In this document: piece after piece, positions 1-64,000 of the stretch
How positions within the stretch are numbered: the first letter of the stretch is position 1
Layout: each line of letters starts with the position of its first letter
Assembly (NCBI GenBank): GCA_020891255.1
Contig: BQFW01000007.1
Coordinates: 124,001-188,000 of the forward strand
Origin: Entomortierella parvispora E1425
Lineage: Eukaryota; Fungi; Mortierellomycota
Length of the DNA: 64,000 nt
Direction of reading: 5' to 3'
Position numbers and translations under genes: made by a program
Notes under the pieces: generated by a model
The model's database searches: none
What the model was told of the DNA's origin: nothing
The model's input: only the letters and a program-made list of their open reading frames with translations

Positions 1-2281
1 TAACTTTTGTGAACCCCTCGAGGGTGAAAAGTCCCAGGCAGAATCCCTGGGAAGCATCCTCTTTGGCGACAGAATCTGGACCTCGCCCTTCAAGGTAAGG
101 ATGTCTGCCCCTCTCCATCTTGTCGAGATGAAGTTTTCATTTCAAACTTGCTCGCTCAATCTTTTGGTTTCTCTGTCGCATGATCATTCCACCTGATTCA
201 CCAACTTTTCCCACCCCTTCCAATATGTTGTTATTGATAGCTCTCCATGCTCGAGCCAGTAAAGTGTAGGCGTCTTTGCAACAAGAGTATCGAGAAGAAC
301 CAAGCTAAATTTATCAATGCCAGGATCAAGGAGAACTACATGGTCAACTGGCTGGTGGACGGTTTGCCTGTTGGTAATGTGATCCCCAGAGAGAATGGCG
401 TCGATGAGTACACGATCGGCTTCCCGTTGGGCCGTGATGAGGTCAATGTCGGACAGGTCTTGAACAACCATTACAACATCAAGGTCGACTATCACTACAA
501 CGAAAACAAGCAGTCTTTCCGAGTCGTTGGAATCGAGGTCTCCGCTGAAAGGTATGTGCTTTTTCCTTTTCTCTGGGTGAAGAACGCCCATTTCTTGTTT
601 AGGTCGCACAAAAAAATACCAAAAAAAAAAAAAAAATCAGGGCTGGAAAACCGTTCTTCCTACCTCTAAAGAGCACAGCCGCGCCCGCATGTTCGACGAC
701 AGGACTAAATGTCAAGGGCGCGGACCCTGCGCTATTTATGGACAATCTACGACAGCAGAGATTCTGGCGACCAATTTTTGAGTGTATGCCAGAGGACCCT
801 TCACTCACGTTTTATTCTGGCCAATAGTATCTCGCGCCAAGTGTTTGACCAAGAGGAGTGTGGCACTTTGGAGCAGGATCAAACGACCGCCGTGGTCCTG
901 AATGAGAATGCTGCCACCCCAGTTGATTACTCGTACTCTGTCAGCTGGAGTGTAAGTAGTCCTTGCTCGTTTGAATGGTATTTTAGCGATGTTCAGGTTC
1001 TGATGCATAGTTTTTATACGATATTAGGAGGTTCCCACGGCCTGGGCTACCCGCTGGGATAAGTACTTGCTTGTGGGTGAACCCAGAATTCACTGGTTCT
1101 CTCTGGTGAACTCGATCATCATTGTTCTCTTCTTGACCGGCATGGTAGCTATGATCCTCCTCAGAGCTCTTCACAAGGACATTTCGCGCTACAACCAATT
1201 GGATGCTCAGGAAGACATTCAGGAGGATTTCGGCTGGAAGTTGGTTCACGGCGATGTTTTCAGAACTCCTGCCTACCCCATGTTGTTGTCCATCATTGTC
1301 GGAAATGGAGCCCAGATGTTCCTCATGGCTGCTGTCACCATTGTCTTTGCTGCTTTGGGATTCCTCTCTCCTTCCAACCGCGGTTCTTTGGCGACTGTGA
1401 TGATTGTCTTTTACATGTTCTTTGGCATCGTGGCAGGATTCATCTCGGCTCGTATGTACAAGATGTTTGGCGGAGAGGCCTGGAAGTTGAATGTTTTTGG
1501 AACTGCCTTCTTGTTCCCTTCGTAAGTTGTGGTAGAAAGGATAATGAGCTGGTTGACGATTTTGTTTTTAGATATGTTGAATCTAACCGCAGATTTTTTT
1601 CACTGGTAAAACTATAGGATTATCTTTGGCACATTCTTGGCGCTCAACTTTTTCTTGATCAGTGCCGAGTCTTCGGGTGCGGTTCCCTTTGGAACGATGC
1701 TCGGCGTTGTCGCTCTGTGGTTCTTGGTATCGACTCCTCTGTCCGTGATTGGATCCTACATGGGATTCCAGCGTCCCAAGATTGAGCACCCTGTTCGTGC
1801 CAACCAGATCCCTCGCCAGATCCCTGATCAGGTCTTTTACCTCCGTCCTTTCCCCTCCATGTTGATTGGAGGAATCTTGCCTTTTGGCGCGATTTTTATC
1901 GAGCTTTACTTTATCCTTAGCTCGATCTGGTTCCACAAGATTTACTATGTCTTTGGTTTCCTGTTCCTGGTCTTTGGCATCTTGATCATGACCTGCGCTG
2001 AGGTGACGATCCTGATGTGCTATTTCCACCTGTGCGCTGAAGACTATCACTGGTGGTGGAGAGCATTCTTCACCAGTGGTGCCTCGGCCCTGTACATTTT
2101 CTTGTACAGCATCCCCTACTACTTCTCGGCCTTCAAGCTGGGATCGTTCACGTCCATGGTGTTATACTTTGGATGGACTGCGATCATGAGCTTGATGTTC
2201 TTTGTGCTGTCGGGTGCCATTGGCTTCTTTTCCACGTTCTACTTTGTGCGCAAGATCTACGGCAGCATCAAGATTGATTAA
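1..2281 (+). CDS. Transmembrane 9 superfamily (nonaspanin, EMP70/TMN2-like) protein; multi-exon, 5' end outside window
   Basis: Exon ORFs 247-551, 1067-1525 and 1637-2281 carry TM9SF motifs (Y.VNWLVDGLP, EPRIHWFSLVNS, EDFGWKLVHGDVFR, NQIPRQIP, EDYHWWWRAF) and end in KIYGSIKID; GT-AG introns lie between them. Confidence 0.93.
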
Positions 2282-3691
2282 GTATCGATTTTTTTTTTCT
2301 TTGTTTTTCTTTGAGGTCACTCCAAGTCTTTTTCTTGGTGATAGTCCTTTCAACACTTTTCCTTTGTCTTTAGATTCTCTCATCTTTGTTACCATGCAGT
2401 AATAAAAAAAACCCCCAACACTGTTAGAACATGGGTAACGCCCTGAATGAGCTTTTAGTTAAGAAAGGAAATTCGATAGAGGCAAAGGGTACGGTAGGGT
2501 ATTCTAATGCGTTGATGGCTCTCAGCGCATTTAGTTCGTTTGTGCCACCAACATTAAGAGCAAAAGCAATCATGTCTATTATTTCTCTTTTGTTCTCTTC
2601 TGTGGATCTTTCGGCATGTGTTGAAGTAGAGCTACAACAAAGCAAGGGATATTTTTTTCCTGTTGTTCGAGTACATGTACGTGCCAAAGGGACTTTACAA
2701 TTTTACAGTTCTCATGTTGTGGATCGAACATAATTGAGGGGTGAAAATGAATGATTGTTTCCAGATTGGTACGAAACAGAAGTAAATAAAAAGAACAGAA
2801 CAGAACGGTAACAGAACAGAACGGTGGTTCTATTCAGGGTACGACCCATGCATGGGGAGGAGGCAAAGACAAGGACAGGGATGGGGACAAATGGGTGTGT
2901 TGGCAAAGAGGACAGCGGAACGACGAATGGTGAGCATTCGCAGCGTTCAAGAGAGAAAGTGGACCGAACAGCAGAGAAGAGCAGAGAAGAGCAGCGGAGA
3001 GAATGAGCCCGCAAAAGACAGAGACGAACGGGAACGACGGCGGCCTCATATGAGTATAGCCACCACGGTGTTAAGAGTGAGTAAAGTCAAGGATGGTGAG
3101 AACGGATTCTGGAATGGTGGAGACAGGCAACGGGGAGATCAAGAAGAGGGGAAGGATGAGAGTGGACAGGGCTTGGAGACAAGAAAGGCCGAGGATTGGA
3201 GGAAGTGCATTTTCATAAATTGGCCTTGCACACCTTAAATTTAGCGTGTGTCCCCTGCGTGTCGTGTCTCTTTTGTGTGTGCCTGAATTGACTCTCTGCA
3301 CACTTGCACACTGCACACACTGCACACATCACATCACACGCGGTCTGGAGTGTCTCCATCATCTCCCCTTCTTCCCCTTCCCTTCCCTTCCCTCCATCCC
3401 TCCATCCCTTAGCCCCTTCCTTCCTCTCCTCATCCTGTCTGCATGCACCGTGCAGACTGATTCTCTTTTCTTTCCCTTCCTCTTCCTCTTCCTCCTCTCC
3501 TCTCCTCTCCTCTCCTCTCCTCTTCTCTCTCATTTCTTTACTCTTCTCCTCCCATCTCGACATTCTCATCCGCAAAGGCCATTTGTGCCTGTCCTGTGAT
3601 TGATTCCCTTCTTCTTTTCGTCCAGCATTCCCTTTTGTTTCCCTCCACTTGACCAGACCTCCCTCTCTCTCTCCTCTCTACCCACTCTAAC

Positions 3692-6275
3692 ATGGCCGGT
3701 CTCTTTTCTTCCAAAAAGTCAAAGAAGGAAAAGGAGGAAAAGGCAAAGACTGCTGCTGTTGCCGCCGCTGCCGCCGCCAATGCAGCCGCGGGCGCCCCTG
3801 GAGGACCCCAAGGGTCCATTGCCTCCTCCACCTCGAATCTCCCTCCCGGCGCAACAAAGTCCACGTCTGCTGGAGCTCCTCCGGGCGCTCAGGGCCATGG
3901 TCACGGACAAAGTCCGACCATTCACATTCGCGAGATTCCTGGCAGCACCAACAACAGCATTACCAATACTGCCAGCTCGACCACGCTCGCTTCCGACAAT
4001 GGCGACAAGGCTGCTCGCATGTACCATCTTCAGCAGCAGCAATCGTTCAATCATCAGTACAATCAGCAGCAGCAACAGCAACAACAACAACAACAGCAGC
4101 AACAGCAACAGCAACAGCAACAGGGAAGCAACATTGTCTCGGCTTCGTCCATTTCGACACACAACTCACTCTTGACTTCAACTGGACCTTGGATCTCGGC
4201 CCAGGTCATGTCCGCGAGTCCCTTCCCGCGCTTTTCTCACACGGCATCCTATGTTCACACGGGTACCGACATTTACGTCTTTGGAGGCGTTGTCAAGGGA
4301 TCCGCCCAGCGCGACATGCATGTAATTGATTCGCGTAAGTCGAATGTTCTTTTACTCGTGCGCCTGTTTCTTCCTTCTTTCTTTGCACCCACTATCGTCA
4401 CCCCTTTATTCCTATTGTTACCACGGCTGTTCATCAACCACCGACCAACCCCCCGCTGTAGCTCTCCAACGGTCGATTCACTCGTGCCTCGGTGTTGGAT
4501 AGAGTCGGCAGCAAAGACAAAAAAAAAAAGAGGGGCTGCAGAAGGCGACAATCGCAATTAACCACACACCGACATCCACTCAGAGCCCAATCCGCTCCAC
4601 TCTTTTTTGTTCTCACCGAGGACACAAATTATGGTCGGTGCTACTTTTTGCTAACGCTACCCTTCCTGCCTCTGGTCATGAATAGAATCGCTGCATTGTC
4701 AAGTGTTGCCCCTTGGAGGTCCTGACTGTCCACCACCCACCTCGGGACATACTGCTGTGACCCTGGGCCAGTACATTATGTGTATGTGAACAACTGCCTT
4801 CCTCCCCCTTGCATGCATGCTCTCCCTTTGTCTGTTGCTGATGCAAGCCTTTTTTTCAACTCTGCTGACCAACGCCCGCTTTGCTACCCTCCCCACTCCC
4901 CCTTTTTTCCCATAGACTTTGGCGGCAAGGACGCCAAGAATAAGTGTAGCGACGCTCTGTATGTGCTGCACTCTGCTCGCAAGGAATGGAACAGACCTCC
5001 TATTCTCGGTCTTTTGCCTGCCCCACGCCATTCCCATGCTGCTTGTGTCATTGGCACGACCATGTTCATCTTTGGAGGCCAATTCAATGGCTACTACCTC
5101 AACGACATTGCTTGTTTCGATATGAAGTCTTGTAAGATCCCTTTTGCGCTTTGTATCTTTATCGTCTTGCTCTGCCAGAGAAAAGTACGAGGTTATTTAA
5201 CGACTTCTTTTTTACACCCAATCCAGTGAACACGTCGTCGCCAAAGTGGAATCGACTCGAGCCTGCATCAGAGTTGCCCCCTGCACGTGCTGGTCACTGC
5301 GCGGCTGCTCATGACGGCAAGGTCTACATGTAAGGATCCGCCTACGAAACGTGTTTTAGGGGGGGCAATTGAGTTTGAAAGGCTGCATGGAAAGGCATTC
5401 TTTTTTTCTTTTGAACCGGCAGGACTGGAGGGGTTACACACACATGACACGCGACCGATCCAAGGAGGTGGAACATGGCCCTGTTTTTTTAACCCGTCCA
5501 TTTTTGGTATTTCTTTTCCCTCTAGTTTTGGAGGTGCAGATGAACAGTTCTTCTACAATGACATTTGGTGTTACGACCCTCAGACAAACAAGTGGGAGGC
5601 TGTGCCTGCATTCGGAGTCTTGCCCACGAGTCGCCAGGGCCATGCTGCCAGTGTTGTTGATGACACCATGTACATCTATGGAGGCATGAACCATGAAGAC
5701 AACTTTTTGGGAGACCTTTCTGCCTTCAAGTTTTATGGTAAAAAAAAGCATCATTCGATCTAAAACCGCTATGCTTAACACTATTGCCTACTAAACAACA
5801 TGCCTGACTGCTCTTCCTGACAAAACTAGACCGTCGTTGGTTGACTTTCCCAGACACTCCCGATTCAGCCTCACCAAGATCGGAGCACGCCATGTGCAGC
5901 GTGGGCGATAAGATTTACATTTTGGGCGGTCAATTAGAGCCAAATACCGAAGACGATGCTGGAACGGTTTATATTCTTGATACCAGTAAGCAAGGATATC
6001 TCTTTTTTTTGCTCTTTTCGATGTGATCACGTAACTAACCCAAGGGTGGACACTCCTATAGCCAAAATTAGGTACAATGAACCCTCTGTGGTCGGATCGC
6101 AAAAGTCTGGCCATGATAATGACACGGCCTTGCGGTCCGAGGCCACACCTTCCCCCGATTCGAACCGACAAAATCTTAATGACACCCACCCACAAAAGCA
6201 GCAATACCCACAGCAGTCCTTCCCACCACTTAATGACAATGACCACCAACAACAACAACAACTTCAAGCACGGCA

Positions 6276-6308
<33 letters not shown>

Positions 6309-9300
6309 ACAACATTCTGGAAGATTTGTGGATGACTCTCAGATCGGAACACCGTCTCAAGGACGTTTGAGTCTAGATGGACCCGATACTCCTTCCGGTG
6401 TCTCTCGTCGCAGGACATTGGGAAAACCAGCAGGTTACTCCGCAAACGAGTCAGTGGAGCAACCTGTTCGTTCAACGCAGTCGATTGACGAAACCCGTCG
6501 ACCGACCTTGTCCGAGATGGCAGCTTCTCCTTTGCCCTCAGAATTTGACCAGCAACAGCAGCAAGCAGGCAATCGCCAACGCCACCCTTATAACAACAGT
6601 GCCTACCCAGGACTGGAAGAGCGCCCCTTGAACCGCTCCAGCAGCTCTAGCCAACAACAGCAACAGCAGCAGCAAGATGTGATTCGTCGTCGGTCGCTTT
6701 CTGAAAGCCGAAACCGGACCTCGTACAACGGTCCCGGCCGGGCGTCCATTGATCAACAACGACCCACCTCTCAGCAGTTCCAACAACAGAGCCAGGAGAC
6801 CTCAGCCGGATACGGTCAAGAAGGATCTCAGTACAGCTCCAAGGATGCCGAAATCAGGGATTTGCGTCAGCGTGAACAGTGGCTCCTGGCTGAAGTGGCC
6901 ATGTCTCGTAAGCGGAACGGTGAACGTCCCGTCTCAATGAGCAATTCTTCGACCAGTCAGATCCTCAGGGAGGAGATGCACGCGTTCGAGAACGATGCGG
7001 ACCCAAACTCTGAAAAGTATCGCATCATGCAAGTCTTGCTGGCCGTCAAGGCCGAGTTGGAAAAGTCAAAGACCTCGATCGTCACCCAGGCCCAGTTGGC
7101 GTCCAACAAACTCCGGGAGGCAGAGAGGGTCAGGACAGCGGCTCTTCAGGAGGCTGCCTACCTCAAGGCCAAGGTGTCAGCGCTGCAATCGGGCGAGACT
7201 CAACTCTTGAGCACCACAGAAACGGCAAGGGCAGTCGATCTCGAGAAGCGCTTGACGGTGGCTTTGAACCAGGTCGACAAGTTGCAATCTCAGCTGTCCC
7301 AGAACGAATCTATTCTGGAGCGTGAACGCAATGCGCGCGAGTCGGCTCAGAACCGGGAACAGCAGGCAGCGTCCCGCGCAGAGGAGGCTCAACTGTCTCA
7401 CTCGCGATCGCTGGCTGAGCTCACGGCTTTGCATGAGCGTGCTTCCCTGGCTGAAGCCAACTTGAGAGAATGTGAGGCCAAGAACGCGGCCTCGGAGGCC
7501 GGTTTGTCCAGTTATCAACAACAGTCCACGGCCTTGTTCTCTCAGATTTCGGCCCTCAAGACCACAGTCGATCATCAGAAGAAGTCACTGGAAAAGGCCA
7601 AGCTCGCCTACTCTGTGGCGAGCGAACGAGCCGAGCATGCTGACCGACTCTGGACGCAGACTCGACAGGAGATGGACACAACCCAACTCGAGATGGCGAC
7701 CGTGAAGGCTAACCTGGACCGGACGCAACGCGAGGCAGAGCACTGGAAGTCCAAGGCCCAGGAGACGGATCTGTTGTGGCAAAAGGCCAAGTCGGAGAAC
7801 GAGGCCATGCGCACGCTCTTGGAGGACGACATGAACGCCTCTTATTCACCTGGTACCAACAGTCGCAAGCACGACAGTATCATGGCCATCACTTCGGCTT
7901 CTCGCGTCGCAGAACTGGAGCATGAGCTTGGTACTTTGCGTCATTTGCTCCGCGAATCCCAGGCTGCGGCTGCACAGGCCAACAAGGATTTGGGCGAGAC
8001 GATGGTCCGGATCTCTCAATTGGAGCAGACCTCTATGGCCGCCCGCACCGAAGCTGCCACCGCTCAAAGACAGTGGACAGCTGCGGAGGACCGTGTTTCA
8101 TCCTTGGAGGCTCAGTTGAGCCGCAAGGACGAGGCCTTGGAGGATATGGCCAAGGAGCAAGAGAACAATGAGGTCCAGCTCGGTCTCTTGCGTGGCGTCA
8201 TGCGAGAAAATGGACTCTTGGCGGATGATTTGATCGTGGAGGCATTGACTCAAGGAGCAGATGGTACTGTTTCGGCAGCCAGCGCCAACTCTGGAGCCAC
8301 GACAATGACGAGTTTGAAGGCCAAGGTCCAAGAGGCCGAGAAACACGCACAAGAGGCTGAGGATCAATTGCAGGAATTGCAGGATTTGAAGCAGCACCAA
8401 GAGGACAGGATCCAACAATTGGAGGCTGACTACCAGACGGCTGTGCATTACGTCCAAGGGTCCGAGGGCATGCTTCAACGTTTGAGAGATGATGCCCAGG
8501 CGGCCATCCAGGAACGGGATACAGTCCAGGCTCGCTTTTTGGAGCTGGAATCTGCCCATGCGCTCTGCCAGGACCGCGAGCGATCGGCGGGCGAAACTGC
8601 GGCTGCCACAGCAACGGCGCAGTTGGAGGAAGAAGTGACGGATTTGCACCGTCAGTTGCACGATTCCATGGGACGGAGCATGGAATTGGAGCAGAAGCTG
8701 GAGGAGGTGAGCCGGGCCCTGGAGGAATCCGAGGCGTCTGCGGAATCGACCCTGGCCGAGTTCAAGACCTTGAAGGCCAAGCATCACGAGCACAAGAAGC
8801 AGGGTGTAGCCGCTCAGGAGAACTACCAGACGCAGTTGGAGCAGTTCGAGGCCGTGATGGGTGAAACTAAGGAGTCATTGGCAGAAAGCCGCAGGGCATT
8901 GGAGGCTAGCCAAGAGGAATTGGAAAAGTCTCGGGACTTGAACCAAAAGACGACACAGGAGCTGGAGAAGACTTTGGAGTTGGTCAAGGCGAAAGAGTTG
9001 GCCTTGGCCGAGGCGGCCGCTGCCGTGAAGGAGGCCGAGACCAGAGCTTTGAATGCAGAGGCTGCGGCGGCTGAGAGCCGCAAGGGCGATACAGCGCAGG
9101 AAGAGGAAGAGCAGGAACGTCGCCGTGCAGCCACCTTGGCAGCCCACCAGGAGGAATTGGAGCTCGTGATTGAGAATGCGCAAAAGACGATCAAATCCCT
9201 TCAAGCAGACAATGAGGATTTGAAGGAGCAACTGAACGCGTCCGAAAAGAAGATTTCAATCCTTTTGGATAACTTCCAGGGACCCGATTCGGTGCGGAAC

Positions 9301-9891
9301 AGCATGGCCAGTCTTCCTGATGATTTGATTGCACGCTTGATGGAGACCCAGCCTTCCTTGTCGGCTGGAGGAGCCCTTCCAAGAGGAGGATCCCATTTGG
9401 CACCTTATTCCAGAGGCTCCCATTTGACGGATCGATCCTCTGCGGATTCCTTGGCCAATGAGTTGGAGCTGCTGAGGGCTAACAACTGGGGACATGGACA
9501 GTTGAGTGGATCGACCGGATATGGTCCTCGTCATCATTTGGCGCAGTCGTCTTCTTCCTCGCCATCACCGGTGCCTTCAGGAAGCCCAAAGGTGTATGCA
9601 CTAGCGACTGATGCAGCTACTGCCCCTGTCAATGCTGGACCTGCGCCTGCCTCGTCTTCGGGAAGCATCAACGGCGCCGCTCCCGGCGTGATTGGATCTT
9701 CAGGAGCCAGTGTAGTGGATACCCAGGAGCCTCTGACGACATCGTCGTCGTCGTTGTTGCCCGGAGGAGAGTTGAACGTGTCTGGAGGAAGCAGTAGTAG
9801 CTCGTCCAACTTGACATCGGCCCAAAAGTTGGAGGAGTATGAACGGATGATTGAGAATATGGCCCATGTCCGTCGGCAATACGAGGAATAG
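3692..9891 (+). CDS. Kelch-repeat and long coiled-coil cell-polarity protein (Kel1/Tea1-like), about 7 exons
   Basis: Kelch motifs across small exons (PFPRFSHTA, PAPRHSHAA..IGTTMFIFGG, PPARAGHCA, PTSRQGHAAS, SPRSEHAM..VGDKIYILGG) precede a 6065-9891 exon encoding a very long heptad-rich coiled coil; polyQ tracts at the N-terminus. Confidence 0.88.
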
Positions 9892-9940
9892 AGGAATTTT
9901 TCAATTTTTATCTGTAGAGCAGGAAAAAAAGAATTGAATA

Positions 9941-9976
9941 CCATTACCATTACCATTACCATTACCATTACCATTA
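9941..9976. repeat. (CCATTA)6 microsatellite in the kelch gene 3' region
   Basis: Six consecutive ccatta units read directly from the sequence. Confidence 0.9.
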
Positions 9977-10279
9977 GAAAAAAAAAAGGAAAGACGTTTA
10001 AAGCAGATGAACGTCCTTGTTTTTTTTGAATTAAAAAAAGTACTAGTTTTAATACGAAGGAACATGAATCCTGGACACAGCCTAAACGTTTTGGTTGATT
10101 CTATCGCATCCAGGTATCCCTTGCCGTTGCTCATAAAGAAAGGCGATGCAACCCCGGTCGCCTTGACTTCATGGGGAAGCATCGAGTGCCAGTGACCAAT
10201 CGAGAACTGCTCAAACTGCATGCTCAACGCTCAGATATAAATTTCTAATTATTTTTTTTCTTTCTCTCTTTGTCGCTCT

Positions 10280-11538
10280 TTGCTTTTCTTCCCTCGACTC
10301 TTAGCCCTCCTTCTTCTCTTCGGGGTCCACCAATTCGACCCTGTCCCTGGAGGTGGTCTTACGTCCGTCCAAGGATCTGAGGCTTCCCCATCGTCAGGTG
10401 GTTCTTCAGGCGGCTCTTCAGGAACAGCTACCAATCATGCCGGAATCATTGGAGGCGCGGTAGCAGCTGTCGTTGCTGTGCTGGCTATGGTAGGGTTAGT
10501 CTTTCAGCGACGTCGCCGCCGTCCTGGCCCTCCATTATCACAAACGAGAACCAAGGATGATCAACAACTCGAGATAGACGTGGAGGTCTTTGATACGATG
10601 GAGCAGCACGAGGATGAAAAAACAGTCATCTGCACCATCATTTACCCTCAGGAGCCGCACCGTTAGCTCTGTCCTTGTCATTGCCAGTGCTATCAGAAAT
10701 GGAGACCGTTACAGCAGCCGATACAAAATATCCATCATTTTCACCAAAACAAGGAAATCACGGCCATCCTGAGGTGTTGCAACAAATAGACAACGAGATA
10801 GAGCGGCAGGATCCAGATCTAGGGAAGGAAGTAGATGAGGACGAGGACAATGATAAGAACGAGGAAGAGGAACAGGACATCTCTGACACGTCATGAGAAT
10901 CCACCTGGCGATTCACCGCAGCACATCAAGCCGACTATCACCGCCTCCATCGCATCCAGAACGGATGAAATTGAACCCCTAGGTCATAGCCTAGAAAGAG
11001 AGAGCCTGAGGGGATCCTTTCGGAGTCCTCGATGGCCTCGGACGGTAAACCGCCCTCCTCCATAACCTTTCCTGATCCTGACCCATCTATATTAGATCCG
11101 CATGCAATGATGGCCCCAAGTGGCACTGCAGATGAATACGAAGGGGACTCGGACGTGAGGAGGATTGCAGAGAACGGTGCTGGCACAGCTGCTGTTGTGA
11201 TGGATCGTTGAGACACACGGAGGAATTCACAGTGGCGAGCAGATGGTGACTATCCTATATCGGTCACATTTCGACCTCCAACTCCTTCCATACACAGCCC
11301 ACAAGTCCATTGAAGGGACCTCGGAATGGAACGGCAATCTGTGGAAGAGGAGGAAAGACAACCTGCACGGTCAGGCAGCGAAGGAGAAACGGATGAACAG
11401 GAGCCGTCGCTGCTGGCATCAAGACAGCAAGAGCTGTTGATGGAACAGTCGAGATTTGAGAGAGAGTTGCAGCAGGTCCAGGAGATGCTGTGGCGACACC
11501 ATCTACCCGCGTCGGCAGTAGACGAAGACGATGCCTAA
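10280..11538 (+). pseudogene. Fragment of a single-pass membrane protein (Ser/Gly stalk, TM helix, basic stop-transfer, disordered cytoplasmic tail); no ectodomain
   Basis: GIIGGAVAAVVAVLAMVGLVFQRRRRR follows a splice acceptor near 10305. The frame breaks at 10666 and acidic or coiled fragments continue to 11538. There is no room for an N-terminal domain after the gene ending at 9891. Confidence 0.4.
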
Positions 11539-12707
11539 ACAGTCGAACATGTGAATAACACGGTTCATGTAATCCGTGTGACTGCATGTTGGATCGCAGG
11601 AATGGTGGCAAAGTAAAGGCGGCGATCGATCTCCATGCGCCTGCTGCCTGCCGCCTTTTTCTGCGTGTGTTCGTGTGCCCCCCCTTCGGCATGCCTTCAC
11701 GACAAGCCATGGCCGTTCTATTCCTGTCGTCTACCCAACCACTCCAAGCAAAAAGACCAGACCGACCTCCTTGCTGGCCGCTGGGCATAGTCATCAGCCA
11801 ATCGTCCGCCTGTCTTTCGACTCCTTCTCTGCCCCCTTGCCACCTTTGCCTCCTGTTCTTTTCAACCAGACTAACCGCTCCTTGTCCATTTCATTTTGAA
11901 TCTCCACTCACTTGACACGCTTGGGATCACCCAGTTGTCTTCTTCTCCTCTCATCTTCTCTCCTCGAAAAGACTGTACATTTCATCCCTCGGTGTTCCAT
12001 GTGTGCATTGCATGAAATCGACCTGGCTGTACGTTGCTGCTGCTGTTTGCTTGTTGTTTTTTTGTTGTCGACCTGACCTGACTGCGGTGGTCGGTCGGTC
12101 GGTCGGTCGGTCGGTCATTCAAGGGAGCGCCGTCTGTTCCTGTTTCCTGTTTTCATGCGATTCCTGCAATTCTCTTTACTCCCTTTTGTTTTCCTTCTCT
12201 CCCCATTCTTGTATCCACCGCCCATATGTGTTGTTGTTGTTGTTGCTGTCAGTGAGTCGTAAATGGATACAGACTGGACTTACTGACCGACAAATGCAAG
12301 CAGAACCTGTGCTCCCTTCCCCTATCCCTTTTCCCTCCCTTTCCTGCACCCAGTCCCCTTCGCCTTTTTCGTCTCTCTTTTCTTAGTCGCGTTGTTCCAA
12401 ACTTGGCGATTTTTTGTTTCCCAAGACAAACCTCTTGACCCTTCCCTCTCACCCTCTCTGATCCCCCATCTGGAACCCCACCGCACGCCACGCCACCCCT
12501 TTTCCCAAGAACCGACGTTGACGGAAAAGGCTGTCACCTTCCCTGCCTCTCGTGCCGCCTTGTATTCTCATTCAGTCCAACCTTCCAGAGAAACCATTGC
12601 GCTGGGTCAACGGACGTGGCGTCGCCTTTGCTCCAACAAGCTCCCTCTCCTTCCGAAATACAACATACAACAAACAAAATAAAGAGACATAGAGGCACAA
12701 CGACACC

Positions 12708-15700
12708 ATGGCGACGACACCCCCCTCCATCAACATTGCACCGTACATGTCCAAGCAAGTGAACCATTCTGCGACTCGCCATGCATGAATCGAATGAAAA
12801 GAAGAGAGTCGCTTGTTTCCATTCCACTAACTCAATGCATGCTCTGTCTGTGGGCGGGGTTTGTATGAAAAATAGGTTCGTGCGTAGTTTGCATGCGGCA
12901 GAGGATGAAGGGAATCTACAAATGCCATTCACGTACACACAGTTTGGAGCGGTGCTCATGGTCGACATTGTAGGCTTCAGTCAGGTAAGGATCCAGTGGA
13001 GAATGAATGAGTCATCGGACTGTAGCAAAGGAGAGAGGGAGAGAGGAAAAAAAAAAAGGAAAAACGTAAAAAAAGAAAAGCGCGCGCAAACTCCGTGACA
13101 AAGCACAACGCCGCCGACAAACGAAACGCGCGGGACGGACGGACCGACAGCGAAAAGGTGTCTGTGCACAAACACAATATGTGCATTGCGGGTCTGTCTG
13201 TCCGTCTGTCTGTGTGGTCTGTGTGAATGGCTGTGGTCTGTGTTGATGTCTGTATGTCTGGGTGCACGTCAAGAAACACACACCCACGAGCGCATGTCAA
13301 GAGGCTCACTTGTCTTCTCTCCTATGTTTCTAACAACGCGTCTCGTCCTATTCTTGCTTCTCTCGCTCCTGCTTGGCTCTCACATCCTGAATTCCTGGGG
13401 CTGATCATCATTCCCAGATGACTACCATCGCCTCCTCCAAGGGTGACTTTGGAGCAGAGATGCTCTCGTCCCAGATTGGAGCCTATTTCGATCAAGCCAT
13501 CCGCATCATCGAATACCATGGAGGCGATGTTGTCAAGGTAAAGAACCGCATATAGGCATATAGTAGCTTCTCTAGTGCCGCAGCCATTTTACTGACTTCT
13601 TGTGTCCATTTCTCTTGATGGGTCATTATCAAATAGTTCCTAGGGGATGCTCTTCTAGTCGTCTTCCAACCAGATCCCAATCTCGAAAATCATGCTGGAG
13701 CAGAATCACCAACCTCAACCAATCCATTGGATTCGCCCACAAGGGAAGAACCCACCAATGGAACTGCCAGTCGTCGCGACAGAGTTATAGTACGCAAGGC
13801 TGTAGATTGTGGACTAGAGCTGTTGACCCGTCTTTCCAACTACAGGATAGACCTCTCAGAAAAGGACTATGCGCGGAAACTCACTGGACCTAATCAGGAG
13901 GATTCTTCGGGAGGAGCGCCAAACAGCCCCTTCGAAGATGGAAACACAGCCAGTATGGCCACGATGAACAGCAATCAGAGCGGGAACAGCAATTCTCAGT
14001 GGAACAATAGTGCCAGCAGCTCCAGTGGCAGCATAGGGGCTTCTTCGTTTCTCAGCGTCCCGGTGGCTCGACCCAACTCAAATAGCCAAAGCGGAACTGG
14101 GTCTAGCTCTCGTCGATCTTCGGTTCCTAGCAATGCAGTCTCACCCACCACACCCACCATGCCTCAAAAGTTTGCCTCTGTTAGTAATTTGGACCTTACG
14201 GCGAATGGAGGAGGTGGCAGCGGAGGACTTGGAGGCAATGGGGGCAGCGGTGGTTTTCGGAAACGTGATGATACCCTATTGTCTAGCAGACCCGCCTCGA
14301 CAACCTCCAAAAAAAAAGTCGGATCCTTCTTCGCCAATGCGAAAAACTTGTTTACGCATTCCACCTTCAGTGATCGGAACGCGGTACCTGCCGAAGACAT
14401 TCCAGACGAATCCCATGATCTCCAGTTGCATATGGCACTAACGGCTGGACCGATATGTAAGAAATTTTGATCGATCCACCTCGGTGGACGTTACGCTAAC
14501 AACATGTTTCTCCAGTACTGATGACATCTCTGTTCAATAACCTTCATTGTTTAGCAAATATCATTATTGGCGATATTGGGAGTGAGAATGGACTGGACAA
14601 TCTGTTGATGCAGAACACAGGACGCCTCGAGTATGCGATCTGTGGAGAACAAATGGCAGAGATCGAGGAAGCTCTAAATATGGCTCGCGCTGGAGAGCTA
14701 ACCGTCACAGGCACTGCAATGGGGTATATCAACCCTGAATCATACCCGTTTGAGATCCGGAGGCAATATCATATTCTCAAAAGTATCAACAACCTGAGCG
14801 TGGATCCGTTATTGCGTAGGATCAGGAATGACAAACTTTTTAATACCTCTGTGGAGAGCAACCCCCACTACTACAAGTAAGGGCCATCTTGATTGCTGGA
14901 GCAAGCCATGTGTACAATCTCTTTTCTAACAAAAACTCCTCCATCTGCACGGCTTTTTTTGCTTGACTCTTGTTCAGATATATCAACAAGTCTGCAATCC
15001 ATCGACTTATTCTCAACCCAGACAACAACTTTCCAGCCCAGTTCAGGACGGTGACAATTCTGTTTGTGAGCCTAGGAGATATTAAACCATGGACGCCAGA
15101 GGGGCTTGCCATTTGCCAAAAGGCCATCTTTCAGGTCCATAAAGTGACCTCTGAATACGAAGGCAAGTCTGTCAGTCTGTCTTGTTAACCTCAACTCGTA
15201 GATATGAACATGTCCCTAACACCCATTGCATTTTGTCAAATGAACAGGGTTCATTCAACAGTTTGCAGTGGACGACAAAGGAGCAACGTTACTATGTGCC
15301 TTTGGTCTCCCCTATCCAAGGTCTCATGAGCGAGAGGCCGTATTCGCCGCAAAGTCTGCATGGATGATCCGACGTCGACTGCTGACTCAAGGCATCGAAG
15401 GGTTTAAAATTTCGTTGGCGACTGGTGTTATCTTCACAAGTATGATTGGAAACGAATTCAGACGCGACCCTGCCATTGTGGGAGACACGATCGTGATCGC
15501 AGTCCGTATCCTCAAGATTGAGCATGCAATGGAGTCTGTGGTCTGTGATGATGCCACGAAAGAGGCTTGCACGTCCGATAATGACGGACTCTGTGAATTT
15601 GAGGATATGGGCGAGTTTTTTGTCAAGGGCAAGATCCACCCCTTGCGGATATGGCGCTTAATCCATTTTGGAGCCAAGAAGCAGATCCGAAGACCGGATG

Positions 15701-18700
15701 ATATCATGGTCGATGAAACCATTGGCTACGAACCCGAGAGGGAAAAGGTCAGTCAGTTCATCTCCTCGTGGGAGAAAGTTCCCGACAGGAACACGATCCT
15801 AGTGTCGGGTCCTCGTGGGTCAGGAAAGAGTATGTTTTATCAGCAGATTTGCCACATATCCGACAGGAACGGCTACCATGTTTGCTCAGCGGCGTCGGCC
15901 GAGGTGGAAAAGAACACGCAGTATTATCTGTGCAAGTTTTTGATGCTAGGACTTTTCGACATCATGCGCAGAAAGGAAATCCCGTACGCGGCGAAAGGGT
16001 TCAATAATCTAATGTCCACGTCTCGTGATCTGGGAATATCGGGTCTCTCTCCAGGCTATGGAGAATTGCATCGGCGTCAGACATCCTCCACACCATCGAC
16101 AGCGAACCTCTCCATCAGTTCAGGAGGCCTTAACCAGTCACTGAGTACAGATCCGAGTCCATTGGAGACGCCGAGTGGAACACGTACCCCTGTTGAGGGC
16201 CTCGCCTCGCCTTCCCAGTCCCATTTGGGACCTTCTGTCCGATCCAGTGTCGCTTCAAACGTGCCTTGGGATCTCTCTCTCAGCCCGACCATTAGCCCTT
16301 TTGGTGAGCAGTCCAAGAGAAGTTCAACCTATGTCACTAAGCTTCAGCAGCTGATCAAAGTGTCCTTGCAAAAGATGGGCGAGGGAGACGAAATGATGCA
16401 CATGTTGCACGATATCATTGCTGCCTTGTCTTCTGATTACTCTGCACCGGTCATGGACGATCAAGACGACCAGATGCTGGCGGATTTCATTGTTCGGATG
16501 CTCAACTATGCCAGCACGTTTGTCAAGATCATTGTCATGTTTGAGGATGTCCAATGTAGGGTGAAAAAAACGATGTTTGTATATTCATACTTATTATGTC
16601 ATATCCAATTGATGCTAACGCGTCCTTTTCTTAGGGACGGATTCAAAATCCCTGGACATCATCCAAGCAATCCATGATCGTTGTCCCAAGGTCTTGGTAG
16701 TCATTTTTTCGCGTCCGCAACGCGATTACGGAGGCAATATCCTGCGCAATATCACCGGCCACTTCAAACACCTAGAGATTTCTATTGATGGACTGAAACG
16801 ACGTGAGATCGAGCTGGCTTTGCTGAAGACATTTGAAGAGAATGGCGTGACCAAGATCAGTCCTGAGGTCACCGAGCTAGTTCAGACAAAGACCAAGGGC
16901 AACCCAAAGTTTGTCAAGAACATGGCCAACATGCTCAAGGATTTTTGCCATGTGAACATTGTTGAAGGTGAACTGGTATCGACCGGCCAGGATTCTGACT
17001 TGAGTGGATCTTATCAGAATGCAGAGGAGATGGAACAAATGCTGGTCAAGCAGGATCGAAAAAAGATGATCCTCATGCAGTACGATCGGATGCCGCCAAA
17101 ATTTCAAGATTTTCTCAAGATTGCCAGTTGTCTTGGAGATCAGTTCTCCTTGGCGGAAGTGTCGGCGATTCGGCCCTTGGAGTCCATGTTGGGAGTGCCA
17201 GAGCCAGGGAGGAGCTTTCCGACCATGATTAGCGATCTGGACACGTTCAGGTTTTTGTCCATTACGACGGATCACCAACAAACCAACGTCAAGTTTTCGG
17301 AAGATGTGGTGATGAACACTCTCTATACCTTTGGATCCAGTTCGACTGCAACCGACATTTACGAATCGATTCCTTACGAAGAACGCGTATCTTATCATCT
17401 GACCATGGGTCAATTCTACGAGTCCTTCTTGGAACCATCGCAATTGTACGAGTCTGTTCTGGATCCAGGTCAGTTCTCGGATCTCTTGCCTCTCATCAGT
17501 CGCCATTACCTCAAGACGGAAGCCACAGAGAAGAAAATCAAATACCTCAAAGCCCTCTCGGCCTTTGATCTCAAGAGTAACATGCTCTCGGATGCCTCAC
17601 AAAGACTTTCAGATCTGATCGACATTGTAAATACGGCTCGGGGAGGAAACGGAGCAGGGATGGTCAGTGAAGCGGATCTAGCCGACATCTATGGAATGAA
17701 GGGAGAAGCTCTATCGCGAAGGATGCGCATCGATGAAGCCGAGCCTGCGCTGCTGGACAGCCTAAAGCGATATGGTATCCATTGGCCCGAGACCCCTCAG
17801 CAGTGGCGTGTTGCCCTTTTAATGGAGAAGTGGAAATTTAATCTGCATGGAGTGGCCACGCCTCCATCACCAAGGAGGAAGCCAGCCAAAGCCAAGGTGG
17901 ACAACAAGACCAAGACCAATCTGCAGAGAATCATCCGGGTTCTGGGCTGTTTACAAAACATTTACTTTTGGAAGACAGAGCCCAATGCAGCCATGCTGTC
18001 GACTCTGTACACACTCAATTACTCGCGCAAGCTGGGCCTTCCTTCGAGTGAACAGACCGTGTCTCTAGGCCGATATGGTATCCTTAACTACTTCAAGGGC
18101 AACAAACAGACATGCATGGAATACATGGAAAAGGCTCGGATCGCAGACGAGGCTGGTGATGGCACGGATGGCATGCTCTTGTCGATGCGAGGATATATCG
18201 AGTACTGTGAAGGACGACCAGAATCTGCCCACCGAATGTTTGCGGATGCCATTAGTGAGAGCAAGAGCTTTGGCGTGGTTTCGAACTTTGCGACGTTTTA
18301 TCGATCCGTCATTCTAAAGTGCGCTTACCGGATGTGGGAGGGCTCCTTTAATGTTCATCCGGAGGATTCTGCTCTCCTGAGGGCCATGTCTGCAGTTGCG
18401 ATCCAGAATGGTGACTCTGAAGGCGAGACCTTGTTCGCGATCCCCACACTGGCGAACCTTCTGATCCAGGATCGACTTCGGGATGCTGAAAGTTGGGTCG
18501 TCTTGATTGAGCGTCATATCATGCCGAAATCTCGACTGATGAACTTGCTGGTGATCCATGGAATGTTGAGTTACTACTATTCCAAGATGGGTCATTTCTC
18601 CAAAGCGCGGATCTATGCAGAACTTGTCGCCGAAAGACTCCACGAGCAAGGAGTCGCCGCGCATCCGTTCCCGTTGATGTGTTGCGCCTTCACGATCATG

Positions 18701-19300
18701 TCCCTGTACGAGATGTTGGACTCTTCATCGAGCCAAAACAACAGTACCTGTGGTCCTGGCCCTCTTGTCCCTTCGTCGTCCACATCCTCGTTTTCGTCGA
18801 CTCAGCTGTCCTCCGTGCTTGGGTCCGGGAGTGCATCCTGTTCTACATCTGGAAGCACGGTGAATGACTCTTCGTTTTGTGTCCACAAGACGGATATGAT
18901 CCTCCGACCAGTGATCCATTGCCTAACACAGGATCCCTTTCAATCTGTGGCGCTTTGTTTTGTGACTTTGGCGGACGCACTTCGACATTTTGTTCACCAA
19001 GGAAACCAGCACCAGCAACGGGAGGGTCTACACAAGCTGCACCGGAGTTGGGAACGGTTCTCGAAAGAGCTAGAAGGAATTCAGTTTGTGAAGGCGTACT
19101 ATTTGACGAGGATGGGCCGACACTCGGAGGACCCGAGAGAAAAGTCAAGGCACTACTGCGATGCCTACGTGTTGTTTGTGTCGATGGCCATGGATCCCTC
19201 GGGCTGGCTGACAGACCTACCGGTGAATTGGCAGGAACCCAAAGCGGCGGGGCTGATACAGATGGAGTCGACCATTGGATCGATTGCGACACCTAGCTAA
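12708..19300 (+). CDS. ADCY10-like soluble adenylyl cyclase: tandem class III cyclase domains, STAND P-loop NTPase, helical/TPR-like C-terminus
   Basis: C1 motifs LMVDIVGFS and KFLGDA. C2 motifs TILFV, QFAVDDKGATLLCAFGLP and IVGDTIVIAVRIL. Walker A SGPRGSGKS and Walker B IVMFEDVQ. Start at 12708 inferred through a GC-AG intron (12755-12875) that restores the frame. Confidence 0.88.
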
Positions 19301-19531
19301 GGAAGAACCTGCTCCTCGTAATAAAAAAAAAGAAAAAATCTGCTCTCATCCGAAATTGTCAGATCTCGCGAAATTGCCATCATGCTCCCCATGGCAAGTT
19401 CGTTGGATTATCAAAAGTTGCTGAGCTTTGTTTGGTGAATCTGAAGAACAACATGTCGTCCATTTGTTGTATGTCGCTGGTATATATTTTTTATTTTATT
19501 TTTTGCGCTTTTTGGGTGTAGTTCAATGGAG

Positions 19532-20484
19532 CTACTCCTCAGAGGACGAGGTCTTCAAAATCTCTTCAACTAGTTCCTTAACTTCATCGTCATCTCCTCC
19601 GGCATACTTGATGGTACCGCCCACTACCAACATAAGGGCGGGGTAAAAAGCATACTGGGATCTTTCGTGCAGGGCTATTTTTTTTTTTTTTCCCACAGAC
19701 ATAAACCGATTAGTATCCCTTTCTTTTGTGTTGATCACCAAATGAATTTCTCTCATCTGCATAAACTTACATTTTTTCGCAAAGTTGTCGACATTGTCAG
19801 CGTATTGCGCATAGCGGAATTTCTCCTTGTTCTCTTCCACAAAGGCCTTTGCCTTCTCGACATCGTCCTTTCCGTTCCTGACAGATGCATCGTTGTTGAT
19901 ACCGATGGCCGCAATGCGTCCTGCATGCTTCTCTGCAAAATCAGACAGCTCGGGCGCAAGGTCAATGCAGGGTCCGCACCTAACAAGGTTGTGCAAGAGA
20001 CCATGGTTGTCAACATAAACGGTTCAATGATCATTATCCAACGTCGCGATCCCTTGTTGAAAAGACAACGCAGACAGGGGCAAAGTGGCAGTTCTTACCA
20101 TGTGGCCCAAAAATCAAGAATGACAATGTCCTCCTTGCCCTCGTACTTGGTTCCAGAGATGTGATGGATCTTTCCAAGGAGCTCCAGGACATCCAACTTC
20201 TCACCCAGAAGGGGACTCTTCCAGTTCTTTCGGGTGCACAGAGGAGGGCCGGCCTTGAGTTTGTCACGGATATCCTCGTACGAGTTCAAGTTGTGTGCAG
20301 ACAGGTAATCAAAAGGATTCTCGACTCCAATCTCTTTCATTTGGCCCTTGAAGACCTCAACGGCCTCCCAGAAAGGCTCTTCCTCCCAGGTGTCTTCGTA
20401 CTTTTCAGAAAAGGCGCTACGAAAGGTGCCGTAGTAGATGCCAGGAATGGCTTCCTTTTGTTCTTCAGTGTATTCTTGGGGCAT
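19532..20484 (-). CDS. TlpA/redoxin-family thioredoxin-like protein, copy 1 (3 exons)
   Basis: VILDFWATW|CGPC active site joined across a GT-AG intron (about 20097-19981); IAAIGIN motif follows. Confidence 0.85.
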
Positions 20485-21631
20485 GGCCGAAAAGGGGATA
20501 GAGGTAAGGAGAGAAAGGAACGCTGTTTCTTCAGGGTTGATGTTGTCGGTCGGTACTTATAAGAGAAGAAGTACAGGGGGTGCGCGCGCTCGCCCGCAGT
20601 CCGTGCTTTTCTTTTGCTTTATTGCTTTACTGCCGCAGCGACAGCAAGTCCAACCCATCCAATCCTCTGTTCCAGTTTATCCACTGTTACTCAACATTTG
20701 GTCCATTCATTATTGTGATCAATTGGTCCACTTCTCCTTTTTGGCACTTTCTTTAGTCACAAGGGCGATAGGATCTTTCCTCTTCTTCCTGCTGGGAAAT
20801 GAGCAAAAATTAACCGAACAGGAACAGGGACAGGGAGGGCGAGGGGAGCCACGAAACCTTGAGTTTAACCGCCCTGGGGTTAAAACGCCCTTGAGGTTCT
20901 TCTGATTTCGTGATATTTGTTCGATTGCGGCCTTCAGGGCAGAGCAAAGAGGTGTGCTGCCTTTTTTTTTTTTCCTTTCCTTGAGAGCTGAAAGTCAAAC
21001 ACATAGAATAATGTTAGCTGCACTTTTTGGCCACAAGGTCCTCGCCCTCGCCCTCAGAGCTTAAAGATTGAAGAGAGCAATCCCTGTGTCCCTGTGACAA
21101 CGGATGGCCCCAGTACCAATAGCATGTCTCCTTTCTTCACGGTTAAGGGAATCTTTCTTGGAGGTGATTGGCCTTTTCTCGATTTTTGTGTAACTTGATT
21201 CTCTCTGGAAAGCACATGCTCTCCAAAAGGAATCTCTTGAACAAGAAGGTATCAAAGGAGGCAAGCTTTCGACCTAACACTCCAGTTACTGTTTTTGTCC
21301 TTCAGTTCTGCATCAAAGGTATCAATTGCTATCTATGTCTGTTGATGTCGACGCACATCAAAACCAGTAGCAGATAACCTCATATCTGCAGACAGGGCTA
21401 GCCCTTGCGTTGTGGTTAATAACGACGGAGCTGCCGATTCCAGGAACAGGAGGAGCCGGCGAAATGCTGATGCCTTGGAGAGGTTGAGAATCCAGTTATC
21501 GTCCCTGAATGTATCAATGAAGATACGGTTAGTGGATCGAGTGCCGATGCTACCAACGATATTGTTTCAGCCGTTCTCATCCTTTGAACTGACGCGTCAA
21601 TGAGAGACTGGGTGAAAGCACATATGGCACT

Positions 21632-21960
21632 CAAGTTACAGCGCAACCTGGGAACAGCTGGATAGAAATGAAAGGAATTTTAGTCTGTGAAGGCGTACTA
21701 TCTGACGAGGACGGGCCGACATTCGGAGGAGCTGAGAGAAAAGTCGCGGCACTATTGAAATGCCTACGTGTTGTTTGTGTCGATGGCCATGGATTCAGTT
21801 GACAGGAGGACCCACCAGTGAGTTGGCAGGCACCCAAAGTAGCGGAACTGACGCAAATGGAGTCGACTATTGGATCGATTGCGACACCCAGCTCGAAAGT
21901 ACATACCTGTTCCTTGCAATACAAACAAAAAAAATCTGCTCTCTCGCGAAATTGTTGGTC
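21632..21960 (+). pseudogene. Degenerate duplicate of the adenylyl cyclase 3' end (copy of about 19033-19380)
   Basis: Matches such as gtgaaggcgtactat..gacgagga.gggccgac and atgcctacgtgttgtttgtgtcgatggccatggat are shared with 19086-19200; stops and indels are present. Confidence 0.85.
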
Positions 21961-22254
21961 CTGACCCAGATGCCATTCTTCTGATTTCGCGCCAATCGAC
22001 AAGTTTGCTGGGGCACCCAAAGCTGTAAGGCTGCGTTGGATTTGAAGAGAACACAATATACTATATTAGTCATCGATGATGGCTTTTGGCCACCCTTCTT
22101 TCACCTCTTGCATGGGGCTCAGTAGATTTTATTTTCTACCGTTTTTTTTTTTTTTTTGCTTTCCTATAGTTTCATTTTTTTTCTTTTTGCATTTTTCAAC
22201 TTTTTTTTCTTTTTTCTTTTTTCTTCTGGTTAGTTTGTGCACAGTTCAACTGAG

Positions 22255-23185
22255 CTATTCCTCGGGGCATGAGGTCTTCAAAGCTTCTTCTAAGTGACCC
22301 TGGAGTTGAGCCTTTTCTCCGACAAACTTGATAGTGCCGTTGACCACCAAAACGAGTGCGGGGAAAAAAATGTACTGAGATCTATCGTGCAGGGCTGTGT
22401 TTTTTTCCCGCAAAAGATGCAAACCAAATTAGCAATTTTGCCGCATCTAATACATTTTCTGTCATGCAACGAAGGACATACACGTTTTAGCAAGGTTCTC
22501 GGCATTGTCCACGTATTGGATGTAGCGGAACTTTTCCTTGTGTTCTTCAAGGAAAGCTTGAACCTTTTCAACATCATCCTTTCCATTCCTGGCAGACGCA
22601 TCGTTGTTGATACCGATGACCGCAACGCGTCCTGCGTGCTTCTCTGAAAGATCAGAGAGCTCAGGTGCAAGCGCAATGCAGGGTCCACACCTACAACGAT
22701 TTGCAAAGATAGGGATGTTCAAATAAACGTTCCATTGCCATTCAAACACGCGTCACATGTTGCAACGCGACATAGACATGGGTCAAGGCAAACTCGTACC
22801 AAGTGGCCCAAAAGTCAAGGATGACAATGTCCTCCTTGCCCTCATATTTGGCTCCAGAGACGTAATGCAACTTTTCGAGGAGCCCCAGGACATCCACCTT
22901 CTCATCCACAAGGGGACTCTTCCAGTTCTTCCGGGTGCACATGGGAGGACCGGCCTTGAGTTTGTCACGAATATCCTCATACGAATGCAGTTGGAATCGA
23001 CCAAAGAAGTCAAAGGGGTTCTCCACACCAAGCTCTTTCACTTGGACCTTGAAGACCTCAACGGCCTTCCAGTAAGTCTCTTCCTCCCAGTTTTCTTCAA
23101 ACTTTTCGGAAAAGGGGGTTCGGAAAGTGTCGTGATAGATCGCGTGAAGACCCTTTCTTTGCTCCTCGGTGAATTCTTGGGGCAT
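22255..23185 (-). CDS. TlpA/redoxin-family thioredoxin-like protein, copy 2 (tandem paralog)
   Basis: MPQEFTEEQ start parallels copy 1 (MPQEYTEEQ); same intron positions; DFWATW|CGPC; ends KTSCPEE. Confidence 0.82.
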
Positions 23186-23449
23186 GGTTGAAAATAAGTA
23201 ACCGAGTAGAGACAGAGAGATACAAAGAGAACGTAAGGAGGAAAAGAGGGAGGGAGCAAGGGACGCCGTTATATTCAGGGTGAGGCATGAGTATTTATAA
23301 AAGGAAAAGGGCGGGCGTGCGCTCGGCAAACAGTCCGTGCTTGCTTGCTGTCCGAAGCGACGACTTCATCTTATCCGATCCCTGCTCAAGTTTATCCGCT
23401 CTACTCAAGATTTGCATTACGCAGAGTTGTCCATCAGTCCACAGTTTAT

Positions 23450-23532
23450 GGGTGTATAGATTTTACTGTTGATTCCTGTATAGAGTTATGAACCTTACGT
23501 CTGAGAATGAACGTTGTGTCTGAAAATAGAAT
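23450..23532 (+). repeat. MULE left TIR, followed by a duplicated subterminal unit (gagaatgaacgtt..gaaaatagaatgggtgggatgccag at 23503-23587)
   Basis: Reverse complement of 32720-32802 with few mismatches. Confidence 0.92.
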
Positions 23533-23874
23533 GGGTGGGATGCCAGAGAATGAACGTTTGCCGAAAATAGAATGGGTGGGATGCCAGCGTTACTCACAGA
23601 CCACTTCCAAACCCTGGCTCAATCCAGCGACGAAGGACTAGCAGCTGGCCTGTGTGTGCTGCCTGTTGACACCGAAAAAACAGACAGAGGGATATAGCTT
23701 TGTAGCCATCTTGATAGTCGACTGGACTTGTTCAAGCTGTAAACAGTTGGGCTCGAACTTCACTTTACGCACTTTGCTCAATAAAACTCGCCTCACAGAA
23801 AAGACAAAAAGACGTTCAAAAAATCACCAGCTTTATTCTCTTCTTTCTCTTCTTTCTTTCCTTCTCTCCTTTGC

Positions 23875-26800
23875 TCAAAGTTCACTATCTAGCGCATCCT
23901 GAGCCTCGGCATGATGGCCCACAGGAAGCGCTGCCATGCAGCTGTGGTTGAAGTGGTAAGAGACATTGTCTACTCTCTTAATATCATCCCCCGAGATAGT
24001 TGTAAAAACAAACCTGCGACTATCGCGCTCGAGCTCTTCCTTGCAAGCACCGCAAACAGGCCGCTTCCCTTTCTTGCTGACAGAACAAACACTAAGACCA
24101 GCAGGGTAGTAGGTCTTCTTACTACGGCGGGTCTTGAGAGTGTCTTGAAAGGGTGGCAAAGTGACCTCTCCTCTTTGGCTTCGGCGAGTGCCAATCACCT
24201 TGGTTTCGCTACTGGCAGTACTCTTGGCCTTGCCATTAGCACTGACAGACGGAGAGCCCTTCTGAGGCTTGGCAGACTCCTTGCACGGATTGGTATCACT
24301 CCTGTCAACAGTACTGGTGCTATGTGATTCGGCATCTGCAGTTGGGCTGCCATTGCTTGAGCCCATCGAAACGACATCTTTTGCGATCAGCGACAAGTCC
24401 TCCTCCGGGTCTGGGCGCTCAATAATATACCAAACATGAATGATTCGGTAGCCAGGGGGGATGAGTGACCGACTTGATTGGTACATTGCGGATGAGTCTT
24501 CCTCTTCTCGCTCCATCATACACAAATGCAACCGTACCAGCAAAGACCGTGCAACAGAAGTGCGTCCCGTTACTGTACATTATGGCTGCTCGCTTGTAAT
24601 CCTTGAGGTTCATGGTCAGAAACGCCGGAGGTATACATGGTCCTGCTTCTCCATTGACTTCATAAGCGGATTGAAGGAAGTCGAGAACCAACATATAGGG
24701 ATGGGTTGTCAAAGTTATCGGCCCTGTTGATTTTTCTCTCTCCTGCGCAGGCGTGCCAAAACTCAAGCCCTCCATCGACATTGATCAGCGACTCCACTCT
24801 TGTGTCCTCTCCGATCATCTCGGAATCACCCCCAGATGATATGTCGACCTTGGTTGAACAAGTAAACTCAGTCTGACGAGTCCATGATTGGTCAAAAGAA
24901 CTCTGGGTAATCCTCGCGCAGGCCGACATCACAACTGCTCTTGGGGTGAACATTTCGATCCGCTGTGGACATTCCAATCGGGTGCACTCCGTCGTTCTTA
25001 CTGTCTCGAAACGCGTCAAACCAGGTAGAATATCAAGAAATACCTCCTCCAAACTCTTGAAGAGGTCATGGTGCTGATCTCCAGCTAGCTCCATCGCCTC
25101 AGTGCACCACAGCTCTCGCGCGTAGTCGTACCGTGTGGCCCGGATCTCCTCCATAACTCGTAACAACGTTTGACCCGCATTTGATCTTGCGACGGCTGAT
25201 GGGAGAGTCGCCCCAGAATATTTTGATAGCAGGAACCAGGCCATCAAAGTTGTGTCGACAGGGCAACTGTTCTCGAATGTGAATCGATTCGCAACAGGCT
25301 CTTGTCTCCTCCATGGGATCCCAAAGGTATCCCAGTCGATATCTCCGACAGATCTGATGGAGGGCAATACATTACGACTTCCTCTTGGCCGTCCTGCACC
25401 TCTGCCTTCGGTGTCCCTTCCTGTGTCCCTGGGTTCGATGACACGCTTTCTTTTGGCACCCTTTGCTTTGGTGTTGGTTTCTTCGTCAAGAAGGGCCTTG
25501 GTGGTGTCCGGTGCTCGACCGTCATTGGTGTACTTGACATTTACCAGTGGCTTTTCTTGGCACGAAGCTGTCGTGCTGTGCCCGCAACTTCATCCCAGCA
25601 GTCTTCCTTCGATTTTTTGCACCTTCTCTGGATGATCGAGACCTCTGTGTAGGATTTTCCTTCCTGCTGTCCTTGTAGCGAAGAACACCACCCTGACACA
25701 CGAATTCGAAGTCCTCCATGAAGCTCTCCTGGTATCTGACGATCGCTGAGACCCCCTGGATGATCGAGCAAGTTGGGTGCGTACGCTTGACGAATAACTT
25801 GAAGTCTCCTCCCAGACTCTCCTGGGCGTTGGTGTCTTTACTGATTGTTTCCTTCGCTGCAACATCCCGAAGTGCAGGGAAAATAATCTTGGAACGATCT
25901 TGATGAAGGTAGAAGTCAAGCCAACGGCGGATCTTGGGAAACCTCTCTAATAATCCGGCTACCATATTATCGAACTCGAAGCGGGTCACAGAGCTGGATG
26001 CAAGCATCATGGCGTCAACGTAGAAGTCCATCTCCTTTCCCGGTGGAATAATGGCGCCATTTTTGCGAATCCGGACTACCGATCGCTCGTAATGGACAAT
26101 GCAGTAGCCAAAGTATCGCTCGAGAACGAAGTCTTCAGGAGCGATGTCAAAACGCTCAAGAACAGCGTCTTTGAATCCAATTCGCTCTGCATCTGCAAAG
26201 TCACAGGTCATCCCAGGAAAGTTTTCGTCGAAGTCGTCCCAGTCTCGATAATTAAGGACGTCGAATACGGCCAGGAAATGCTTCTTGTAGTGTTCGGAGG
26301 TCTTGCCAAGGTGGATCGTCATTGTTATCGGTACTGTCCGGTCAACAAAAATCACTGAAGGCCGAGGTGACCGTAACGCAGATATCGGCGTAGTGGTCGT
26401 CCGTTACAATATCATGAATCGAATCCGTCGACAACGAAGAATCCAGTGTCTGAGCGTGCTCTCGGATAAAGTCAATGACAATTGATATGTGTCCATCAAA
26501 CGATGAAATACTTGAGGACACTACGAAGCAGGACCCGACCACTTCCTCCAAAGCCGCTAGCGAACCAAGGTCGTTGGCGCTTCGATTCTTGTGTATGATC
26601 TTGTTCCGGAGGTGTCTCACATAGCTGAGATTGCGATATACCATATACTTCCGGCTGATGGGGTCTCGCAACTCCGTCTTGTGGAGAAGGTGCTTGGGTC
26701 TGCTTTCAGGAGCCGTAGAAACAATCGTCTCCAGGTAATTCAACGCATCCTGCGACGCGCGCTTCGGGATTGGTGCCTGATGTGTATGGTAACCGCGATG

Positions 26801-29593
26801 GGTGAACTTGATGCATCCCCCTTCCTCGACCAAATCCAGGACAGCTGTACATGGCAGATGTTCAAGCTCTCTCTCGTGGATAGCGCAAAATTGGCTCTCG
26901 GGTGTGTCCGACATGTCGATACGCGTTTCGCCTGTGACGTAATCAACAGGTCCATTAACTTTTGGTCGCCGCACCCACCGACAGTCAGGAGCTGGGCATC
27001 GCAGAATACCAAGGCACTTTTTGTGGATTTTGATCATTGACCCATCAGATTTGATATTGCGCCGGTAAACTTGAGTCGCCCAGCCTACACTCCGAGCGAG
27101 TAAAATGGTGTCATAGTCCTGGACATTGCGCTTAAACTTGATGTTTCCATTTGGGAACTCGTCGCTTGACTCGAGGCTTCTACAATTCGTTTTTTTAAAA
27201 AAAAAAAGTTAGCAGACAGACTATAGCCCCGAGAGGAACGAGATGAGATGCAGTAGTATCCATACCCTCTGCTATTTTCTGAGGAAGCTGCCTCTCTCGA
27301 GGACTTTAGTTTCTGCTCGTCAGCAGGCGTAGCACCGACATGCAGCCTAAAAAAGACAAGAATCTGAATAAATACCAGGGAACGTACGAGAACGACACAG
27401 AAAAAAGACGACAGGGATCAACATAAAACGTCATCAAGTGGCGAACATACCCAGTTGAGGGAGACTTAACCACATTCGCAAATACATCATCAGGAGTATC
27501 AGAAGTATGAGAAGTACCGGAAGTATCTCTTGTAGTAGGAGCAGGCGCCACGCTTGGTGAGTCCTCAGCACCGACCCCATCACTTTTAGCGAGGAAGGAA
27601 GCGCCGGGGGTATCTTTGAACGAATACCTGACAGAAATTGTAGGTCTAGCATATAAAACATAGGAGTATGGCGGTTAGGACCACTAGCAATCGATCCTCA
27701 CCATGGCTTGGGATCAAGGAACTGTCGTCGACGTTCAAAAAAAAAAAAAAAAAAAACTTACAGGTCATCTGGAATAACGATAGGGTTATTTGAGCTATAA
27801 AAGAAAGAGAGATTAGATCGAAAGAAAAAAGGAACACACCAAAGTCAATTGAACTTCTGATCATCATACCTGGAGCAGGGTTTTCTCACTTCATGACGAG
27901 AGCCGGGGTAATAACAGACAAACGGATCAGCAACTGGATGACCAGCAAAAGAGACGCCAGCAAGATGACCAGCAAATGGGCCTGCAAGACCTGCATATGG
28001 ACCAGCATCAGGGTGTCCAACATATGGACCAGCAAATGGATGACCAGCAAATCGACGACCATCAAGTGGACCAGCAACAGGAAGCTTGGCAATCGGACCA
28101 ATAAAAGGGCCAGAAACAGGACGAGAAACAGGAAGCGGGCTATACACAGTAGAATACGTCAGCTTTCAGATATATGAAGGAAGGATGACAGTGCTTATGG
28201 GATGAAAGCCCTTACCCAGAATATGATCTTCTTAATCCATTAGGATGTAAGGTCATAGGTTTGGCCGCAGGAGTGGATGCCGTGTCAATTGCGAACTTGG
28301 TGCAAGTAGCAGGTTTGACAGATGCGACGACTGGGAGGGCAGGCGCCACAGGCGCGGCAATCAGGGGGGTGGGCACCACAGGTGCGGCAATTGGGGGGGT
28401 AGGCACCACAGGCGCAGCAATCGGGGGGTGGGCACCACAGGCGCGGTATTTACGGTCTTATCGAGCGCTGAAGGTGTGCTAAACGGGGAAACAGACCTGG
28501 CAACTGGGGGAAACAGACCTGGCAACTGGGGGAAATAGACCGCGCAATTGACGGGGCAGACACACAAGCTCCGGTCTTGGCAAGTGTAGCAGGTGCAGCA
28601 ACTGGGGAGGGGGAGAGCCTTTTCGAAAACTTTGCCACAAGTCTAGACAGAAAAGAAAAGCGGGATCAAAGGCGAAATAATGAGTAAATTAGCAAGGAAA
28701 GCGTTCATTTCGAGATTTTAGAACTGAACATACCCATGCCCAGATCTGGTTGTCGTCAAGGTAAGTTTAGTGCTCGTGTTTGAAATTTCTCTGTCTGCGA
28801 GGAGGGTAACAGCGTCAGTCTTACGAAAAGCGGCTGCTTCGCGGTAGCTTCGTTGAAAATGGCAAATAATAGACAAGTGGGTGAAACAGATGGTCAGTTT
28901 GATATCGAAAGTTGAGCTTGATATGAAAAGAACAAAGGTCGGTCACTAGTTGGTACCTTAGTCGCGAACCGTCCTTTTCGCGACAGACCTTAGAGTCACT
29001 ATTAACCGTTTACGCAAAAAAAAAAAAAAAAAAAAAAAAAGACAGGCTAGACGTTAATATGATGATCGTACAAATCAGTAACAAGACAAGTAGAAACATA
29101 CGGAGACTCATCGTCGCTCTCGATGGTGATGACATCTTGATGCTTGACGCGCGTTCTACGTTTTGAATAGGAAGAATCTCAGTAGACTGCCACAAGGAGG
29201 AATGGCTTCAAAAGTTCAGCTGATGTTTACTTACTCTTCTTTCGACGCAAACTCGGGAAAACCCTCCGAAGAAGAAGAGGAAGAAGGGGTGGAGAGACGG
29301 CGATTTGGATTTGCCCAGCTCAGGAACTCTTCTTCTGAAGTAGAAATTGACGGAGGAAGGGCGAGAAGGCGTCTCGCCCTCTTCGCGGTTCGAGGCTTCT
29401 GGGGGCTTCTTCCCAGAGGCGATGGGGAGGGTGCCCTCTTGCTCTCTCGATCCCCACCTTGATCAGCAATACGGTTGATTAGAGGGAGAAGTTCTCTAAG
29501 TTTATCGGGATTGATTTTGGCGTCCTTCACCATTGAAGCGACTCGCAACGCGAGATCCATATCTTCGATGGAGTAGAGGGGGTTTCTGCTCAT
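23875..29593 (-). CDS. MULE transposase polyprotein: low-complexity N-terminal exons (uncertain), GCM domain, DDE core, USP-like cysteine protease, PARP-type zinc finger; three 1-bp homopolymer frameshifts
   Basis: GCM: DEFPNGNIKF..GWATQ..KKCLGILRC..C..RP..C..H..C..FTHRGYHTH. DDE: STDSIH, TCDFADAE, YCIVHY, TNAQES. Protease: ENSCPVD and THF..VYDG. Zinc finger: CGAC..YHFNHSC. The core from 27183 to 23875 is well supported; the upstream exons to 29593 are inferred from splice signals only. Confidence 0.8.
27850..28650 (-). repeat. Degenerate coding tandem repeats inside the MULE (AGP/AGH-rich and PVVPTP.IAA-rich units)
   Basis: Repeated ggaccagca-like units at 27930-28100, and ggcaccacagg.gc.gcaat units plus a cagacctggcaactggggg duplication at 28340-28540. 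Confidence 0.7.
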
Positions 29594-30171
29594 TGTGAAG
29601 GAAGGTGTATTGGAATGAGCTAATGAGGGTAGAGTTGAAGGGTGATGAAGAAATGAGAGAAGAAAAAAGATATCAGCAAGTTGGCGCCTTCTTCAATTTG
29701 GGCAGTTCTTCCTGGCGGCGAGGCAGCAGCAGTCGTCCGGCCGGAGCTTAATTCCGGTACTGTTTGATGTGAGCATCACTTGAGAACAAATCAAAGGCCA
29801 GAAAGTGAGCAGCACTAAAGTGTATACGTACAGTACAGTAGTAGCTGAAAGGCGGGGCTTTATTTCGCGTTACTCCGTCCATCCGGGAACCAACCCAATG
29901 ACCAATGGCATGACTGTAGACTGAAAGGATACCAAAAGGAGCAGTTCCGGGACCCCACCTGTGCTCACCGCGTCCAGTCTAGAAATCGCTCATTAGGATT
30001 TTTCACAGGGTTGCAAACGAACGGGAGCCATTGGCACGTGCCGTAAAGGGGGCCTCGTTTGAACTTCCGTGCTGGCATGGGAAGAAATGCCAGTTAGTAG
30101 GCAAATCACAGGACGGCATGGGCATGAGTCATATCTCTCTAGAGTACTCTCTAGGTTGTACGTTGAAGCAC

Positions 30172-31008
30172 TTACTGCAAAAGCTGTGATAACTGGATAA
30201 CCTTCTGGGAAAGGTCGTATATCGCGTCAGACATGGCTGTAAGTTGCTCTCCGATGTATGGCGACAGACTATCTAAACGAAGTTGACTTCTATCCGTTTC
30301 GCTTCCCAACCCCGCTAAGGCCGGCCGTGAACTACCAGATTGCTGAGAGACGAGATCTAGCTTTATCCGTTTGGCCGACCTATCCGCGAGGGTGGTTGAT
30401 ATGGCACCATATTCTACTGACCGTGACCTTGACCTTGACCTTGACCGTGATAGTGACCGTGACCGTGACCGTGATTGAGCGTTTTTCTCTTCGTCTTCCG
30501 CTCTATCCTCTTGCTGTTCATTTCCCCCTGCTCTGTACATTTCGCCACTGCGTTTGTACGTCGGAAAAGCACGACGGAAATAGGTTGCACTCAGCTCAGA
30601 AAGCTCCTTGACCCAATTGAAGAGGATAGTTGGCTCGAACGCGTATTCCCTCCCGATGTTCCTGCTGATATATTGGTAATCGGCATACTTCTTCAAAAGT
30701 AGGTCGTACATGGACCAATAAGCTTGTCCTGTCACTCCCTGAAAAACTGGCTCTTGATGCCCTAGGTCGTGGGCCCAATCTCTGAACAGGTACCCATCTC
30801 GAGAAGGCCGGAATAATTCTTTTTTATCTTTCCCGGGTAGGTTGTCCAAAAGTTCCCGGAATCTCCTGACAAGGAACACTACAGCGACCAGAATGTATGC
30901 CTGGTTCTGGCCGTTACATTTCGGTCGCAGAAGACGGAATCTTGGGGAACTGTGCTTGGGATTGACTTTCCCTACGTTATCCCCTTGCCATAGAAAGACC
31001 CCTGCCAC
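30172..31008 (-). CDS. Second MULE-borne ORF: possible Myb/SANT-like helical domain, SR dipeptide tract and C-terminal coiled segment
   Basis: 278-aa ORF inside the TIRs, with an aromatic-spaced helical region (LF..RDWAHDL..VTGQAYWSMYDLLLKKY), a (gaccgt/gacctt)n tract encoding SRSRSR, and an amphipathic C-terminus. The domain call is tentative. Confidence 0.5.
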   Translation of the reverse strand: MAGVFLWQGDNVGKVNPKHSSPRFRLLRPKCNGQNQAYILVAVVFLVRRFRELLDNLPGKDKKELFRPSRDGYLFRDWAHDLGHQEPVFQGVTGQAYWSMYDLLLKKYADYQYISRNIGREYAFEPTILFNWVKELSELSATYFRRAFPTYKRSGEMYRAGGNEQQEDRAEDEEKNAQSRSRSRSLSRSRSRSRSRSVEYGAISTTLADRSAKRIKLDLVSQQSGSSRPALAGLGSETDRSQLRLDSLSPYIGEQLTAMSDAIYDLSQKVIQLSQLLQ

Positions 31009-32719
31009 AACATAACAACCTCATGTTAAGAAGGTGTCTAGTTTCTCATACAACTCGGACAAATAAAAGAACCAGCTATGTACCTCTTTTTCCTTCAACT
31101 AGATCGGCTGCATTGGGAGGGTCCCTGAAAAAGTTAAAGAGATCCCTGTAATCCTGGAGGTGAGTGCTGGGAATTCTTCATGAATTAATGTGATGTGGAC
31201 GGGGAATTGAGGATGGAATGGCAATTTGGGCGAAGCTTGTGATGAAACAATAGAGGATAAGCCACTATATGTCACGTGTGATGTGTAGTGTGTGCACGTG
31301 ATTGGTGGTATAATTCATAATAAGAAATTATTCATTTGTGTCCAAAGTTGGTTTTGCTCTTGTGGATGCAGCAGCACATTTTTTTCCACGAGATCCTAGG
31401 ATCAACGCACAGATTGGCCTATATCTTTTTTTTTTTTTTTTTGCAGACTAACGAGTCTGCCCAGGGCAGATGCCACTGGTGTAGCATTCTGCAACGGAAA
31501 GACAGGAAGGACGATAGATTTTTTTGTTTTACTGTCAAAAAAGTCTTCCCCAGGCAATACTGATGTGTCGATTCTCGATCAGGACCGAAAGGGGGGCGAC
31601 AACAGTTGACCTTAGTTAGCCAAAGACAGGCGGAGGAAGATATAGTCCCACGCCGTGCAGGGGTTGTGCCTGTGGTATACGCCCTGGGTTATGGCGCCAG
31701 TAGGTCTGGAATCGAGGAAGGAGTCAAGCGGCAGAGGAGGAAGACTATGCATGGCAATGTTTTTTTTTTTTGTCATGGTATCCTGATATCCTGATATTCG
31801 CGCTTTTACTCTCGCACAAACTTCCCAAAGACACTACACAATGAATGAGGGCAGCAGTCGGCTCCCCAGTGATTTTGGCGAGCCTCCTTCCGTAGGCTTA
31901 CTGTAGATCTGGTTTCTAGCCCTCATGGCGCCTCTATTTCGAGGATACACTGGCTGCTGCTTGCAACCCGTCACATTGCGCAAATAGCCGTAGCATCGAA
32001 GTCTTCTCGCTGTTGCCAATGATTCTCCCCTCCTTTTCATCTCATTCTCTCTTCTATTTTTCTATTGTGGCCTGCAGTGGGTTGTTTGGTTGGCATCCTG
32101 TAATCGCAATAACGGGTTGATGTGATCGAGTGGCATGATGAAGAGGTACAGGTTCTGCATGTATCAGCCTCACTGTCACAGTCGGATACGCAGAGGAGAG
32201 ATGGTGGAAGGGAAAGGGTCATATAATCACTACGAGGATTAATGTGGTATGTGAGAGCTACAGGCTGAGGAAGGGCAAGGGGGTTTATACTACAAGGTAG
32301 ACGAGATCCTGTAGTGGGTATGAGCGTGGATGATGAACCTAATAGAACTGGATGGGAAGCGGTGTAACTACGATCTGGCCTGGCGATGAAATGAACCTAT
32401 GGGTGAGCAGACAACAGTGTGGCTGAAGTAGTAATGGTCAGAATGGCAGGGATTGGCGGGGGCAGAAGTCGATCGGGATTCAAGGTGCCATTTCAGTGAG
32501 CTCGAGCACAGGCCCCATTTTGTAGAGACAAGAGGAGCAACAGAACGTCAGTTTGACGTCCATGACCATTCGAAGGACAGTAAGTTTTTTTCTTTCTTGA
32601 GTAGAACACTGACAACGAGTGGCTGCCAGTGCCTCTTGGGAAACCACAGCACAGACCAATCCAGCAGACAAAGAGGTTGATTCTATTTTCAGAGTTTTTT
32701 TTTTTTTGAGCAATGGTCA

Positions 32720-32802
32720 ATTCTATTTTCAGACGCAACGTTCATTCTCAGACGTAAGGTTCATAACTCTATACAGAAATCAACAGTAAAATCGTGTGAC
32801 CC
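32720..32802 (-). repeat. MULE right TIR
   Basis: Inverted match to 23450-23532. Confidence 0.92.
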
Positions 32803-34078
32803 ACAGTTTATTGCGCTCAGAGCAAGCAGCTCTTTTTTGGCATTTCTTTGGTCACAAGGCTAGAGAATCTTTCCTCTTTCTGACGAAAAATGAGCAAAGA
32901 TAAACATGGCCAGGGAGGGCGAGTAACGCCTGGTAAGCTTCCTCTGAGTTTATCCGCTCTGGGGCGTGAACGCCCTGGTACTTTTGTTCGACTTTGGCAT
33001 TCAGCAAAGCAGGGCAAGGAGTCAGCAGTCCTTTTCCTTTTTTTTTTTTTCTTTTTTTTTTTTTTGGGAGCCGAGAGTAAAGAAAAAAAAACAATCGTCT
33101 TTCCACACTTTAGACTGCTCTTGGATCACAAGGACTTTGCCCACACTCGTAGAGTTGAAAGATCGGGGAGACTGATTCCTGTAAAAGGCTGCCAACTGCT
33201 GCCAACTGTCCAGTGCCAATGGCATAGCGCCCTTGGTCCTGACACTCTAGTCATTAGTCATTGTCTTTGTTCTAGCCGCTATATCTGTGGGCGTCGACGT
33301 CCACATTAATTACCATGGCATAGAAGCCCACATCCGCACTGACCTTGCCCTTGCGTACAGTGAAAGGGGGCATAGTTCTTGATTCCCGGAACACGGGCAG
33401 TTGGCGGAATGCCAATGCCTTCGATAGTTTGACCTAATCATCGGTCCCTGAATGTATCAGTGGGGATGCCCCTTGGAAGTCTTCTGGATCGAGTGCCGAT
33501 GCTACTGATGACGTGATATTGCCACTCTTATCCTTTGAACTGACGCGTCAATGAGGGGCTCGGTGGCAGACTCTGACGCAGTCGTCTTGCCAAGTACCAA
33601 GGGTGTCAACGACCCATTGACTTCATATTCATCCTGGAGTGCAGTGGCAAGGAGCCGTATTTTTGATTCTGACAATGGAGACTGATTGCCAGCCTGAGGC
33701 AGACTCTGCCGCTATCCTGACACACCTTCAAGCTTCAAGCGCCGCGGCAGCAAATAATCGGCATGCTGATTAAAGCAGGTTGCATTCCAAATGAAAATGC
33801 AGCCATCATCCTGATATCTTTGTCTTTGTCCTTGAGTGGTACGAGGATGTCCTGGGTTACTGACTCTGATATCGTTGACTGTCTTCTCAGAGCCAGTGTT
33901 GTTCTTGAAATGACGTTCCTGAATCCATCCAAGAGAGAGTGCATCAATGTAAAGGTGGATTGTCCTTTCTCACCATTCCTTTGTTTCGAGTCACGTGATT
34001 ATTTTACACGCGCAGCTTGAAGAAAAAAGCGCCATCGATCAGCCCTTCTCCTTTGTTGCATTGTCCCAGGAACACAAC

Positions 34079-37017
34079 ATGGTCTCCACATCCCAGCGCA
34101 TCAACAAGCGCCTCGAGAATGCGCGCAAAAAGGCTGCCAGGGACGCTCTCTACCCTGAATCAGACTCGGAGTCTGACGACGACACGCTGGAATGGCTCGG
34201 TGAACCCCTGAACAAGGACACATTTCTCAAAAGAGCTCGATCATCCGCTCAAGAAGACGAATCTAAAAAGGACGAGACCCAGTCTTCTGCATCCTCACGG
34301 AGAGCCACCCGCGGTTCTGGACTGTCCAATATCCCTTACTATAAAGGCTTCAGGAAGGGCAACGTCGACTATACTCTCGGAGATATCGTCCTGTTGGAAA
34401 ATGAGCAATATTCGCGAAAGATGGATCATCCTCATGTGGCACAGATTTTATCGCTCTGGGAAACAGAGGATGGCGATTACGAGGGCCAGTTCCGTTGGTT
34501 CCATCAGGCAGAGGATATTGAAAAGCTCAGGAGGCATCAAAAGAAGGGCAACTTTCCCGAGCGATTGGAAGAAGGCGAGATTGTGTATTCTTTGGACGAT
34601 GATCAAAACGACGTCAGCACCGTGGTCGGGAAATGTGCAGTCTTCAGTGAAGCCGACTGGCGAAAGAAATTCGGCACAACAGAGGCAGTGTTGAAGGCTG
34701 AAGAACAGAGTAGGCTTTGGTTCTGTAGGGGCATGGTCCGAAGGATGACAGGATATAGCTCAATAGAATGGAAGGGCAACGAAGCCATGATGAACTATAT
34801 CGAGCCTAAAGAAGTTCGGCCGCCAAAAGTGTCGGCAGCAACTACCCCCAAAGCGGTGACAACAACAAAGGCGAAAGAAGTGGCGGCAACCTCGACAAAA
34901 TCAAGTTCAGGAGCGTCAAAAAAGAAACGGGCCCATGACTCTTCAGGCGAATCCTCTGATAGTGGATCTGAACACGAACAAGAAGCTTCAGGATCGGTAA
35001 GCTGAAATTCATGCCCTACAAAGTGATTCTTTGTAGTCTCCTCGATTATACTGATCGCACCCTCTGCATTCCCATAGGAATCCGATCTGGAAAGTGAGGA
35101 CACAGACTTTGAAACTAAAGGCAAGAAGGCTCCTGCAAAGAAGAAGACTGCCACTGTGGCTCCCAGGAAACGGAAAGCAAATGAAAAAGCCTCAGTCCCC
35201 AGGAAAACCAAGTATGTTTTGTACTCATGGATTTTACTAGTTTGACCTCGTCTAGCTTGGAAGTGGATCCAACTAACTGGAATTTTGTTTCTCCCTACTC
35301 ATCCAGGGCGATTGTGACAAGAGCACCGACCACTCAAAGAGCAATCTCTGCGGTAGTACCGCAAACCGAGTTTGAACATGCTCGTAACCGTCTTCATGTT
35401 AAAGCCGTTCCTGATACTTTACCTTGCCGAGAGGATGAGTTCATGGAGATTCAAGAGCATCTGGAGAGTGCCATCGAAGAAGGAACAGGAAGCTGTATTT
35501 GTAAGTGCGAGGATTTCTTTTTTTTTATTGGCGCATTTTAGGTCCTACTGCATATTAATTAATCATATCTGTTTACCTAGATATCTCTGGAGTTCCAGGG
35601 ACAGGAAAGACAGCAACTGTACACGAAGTAATCCGGTCATTGCAAGCAAAGGCGGAGGAGGGCGTGAGTACTGAATCGGCTGGGGGACGACAGATGTGCT
35701 ACATGAAAGACCGTATAGCTAATATGTTGTGATGCTTAACGTTCATAGGAGATCTCTCCATTTCAGTTTGTGGAGATCAACGGCATGAAGGTCACCGAAC
35801 CGTCCTATGCCTATGTATTATTGTGGATGGCCCTCACGGACCAAAAAGTCACCGCCAATCATGCACTGCAACTATTGGAAAAGCAGTTCAGCACCCCAGG
35901 ACCACGACGGTTGCCAGTGTAAGGACTTTTGAAATATTGGCAAAAGCTTGCGTTCTGTCCCTTGGTGACCAAGCGCGTCATTTATTTTTTCTGATTTTTT
36001 CTCCACATTCTTATTCTACAGGGTTGTTCTTATGGACGAGCTTGATCTTTTAGTCACCGCAAAACAAACCGTCATGTACAACTTTTTCGAGTGGCCTAAC
36101 TGGATTCACTCTAGGCTGATTGTCGTAGCCGTTGCAAATACCATGGATTTACCCGAGCGCATGTTATCCAACAAGATCTCGAGTCGTCTCGGTATGGAAG
36201 AATGTTAGGTTGTGCTTCCAGCTTATGATTTAGGCTGTATCTTCTAACCCTATTCCACCATTTTTTAGGTCTAACAAGAATCAACTTTCAACCGTACACA
36301 TATCAGCAACTGGTGACCATTGTAGAGTCGCGTCTGGTGGGCATCAGGGCTTTCAGGAAGGAGGCTATTGAGTTTGCTGCACGAAAAGTGGGAGCCGTCT
36401 CTGGTGATGCTCGGCGTGCGCTTGATATTTGCAGGTATGTGGTCATAGGTCACCAATGCAAATCCCCTTTCTTAAAACAAAGAGCTAACGTTCTGTCGTA
36501 ATCGTTTAGACGTGCAGTTGAGATCGTGGAGGCTGCTGCTTTAAAGAAGGAAGAAGAGAGACGCCGAGCTGTAGAATTGAATCCATTTGAGGACTATGGA
36601 CCAGTGGATCCGGATCAAGTGACCATCAGGACAGTGGACCAGGCTATCAAGGAGATGTTTGCTTCACCTAATGTGCGGCTTATTCAGACGGCATCACTTC
36701 ACCAAAAGTTGTTTTTGGTAGCCCTTGTCTCCCGGTTACGACGGCGAGGACTTGCAGAAGATGAGTTCTCGGCCATTGCGCGCGCTCACCTTCAGCTTTG
36801 TCGGCTACACAATATCAAACCTCCTATTCTCAGCGATCTGTCAGCAATTTGTGCCAGTCTAGGAGCATGTCGGTGTTTGCTGGTAGAGGCTGGCAAGCAA
36901 GATATCCATCAACGTGTGCGACTGAGTGTAAGTGAAGAGGATGTGATCATGGCCCTAAAACCTGATCCACTCTTTAGACGCCTCCTGGATGCCCTACCCT
37001 CTGGCCCGACCATGTAG
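34079..37017 (+). CDS. ORC1: Origin recognition complex subunit 1 (BAH, AAA+ and winged-helix domains)
   Basis: BAH domain ([22 protein letters not shown]), [58 protein letters not shown]; multi-exon. Confidence 0.93.
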
Positions 37018-38014
37018 GGACGTCCAAGTAATAATAATAAAAAAAAGAACTAGTGTGTGGAGTCTCAATTGGGGTCTGTGAAGCTCCGGTTCTTTATGTG
37101 GTTGATAGTTGTTGCGAAAACTAGGCCGTCGCTGCGCGATGGATGAACTTTTCGCCAGCTTGGCAAGGTCATCCCAGTGTCACCTCGACTGAACTCATCA
37201 CGTGAGGCCAGGGCCTGCGGTGGGTGTACTTATTTGCCCAGGATAATCTACAGTCACTGTTTTGAAAATATTGAGCACCTGTGAATCATTTCACAGCGTT
37301 GAGTGAATGCATCCTTTGTTGCACCCCGTTTGGTTTATCTGAGTGAAGGGGGGCCCCTTGTCAATATCCAGCTGGGAGCAACCCTCATACACGCCGGTGG
37401 TGCTGGCGCAGCGTATGTCTGCTGTGTTTTCTGTCTGGCCAACATGCCCTCAAAGAAAACGATACCTGGTTGTGGAAACGGGCCAGCGGGGTGTGGTCCA
37501 CTTTTACTGATGACTACGCGGATATCAACATCCATCATCATCCATCATCGTACCCCACCTTGGTTATTATTTTGCCTCTTTTTTTCCCTTTCTCATTCCT
37601 ACTCTCTCCTCGACGTGCACTCTTGACACACCCTTCCAACGCATCCCCATCCGCAACTATCCACGCTCCTTCTCCCAAGACTCTCCCCTCACGTATCTCC
37701 CTACCTACCTGCTATTCATCAAAGATATTGTCTTGACACCGTGCAAAGGTAGGCTTTACTCGCGCTGTTTGCCTGCTCCAATCCGGAGTGAGGGAGCAAT
37801 ACACTCACACGGTTTCTGTAATAGCACCTCTCTGCCATCTCTCTGCCTCCCCTCGGCCCTTTGAAAAAGTCTACTACAAGCTACCGCCCTCGTTTGCTGC
37901 CAACACCAGGTACGTAAAGCAAGTCCCTTTGAGGCGGCTCATATCAAGGGTGCAAGAATCTGATCAGAAAGGCTTTTTTTTTTTTTTTTAATACCACAGC
38001 GTCGCTCTTCTAAA

Positions 38015-41000
38015 ATGGGTGGCCCTGGCCTTTTGGCGGTCGTTGGTACAGCAAAGGAGCTCCCCAAAGTCGATCTGCCAGACTGCAAGATCCTCGTCGA
38101 TGTCGGTTCGTTTTACCCATTTCTCGTTCGCTCGGTCTACAACAGCAAGATGGGCAAGCCAGAAGAATTCGCCGCCATTTGGATCATGAACAAGTTCAAT
38201 GTTCCCAATGTCGAGTTCTTTATCGACGGCCATGGCAACAAAGAGAAGCATGCAACAAGCATGGCGCGACGTGACAACCAGGCCGATCTAGACAGTGCGG
38301 AATCCATTGTTAAAGAGATGGAGGATAGAGCTGCCGTCGGAAAGAGTACCAACAAGACCGACTACAGGACCTGCACAAAGCTATTAAGGTCTTGCACATC
38401 TCTCACCTACGACTTTAAGGACAAGCTTAGCAAGCAGATGGCATCACAATTAGCGGATCGTTTCATGAATGACTATCAGCTTGGACGGACTTTTGAACAA
38501 TCTCCGCGCCATGTGCAGGCGAGACGACGCATCGGACATGAGGTTAACGTTGGTTTAGAAACTCTGAACGATCACCAGCTGAAGCAGCATTTCGATACCG
38601 CCGCCCAGAAGTACGTCAAGCTGGTCGACGGTGAGGCCGACCTCGCAATTGTTCGTCGAGCCAAGGAGCTGGTTATCGCAAAGACAAAGTTTGTTGTAGT
38701 CGGCAATGACTGTGACTACGCCATCCATCCGTCGATTCCGATCCTTCTGCGGCCCTCTGGCAAGAAGTATATCCAGTACAATGTCGATGAACTTTTGGCA
38801 AAGTCGGAGCGGACACGGGCTCAGTTCACAGTGCTGGGCTGTGTGTCCAAAACGGACTATAATGCGAACCTTGCTGGGTTTGGTATTGTCACCAATTCGC
38901 GTATCATCAAGTCTTGCTCAAAAGGTAAGTAGCCAAGGCTATTTTTTTGTTCTACCAAACATCAAGCTAGAGATCACATCAAGCAAAATAACTAATCACT
39001 CTCCGTGCAACCTTCTGTTAGACATCATTGTGGACGGCATTCCTGTGAAGGACGCTGCGCTCAAGATCTTGGACAATTACTACGAACACAAGGATGTCAA
39101 GGAGGCCATTGAAAAAATCGATCCCTCGGATGTCGAGATGAAGGAAAACCAACGAGCGTCTTCCAAGAGGATATTCATCGATGGCGTAGAGACTCCACTC
39201 AGTGACGACGTAAAGCTCACAAGAGCAAACTTGGAGAATCAGACGCGAGATAAAGTCATCGACCTGAAGAAGCGCATGCTTGCGGCCGGCAAGATTCGCC
39301 GCCAGGTACTCAAAAACCGAAAGGAAAAGTCGACACAGCAGTAAGTCACCATGTCAGAACAAATACAGACCGAGCCACGATTGAAAACATCATCTTGCTG
39401 ACACTTCGTTTTACATTGACACCTTTGATCGCAAATAGAACAAGCGTAGAAAAGTACAAGAGAAAGAGGTACAACCGCTTCAAGACTGTTCAGTGCCCGC
39501 GCCTCGATGACCCGTCACACCCAGGTTATTCTCCCAGGCCGGATGACAGTGCGACACCCGATCCAGCACGTCAAGAGCGTCAAGCACGTCAACATCTCCA
39601 TCGCCAAAGTGTCAACGCACGCCGATTGATACGTGATGACAATATGGCCATTCGTGCTGGGCGCTGCAAGACCGAGTACAAGAGCAAAGGATTTCACAAG
39701 ATGCCTTCCAAACAGTTTGCCATCAAAGTTAACTGTGTCGGAGGCGCAGGCACGCAGGTCAATGCGACCTTGGGGGATCCGCCAAAGGATCTGGAATTCA
39801 AGCCATTCAAGCCATTCGATCCAGACTATGGCAAAAAAAACAAAGACCCAGAGAACCCCGAGGCAAGGACCAAGCCCGAGACCAAGCCCAAGCAGAGCCG
39901 AAAGAAGACGACAAGAAAGTCTGGGCAGACTCCAAAGGCTCCCAAGGCACCCAAGCCGGCCACTCCACCCAGCAACCGCGCCTTGAGAAAATCGTTCTTC
40001 CTCAAAAGTCTGACTGGTCGTCACGTATGTAAAACACTGAACATGGGCCAGCTGGGAAGCAATATTGACAAGGCGATCAGCGCATCGTGGTTGGCTGAGC
40101 ACTCAAACAAAACAAAGTACAACACCTTAAGGAAGTTGACCCAAAACGACGTCAGACTGGCAGTTGTCAAGACCATGCGGCGCATTGCAGGGTCGCCAAC
40201 GAGCTGTTGCGCCATGGGCAGGATGCCGTTGGGTTGTACATCACCGACACCAAGGATTTGCGGCCCTTGAAGGAAGCTTTGTTTCTGCCAAAGAAATTGA
40301 GGGACGCCGCTGAAGCTGCCAAAGCCGCGGCCAGTATTGCTCGCACTGCTGCCGAAGCTGATCCTACCAACACTGATGTCGCCACTGCTTTGGCAGCCGC
40401 CGACGCCGCCGCCGCTACTGCGATTGCCAATGCCGACGTCGATAGCATTATCAACAATGCAGGCAAGAAGAGACTGGCGAATATCGAAAAGAAAAAGGGC
40501 TCACGTCGTCGCAGGGGCAGCAAGACGAAAAGTGCTGACACTCCCGGGTCCGGTCCAACCGGTATGGACGTTGACGCACTTGCTGTTGGTCTTTCCGATA
40601 TGGATATTGACACGTCTAGCCTTGGCCCTATGGACATGGACATTGACTCGCCTGCTCCCGCTCCTGTCTCGAGTCCCAAGGAGGACATGGACTCTGATGA
40701 TGAGGTCAACGTGGATGATGAGGAGGATGAACTCGAGGAGGACGACGATGCACCTGACGAAGACAACACTGGGGACGGTGACGACGACGAGGGAGACACT
40801 GAGGATGAATCGGGAATGAAGGGGGACAATGGTGGCTTCATGTTGTCTCTGCTCAGGTATTTTCGACACCAATTTGAAATTGGTCAGGGAAACACCAACC
40901 GCCACCTCATTGAAGATATTCGCTCGTTATACTCCAAAGTTAATACCAACTTTGACGAGTCCACGCTCCTCGTCTTGACTGGGATTCAAGCTAAAGGGTC

Positions 41001-43983
41001 GAAAAATGTGTACCTGGAAGGCAGTATTGTGGCTCAACTGGGCATCCGTTTAGCATGTCAGTTGCGGAGGTATTTTATTGACCAGGCGGCCGGCATTGCG
41101 ACGAGTCTTCCTCAGTCCCCCATAAGGAACGGCCACATCAGGCTAAGCGAGCTGGACCTTTGGAACCATTTCCAGTATGTTTGGGATATATTCAACTTTA
41201 TCATGGTTATACGGAACGCCGAAAAGACCCTCCAAGGCCTTCCTGCATCCACCCAACAGAACTTCAAGCTAGAACTCAACGAATTACCTCCCGGTTGGCT
41301 CCTCATAAAGCTGGTGACACCCCTCGGCAAGGGAGACAAAGACAAGGTCACCACTGCCACGATCCAAGAGATGTCTGATCTGAAAGCATACCTGGTAAAT
41401 GATGCCTCGGACAAGAGTGTTAGCTCGAGCGAGTTCTTGATGGCACAGCGGAGGATACCAGATGCTACCAACCTGGTGCGCGGACAACCAAAAAACTTTT
41501 TGCCGTCGTATCTACACAGAGGATCGATCGTCACCAATGGGTCCCACGCCTACCTCTCAACTGTCGATCTCCGGATTCGGAAGCAACAACGATTTATCAC
41601 AGAGATATTCGAGGAGGGGGGAGGGTTCCGCAGGAGACATGTCCTCTCCCCTGATAATCGAAAGTTGCTACCAAACTTGTCAACAGCCGTCCCTAGCCAG
41701 GAATCACTGACGGCAATGTTTCCAGACACAACCAGGGTGGACATTGGCGCGATTGATCTTGGCAAGGAGTTTATGGTCGGATTTGCCTGCAAGCGCTATG
41801 ACAGCGATGACTTTATCTATACGATCAGCGCAAAGACAAGGGCAGTGTACCAACCGTCCAATCGACGTCGGAGCGAAGTCAACACATTGAAGAACAACAC
41901 CATCATTGACATCCCGGTTGGAGAGAGCGCCAAGTTGATCCCACCACGCAAGTTCACTCCAGGAATGACCACGACTGGTCAGGCCATAGCAATGTATGAA
42001 ACAAGGCTAGAGTCGATGGACAACAACCCAAAGGGACGGATCCAGGAAAAGTTGACCCCAGAGTACCATTTACTCTCTTCGTTCTACAACAAAGGCCATC
42101 GACATCAAAAGAGTGAGGCACAAACGAAGCGTGCGACAACGGCAGAGCTAGACATTCTGACCAACCATATCTTAACAGCCATGGGGACACACCTGCGCGT
42201 GCAAGAGGATGGTCAGCCCAGACCGAGGGGAGTAATTTCCATCGGGCAGGACGGGAAGCGTGGGTTCTCGTCAGTGTCAAAGGGCTACGAGATGTCCAAG
42301 CACAACACGTTTCTGGACCACTTTGTGCCTCGGGTAATTTTTTTTCTTTCACCTTTTTTTTTTTTTTTTTTTTTTTCGGATCTGTCAAGGTCCAGTCAAC
42401 AAGAACAAGAGACTAACAGTTGTTCCACGATTCATGTTTACAACCACTGCAACTAGGCCCGAAGACTTGGCTACATCATTGTTGGTTTGCCAGAGTATTA
42501 TACCTCCCGCCGTTGCCCAAAGTGTCAGAGCAGCGGCATCTCCGAGCAGGACTTTGTGGGCTATATAAGAATACGCCGTGCCCATTGTGTCCGCTGTGGG
42601 ACATGGTTCCACCGGGATCTGCTTGCTGCTTCCAACATGGTCGTGGCAACCAGGTACTACCTGGACCACCTCTCGCGCCCTGCCTACCTTTTGCCAATCA
42701 CAAAGGACGAGAAATTTGTCTTTGACCAAAGGTATGGACCCAACCTTCCACCGGGTGTGCCAGCCAACAAAATCATTCGCCGTGGTGAATCTGGTGATCA
42801 GCCAGACATTGCCAGTTCGAGCAGTTCAAGCGCACCACCACCACCTCCACCACCAGCGTCGCCGCCAGGTAAGGCAACTCTGCTGCTCGTGCTTTTATAG
42901 GTTTATAGGCCATGTGCTGCTGAATGTCCTCTTGACGTCCTCTTGACCACATTTCACATTGTATTTTCTCAGGCACTCTGCAGACACCAAAGTTGAGCCG
43001 AAAGGACGCCCAAAAGCAGAGGCAAGCACAGACTCTAGCCCAGCTTGGCTCAGGGTCAGCTGCAGGGTCAAGTTCTACGCAAGTGCAGGCAGAAGGCCCT
43101 CCACCAAAGAAGCGACGCACTCGTCCTGCTGCAAAGAGGACGGCACCGCAGACACTGGCACAGATACCGCAAGGATCATGGACAAGTTCAGCTCTGGGTT
43201 CGCAAACGCACAGTCAGGCTCAGGCCCAGACACAGGCCCAGGCGTCATGGACACCAGAGCAAAGGTCGTTTCTTTCACCCACTCAGTCATCACAAAGACA
43301 AAGCTATGCAGCCATTGCAGCAGTGGGAGTGGCACAGGCACAGGCACGGCAAGGACCAGCATCGGCGTCAAGTTCGCAAGCTCGTCCACGGATGCAACCC
43401 CAAACACGACAGCAGACACAGAGTCAGCCACAGACCGGGGCACAGAGACCACCCATGCGGTTGTGGTCCTACGCAGAGTCAGTGCGAGGAAGGCAGGCCG
43501 AAGCAGGATCATCCACAGGAGGTGAGTGAATCGCCCAATTGCTCCACAATTATATCCATTCGTTATCTAACACAGGCGCCGACCATTTCTTTGACTGTCC
43601 ATCGCAACAGGTCCCATTCGCCGTGGCCAGTCCATTCACCCGCAAGCAGGGCAGCAAACAGGCAAGTCCATGGGAGCGTTCAAAAAGCGAGACCACTTTC
43701 TAACATGGATGTATATTCATCCTTTCTTGTAGGCTTGGCCTACTTGGCATCGCCCTCTACCCCATCGCCGGCCGCTACATCAACCTCAGCCTCAGCGTCA
43801 TCTTCTTCTGCACCCAGGCGACAGCAGCAGCAGCAGCAAGGTAAATACAGCAACCGCCTCGAGTCATCCAACGCACTTGAGACTCACTATCACCATGGTT
43901 GACTACTTTTCGCAATCATCACAATAGATCCAACAGCAGGATCAGCATCTTCATCCCTCAGCGATACTAACAGACTCGCGTAA
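38015..43983 (+). CDS. FEN1/XPG-like 5' nuclease fused to a Fanzor (eukaryotic TnpB-like) RuvC-zinc finger nuclease; about 1,766 aa, 8 exons, one 1-bp frameshift at 40190-40192
   Basis: Exons 38015-38924, 39022-39340, 39439-42333, 42457-42868, 42973-43521, 43611-43661, 43733-43840 and 43928-43983 join in frame if one base is restored in the G-run at 40190. FEN-like motifs: MGGPGL, LVDVGS, FIDG..K..R, GEADL, GNDCDY, TDYNANLAGFG. Fanzor motifs: GAIDLG, ISIG, ARRLGYIIVGLPEYYTSRRCPKC..CVRC..HRDLLAASNM. Confidence 0.88.
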
Positions 43984-44210
43984 TCTACCTTATAGTAGAA
44001 TTGGGTAAGAAAAAGTTCTTGTTCAAAAGGCAAAGGCAAGCGACATGCTACAAGCGACATGCTTCAAGTCTTTCTAACACGTTGATCACCTCTCTTTTCG
44101 TCTCTACAGGTTTTGCTCCGGGTAGGTCGCTATTTTTTTTTTTTTTTTGATTTTTGTGAATCGTCGTGAAAACTAATCTAAGCCACCCTTGACCAATAGC
44201 GAAGCCCGCC

Positions 44211-44280
44211 TGCGGTCTGCGCAAGCCTTTTTTGTTCGAGCACCGACCACTCCAAGAGCGGCGTCTGCGCTGGGACCGCA
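44211..44280 (+). ncRNA. Candidate omegaRNA scaffold hairpin downstream of the Fanzor ORF
   Basis: tgcggtc (44211-17) pairs with gaccgca (44274-80), gcgca with tgcgc, gcc with ggc, and tttttg with caagag. Its position about 230 nt after the stop fits Fanzor loci. No expression evidence. Confidence 0.35.
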
Positions 44281-45266
44281 CGAACAGAGTTTGAAAATAG
44301 CCTGTTTTGGAGTCGCGCTCAATTGCTTCACGCTTTCTGATCACCTGAATGCATTGCTTAACCACCTCGAACGCCAAGAGCTCTTGTCCCGTATTCCTCC
44401 TACTTCCCTTTCAGTCTTCAAAGTGTTTCATGTCGTAGAAAATGAAGATTCGTCCTCGCCGATCCCAATGGACCACGTCAGCCACGCCACACTCTTTTCT
44501 TTTTTTTTTTTTTTTTGACGCTGTTCGCCATTGTTTTAATCTCGATCGCTTGACTTTCGTCATTGAGTACGTACCATCTGTAAACAAATTGCTGTCCAAT
44601 GGACCACAAAACACTAATCTAACTTACCTTTTTTGACTATTTGGTTAGTGCGGTATATCACTAGACTGAAAGTAGCAATTACCTTCTTGGAGCAAATTCT
44701 GCCTCAGCCCTCGAGTGCAAAAAGAACAAAAATGGGCAAAGGTCCGGCCGATAGCGCCCATCAAAACAAAAGCAGTAATGCTTTGAGTGTCCATCTTTTA
44801 GAGACTTTGTATCACATTCACTGGATGGCGCTTTCTCACGTCTGCCAACATGTTTGTTTCAAGCTCAGGGCGGACACCAACCTACACGCGCGCACAGAAA
44901 ACTGGCGTTACTAAGCCGATGCGTGCAGATTACCGCGAAGTGCAGGCCTCGCAGTGCTTTGCACTTCACCCCTGCGTTCGCTAAAATCTCCTTTATTGGT
45001 CAACAAAGGCTGAAAGTACCCGATTTTTAGAGACGTGCTACTTGGATTGTTCACACCAGCTGCGCGGTTGTGCTCATTTTGATCTTGAGGGGATTTTTGT
45101 TCCCTGCGCTCTTGGGTGGGAACTCTTTCTCTTGAAGCCTCTGGTGACGGGTATAAAAGGACAGCACGATTTTTCACTTTCTGTCTTCATACTCACCCCA
45201 AAACGCACCCACCGTAAAAAACATATTCCTCCTCTTTCCCTCAAATCGACATCCACAAGCAGCCAC

Positions 45267-46563
45267 ATGTCCACCCCAAGCATTGCCATCATTGGTGCCG
45301 GTGTCGCCGGCCTTACTCTCGCTAGTGTCTTGCGTGTCCATGGCATCCGTTCGACCATCTTTGGTAAGTTCAGAGTTGAACGAGAACCATCTGAACTTGC
45401 AATCAACCTCTCTATTCCCTCTCTAATCAACAAATCGACGCACCTCTACTTTTTTTTTTTTTTTTTTTTTTTGCTCAGAACTTGATTCGTCTGTGAGAAG
45501 CCGTGATCAGGGCGGTATGCTTGACCTTCATTCCATTTCTGGCCAAGCTGCTCTCCGTGAGGCTGGCCTTTACTCAAAGTTCCAGCAGTATGTTCGACAC
45601 GATGCCCAAGAGATGCGAGCAATGGACAAACATGGTGCAATTTACATCCACATCAAGTCAGAAGACAACACCGATGAGAGACCTGAGATTGATCGAGGTG
45701 ATTTGCGACAGCTCTTGGTCGATGCTGTTGACAAGGATGCCATCAAGTGGGGCACGCGCGTCCATGAAATCAAGCCAAGCAACGAGGACGCCAACAAGTA
45801 CACGGTTGTCTACAACGGGGGTCATGAGGCTACGTTCGATCTCGTCGTAGGGGCAGATGGCGCGTGGTCCAGAGTTCGCCCCCTTCTTTCCTCTGAGAAG
45901 CCTGAATACTCATCCATTTGCTTTGTCGAGCTGCGAATCTCGGATGCTGAAAACAGATACCCTGAGCTCTTTGAGACCGTTGGCAGAGGAAGCGGCTTCA
46001 TTGTGTCTGATGGATTGATGTTGGCCGTCCAATCCAACGCCGACAAGACAGTGCGTATCTACGCGGTGATTCCTATTGAGGAGAGCAAGTTCTCAGAGTC
46101 CAACGCCATCCTGGCCAAACCAGAGGAGGCTCGACGCTACATCTTGGATCATTTCGCGGATTGGGATGACAAGATCAAGGAAATCATTCTCCGCTCGGAC
46201 GACAAATTTATTTCTCGCCCCATTTACGAACTGCCTGTGGGAATCGAATGGAAGAGCACTCCTGGTTTGACCTTGATTGGCGATGCCGCTCATCTCATGT
46301 CGCCTTGTGCGGGTGAGGGCGCTAATATGGCCATGTGGGATGGAAAGGAGCTGGGCCTGGCCATTGCTGGCGCCGTCAAATCAGGGGAGCCTCTTTCGGA
46401 GGCTGTTGCAAACTTTGAGCAGAGCATGTACAAAATGTCACGTCCAATGGCCGAGCGTAGCATGTCAAACCGTAAAATGATTACCTCGAAGATGCCAAGC
46501 GCTGAACTCGCTGCGATCTGGAGGGAGCAATTTATTCAAGACAGTCTTCCTCGCGAGAAGTAA
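45267..46563 (+). CDS. TetX-like FAD-dependent monooxygenase (2 exons; intron 45364-45478)
   Basis: IIGAGVAGL, QGGMLDLH, RPEIDRGDLRQLL, DLVVGADGAWSRVR and LIGDAAHLMSPCAGEGAN match group A flavoprotein monooxygenases of the TetX type. Confidence 0.88.
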
Positions 46564-46847
46564 TATACCAATGTCCCCTTTCACCTACCGTAGTTGGTTT
46601 TCACCATTAAAGAGAACTTCGAAATCTTACCGACGCTGGTCACATGGCCTTACCCATGTGAAACCCTTGGACGAGGCCGTGCTGATGACACAGGGTTATT
46701 GCAAAGGGGGACTTTGCTATCGTGAGAACCAGCAAAGCTGCCACCGCCTGGTCCACGCATGGTAATAATGCAAAGCGCATCATGATCGGGTCTTCTCACT
46801 CGGACCTTGTCTTCACGTCAGATGAATATGGATTCCAAATTGCACTT

Positions 46848-49800
46848 CGAGCCGATTTGGGCTTGCCTGAGCAGCAATTCAGGTTCATCCGCATTGATCG
46901 CTCTAACGAGGACGTTGGGGGACAATACCGTTATAATGGCATGGACCGTGATCTCTATATCTATGATCGTTTCCACCGCTTGGGGTCCTGGCTAGGCAAC
47001 TCTCGTTGCGCAAGATATTGATGACCACGCCTTCGGTCCACCTTTAGTGAAGGAGTTTGTTAACAGAGTGCCCCCTCAGCTACCTATTGATCTATGATTC
47101 CCTCCTTCCCTTGTCTACCTGAATAAAAAAACCCCGAGTGAACTTAAGCTTTAGTACAGGTGGCCCTGCCATCTGTACGCGATGGCGTGGTTAGAATTCA
47201 CCAACATTGTATGAACGATGTCTGATAAGTGATTTTTCTATTTTTTTTTCTAACTCAATTTCTTTGAATTTGAATAGTGATGGCACGTTGAGAATTAGCG
47301 AAATTTGGTGGCAAAATGAACACACGCTCCAGAGAAAAGCGCGACATGCGGGGTGTTGAATGGAAAGTTGGATGGACATTACGAGAAGACATAGCATTGT
47401 CACTTGCCTGTGTCGAGGATGAAGAGGGTTGTGAGAGACGCCCTTGCTCATGGGGGGTCTCATGAAATGAAGAATGCTTACTTGAGCCCATGCTGACAGT
47501 TGATTTTCACTGACAAAGTCCGGCAGAGGCAGGGAGTGGAGAGCGCGTCTGTGTTATCCAGGGGGTGGGTAGGCGACTACACAGACAGTGCTCCAGGTGT
47601 GGATCCAAGGAAAAAAACAGTGAAGTGGTCTTTGTCCTGAGGACTGAAAGGCTCTCTAACCCACCCAACGCCTCCGCTATTCTGCAGAACAGCATGCTTT
47701 GGGCCAGGTGCGAGCATCGCATGTTAATAGATCAGTCAACCATCGATGTGGGCTTCTTGCGTTCATGCGACGGTTGTGCAACGGCCATGCAACACCTGGA
47801 TACCAGCATATGGGGCCGTGGGATCACTGAATGGAGCTGGCACGCGTTGTTGACAATTAAGGAGCGCTGGACCCTTGCACCCTGCTTGCAAGGTCGCCAT
47901 AAAAAGCCGTTTTTTTCATTCCTTCCTTTTTCTTCTTTTCCTTCTTTCTTCACCCATCCCACCTCCCACTTCCCAACTACCTACCACGCATCTTCACTTA
48001 TACTTTAAGTTCTCTGCTTGCATATATTGTCTGTTCCGTCTTGGAGTTCTTTGTCTCTGTTCTTACTTTGTTCTCGCGACGCTTGGTTCGTTCACTGCCA
48101 TCCTCCAAGACTCGGCAAGAAAGCCTTCAGGGAAGCACCAAAGGTAACTTCACGCTTCCCTCTCTACACCACCCGGACAACAATACTCCTCTGCCACAAC
48201 CTCTGGTCAGTAGCTCGTCCTTTGAGCGTGGCTGGAAGTGTGGGCTGGACCGTTGTTCAAAGTCAACGGCTCTGGGGTGATGCCCAAGCCCAGTGACCTT
48301 TTACTCTGTGTTCAGTTTAGATCTTTGAGGCTTATGCCCAAGTCTTTGTTTGGTTGAGAGACGCAAGGGCCAAGTAGATGTGTGAGTATCTACCTTGACC
48401 TGAAGTTCACCGGTGTGAGTTGAAGGAGCTCGTGTCCTTTTTTGTTGTGCTTTTTTGAGGACGAGCTTTCTTCTCTCCAATACAAAGGAAGGGTGTCGCT
48501 CTGTTTGGCTGATCGTGGACTTTTTGAGGAGGGAGTCTGAGGACTTCATTAGTGCGGTCAGAAGGTATGTCTTGAGGGAAGAGTTTGTATTGTCGGCGAG
48601 TTCTTTCACGGCCACTACATAGCGGCGCTGAAACGAGCATCCTCGTATCCCAGCCGAGCTGACGAAAGGAGTGCGGTGTACTAGTTGCCAGTGTAGTATG
48701 TTCCTCTCGAAGGACTGCTCACTTTATTATTGAGGCTTCGGACCCGATCACCACTACCGATTTTCAGAGGAGTTACCTGAACAAGGACGTAAACCTCCTT
48801 CCTTGGTCGATGATACAAATGACCTATGCACTATTGACATGAAGGCGCTACGTCCGCCGGATCTCTACTTGGCTTAGGGGAAGGTCGGGTATAAGGTGGC
48901 AAGGTTGTCGGCGAGATCAGTTCTCTGAGAAGGATACCGATCAAACGGTTCCAGAAGGAGCCTCGTAAGTTCATGAAGGAGATGAATCGTCTGAACAAGA
49001 CACGTCCTTGATGTTCCTCACGACGATGGGTTGCCACCGCACATTTTTTGGGATGCGAAAGGTCTGCCGCCTGCTCGTTGGCGCATCCTGCACAGCTTCG
49101 GTTCTTTGATCAAAAAGCCGGGGTTGACTGAGAGCAGACCACTAGATAGAAATGACAAACGAAATAAACTTGCAGGCAGTCGAACAATGAAGCTACTCTT
49201 AGTCCCAAAGAATGCATTCGCTGGCAATGAGACACAACGATGGTGACATGAAGGTCATGTTCGTGTGAGTTCAGCTCCATTTCCCTCGCATGCATCAGCT
49301 GAAAGCTATTTTCCCACGTCATGTGCATTACCCCTTCTGAATGAACATCTCTCCGATGAGTTGCGACGTTGCATGTCTGTCCCAGGAACACGCACATGTA
49401 CCTTCGATTTTGAAACAAAACGACTTCGCCCAAAAGTTGAGCGCTCAGACCGCGTGGTTCTCCGCCCGAGACGTTGGAATGCTTTTTGATCTGCACTTTT
49501 TTTTTGTGTTGTGATGTTAGGCATGGCTTTTTTTCTTTCAAGGGTGATCAGCTCTCTTGTGCAGCAGAAGCATCAGCCGCAGTTGTTCTTTTTATCTTCC
49601 TACTGCCCCATACAAGCAACCGCATCTCCTTGTCTCTGGTCTAGAAAGCGTTCTCGGTAGAGCTAGCACTGAGACGACGGACGTGACCCTCTTGACCGAA
49701 GCTGTAATTGAATTTGCTCATCTCTCCAGCGGGAACACCTTTTGGCCACCACATGGGTCCTGACAGGTGTGATGAAGTAAGAGAACTTGACTGTTGTATA

Positions 49801-49931
49801 TGAGAAGAGGAGAGGCGGTCTCGTTGGGCCCCTCACTCGGCACTTTGCTCGCCTCGCCACTTTGAGCTGATCTGGGCTTGCCTGAGCAGCAATTCAGGTT
49901 CATCCACATTGATCGTTCCAACGAGGACGTT
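46848..49931 (+). repeat. Dispersed direct repeat of about 72 bp (46848-46919 and 49861-49931)
   Basis: gagc.gat.tgggcttgcctgagcagcaattcaggttcatcc.cattgatcg..c.aacgaggacgttg is present at both sites. Confidence 0.85.
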
Positions 49932-50299
49932 GCCCCTATCGACCCTTTTTTGCACCCTCATCCTGATATCTTTGAGACAATCTTTCTAGGCACTTTCGGT
50001 TTTTAACTGCCCAGAAAAAAAAAAAAAAAAAAAAAAGACATGGAATAAACCTAGCACCTGTGAGGCCTATGTTGTAGGCCCCCAAGTTTATATCTTGGCA
50101 TTGTATGTCTTCGGAAAACAGCAACAACAAAAACCTTTAGATTCGAAGATCTTCGACTCTGCCGAATAGTAGTCTCTCTGTGAATAAAGAGGACAATATC
50201 ACGTTGAAGTAAATGTGTCAGTGGTCGTGAGAGCGGACACTTCCTGTACTAGAAAGCTGCATCAAAGTACCCCCCTCTCTGGTACCTTGTTACACCTTC

Positions 50300-50560
50300 T
50301 CTTGAAATGAGTCTTAGCTATCGTTTGAAGGCTGCGACTAGTCCATAAGTTCCCTATGTTACTCAATGGAACCCATTCATCTGCTTCTTTGCTTTGACCT
50401 TTCCATGGCGATACTCTTTCACATGAATTCTTGCTCGCCGTTGATGATAGTCGAATACGTGAATACCAAGCGGATTGCAAGCAGGGATGGAAGGTATCAA
50501 TGTAGAATACGCTGAAGGTGGCTGGCTGGGTGTTCTAAAAGAAGGTCCAAGGTGCTGTGA
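50300..50560 (-). pseudogene. Possible degraded chromodomain / chromovirus integrase C-terminus
   Basis: Broken frames give ..SVFYIDTFHP.. followed by ..KEY/WKGQSKEADEWVPLSNI, which resembles a GPY/F end plus a chromodomain. Confidence 0.3.
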
Positions 50561-50632
50561 TCTCTACTTGTTCGCTGATCCGACGCTACGTGCCTCCCCT
50601 GGTGAGTCCTGAGCGCGCTTAAAGGAAAAAAA

Positions 50633-51313
50633 CAGCCTCGACAACTGGGCCACTTTTTCGAAAAAAGTGACCATCCTTCGTTGCACAGAAACGGTGGCTT
50701 CACTCAATTTTTTGGTGGCCACCACTTGGTCGCCACTCAAAATAAAGGAGTGGTGCAAAGGTGTCAACAAACCTGCAGCTCCACTCTTTTTCACTCTTTT
50801 TCACTCTTTTTCACTCTTTTTCACTCTTTTTGAGTGATTCCTGCAGGAAAATGGTGATTTGTCCCAAAAAGGATCGCATCCACCAAAAAAAAAGTGGTCG
50901 CCAGTAGTCCCACCAAAAAAAAGTGGACCTCACTTGGGAAAGGAGTGGTCGGAACATTTTGTGCGACCCAAAAGCAGAGACAAAAAGCGCGTGTGCGGTG
51001 CGGTCCAGCGTCTCTCCTCTCGAGCAGCATGCGCATGCCCATACCATGGGCCACACTAGCTTCAAGCGTGCCGTGGTCTATCTGTTCACGCCTGTTTGTC
51101 CACGGATGTTTAATTGCTTGTCTGCCCTTTTTTTTTTTTTTTGTTTCCCGTCTTTTTCCAATCCTGGCCCAAGTCGACATTCTCTCCCAGTGAAATCGTA
51201 TCATGGACGCGCAAGAGCAAGCCCTACCTCCTCAACAACCCGAGGCTGATCCTGAACTCGTTCCCCAACCTCCACAAAACTTATGGCACCCACTGGTAGC
51301 GGGACTTGAAGAC
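50633..51313 (+). repeat. hAT left long TIR, containing (CACTCTTTTT)5 and CCAC..AAAAAAGTGG palindromic motifs
   Basis: Reverse complement of 55326-56005; the same ORFs appear on opposite strands at both ends in the ORF track. Confidence 0.93.
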
Positions 51314-51640
51314 CACTTTCAATTGCCAATTGGTGAGCTCCCTCCAGTTCAAGCATGCATCGCTGCAAACAGGCTTGCCCTCGCCGCAGTTCCTATCAGA
51401 GTTGCTAGGAATCAATCGATTGACAACAATTTTTTTGCATTGGAGGACAGGGCCACTGGAGACACTGGTCCTCGCTTCTCTAAATGTCAAGTTCAGAACT
51501 GTCCTTACAGAATTCGCTCTGATTTTGGCTTGAACATTCGACTGCGTCACATCAGGAACACCCACAGAGATTTGATCGATGCAGTTGTTGCCTTCCGAAT
51601 CGCTCAAGGTGACCCAGCTTTGGATCAAACACATCTCTAA
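51203..51640 (+). CDS. Stand-alone BED zinc-finger ORF (145 aa) in the hAT element
   Basis: FSKCQVQNCPYRIRSDFGLNIRLRHIRNTH is a C-x4-C..H-x4-H BED-like finger; the ATG lies inside the left TIR. Confidence 0.62.
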   Translation: MDAQEQALPPQQPEADPELVPQPPQNLWHPLVAGLEDHFQLPIGELPPVQACIAANRLALAAVPIRVARNQSIDNNFFALEDRATGDTGPRFSKCQVQNCPYRIRSDFGLNIRLRHIRNTHRDLIDAVVAFRIAQGDPALDQTHL

Positions 51641-51911
51641 CCTGATCAATAAACCATGTGAAGCCCTTCACATTTTTTCCTCGATGTTTTTGTGGCCATG
51701 GTGTGCATGCATGCCCCAGATTAAGAAAATCGCCCAAGCTTATCGCAAGCACTGTGAACCTTCCCGTTTCCTCCATGCTGTGGGAACTCTTGACTTCTTC
51801 CAATGCTCTTGTCTTGAATTTTCCTTTCCTCTTCCTCTTTCCTTTTTTTCCTCCTTATTTTCTACCTTTTCTTTTCTCTATAACATCTATAGTACTACCA
51901 TTTCTCTCACG

Positions 51912-54900
51912 ATGGACTACGACCCATATAGTCATCATTTCAACGATGATGATGATGCTGTCCAGACAGTACAGACCGATCCTCCTCCTCCTCATCCTCC
52001 TCCTCACCCTCCTTCCAACATCGAAACTGAGGCTACCCAAGAGCCACAGACTAGTCCACGTCTCCGTCCTTATCCTCCTTCCAGCATCGATACTGAAGAT
52101 GTCCAAGAGCCACAGACTGGTCCTCGTCCTCGTCCTCATCCTCCTTCCAACATCGATAATGAGACCATCCAAGCACCCCGGACTCATCCTCCTCCTCGCC
52201 TTCATCCTCATCCTCATCCTCGTCCTCCTTCCCACACCGATAATGAGGCTGTTCAAGCACCACAGACTCGTCCTCATCCCTATCTACCTTCCCACCATCA
52301 ATATAACCCACTAGTTCCATCCCAACCTCGAGGTCCTCAGTACCCATACTCCCAACCTCATGAGCTTCACCATGCATACCATATCCCTGGACAGTATCAA
52401 TTTCCTCAATATCACTCTCAAGACCCAAATCAACCTGTCTACCACCCACCAGGCCACTTCCATCCATATTCAGATGTACCATACAGTCCTTACCCAGGGA
52501 TGCATCACACCGAATCACACCATACTATGCAGTATTCTACTCTTCCCATTCATCCACAGTATCGCCCTCCTCCCGGAATGCCCTATGAGCACTACAGAGT
52601 ACCTCCAACTATTCCAAAGAAACGTCCTGCGGATCAAATCCGTGGTCCAACTCCAGGTGCACCGAGGGCAATTGCAGATATACACCTTGGGGCTTCGTCC
52701 CGAGCCGTATCACCAACTGCCCGAGAGGCTGAAGTTGAGACAACTCCAATGGAACTTTGGAATGCTCGACAAAGGAATCTGAGTAGAACTTCATCGGTGG
52801 CGTCCATTTCACGAGAGCCATCAATGATGTCCGAAGTGGAAATGTACACTCAGGAACAAACGGGCGATAGTACATCGTCACCTGTACTCCTTCGGTCAAC
52901 CCCAGCCCTTTCCGAACCTCCACCAAATGGCGGAGGTATATCCATGACTATAGCAGACTACGAGAAAACACTGAAAGTGGGCCAGCTCCCACCATATAGT
53001 GTGTGCAAGGAGGCCAAGTCTATGCTCGCACATATACCCATAAGGCAGATCGATCTTACGATTCCAGGGGCATGGCACCGTCATTTCTTTGAGAAGGTGT
53101 CAACAACAAATCCTGCCACAATCAACCAGGTTGATCTCCAGCCCACCATCAACGCCCCAACCGTTGATCCATACACAGGGAAAAAGTTTCCTTATGTCTC
53201 TGACATTCCAAAGGCATGGTTCTTTTGCCGAGTCAAGACTAGTGAGAACCGCAGATGTCACTACCATAAGCCAGGATCTCAAGGTACAGGCATGCGTACG
53301 GCACATGTTACAAGGAACCATCCAGAAATACTCTCAGCATTGACAACATTCCGAAAAAATCAAGGATTCGAAGGTAATCTATCTCAATGAATTACTCATA
53401 GGTGTACACTATCACATTTTTAACCTATCAAACGTCAATTCATGTAGATGTGGAAGCAGGAAACGCGGAAGGGTATTCAGTATTCTATGACCAGACAATG
53501 CCAAAGTCCTCGCAGCTGACCAAGATATTGCCGAGTACTCAAGAAGCTATACAGCTATTCACTACTCACAGCGCGATTCAACAGAGACTCCCGTTCTCAG
53601 TGGTTACTGGCCCGTATGCCTCGGGCGTCGCTAGAATTCTCGGATTTTCATACCCGTCGCCTTCTCCTCAAACCGTCGGAAAGTGTGTATTCAAGCTTTA
53701 CGGAAATGCTCGCGCACGACTGGACAAAATATTTGCTGCAGGAGTCGTTCGAGGCTGCTTTACCTACGACGGTTGGAAGAGATTTGGCCGGAAATTCATC
53801 GGGATCACGTTCCATTACATCGAGAAAAAGACCTACAAACCCAAATCTCTGGCGATTGGTTTTGAGGAATACTTTGGTTCTGGGACGGCTGTTGACATCC
53901 AGGATATAGTAGGTAAGTGTGGATGGTAGCTCTGCTTGCCGTCGTCTTTGGCCCTGGCTGCAGCTTGATCTAATACAAATCACAACTTCTAGAGCGAACC
54001 CTTTTATTTTGGGGGCTAAAAGGCAAGGCCTTTTGCAGTACTACCGACTCCGCCAATGTCATGAAAGCAACAACTCGACTTTTTAATCAACGATGACGAA
54101 ACTTTTGGTCCGTGGTTTCCCTGTGCCTGTCATAAACTTCAACTGTTTATCCGCAACATCATCGAAGCAACGGGTGATATAAAGACTATTGTCCGCAAGG
54201 CTGAAGAACACAACAAGGCGTTCCTATCAAGCGGAGGATCAACTCTCCTATGCAAAGCGCGATCCGACTTAAAACAAAAGGAACTAAAGGCTCTCACATT
54301 CACTGTTACGCGATGGAACAGCAGATTCATGATGATAGAGCGCCTTCTGGAGCTACGTGAAGCAACAGACCTGGTCAAGGCGCGAGCGCAGATGCCTACT
54401 GCCACGCAAATGGAGAAGACATTTTGGCGAGAATATGGTAGTCAGCTTCTGAGTAACGAAGAGTTCGATGTTCTCAAGGAGCTTCTTACTGTCCTGCGAC
54501 CCACCGCAGAATTGACAGTAGCAATGTCCTCCAACGACCCTGTCATCACAGGCTTATACCCCAAGATCCGCAAGGTCCTGAGTTCCGACCCTCTGTTGAC
54601 GATTCCTATTGTGGAGCGGTTCCAAGAAAAGTTTGTAAGGCAGCTCGCAGGCCTCTTCTCCACAGCTGATATGGCCGATGAAGTCCTCATTGCCACATAC
54701 CTCCACCCTACCAATATTAAGAATGATGGATTTTTCACTGGATTGGAAGGAGAAAGACTGAAACAGCTTGCAGAGGACCTTATTCTTGCAACGGCTGATC
54801 CTGAAAGTCCACTGCGCACAGGAATCGACTTTGGGGATAAGTCTACTGAGGATCTCACCACGCTCCTGTCGATGGAGCTGCAGAGTTATATCGAACTTGC

Positions 54901-55216
54901 CCAATCGGAACCGTTGAAAGATTACAACAAACCTCATGAGTGGTGGGCAGTGCATGGAGGCATGTTCAAGTACCTGTCCCAGTTTGTTGTCATCTTCTTT
55001 AGTATACAAGCCTCCTCAGCGGCAAGTGAAAGGCTCTTTAGCGTCTCTGGATGCGTTCTTACAGCAAAAAGAACGCGTCTTGGTATCCTCAAGCTTAAGG
55101 CATTGGTTTTGCTGGCTACCTGGGACACCGGCTACAAGATAAAACTGGACGATTACTATAATGATGGCGATGACGATATCGACATATTCCAAAATTTGGA
55201 TAGCAACATTGGGTGA
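51912..55216 (+). CDS. hAT transposase (Pro/His-rich N-terminus, BED finger, DDE core, hAT C-terminal dimerisation region); introns 53374-53447 and 53913-53992; +1 T at 54080-54084
   Basis: BED: WFFC..RCHY..TAHVTRNH. Core: FTYDGW..FIGITFHYI (D), TTDSANVMKA (D), PCACHKLQL (CxxH), TRWNS, and WW..QASSAASERLFS (E). Confidence 0.9.
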
Positions 55217-55325
55217 GAGCTCTCAAGATATAAGACTTAGCTGAGTAAACATTAGGAGAAAAATGACGAGAAGTCCTTCCTTAACATTAGTTGAATATGT
55301 ACTGCACAGCGATGCATAAAAAATA

Positions 55326-56005
55326 GTCTTCAAGTCCCGCTACCAGTGGGTGCCATAAGTTTTGTGGAGGTTGGGGAACGAGTTCAGGATCAGCCTCGGG
55401 TTGTTGAGGAGGTAGGGCTTGCTCTTGCGCGTCCATGATACGATTTCACTGGGAGAGAATGTCGACTTGGGCCAGGATTGGAAAAAGACGGGAAACAAAA
55501 AAAAAAAAAAGGGCAGACAAGCAATTAAACATCCGTGGACAAACAGGCGTGAACAGATAGACCACGGCACGCTTGAAGCTAGTGTGGCCCATGGTATGGG
55601 CATGCGCATGCTGCTCGAGAGGAGAGACGCTGGACCGCACCGCACACGCGCTTTTTGTCTCTGCTTTTGGGTCGCACAAAATGTTCCGACCACTCCTTTC
55701 CCAAGTGAGGTCCACTTTTTTTTGGTGGGACTACTGGCGACCACTTTTTTTTTGGTGGATGCGATCCTTTTTGGGACAAATCACCATTTTCCTGCAGGAA
55801 TCACTCAAAAAGAGTGAAAAAGAGTGAAAAAGAGTGAAAAAGAGTGAAAAAGAGTGGAGCTGCAGGTTTGTTGACACCTTTGCACCACTCCTTTATTTTG
55901 AGTGGCGACCAAGTGGTGGCCACCAAAAAATTGAGTGAAGCCACCGTTTCTGTGCAACGAAGGATGGTCACTTTTTTCGAAAAAGTGGCCCAGTTGTCGA
56001 GGCTG
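55326..56005 (-). repeat. hAT right long TIR
   Basis: Inverted copy of 50633-51313. Confidence 0.93.
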
Positions 56006-56281
56006 GAAAAAAAAGAAAGAGCCGAGATGGTGGCTTGTATGTATAACACGACCTACAAAACGCCAATCCGGTGACGCCATTTCCGCGCCCGCTGTGCTGC
56101 CCCACCACAGGAAAGGCAATAGATCAGCTTCATTCACTTCGGGAGCAAAGTCCAAAGTCCAACATTGACGAGAACAGTCCACAGTCGCACCTGTCCCATT
56201 CTTGATCTCACTCCTCCTTTCCTTCCTTCCTCCCATCTCCTTTCTTCTCCCCACCTCCCCTCATTCACACCCATCGCAGCC

Positions 56282-57985
56282 ATGGCATCGCCACTAAAGA
56301 CCCCCTTGGGATTCAACCCTATCCCCGCCGCGCCTGCTCCCGTCCACGCCGAGCCCGCCCCCTCGGGCCTCGTTGACCAGGTCAAGGGTGCCTTTGCTAC
56401 CATCAACAAGTTCCGTGACAACCTCAACTTGCCCAACCCCGGTACCTACGAGGGCGTCAACCGTGAAGTCAAGCGTAAGGAATCAACACCTCGTCTTTTT
56501 GACTTCTCCTCCTTTAGAAAACAAATAACCGGATCGGGGTTCGGGTCTTGTCGAATCATTACACGGAAAGAAAAAAAAAAGACTAAAGACGGGGAGATCT
56601 AGATCACTGTGCTGGCTTGCAAAAGGATAGCGCAGACACCAGCGACCTGCACCCCCAGACTCGGTCCACCCCAACAAACCCCGCACGGATTCTATAAACA
56701 GGGATCCTTTACTTCCGACTAGTCGCACACGGGCGGGAAAGCATGGACAACCCGAATCACCTGTTGACGCTCGTACGACGTCGTTGATCCATTCGTTCAT
56801 TCATTCTTTCATGGCCTGACCCTCCCGATCAATTTTTTTGTGTGTCTTCTATAGACACTTTCTTGACCAACCATGTCTTTGATGGAGCTCGTTGCGATAT
56901 CACCAAGGTCTTGACCCCCAACTTCCAGGTTACCCACTCCTTCGCTATGGGTGCTGCCTCCTCTCCTTCTTCCTATAACTTCGGCACTGCCTTCATTGGC
57001 CAGCAGGTTCGTTTCATCCCTATGCTGCTATTTGCACACACTGCGGATATTTATTTTTCAGATGATCTAACAACGATGCACTCTTTTCTCCTGTCTTGCT
57101 CTCTTTCTCTCTCCATGGGAAATCTCGACAACAGTCTTTCTTGTCTGGAAACTTGGACACCGATGGTGGCGTCCAGGCTAGAGCCAACTATGCCTGGAGC
57201 AACACCAACGTCTCGAAGGTTCAGGCACAGGTATGAAGTCAATCACTCACCTCGCGCGACATTTATTAGCCAACCGAACGCACAAATCTCAAAATTCGGA
57301 GCAGACAGCACTGCGGGATTGTTCTGGATATTCTCCTTGCTCTTAGGGTGTGTTAACCACAGATCACTAACATTTTTTCTGTTTTCTTGGTTCTTTTCCA
57401 AATGCGTCATTGGAATCGTTCAACCAGTTCTCCAACACTCCTGGCCACTCCATGTTGCAGGTTGAGCAGGATTACAACGGCAGAGATTTCAACATTAACG
57501 TCAAGGGTGTGAACCCCTCGCCTGTCGAGGGTACCGGCATCTACATTGGATCATACTTGCAGTCTTTGACCCAGAACTTGGCTCTCGGACTTGAGGGAGT
57601 TTACCAGCGCCCCACCCCCGGCCAGAGCGAGACCACCATGTCCTATGTTGCCAAGTACACCGGAAGGGATTACATTGCTACCGCACAATGGCAGGGATTC
57701 GGTGCTCTTCAGGCTGCTTACTACCTCCGTTACTCTGAGAAGGTTGATTTCGGTACCGAGATTCAGTTGTTGACCGCTGGTGGTCGTCGGGAGGCTGTTG
57801 CCACTGTTGGAGGCAAGTTTGAGTTCCGTCGTTCGACTTTCAGAGGCCAGATCGACACCACAGGCAAGGTTTCTGCGGTGTTGGAGGAGAAGATCGTCCC
57901 CGGCTTCTCGTTCTTGGTTAGTGGAGAGATGGATCATGGCAAGGGCCAGAGCAGATTCGGTGTCGGTATGATGTGGGAGGTCTAA
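56282..57985 (+). CDS. TOM40: Mitochondrial outer-membrane translocase channel Tom40 (4 exons)
   Basis: LPNPGTYEGVNREVK|DTFLTNHVFDGARCDI..NFQVTHSF, GNLDTDG, LQVEQDY.G.DF, YLQSLT..LALG.E and a C-terminal FGVGMMWE. Confidence 0.95.
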
Positions 57986-58851
57986 AGAAAAAGAAAAAGA
58001 AACCAAAGAAAAAAAACAAATCAGGATGCTTGCGACCCTCTAGGAACGTTCTCTCTTATTATTATTTTTCATTCCTTTGAAAAGCTCGCTTGTCTGTACT
58101 GGCTGTTTTCTTCCTTTTTCTTCTTCATTTTCTTTTTTCTTGTAGTTTATTTAGAATTGTTGACAAACGGAAACACAGAAAGAAAAAAAGAATCAATTGT
58201 ATCAACTCTGTAAAACTTGCGCTATGCATCTGTGATGTTGGAGTAGTTGAAAGGGTACAGCATGCAGTTGCCATCAACCATTCACTCTCGTTGGAGGATG
58301 GAAAGAAGAGCGACTGTTCGACTGTTAGATACTCAATCCTCCTGAAAGGAAAACAACAAAATAGCGCGTTCGTGTTCCTTCCATGCAGTGGGTTGCATTT
58401 TCTTGCCTCTGCATAGAAGCGAATGAAAGAGGGTTCAGCTGTGGTCATGATCTTGTGAACACAAGGCCCCTCCTGCATTGACGAAGATCTCGCAGCTGCA
58501 CACTCGGCTGATGCTTGTAATACAGGGCGTTGAAACCAGGGTCCAACAAAACCTATCCCTCACCTGCAGGATCATGTCAAAACTTCATGACCTCCAAGGA
58601 AATTGTGAAAGGCCAAAGCTGCACATCATACATTTCTTTCAGATAGGATAACAACGAATGCCCATTATAATAACTGAAGAAGTACAATAGTGGACGGGGG
58701 GGGGGGGGGGTTGCAAGGTTCTAAAGTCTTGACTCAAAAACGCAGCTACTACAAGGAACCCAGATGGCAGCCTTGGTAGCTGTCATCACGACGTCTACGA
58801 TCCGCGGTTGAGACCGTAAACATTACGGCCTGCCGCCATCAGTCCTCACCA

Positions 58852-58983
58852 TTAATGGGGGTTGCCCGCACCACCACCGTCCAAGATGACAGAACCTTGA
58901 TCAATACCGACCTCGGCGCCTCTAGGGATAGCTGTCGAAAAGCTCAAGAGAGCGCAGAGGATAACCAGGTAGGTGAATTGCAT
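58852..58983 (-). CDS. Possible very small secreted peptide
   Basis: MQFTYLVILCALLSFSTAIP.. looks like a signal peptide; only 43 codons (or about 40 if spliced); no family recognised. Confidence 0.25.
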   Translation of the reverse strand: MQFTYLVILCALLSFSTAIPRGAEVGIDQGSVILDGGGAGNPH

Positions 58984-59999
58984 ATTTGGAAAAAAAAACA
59001 TGTGCTTGTAGAGTAGATGAGGATCATAGGGGATGAATGGTGAAAGAAGAAGCGATATTTTCAGACGCTTGTTACTTGACGACAGCAAGAGGACATCAGC
59101 TCCAACCAAGGACCAACATGGGAGTATGTGACACAAGGGCTAGGGCTAGGTCCGCAAGAACTTTAGAGGTGGGGACAGAACGTTGGGTATGGAAAAAAAA
59201 AAAAATCTCGATCACCGCATCCTCTGCTTTACCTACGCCCATACCATCGGTCCCTTCTTGACTTTGATATCGTCTTCGTCTTGAAACTCGTCTCATTGCA
59301 AATTTTCTGTAACTAATAGGCACTGAACCTGATTCAATAACCTCAGACCTTTGCTGCATGGCGTAACAATGAGGGTGGTGTACCAAACTACCTAACGTGA
59401 AATATTTGCCTGTGAGGGTGGGCGCGTTCCCGGTTGGGCTAGCAGTTGCATCATTCTCATTTTTACGGTACTGTGGTCATTACGCCCATGCCCACAAGTG
59501 TCAGCGATTCTCATGGCGCTGAATGTCGATAAGGGCTGAGATGTTCAGAAAAAAAAATGGGGCAACACAGGCCTCGGACAAGTGCAGGTGTCGATCGCCT
59601 TCCATTGCACACTAGAGTCCAGGGCATCCTTTCGCCACCGCTTATATTTTGTGCGACTGAATAGTTTTTGAAATGGAGTCGTTTTGTGACCAGGGTTTTG
59701 TTGAGGATGGAGCGTAAGCACGGCCACTCATTGAATTGAACACAACTATTTTGAAAAATATAAGCGGTTGCGAAAGGGGATGCAGCATCTTCGAAGAAAG
59801 GAGAGTTTGAAGAGTTGATGAGGGTCAGAGGGGATGAATGATATTTATACAGTTTTTCATGTGGGTGAATGAGCAGTTCGAACTTCAAAAAGAGGCTTGG
59901 GGCTGTCGCAAAAAAGAAATAGTAGGCTGATCAAGGACCAGGGTCTAGGAACTCTAGGAATAGGGATCAGAACTCGGCTTTTTTTATAAAAATCTCTTT

Positions 60000-62900
60000 T
60001 CATTCATCGCTTAGGATTTGTTGACGGAGCCAAGTTGTCTCCTCCACGATCCAGTCATTATTACTATGAGGTGCCTCCATAGTACTGATCTCCTGGAACC
60101 CTTGATTGATCCTTAGGCTGGCCATCGAGTTGAGGAACTGACCCGTCTGACCATGTTTCAGCCAAAACACATCCTTCCATTGTAAAAATGACGACCGCGA
60201 GGCCATCGACGACGACGCAGAGGAAGGTGGCCCCTGGGTGGGGTTTGGTGGTGCCATATCCGGCCGGGTCACGATCCAGTCATTGTCTTGGTTGTGATAC
60301 CGATAGCCCGAGACCTCATTGTGATCTTGGTGGTTAATGGACCTGTATGGATGCGAGTGCAGGTACAGCGTGGTTGATGGAGTGGTCTTGTAAATCATGG
60401 TGTGGTAACTGCATAGCGGCTTCAGATCCAGCAATGGTCCACGACGCGAGGAAGCAAACGCAGCGGACAAAAATGATGATGATGATGGTGATAAAGAGGG
60501 TGATGACAGGGGAGATGATAGCGACGCTATCAAATTGGGGTCCAGACCATCCACTATATCCTCTGTTGCCGCTATTGTCTCTGGTGATGGAGAGGAGGCA
60601 GTCCCATACCCTGTCTCCAATGGTTCTAGGATTCCAATCGTTTGGCTCTTTCCGCAGGAACAGGTGGAAACACGATCAACTGTTATCTTGATCCATGTAA
60701 TGTCGTGTTCCTGGTGATCAGATGCTTGCCGACAGCGCAAACACAAGTATGGCTCTTCTTTCTGGAGAGCGGTAGCCATGTCCTCTGGGAAACATGTTCT
60801 ATGGATTGAAATTGGACTTGAGTTAAAACAGCAAATCAAACAGGGCAGAGTGAAAACACGATGATCCGTTGCACAAGGTGGTTTACCTGCAATGAGCGAC
60901 CCATTCTCCTGCTTTGGCCCGATACCGGCACTCAAGAACAACGTTGGTCCCTCCTGAACGTTCATGTTGCTGGCAGTGAGTCGCAAACCGGAAGGCGCTG
61001 TTTTCGCCACATCCACACTGGAGCATGGGTGGTAGCTGATGTTGCGACTGTTGTTGCTGGCGGTCAAATCCGGATGCGAGCTCAGGGAATGCAAGAGTTA
61101 TCGAAGGAGCACAGAGGCGCTGGTAGAGGTGGTCCTCATGCGCTTCCTTAATGAAACAGGGCTCGCAAAAAACGCGATTTGGGTCTGTTTGACAAGACTT
61201 TTTGTTATTGCGTCCAGAGTGGACAGGAGGGTTAGAGGCATGCTCTATAAAAATCAACAAAAAGAAAGAGAATTTGGGGACGGCATACATGGCCATCAAA
61301 TTCGTGGTAGTTACCTGACACTTGTAATAATACATGCCCTCTTTAATCTCTCGAGAGCAAATAACCGTCTGTCGATTATGGTCATCCATGCACTCGCCGG
61401 TTGTCCGATCTTTCTTTGTGTTATTGTCCTCCCGCTCTTTGTTCTCACCAGGGATTTCGGACGTCGACTTTTCTCGCAATATTTTTTCCGTTGATGTGCT
61501 GGGTACAGCAAAAGCGGAAGTGGAAGCTGCACGGCGATCCGGAGAGCCACAATGACAGTATAATCCCTCGTTACGGATGTTTGTCGTCTTTTCGATCTGG
61601 TGATCCTTGTGCTTCTCCAGGTCAAAGCAATGCTCACATATCCACGCGGTTGAACAAGATGTTCCCGCCTCAGTACTGCCATAGCAGGTTCGGCACTGAT
61701 ACATGCTGTCGCCCCTGAGGAAGAGGTAATTGCACTGGACAAGATGGGGCATGGGTCGATATTCGTCTGGCAAGTGGTAGTTGCAATCAAACGCAGTCTT
61801 GAACAAACTTGGATCTCCGCAGTCGCAGGTCGCAACAGCTTCAACCCCTGATTCTTCGTCGTCTTCAGGGGCGCTCTCCTCTACATCCTCTTCTTGAATA
61901 GTTGATACGACAGGCTTCCCTTGGCTTGATTGCATATCGACAGGGTTGTTTCTCGAGGGTTCGGTCTGGATACTTAAGTTATCCACTAGGACAGATAGGA
62001 CCTCTGATTCCTCAGGCGCTCGTGCTCCTCTGCCAACTTGTGCTGAGTGAGCACCATGGCTACGGAGGCTGGAAGTGTTGGATGGTTGGGATGATGAAGA
62101 TGAGGACGATGACCTTGAATTTGATTTGGGGCTCGATCCAAGAAACTCCCCCATCCTCCATCTGTGATTCATACAGGCGGAACCGTGGAAGCATCGACTA
62201 CATATTACCACCCGATCATCCACGCTGCAGTCTTGACAGTGGTAAATGTCCTCGCCAGGCTTAAAGATATGTCGACAGCGATCGGGGCGGTCCTGTTGCC
62301 GGTCGCCTTGAACGGGGGTATCTAGTTTGGGAGTTGGAGGCTCAGATATCGAGCCGTCTCTATCTATTTGATCCGATCCTGGTATTGTGTTCAGTGCCGA
62401 GTGGCGTTTTATGGGTTTTTCCTTTGAGGGCGAAGGTCTCTGAGTTTTCGATGGTGATGACAGGGTGGATGACTTGTCTTTAAGGGCCGATGGTATCAGC
62501 GGTGATGATGGTTGACGAAGGTACTCTGGTCCAAGCTGGCCCACACTGTGATACGAGCATGGGATGTCTTTGCTCCAAGATTTACTGTCCTGGCAACTGC
62601 AAATTGTCCCATCATCAGCTATCTGAGCGGTTGTGCTGTGTCCGAAATGATTTTGCTGTTCAGAAAAAGAAAAAAAAAGCAGTTAACTTCCCTTCCTGGG
62701 GTTACCAAAGCACCAAGAGTTGGAACCTGTAACTTACTGAGCGAAAGCAGCGCGCACAAAGAACTGAGGTTTCAGATCCATTGACGGCGCAGGTCTAGTC
62801 GGATATATTTTGATAGGAAGTTCATTTTGATATTAGCGTCCAAATCAATATTTTGACGCGACAACAAAGAAGGCAAGCAATTATTGTTTTAAAAAGTACC

Positions 62901-64000
62901 TGACAACTGTACACCATCTCCCCTGGCTTAAATGTCATTGAGCATTGCTTGCCTTTGCCAAGTCTTGAGTACGTGCGGTGGCTCTCGGCGCAATGGATGG
63001 AGCAGTGCAAAGAGTGATGAGGCTTAAGCCTCGATCGGTCCTCACATACACAGATGGATGTGCCCCAAGAGCACTGTAGGTACATGGTATGGTCTGTATG
63101 GTCGGAGGCTGTCCAATGGAAAAAATAAAGCGGCTGGTGAGAAACAAAATCATCCAAGAGGTCCTGCGGATGAAAAGAATCTCTTGACGGAATCCTAGCC
63201 ACTTACCTCTGAAACATCGCATACAGAGAACATCCGCAGGGCAGGTTTTACAGATCACATATGTTTCGCCATACGGGATAACATGTCGACATGGGGCGCC
63301 TCGCGCCAGTGGCAAGTATTCAGGTAGCTCCATCTTTGCGTTCCTGGTTGAGAACCAGTAGGAGACCAACCAGACGCGGTCACCATATGATACTTTCCAG
63401 TCCTTCCGTGTCCTGATCAGATCCTTGGCTGGTAGAATAATCCACTTTGAAGCGGTGTACATTTTGCTATCACATGCAACTGTCGGGCATCATCAAAATC
63501 TCGGTTCAGTCTAAAACTCTCTGGTATCCAAGCCAATGAACAAGCGCGAGTAGAGGGCCAGTTCTTACCTGCATTCTGCCTAGAAGACCCTTCGTGGTTA
63601 TAAAGCCATGTCCAGATCCATGCGTATTGTTGAGTATTGGCATGCAATAGATGAAGGGTCCATCCGAACTGGACGACAACTCGACTTTCCGATTCTTTGG
63701 CAATGCTTTTGAATGCGGTTCCAGTTTTACTGCCTTTTGCTACTCCCGTCGCCTGTGCTGCTCCCGATGGTACTTCAGCTGTAGCCGTCTTATTCCTAAG
63801 GTCGTGCCATAGAGTATTTCTTGGATATTAGAAGACTGAACGTAATGATGATATTAACCTTGAGAGTATATGTACCTGGATGCGTTCAGACGAACTGTCG
63901 ACACTGCCTTTACTCCAGACACTGTGCTCTTTGTCTGCAAAATTTCTGCTATGCGCCTTTCCAGTGCTGTTGCAGGAGGCTGAGATATGGCTGGTCGCTG
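60000..64000 (-). CDS. Protein with six tandem UBR-box zinc fingers flanked by MIR motifs; 5' end beyond the window
   Basis: Six units of C...F..G..Y.C..C...C..CF...H..H...C.C...C..H across introns. MIR-like motifs LHLLHANTQQY..W, LYLHSH..EVSGY..NDWIV and FWLKHGQTGQFLNS..QEIS..NDWIVE. The frame remains open at the window edge. Confidence 0.78.

Follow-up and report, generated by a model that had tools for sequence, protein, structure and literature searches.

A transposon-borne gene of Entomortierella parvispora and its relatives joins a predicted FEN/XPG-type nuclease to a Fanzor module

The described systems closest to the gene reported here are the Fanzor1 proteins SpuFz1, GtFz1 and PpFz1 (PMC10432273; PMC11423790; PMC10711439). 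In the literature on Fanzors, the only accessory domain that we found is the cyclophilin-binding FRI insertion of PpFz1. Transposase-less Fanzor1 elements with MuDR-like terminal inverted repeats (TIRs) and 9-bp target-site duplications (TSDs) have been described from Mucoromycota as ROr-4, PBl-3 as well as MCi-4 (Bao and Jurka 2013; PMC3627910). In the laboratory, T5 exonuclease has been joined to Cas12f in exoCasMINI (PMC12337685) and to FnCas12a in TEXT (bioRxiv 10.1101/2020.07.07.191130). A description of a FEN-Fanzor fusion was also looked for in the literature, and no paper was found.

The locus examined here lies in a stretch of 64,000 nucleotides of E. parvispora (the window) and contains a single spliced FEN-Fanzor gene (38015-43983, plus strand; coordinates checked against the sequence) within a mobile element (table 1). 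The initial annotation had proposed one FEN/XPG-Fanzor gene of about 1,766 aa. That length agrees with the intact annotated paralogue P0151 (EMPS_11535 of E. parvispora, 1,765 aa), and a spliced contig of the family and collinear homologues bear out one fused gene. Taking all parts jointly, we are highly confident that the protein has about 1,765 aa and comprises an N-terminal 5' nuclease, a partly disordered linker, a Fanzor module and an NLS-like tail. For the last small exons of the tail, splicing is taken solely from the public gene model of a paralogue.

Table 1. Features of the FEN-Fanzor locus, in window coordinates.
Feature	Position	Strand	Evidence
Target motif CACGTGA, separated by exactly 16 nt from the element's left end	37199..37205	+	
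Target-site duplication, 9 bp, left copy GCCTGCGGT	37213..37221	.	comparison of copies
Mobile element, 6,986 bp, Mutator-like, without transposase	37222..44207	+	97% identity to copies, unrelated flanks
Left TIR GGGTGTACTTATTTGCCCAGG	37222..37242	+	13/21 bases complementary to right end
5' UTR intron, GT..AG	37747..37822	+	X3 contig joint 37746/37823
Start and stop codons	ATG 38015; TAA 43981-43983	+	sequence check
Exon 1, encoding the FEN/XPG-type N and I regions with catalytic residues	38015..38924	+	profile, AlphaFold, Foldseek
Exon 2, helices C-terminal to H3TH, completing the FEN module	39022..39340	+	AlphaFold model; X3 contig
Exon 3, linker, acidic low-complexity insert, Fanzor N-terminal/REC region, RuvC-I, canonical RuvC-II G	39439..42333	+	
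Exon 4, alternative RuvC glutamate, C4 TNB zinc ribbon, RuvC-III D	42457..42868	+	PF07282, guided_TnpB
C-terminal tail, Q/S/A-rich low complexity, several small exons, NLS-like PPKKRRTRPAAKR	42973..43983	+	
3' UTR and right end, including right TIR 44187-44207	43984..44207	+	copy comparison
Target-site duplication, 9 bp, right copy GCCTGCGGT	44208..44216	.	comparison of copies

Sequence and structural modelling predict that residues 1-410 form a 5' nuclease of the FEN1/EXO1/XPG superfamily, an enzyme with all catalytic residues present. The FEN1/XPG/EXO1 motifs first read in the N-terminal region were traced to individual catalytic codons of exon 1 (D29 at 38099, D71 at 38225, K78, R85, E207 at 38633, D209, D232 at 38708, D234 and D281 at 38855). 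The seven acidic residues are conserved in the family, and D71, K78 and R85 show the 7+7 spacing of FEN1 D86, K93 and R100. A family profile of 66 sequences matches EXO1 (E 3e-10), Rad2 (1e-9) and FEN1 (5e-9), with the alignment beginning at residue 1; against Pfam XPG_N and XPG_I the window protein scores under both thresholds. The AlphaFold model of the module has a pLDDT of 92.7 and a pTM of 0.90, with pLDDT >95 in the part encoded by exon 2 (residues 304-409). When this model was compared with the PDB by Foldseek, the best 34 matches were all FEN1, EXO1, XPG or Rad2 chains (the best 33 at E <= 0.001), followed by Xrn2 at rank 35, and FEN1 accounted for 30/30 matches listed among Swiss-Prot models; the PIN/FEN fold suspected for this region is thus returned as that of the FEN superfamily. 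The module shares with FEN1, EXO1, XPG (Rad2) and GEN1 the N and I regions, the seven metal-binding carboxylates, a K93/R100-like pair, the helical arch, the H3TH region and the PIN-like core, and these proteins are its best profile and fold matches. In contrast, identity to them is only about 13-17%, the FEN-Fanzor clade has an arch-region insert of ~55 residues, a PCNA-binding tail is not evident, and the module is joined to a TnpB-type nuclease and borne by a transposon.

The C-terminal half is, as far as its residues indicate, a Fanzor-type TnpB relative with the RuvC triad (D, alternative E, D) intact and a TNB zinc ribbon. Every element of the Fanzor RuvC named in the initial annotation was located: the RuvC-I D in AIDLG at 41755, a G (ISIG) occupying the canonical RuvC-II glutamate position, the alternative E in PEYYTS at 42493, 43 residues past that G, the C4-type zinc finger CPKC...CVRC and the RuvC-III D in HRD at 42616. 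The alternative-glutamate signature of Fanzors is described in PMC10711439, and the D-X208-TS-XX-C4-X5-RD motif of Bao and Jurka (PMC3627910) is likewise found in the module. Pfam PF07282 (Cas12f1-like_TNB) matches exon 4 at E 5.3e-10 (39.7 bits; 4.5e-13 in paralogue P0108), NCBIfam guided_TnpB aligns over the same stretch, and ESM features gave 0.97 against TNB clusters of eukaryotes and giant viruses. The Fanzor core outside the TNB has no Pfam match and no PDB sequence match, and its AlphaFold model reaches a pLDDT of 33. Together, the profile E-values, the AlphaFold and Foldseek results and the Pfam TNB match place the FEN and Fanzor identities far beyond chance. With Fanzor1 the gene shares the TNB zinc ribbon, the RuvC D...E...D arrangement with the glutamate shifted from canonical RuvC-II to (N/P)EYYTS, introns, an NLS-like tail and a place in a TIR- and TSD-bearing DNA transposon of eukaryotes. 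However, at about 1,765 aa FEN-Fanzor exceeds the Fanzor1 proteins, which range upward from a few hundred and reach about 1,000 aa, and it has a complete second nuclease of FEN/XPG type at the N-terminus. Moreover, RuvC-I reads DLG in the FEN-Fanzor clade rather than the DPG signature given for Fanzors by Yoon et al., and sequence similarity to characterised Fanzors is confined to the TNB region.

The FEN-Fanzor family is transcribed and spliced, with the FEN exon linked to the large Fanzor exon, as seen in short-read contigs of paralogues (the run type being a guess, 'DNA?'). The splice sites derived by hand (38924/39022, 39340/39439, 42333/42457 and 42868/42973) are those used by spliced X3 contigs. 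One such contig joins exons 1, 2 and 3 in frame (joints 38922/39020 and 39340/39439), and at the downstream end of exon 4 an X3 joint falls at 42865/42970. Whether one transcript carries both parts had been raised at the outset, and spliced contigs of the family do connect the FEN exons with the Fanzor exon. Transcription of the gene starts within the element. The frameshift noted earlier at 40190 is real in the window copy, which, judged against two paralogous copies, has 1 nt deleted after 40189 (exon 3) and so is unable to make the full protein; it is not fixed, since paralogues are intact and, among the contigs of run X2, some have the missing base and others lack it. In L002, exon 3 is an uninterrupted 1,004-codon ORF and the copy is intact, L001 has three 1-nt insertions, and one transcribed family copy has an additional 1-nt deletion at 38549. 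Read from these sequences, the window copy is disabled and sister copies can encode the full protein.

In all its parts together, the locus is very probably one copy of a DNA transposon that measures ~7.0 kb, lacks a transposase and has FEN-Fanzor as its sole gene. L001 9191-16233 and L002 9204-16204 match the element at 97% identity, the flanks of the three copies are unrelated, and the TIRs and 9-bp TSD make it look Mutator-like. Paralogous insertions have their own 9-bp TSDs (AAAATGTAA in L002, GGAGCTGCA/GCAGCTGCA in L001, GATTGGAAA in L005), and at least eight insertion sites retain intact TSDs. The TIR is common to a second element family (L005), whose own TIR is matched at 16/21 positions and whose left end is 90% identical to the first 42 nt of the present element. 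All insertions seen lie 16 nt downstream of CACGTGA (CACGTGT in L005), oriented so that the left end faces the motif. The offset is identical in L001 and L002, at least five more flanks from runs X2 and X4 carry CACGTGA, and the window holds six occurrences on both strands together. In L007, a family member is arranged head-to-head with fragments of MULE and SWIM ORFs. A domesticated or unique gene was also considered and is ruled out by a multi-copy Mutator-like element with TIRs, a 9-bp TSD and a target motif. [quoted passage not shown]

A survey of homologues, proposed in the initial annotation as a check on conservation, recovers the fusion from at least 10 genera of Mortierellaceae, and in these the two active sites are conserved. 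In M. alpina the architecture is collinear (tblastn spans aa 7-1477), and the same order occurs in Linnemannia, Dissophora, Actinomortierella and others. Pairwise identities of the FEN and Fanzor parts co-vary (Spearman 0.89), dN/dS between copies is 0.15-0.20 overall (about 0.2) and 0.08-0.36 in the FEN exon, and the linker between the two parts is also under selection. The comparisons indicate that the fusion is ancestral to a Mortierellaceae-wide family, with purifying selection on both domains. At the right end (43984..44207), where an omegaRNA is expected, none was found; the folding energy of the 3' end is no better than that of shuffles (z = +0.78), and an Rfam search of the right end gave zero matches. 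The right end differs by just 1-2 positions per 217 nt between copies, compared with a dS of 0.02-0.04, and there is a 24-nt indel among copies near 44147. CACGTGA, the sole conserved flank motif, is 7 nt off the TAM position expected for a guide starting at the TSD.

By analogy with other OMEGA/Fanzor systems, we propose that the Fanzor part probably cleaves element-free target sites under the guidance of an RNA from the element's right end, and that the FEN/EXO1-like domain tethered to it probably goes on to trim 5' flaps or resect 5' strands at the break. After such processing, repair would be committed to copying the element by homology, for its retention or homing, and not to end joining, and transposition is probably supplied in trans by a MULE transposase reading the shared TIRs. 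T5 exonuclease belongs to the FEN family of 5' nucleases. The mechanism is plausible because its fusions to Cas12f and Cas12a increase editing efficiency (PMC12337685; bioRxiv 10.1101/2020.07.07.191130). Element, fusion and mechanism as a whole are our best explanation, to which we give an even chance; the mechanism alone is put forward tentatively, at somewhat below even.

In a different scenario, the FEN domain would act within the R-loop, much as XPG acts on bubbles or FEN1 on flaps. It would take the displaced non-target strand and leave the target strand to RuvC, the double-strand break being shared by the two sites. Cas12 and TnpB cuts leave staggered ends with 5' overhangs, the polarity implied by the 9-nt TSD stagger; moreover, the domain retains the H3TH region and, in the helical arch, K78 and R85, and XPG/Rad2 is among the top profile matches. 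We nevertheless consider this unlikely, given that characterised TnpB and Fanzor proteins use RuvC alone for both strands, that the RuvC triad is intact in FEN-Fanzor, and that a partly disordered linker of ~180-450 residues better suits a tethered accessory than a fixed second site. Likewise unlikely is a service to transposition, in which FEN would clear away 5' flaps, or act on gapped strand-transfer intermediates of the MULE transposase, at the 9-nt staggered integration or excision site. The gene is always carried by MULE-like elements with 9-bp TSDs, MULE and SWIM fragments adjoin one member, and host FEN1 is known for repairing integration intermediates of other elements, but most MULEs do without a FEN of their own, and non-autonomous copies keep FEN under selection yet have no transposase. 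In addition, the covalent link of FEN to Fanzor and their co-divergence point to the two acting jointly.

We find it quite improbable that the FEN-like domain is an RNA-processing nuclease releasing the guide RNA from a spliced, polyadenylated host-type transcript, a task that RuvC performs in bacterial TnpB: its nearest sequence and fold matches are DNA flap nucleases and exonucleases, not RNases, and the DNA-binding H3TH region is kept, even though PIN/FEN-like folds include 5'-3' RNases such as the Xrn2 of the fold search, and UTR introns and the long 3' tail from TNB to right end complicate omegaRNA release. The disabled window copy, the insertions in L001 and the further deletion in a transcribed copy could instead mark a family decaying in the E. 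parvispora genome, its fusion protein now functionless; the intact L002, the low inter-copy dN/dS, the eight or more insertion sites with intact TSDs, transcription and splicing, and active sites conserved between genera make this very improbable. Finally, two introns lie between the parts and none of the sequenced molecules covers the mRNA from end to end, as would suit an artefact of gene modelling from neighbouring FEN-like and Fanzor genes with no joint protein. That reading is extremely improbable, as the spliced contig links exons 1-2-3 in frame, no start codon is conserved in exon 3, selection acts on the linker and the collinear order recurs in many genera.

FEN-Fanzor is a conserved natural two-nuclease design resembling engineered exonuclease-Cas12 fusions. 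As in exoCasMINI and TEXT, a FEN-family 5' nuclease and a TnpB-lineage RNA-guided RuvC nuclease would share one polypeptide; those are laboratory constructs, whereas FEN-Fanzor arose in nature, is old, evolves under selection and belongs to a selfish element.

The long open reading frames on the forward strand over 38015-43983 form a chain, and the short gaps between them have canonical GT..AG ends. We set the exon borders by hand; they are given in the table with the other features of the element. The motif coordinates of the initial annotation, those of the FEN motifs in exon 1 as well as 41755, 42493 and 42616, all proved correct. Exon 3 shows a one-base slip of the frame after 40189, where it reads RRIA-G / VANELL. 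The top matches are two proteins annotated in the same assembly (GCA_020891255.1), EMPS_10280 (P0014, 1,701 aa) and EMPS_11535 (P0151, 1,765 aa). Their loci, L001 and L002 respectively, match the window over 37222-44207/9 only, at 97% identity, and their flanking genes are entirely different.

Coordinates of the FEN-Fanzor gene, its element and insertion sites (window coordinates unless another locus is named)
Feature	Locus	Coordinates	Strand	Remarks
Exon 1	window	38015-38924	+	hand-placed, GT..AG
Exon 2	window	39022-39340	+	hand-placed, GT..AG
Exon 3	window	39439-42333	+	hand-placed; 2.9 kb, linker and Fanzor core
Exon 4	window	42457-42868	+	hand-placed
Exon 5	window	starts 42973	+	then low-complexity tail to stop codon 43981-43983
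Element	window	37222-44207		starts GGGTGTACTTATTTGCCCAGG, finishes ...CCAATAGCGAAGCCC; block common to window, L001 and L002
Target motif and TSD	window	37199-37221		9-bp duplication GCCTGCGGT; left end nearest motif
Target motif and TSD	L001	~9168-9190		9-bp duplication GGAGCTGCA/GCAGCTGCA; left end nearest motif
Target motif and TSD	L002	~9181-9203		9-bp duplication AAAATGTAA; left end nearest motif
Target motif and TSD	L005	7069-7091		9-bp duplication GATTGGAAA; left end nearest motif
Subterminal motif	window	37284-37293; 44155-44164		same orientation, near left and right ends
Subterminal motif	L005	7165-7180		near left end
Intron signals in 3' UTR	window	44005-44109		GTAAGA...CTAAC...CAG
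Intron signals in 3' UTR	window	44123-44182		GTAGGT...CTAAT...AG
MULE and SWIM fragments	L007	4184-7747	-	broken or intron-split ORFs

A three-way alignment of these copies clarifies the state of each. The window copy is short of one base after 40189, and L001 carries three 1-nt insertions; the public model masks these by bridging them with spurious introns, so that the 1,701-aa P0014 is partly wrong. In L002 the indels are all in-frame or intronic, and exon 3 is an unbroken ORF of 1,004 codons. Comparisons among the copies give an overall dN/dS of 0.15-0.20, with 0.08-0.36 for the FEN exon and 0.12-0.29 for the linker, and therefore most of the divergence arose while the protein was under selection. 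The frameshift of the window copy is probably genuine, since the DNA run X2 has contigs of both kinds, some with the base at 40189 and some lacking it (672/1,305 summed depth). The window copy became a pseudogene recently, within a family that is active and expressed. We also note that the EMPS_10280 model (L001 10001-15983) is out of frame over the stretch matching window ~41225-41650.

Among the runs searched, none labelled as RNA contains the sequence; the only one returned was an unrelated marine metagenome. We compared over window 37150-43149 the run X3, which derives from the same sample as X2 and whose type is merely guessed ('DNA?'). A 727-nt contig joins 38792-38922, 39020-39340 and 39439-39689, with GT..AG borders coinciding with those of predicted introns 1 and 2; another lacks intron 4 (42865 joined to 42970), further contigs end and begin at the borders of intron 3, and a joint of 37746 to 37823 reveals an extra intron in the 5' UTR. 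Loose contig ends bear Illumina adapter sequence, and none of the joints is present in the high-depth run X2. Given that four GT..AG introns are missing from its contigs and that these have Illumina adapters at their ends, X3 behaves like cDNA or RNA-seq of the X2 sample. The contigs come from paralogues, as they are only 95-99% identical to the window; they contain the base missing at 40189, and one has a further 1-nt deletion at 38549. The family is transcribed, and splicing joins the FEN exon in frame to the 2.9-kb exon for the linker and the Fanzor core; each contig spans part of the mRNA, none all of it. Regarding the single spliced mRNA initially proposed, the joints from the FEN exon to exon 3 are there, but they come from paralogues, and the window copy itself is frameshifted.

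The nature of the N-terminal region required an indirect approach. Pfam and NCBIfam scans of the window protein gave no match in exon 1 (303 residues), the gathering scores of XPG_N and XPG_I not being reached, and so the N-terminus was identified through a profile of the family together with a modelled structure. An exhaustive phmmer search with this region retrieved 142 relatives, several distant ones of which exceed Pfam thresholds (P0053, 30.2 bits, and P0027, 26.2 bits, for XPG_I; P0050 for XPG_I_2). Thus, in HMMER, XPG_I or XPG_I_2 recognises some relatives, but the window protein stays below the Pfam thresholds. The ESM features of exon 1 point to Pox_G5, XPG_I and 5'-3' exonuclease clusters. 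A profile built from a 66-sequence alignment matches EXO1 (3e-10), Rad2 (1e-9), XPG and FEN1 (5e-9), with residues 1 to ~264 aligned. The near-invariant columns of this alignment are D71, G72, K78, R85, E207, A208, D209, D232, D234, D281 and Y282. With human FEN1 D34, D86, E158, E160, D179, D181 and D233 (N and I regions) as the reference set for acidic residues, D29, D71, E207, D209, D232, D234 and D281 show little or no variation among the 66 relatives and the distant fusion clade, and the profile aligns them with EXO1. The basic pair of the gateway and arch, K78 and R85, lies 7 and 14 residues past D71-G72, the spacing of FEN1 K93 and R100, and is nearly invariant.

The predicted structure agrees with these profile matches. 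AlphaFold2 models residues 1-410 with a pLDDT of 92.7 and a pTM of 0.90, the confidence staying high over the junction of exons 1 and 2, and the model contains a PIN-like alpha/beta core with a helical arch and an H3TH region. Against the PDB, the top 34 Foldseek matches are all FEN1, EXO1, XPG or Rad2, the best being FEN1 and EXO1 (E 2.5e-6, probability 1.00, TM 0.5-0.6); among the matches listed against Swiss-Prot models, 30/30 are FEN1. The module is highly divergent, with ~13-17% identity to the FEN superfamily. Since profile matches, AlphaFold2 model and Foldseek matches concur, the N-terminus is, by sequence and predicted fold, a complete FEN-superfamily 5' nuclease module.

In the C-terminal part, exon 4 matches Pfam PF07282 (Cas12f1-like_TNB) with an E-value of 5.3e-10 and 39.7 bits (cut-off 26.3), and the paralogues score 49.6 and 44.8 bits. 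The NCBIfam model of RNA-guided TnpB (guided_TnpB) aligns at the same C-terminal end, with 22.9 bits, far under its cut-off of 100. In the intact P0151, the RuvC residues are D1183 (AIDLG), G1345 at the site of the TnpB RuvC-II glutamate, and E1388 in PEYYTS, 43 residues later; these are accompanied by T1391-S1392, a zinc finger CPKC...CVRC, and R1427-D1428 five residues past the finger. This composition fits exactly the Bao-Jurka signature of Fanzor and TnpB, D-X(125,275)-[TS][TS]-X-X-C4-X(5,50)-RD (PMC3627910). In Fanzors an 'alternative glutamate' (Ealt) has been described that replaces the canonical RuvC-II E (PMC10711439, PMC10530073), and by motif alignment E1388 is kept as such, in (N/P)EY(Y/F)TS, with G at the canonical site (IS-I-G). 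Yoon et al. give DPG at RuvC-I for Fanzors (PMC10711439); the window clade has IDLG, not DPG, whereas IDPG is found in the paralogue P0108 and LDLG or LDMG in others. By ESM features, residues 1090-1480 match eukaryotic and giant-virus clusters with TNB and DUF8286 domains (score 0.97); for linker residues 410-700 the scores reach only 0.65 and are uninformative. Word-based searches for homologues of the core brought up just three relatives, and AlphaFold, with only 8 sequences, gave no usable model of it (pLDDT 33). Among PDB sequences, searches with the core, by profile or by single sequence, gave no Fanzor or TnpB above noise (GtFz1 only at E 1.2). The assignment of the C-terminal part to Fanzors is therefore one of TNB domain, motif architecture and ESM features, not of fold. 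Both halves of the initial annotation, a FEN1/XPG N-terminus and a Fanzor RuvC, hold up: the former through the profile matches and the modelled PIN/FEN fold, the latter through the TNB match, the D / alternative E / D set, the G at the RuvC-II site and the C4 finger.

The fusion is not confined to E. parvispora. Proteins or loci with FEN, linker and Fanzor in collinear order are present in M. alpina (where tblastn at L003 covers aa 7-1477), Podila, Linnemannia, Dissophora, Actinomortierella and M. antarctica, and partial models in Haplosporangium, Modicella, Benniella, Lunasporangiospora and E. chlamydospora; the named relatives all belong to the Mortierellaceae. FEN-bearing matches of at least 950 residues all also align to the Fanzor core, save P0043 (988 aa), which aligns in the FEN region only. 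Pfam finds the TNB domain in the relatives P0108, P0120 and P0127, the last with XPG_I just under threshold as well. A FEN-profile scan of giant-virus and phage contigs found no relatives. The survey for a conserved fusion thus shows it recurring across genera of the family with both active sites kept, the catalytic residues of the two domains being conserved in the wider set at 20-35% identity. Furthermore, the pairwise identities of FEN and Fanzor co-vary (Spearman 0.89, over 28 non-independent pairs), consistent with a single ancient fusion whose two domains have diverged together.

The gene is carried by a mobile element, whose terminus sequence is GGGTGTACTTATTTG. In the window copy the ends are weakly inverted (13/21), forming a short and imperfect TIR. 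Four insertions have 9-bp TSDs, three of them perfect and one with a single mismatch. One of the four is L005, a second element family of the same genome: its protein, P0108, is only ~20-30% identical, the first 42 nt are 90% identical to the window left end, the TIR is clearer (16/21) and the 9-bp TSD is perfect. TSDs of 9-11 bp and TIRs are traits of Mutator-like (MULE) DNA transposons, of which the element looks like a non-autonomous member. The FEN-Fanzor elements contain no other gene and no transposase, and in 9-bp TSD, TIRs and missing transposase they agree exactly with the MuDR-type Fanzor1 elements reported by Bao and Jurka in Rhizopus, Phycomyces and Mucor (PMC3627910). ORF fragments in A. 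ambigua (L007) show MULE (20.7 bits) and SWIM (18.8 bits) similarity, both sub-threshold, and stand head-to-head with the Actinomortierella FEN-Fanzor gene; no common TIR enclosing the two was found, and the arrangement may be an autonomous version of the transposon that carries the gene. The left end, searched for by exact match in metagenome contigs, turned up in none of them, and the 64-kb window contains no second copy of the element TIR. Additionally, a subterminal motif, TGTGAATC(A/G)T (GATTTTTGTGAATCGT in two places), occurs in the window and L005 elements and may be a protein-binding site.

The last 217 nt ahead of the right end, where an omegaRNA would be expected with its guide running into the flank, are unusually conserved, with only 1-2 differences between copies against a dS of 0.02-0.04. 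In this otherwise best-conserved non-coding part, the window copy lacks 24 nt at ~44147 that are present in both paralogues, after a poly-T tract and ~60 nt from the right end. Folding of 43984-44220 was no better than that of shuffles (z = +0.78), and an Rfam scan of the right end gave chance-level matches only. A hairpin at 44211-44280 was discarded as omegaRNA scaffold, being outside the element and not common to the paralogues. The 3' UTR also contains two stretches with fungal intron signals, and splicing there would remodel any right-end RNA.

The insertion sites share a further property. In the window, L001 and L002, exactly 16 nt separate CACGTGA from the left end, and CACGTGT takes the same place in L005; contigs of X2 and X4 leaving the left end add at least five more different flanks with CACGTGA at equal distance. 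As the motif is so rare in the 64-kb window (6 occurrences on both strands), this amounts to a strict, oriented target rule, CACGTGA-N7-(9-nt TSD)-left end. No such motif stands in the right flank, and neither CACGTG-N17 nor a common TIR was found beside the family members at L003, L004, L006, L008 and L009.

How the motif is recognised can be envisaged in more than one way. The guide of TnpB is 16 nt long, and TnpB-type enzymes cut about that far from the TAM. As a conventional TAM, CACGTGA is ruled out on geometry: a right-end guide would begin at the TSD, so the motif is not at the position expected under a donor-joint model, a guide from the right-flank TSD starting 7 nt off it. The 7 nt between motif and TSD show no conservation, and antisense models for the left end place the motif on the wrong side. 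In a bolder scenario the FEN-Fanzor would itself select the insertion site or even create it, with CACGTGA as a TAM-like motif, entry where a TnpB-type enzyme cuts (16-17 nt off) and a 9-nt 5'-overhang stagger produced by the RuvC and FEN sites together. If true, this would be a eukaryotic nuclease-coupled, motif-directed insertion system with a logic like that of Tn7/CAST, not a passive MULE passenger; we consider it highly improbable. The simpler explanation would be that TCACGTGA is read by a transposase or by a tethering host factor of bHLH/Cbf1 type. The CACGTGA-N16 rule represents unusually precise targeting for a Mutator-like element and provides a concrete candidate motif for TAM and target screens.

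Full-text literature searches found no FEN-Fanzor fusion, only reviews of engineered tools, and the main Fanzor papers describe none, in agreement with the initial annotation, which knew of no characterised case. The sole accessory domain that these papers describe is the FRI insertion of PpFz1 (PMC11423790), and T5-exonuclease fusions to Cas12f and Cas12a have been engineered (PMC12337685; bioRxiv 10.1101/2020.07.07.191130). The FEN-Fanzor is a natural, co-evolved counterpart of these constructs, which were made for higher editing efficiency and larger deletions. Its identity and architecture are well supported, confirming and extending the original observation; the mechanism is what we infer.

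Fanzors are thought to aid transposon persistence by cutting element-free sites, into which repair copies the element back, and in eukaryotes end joining competes strongly with this copying. In a FEN-Fanzor, the Fanzor cut would be followed by FEN-mediated 5' processing, favouring homology-directed retention or homing. Separate FEN-dead and RuvC-dead mutants would put such steering of repair to the test. That a Fanzor lineage has kept its own FEN/EXO1-type 5' nuclease throughout a fungal family, and that selection acts on both active sites, suggests that steering of repair is built in.
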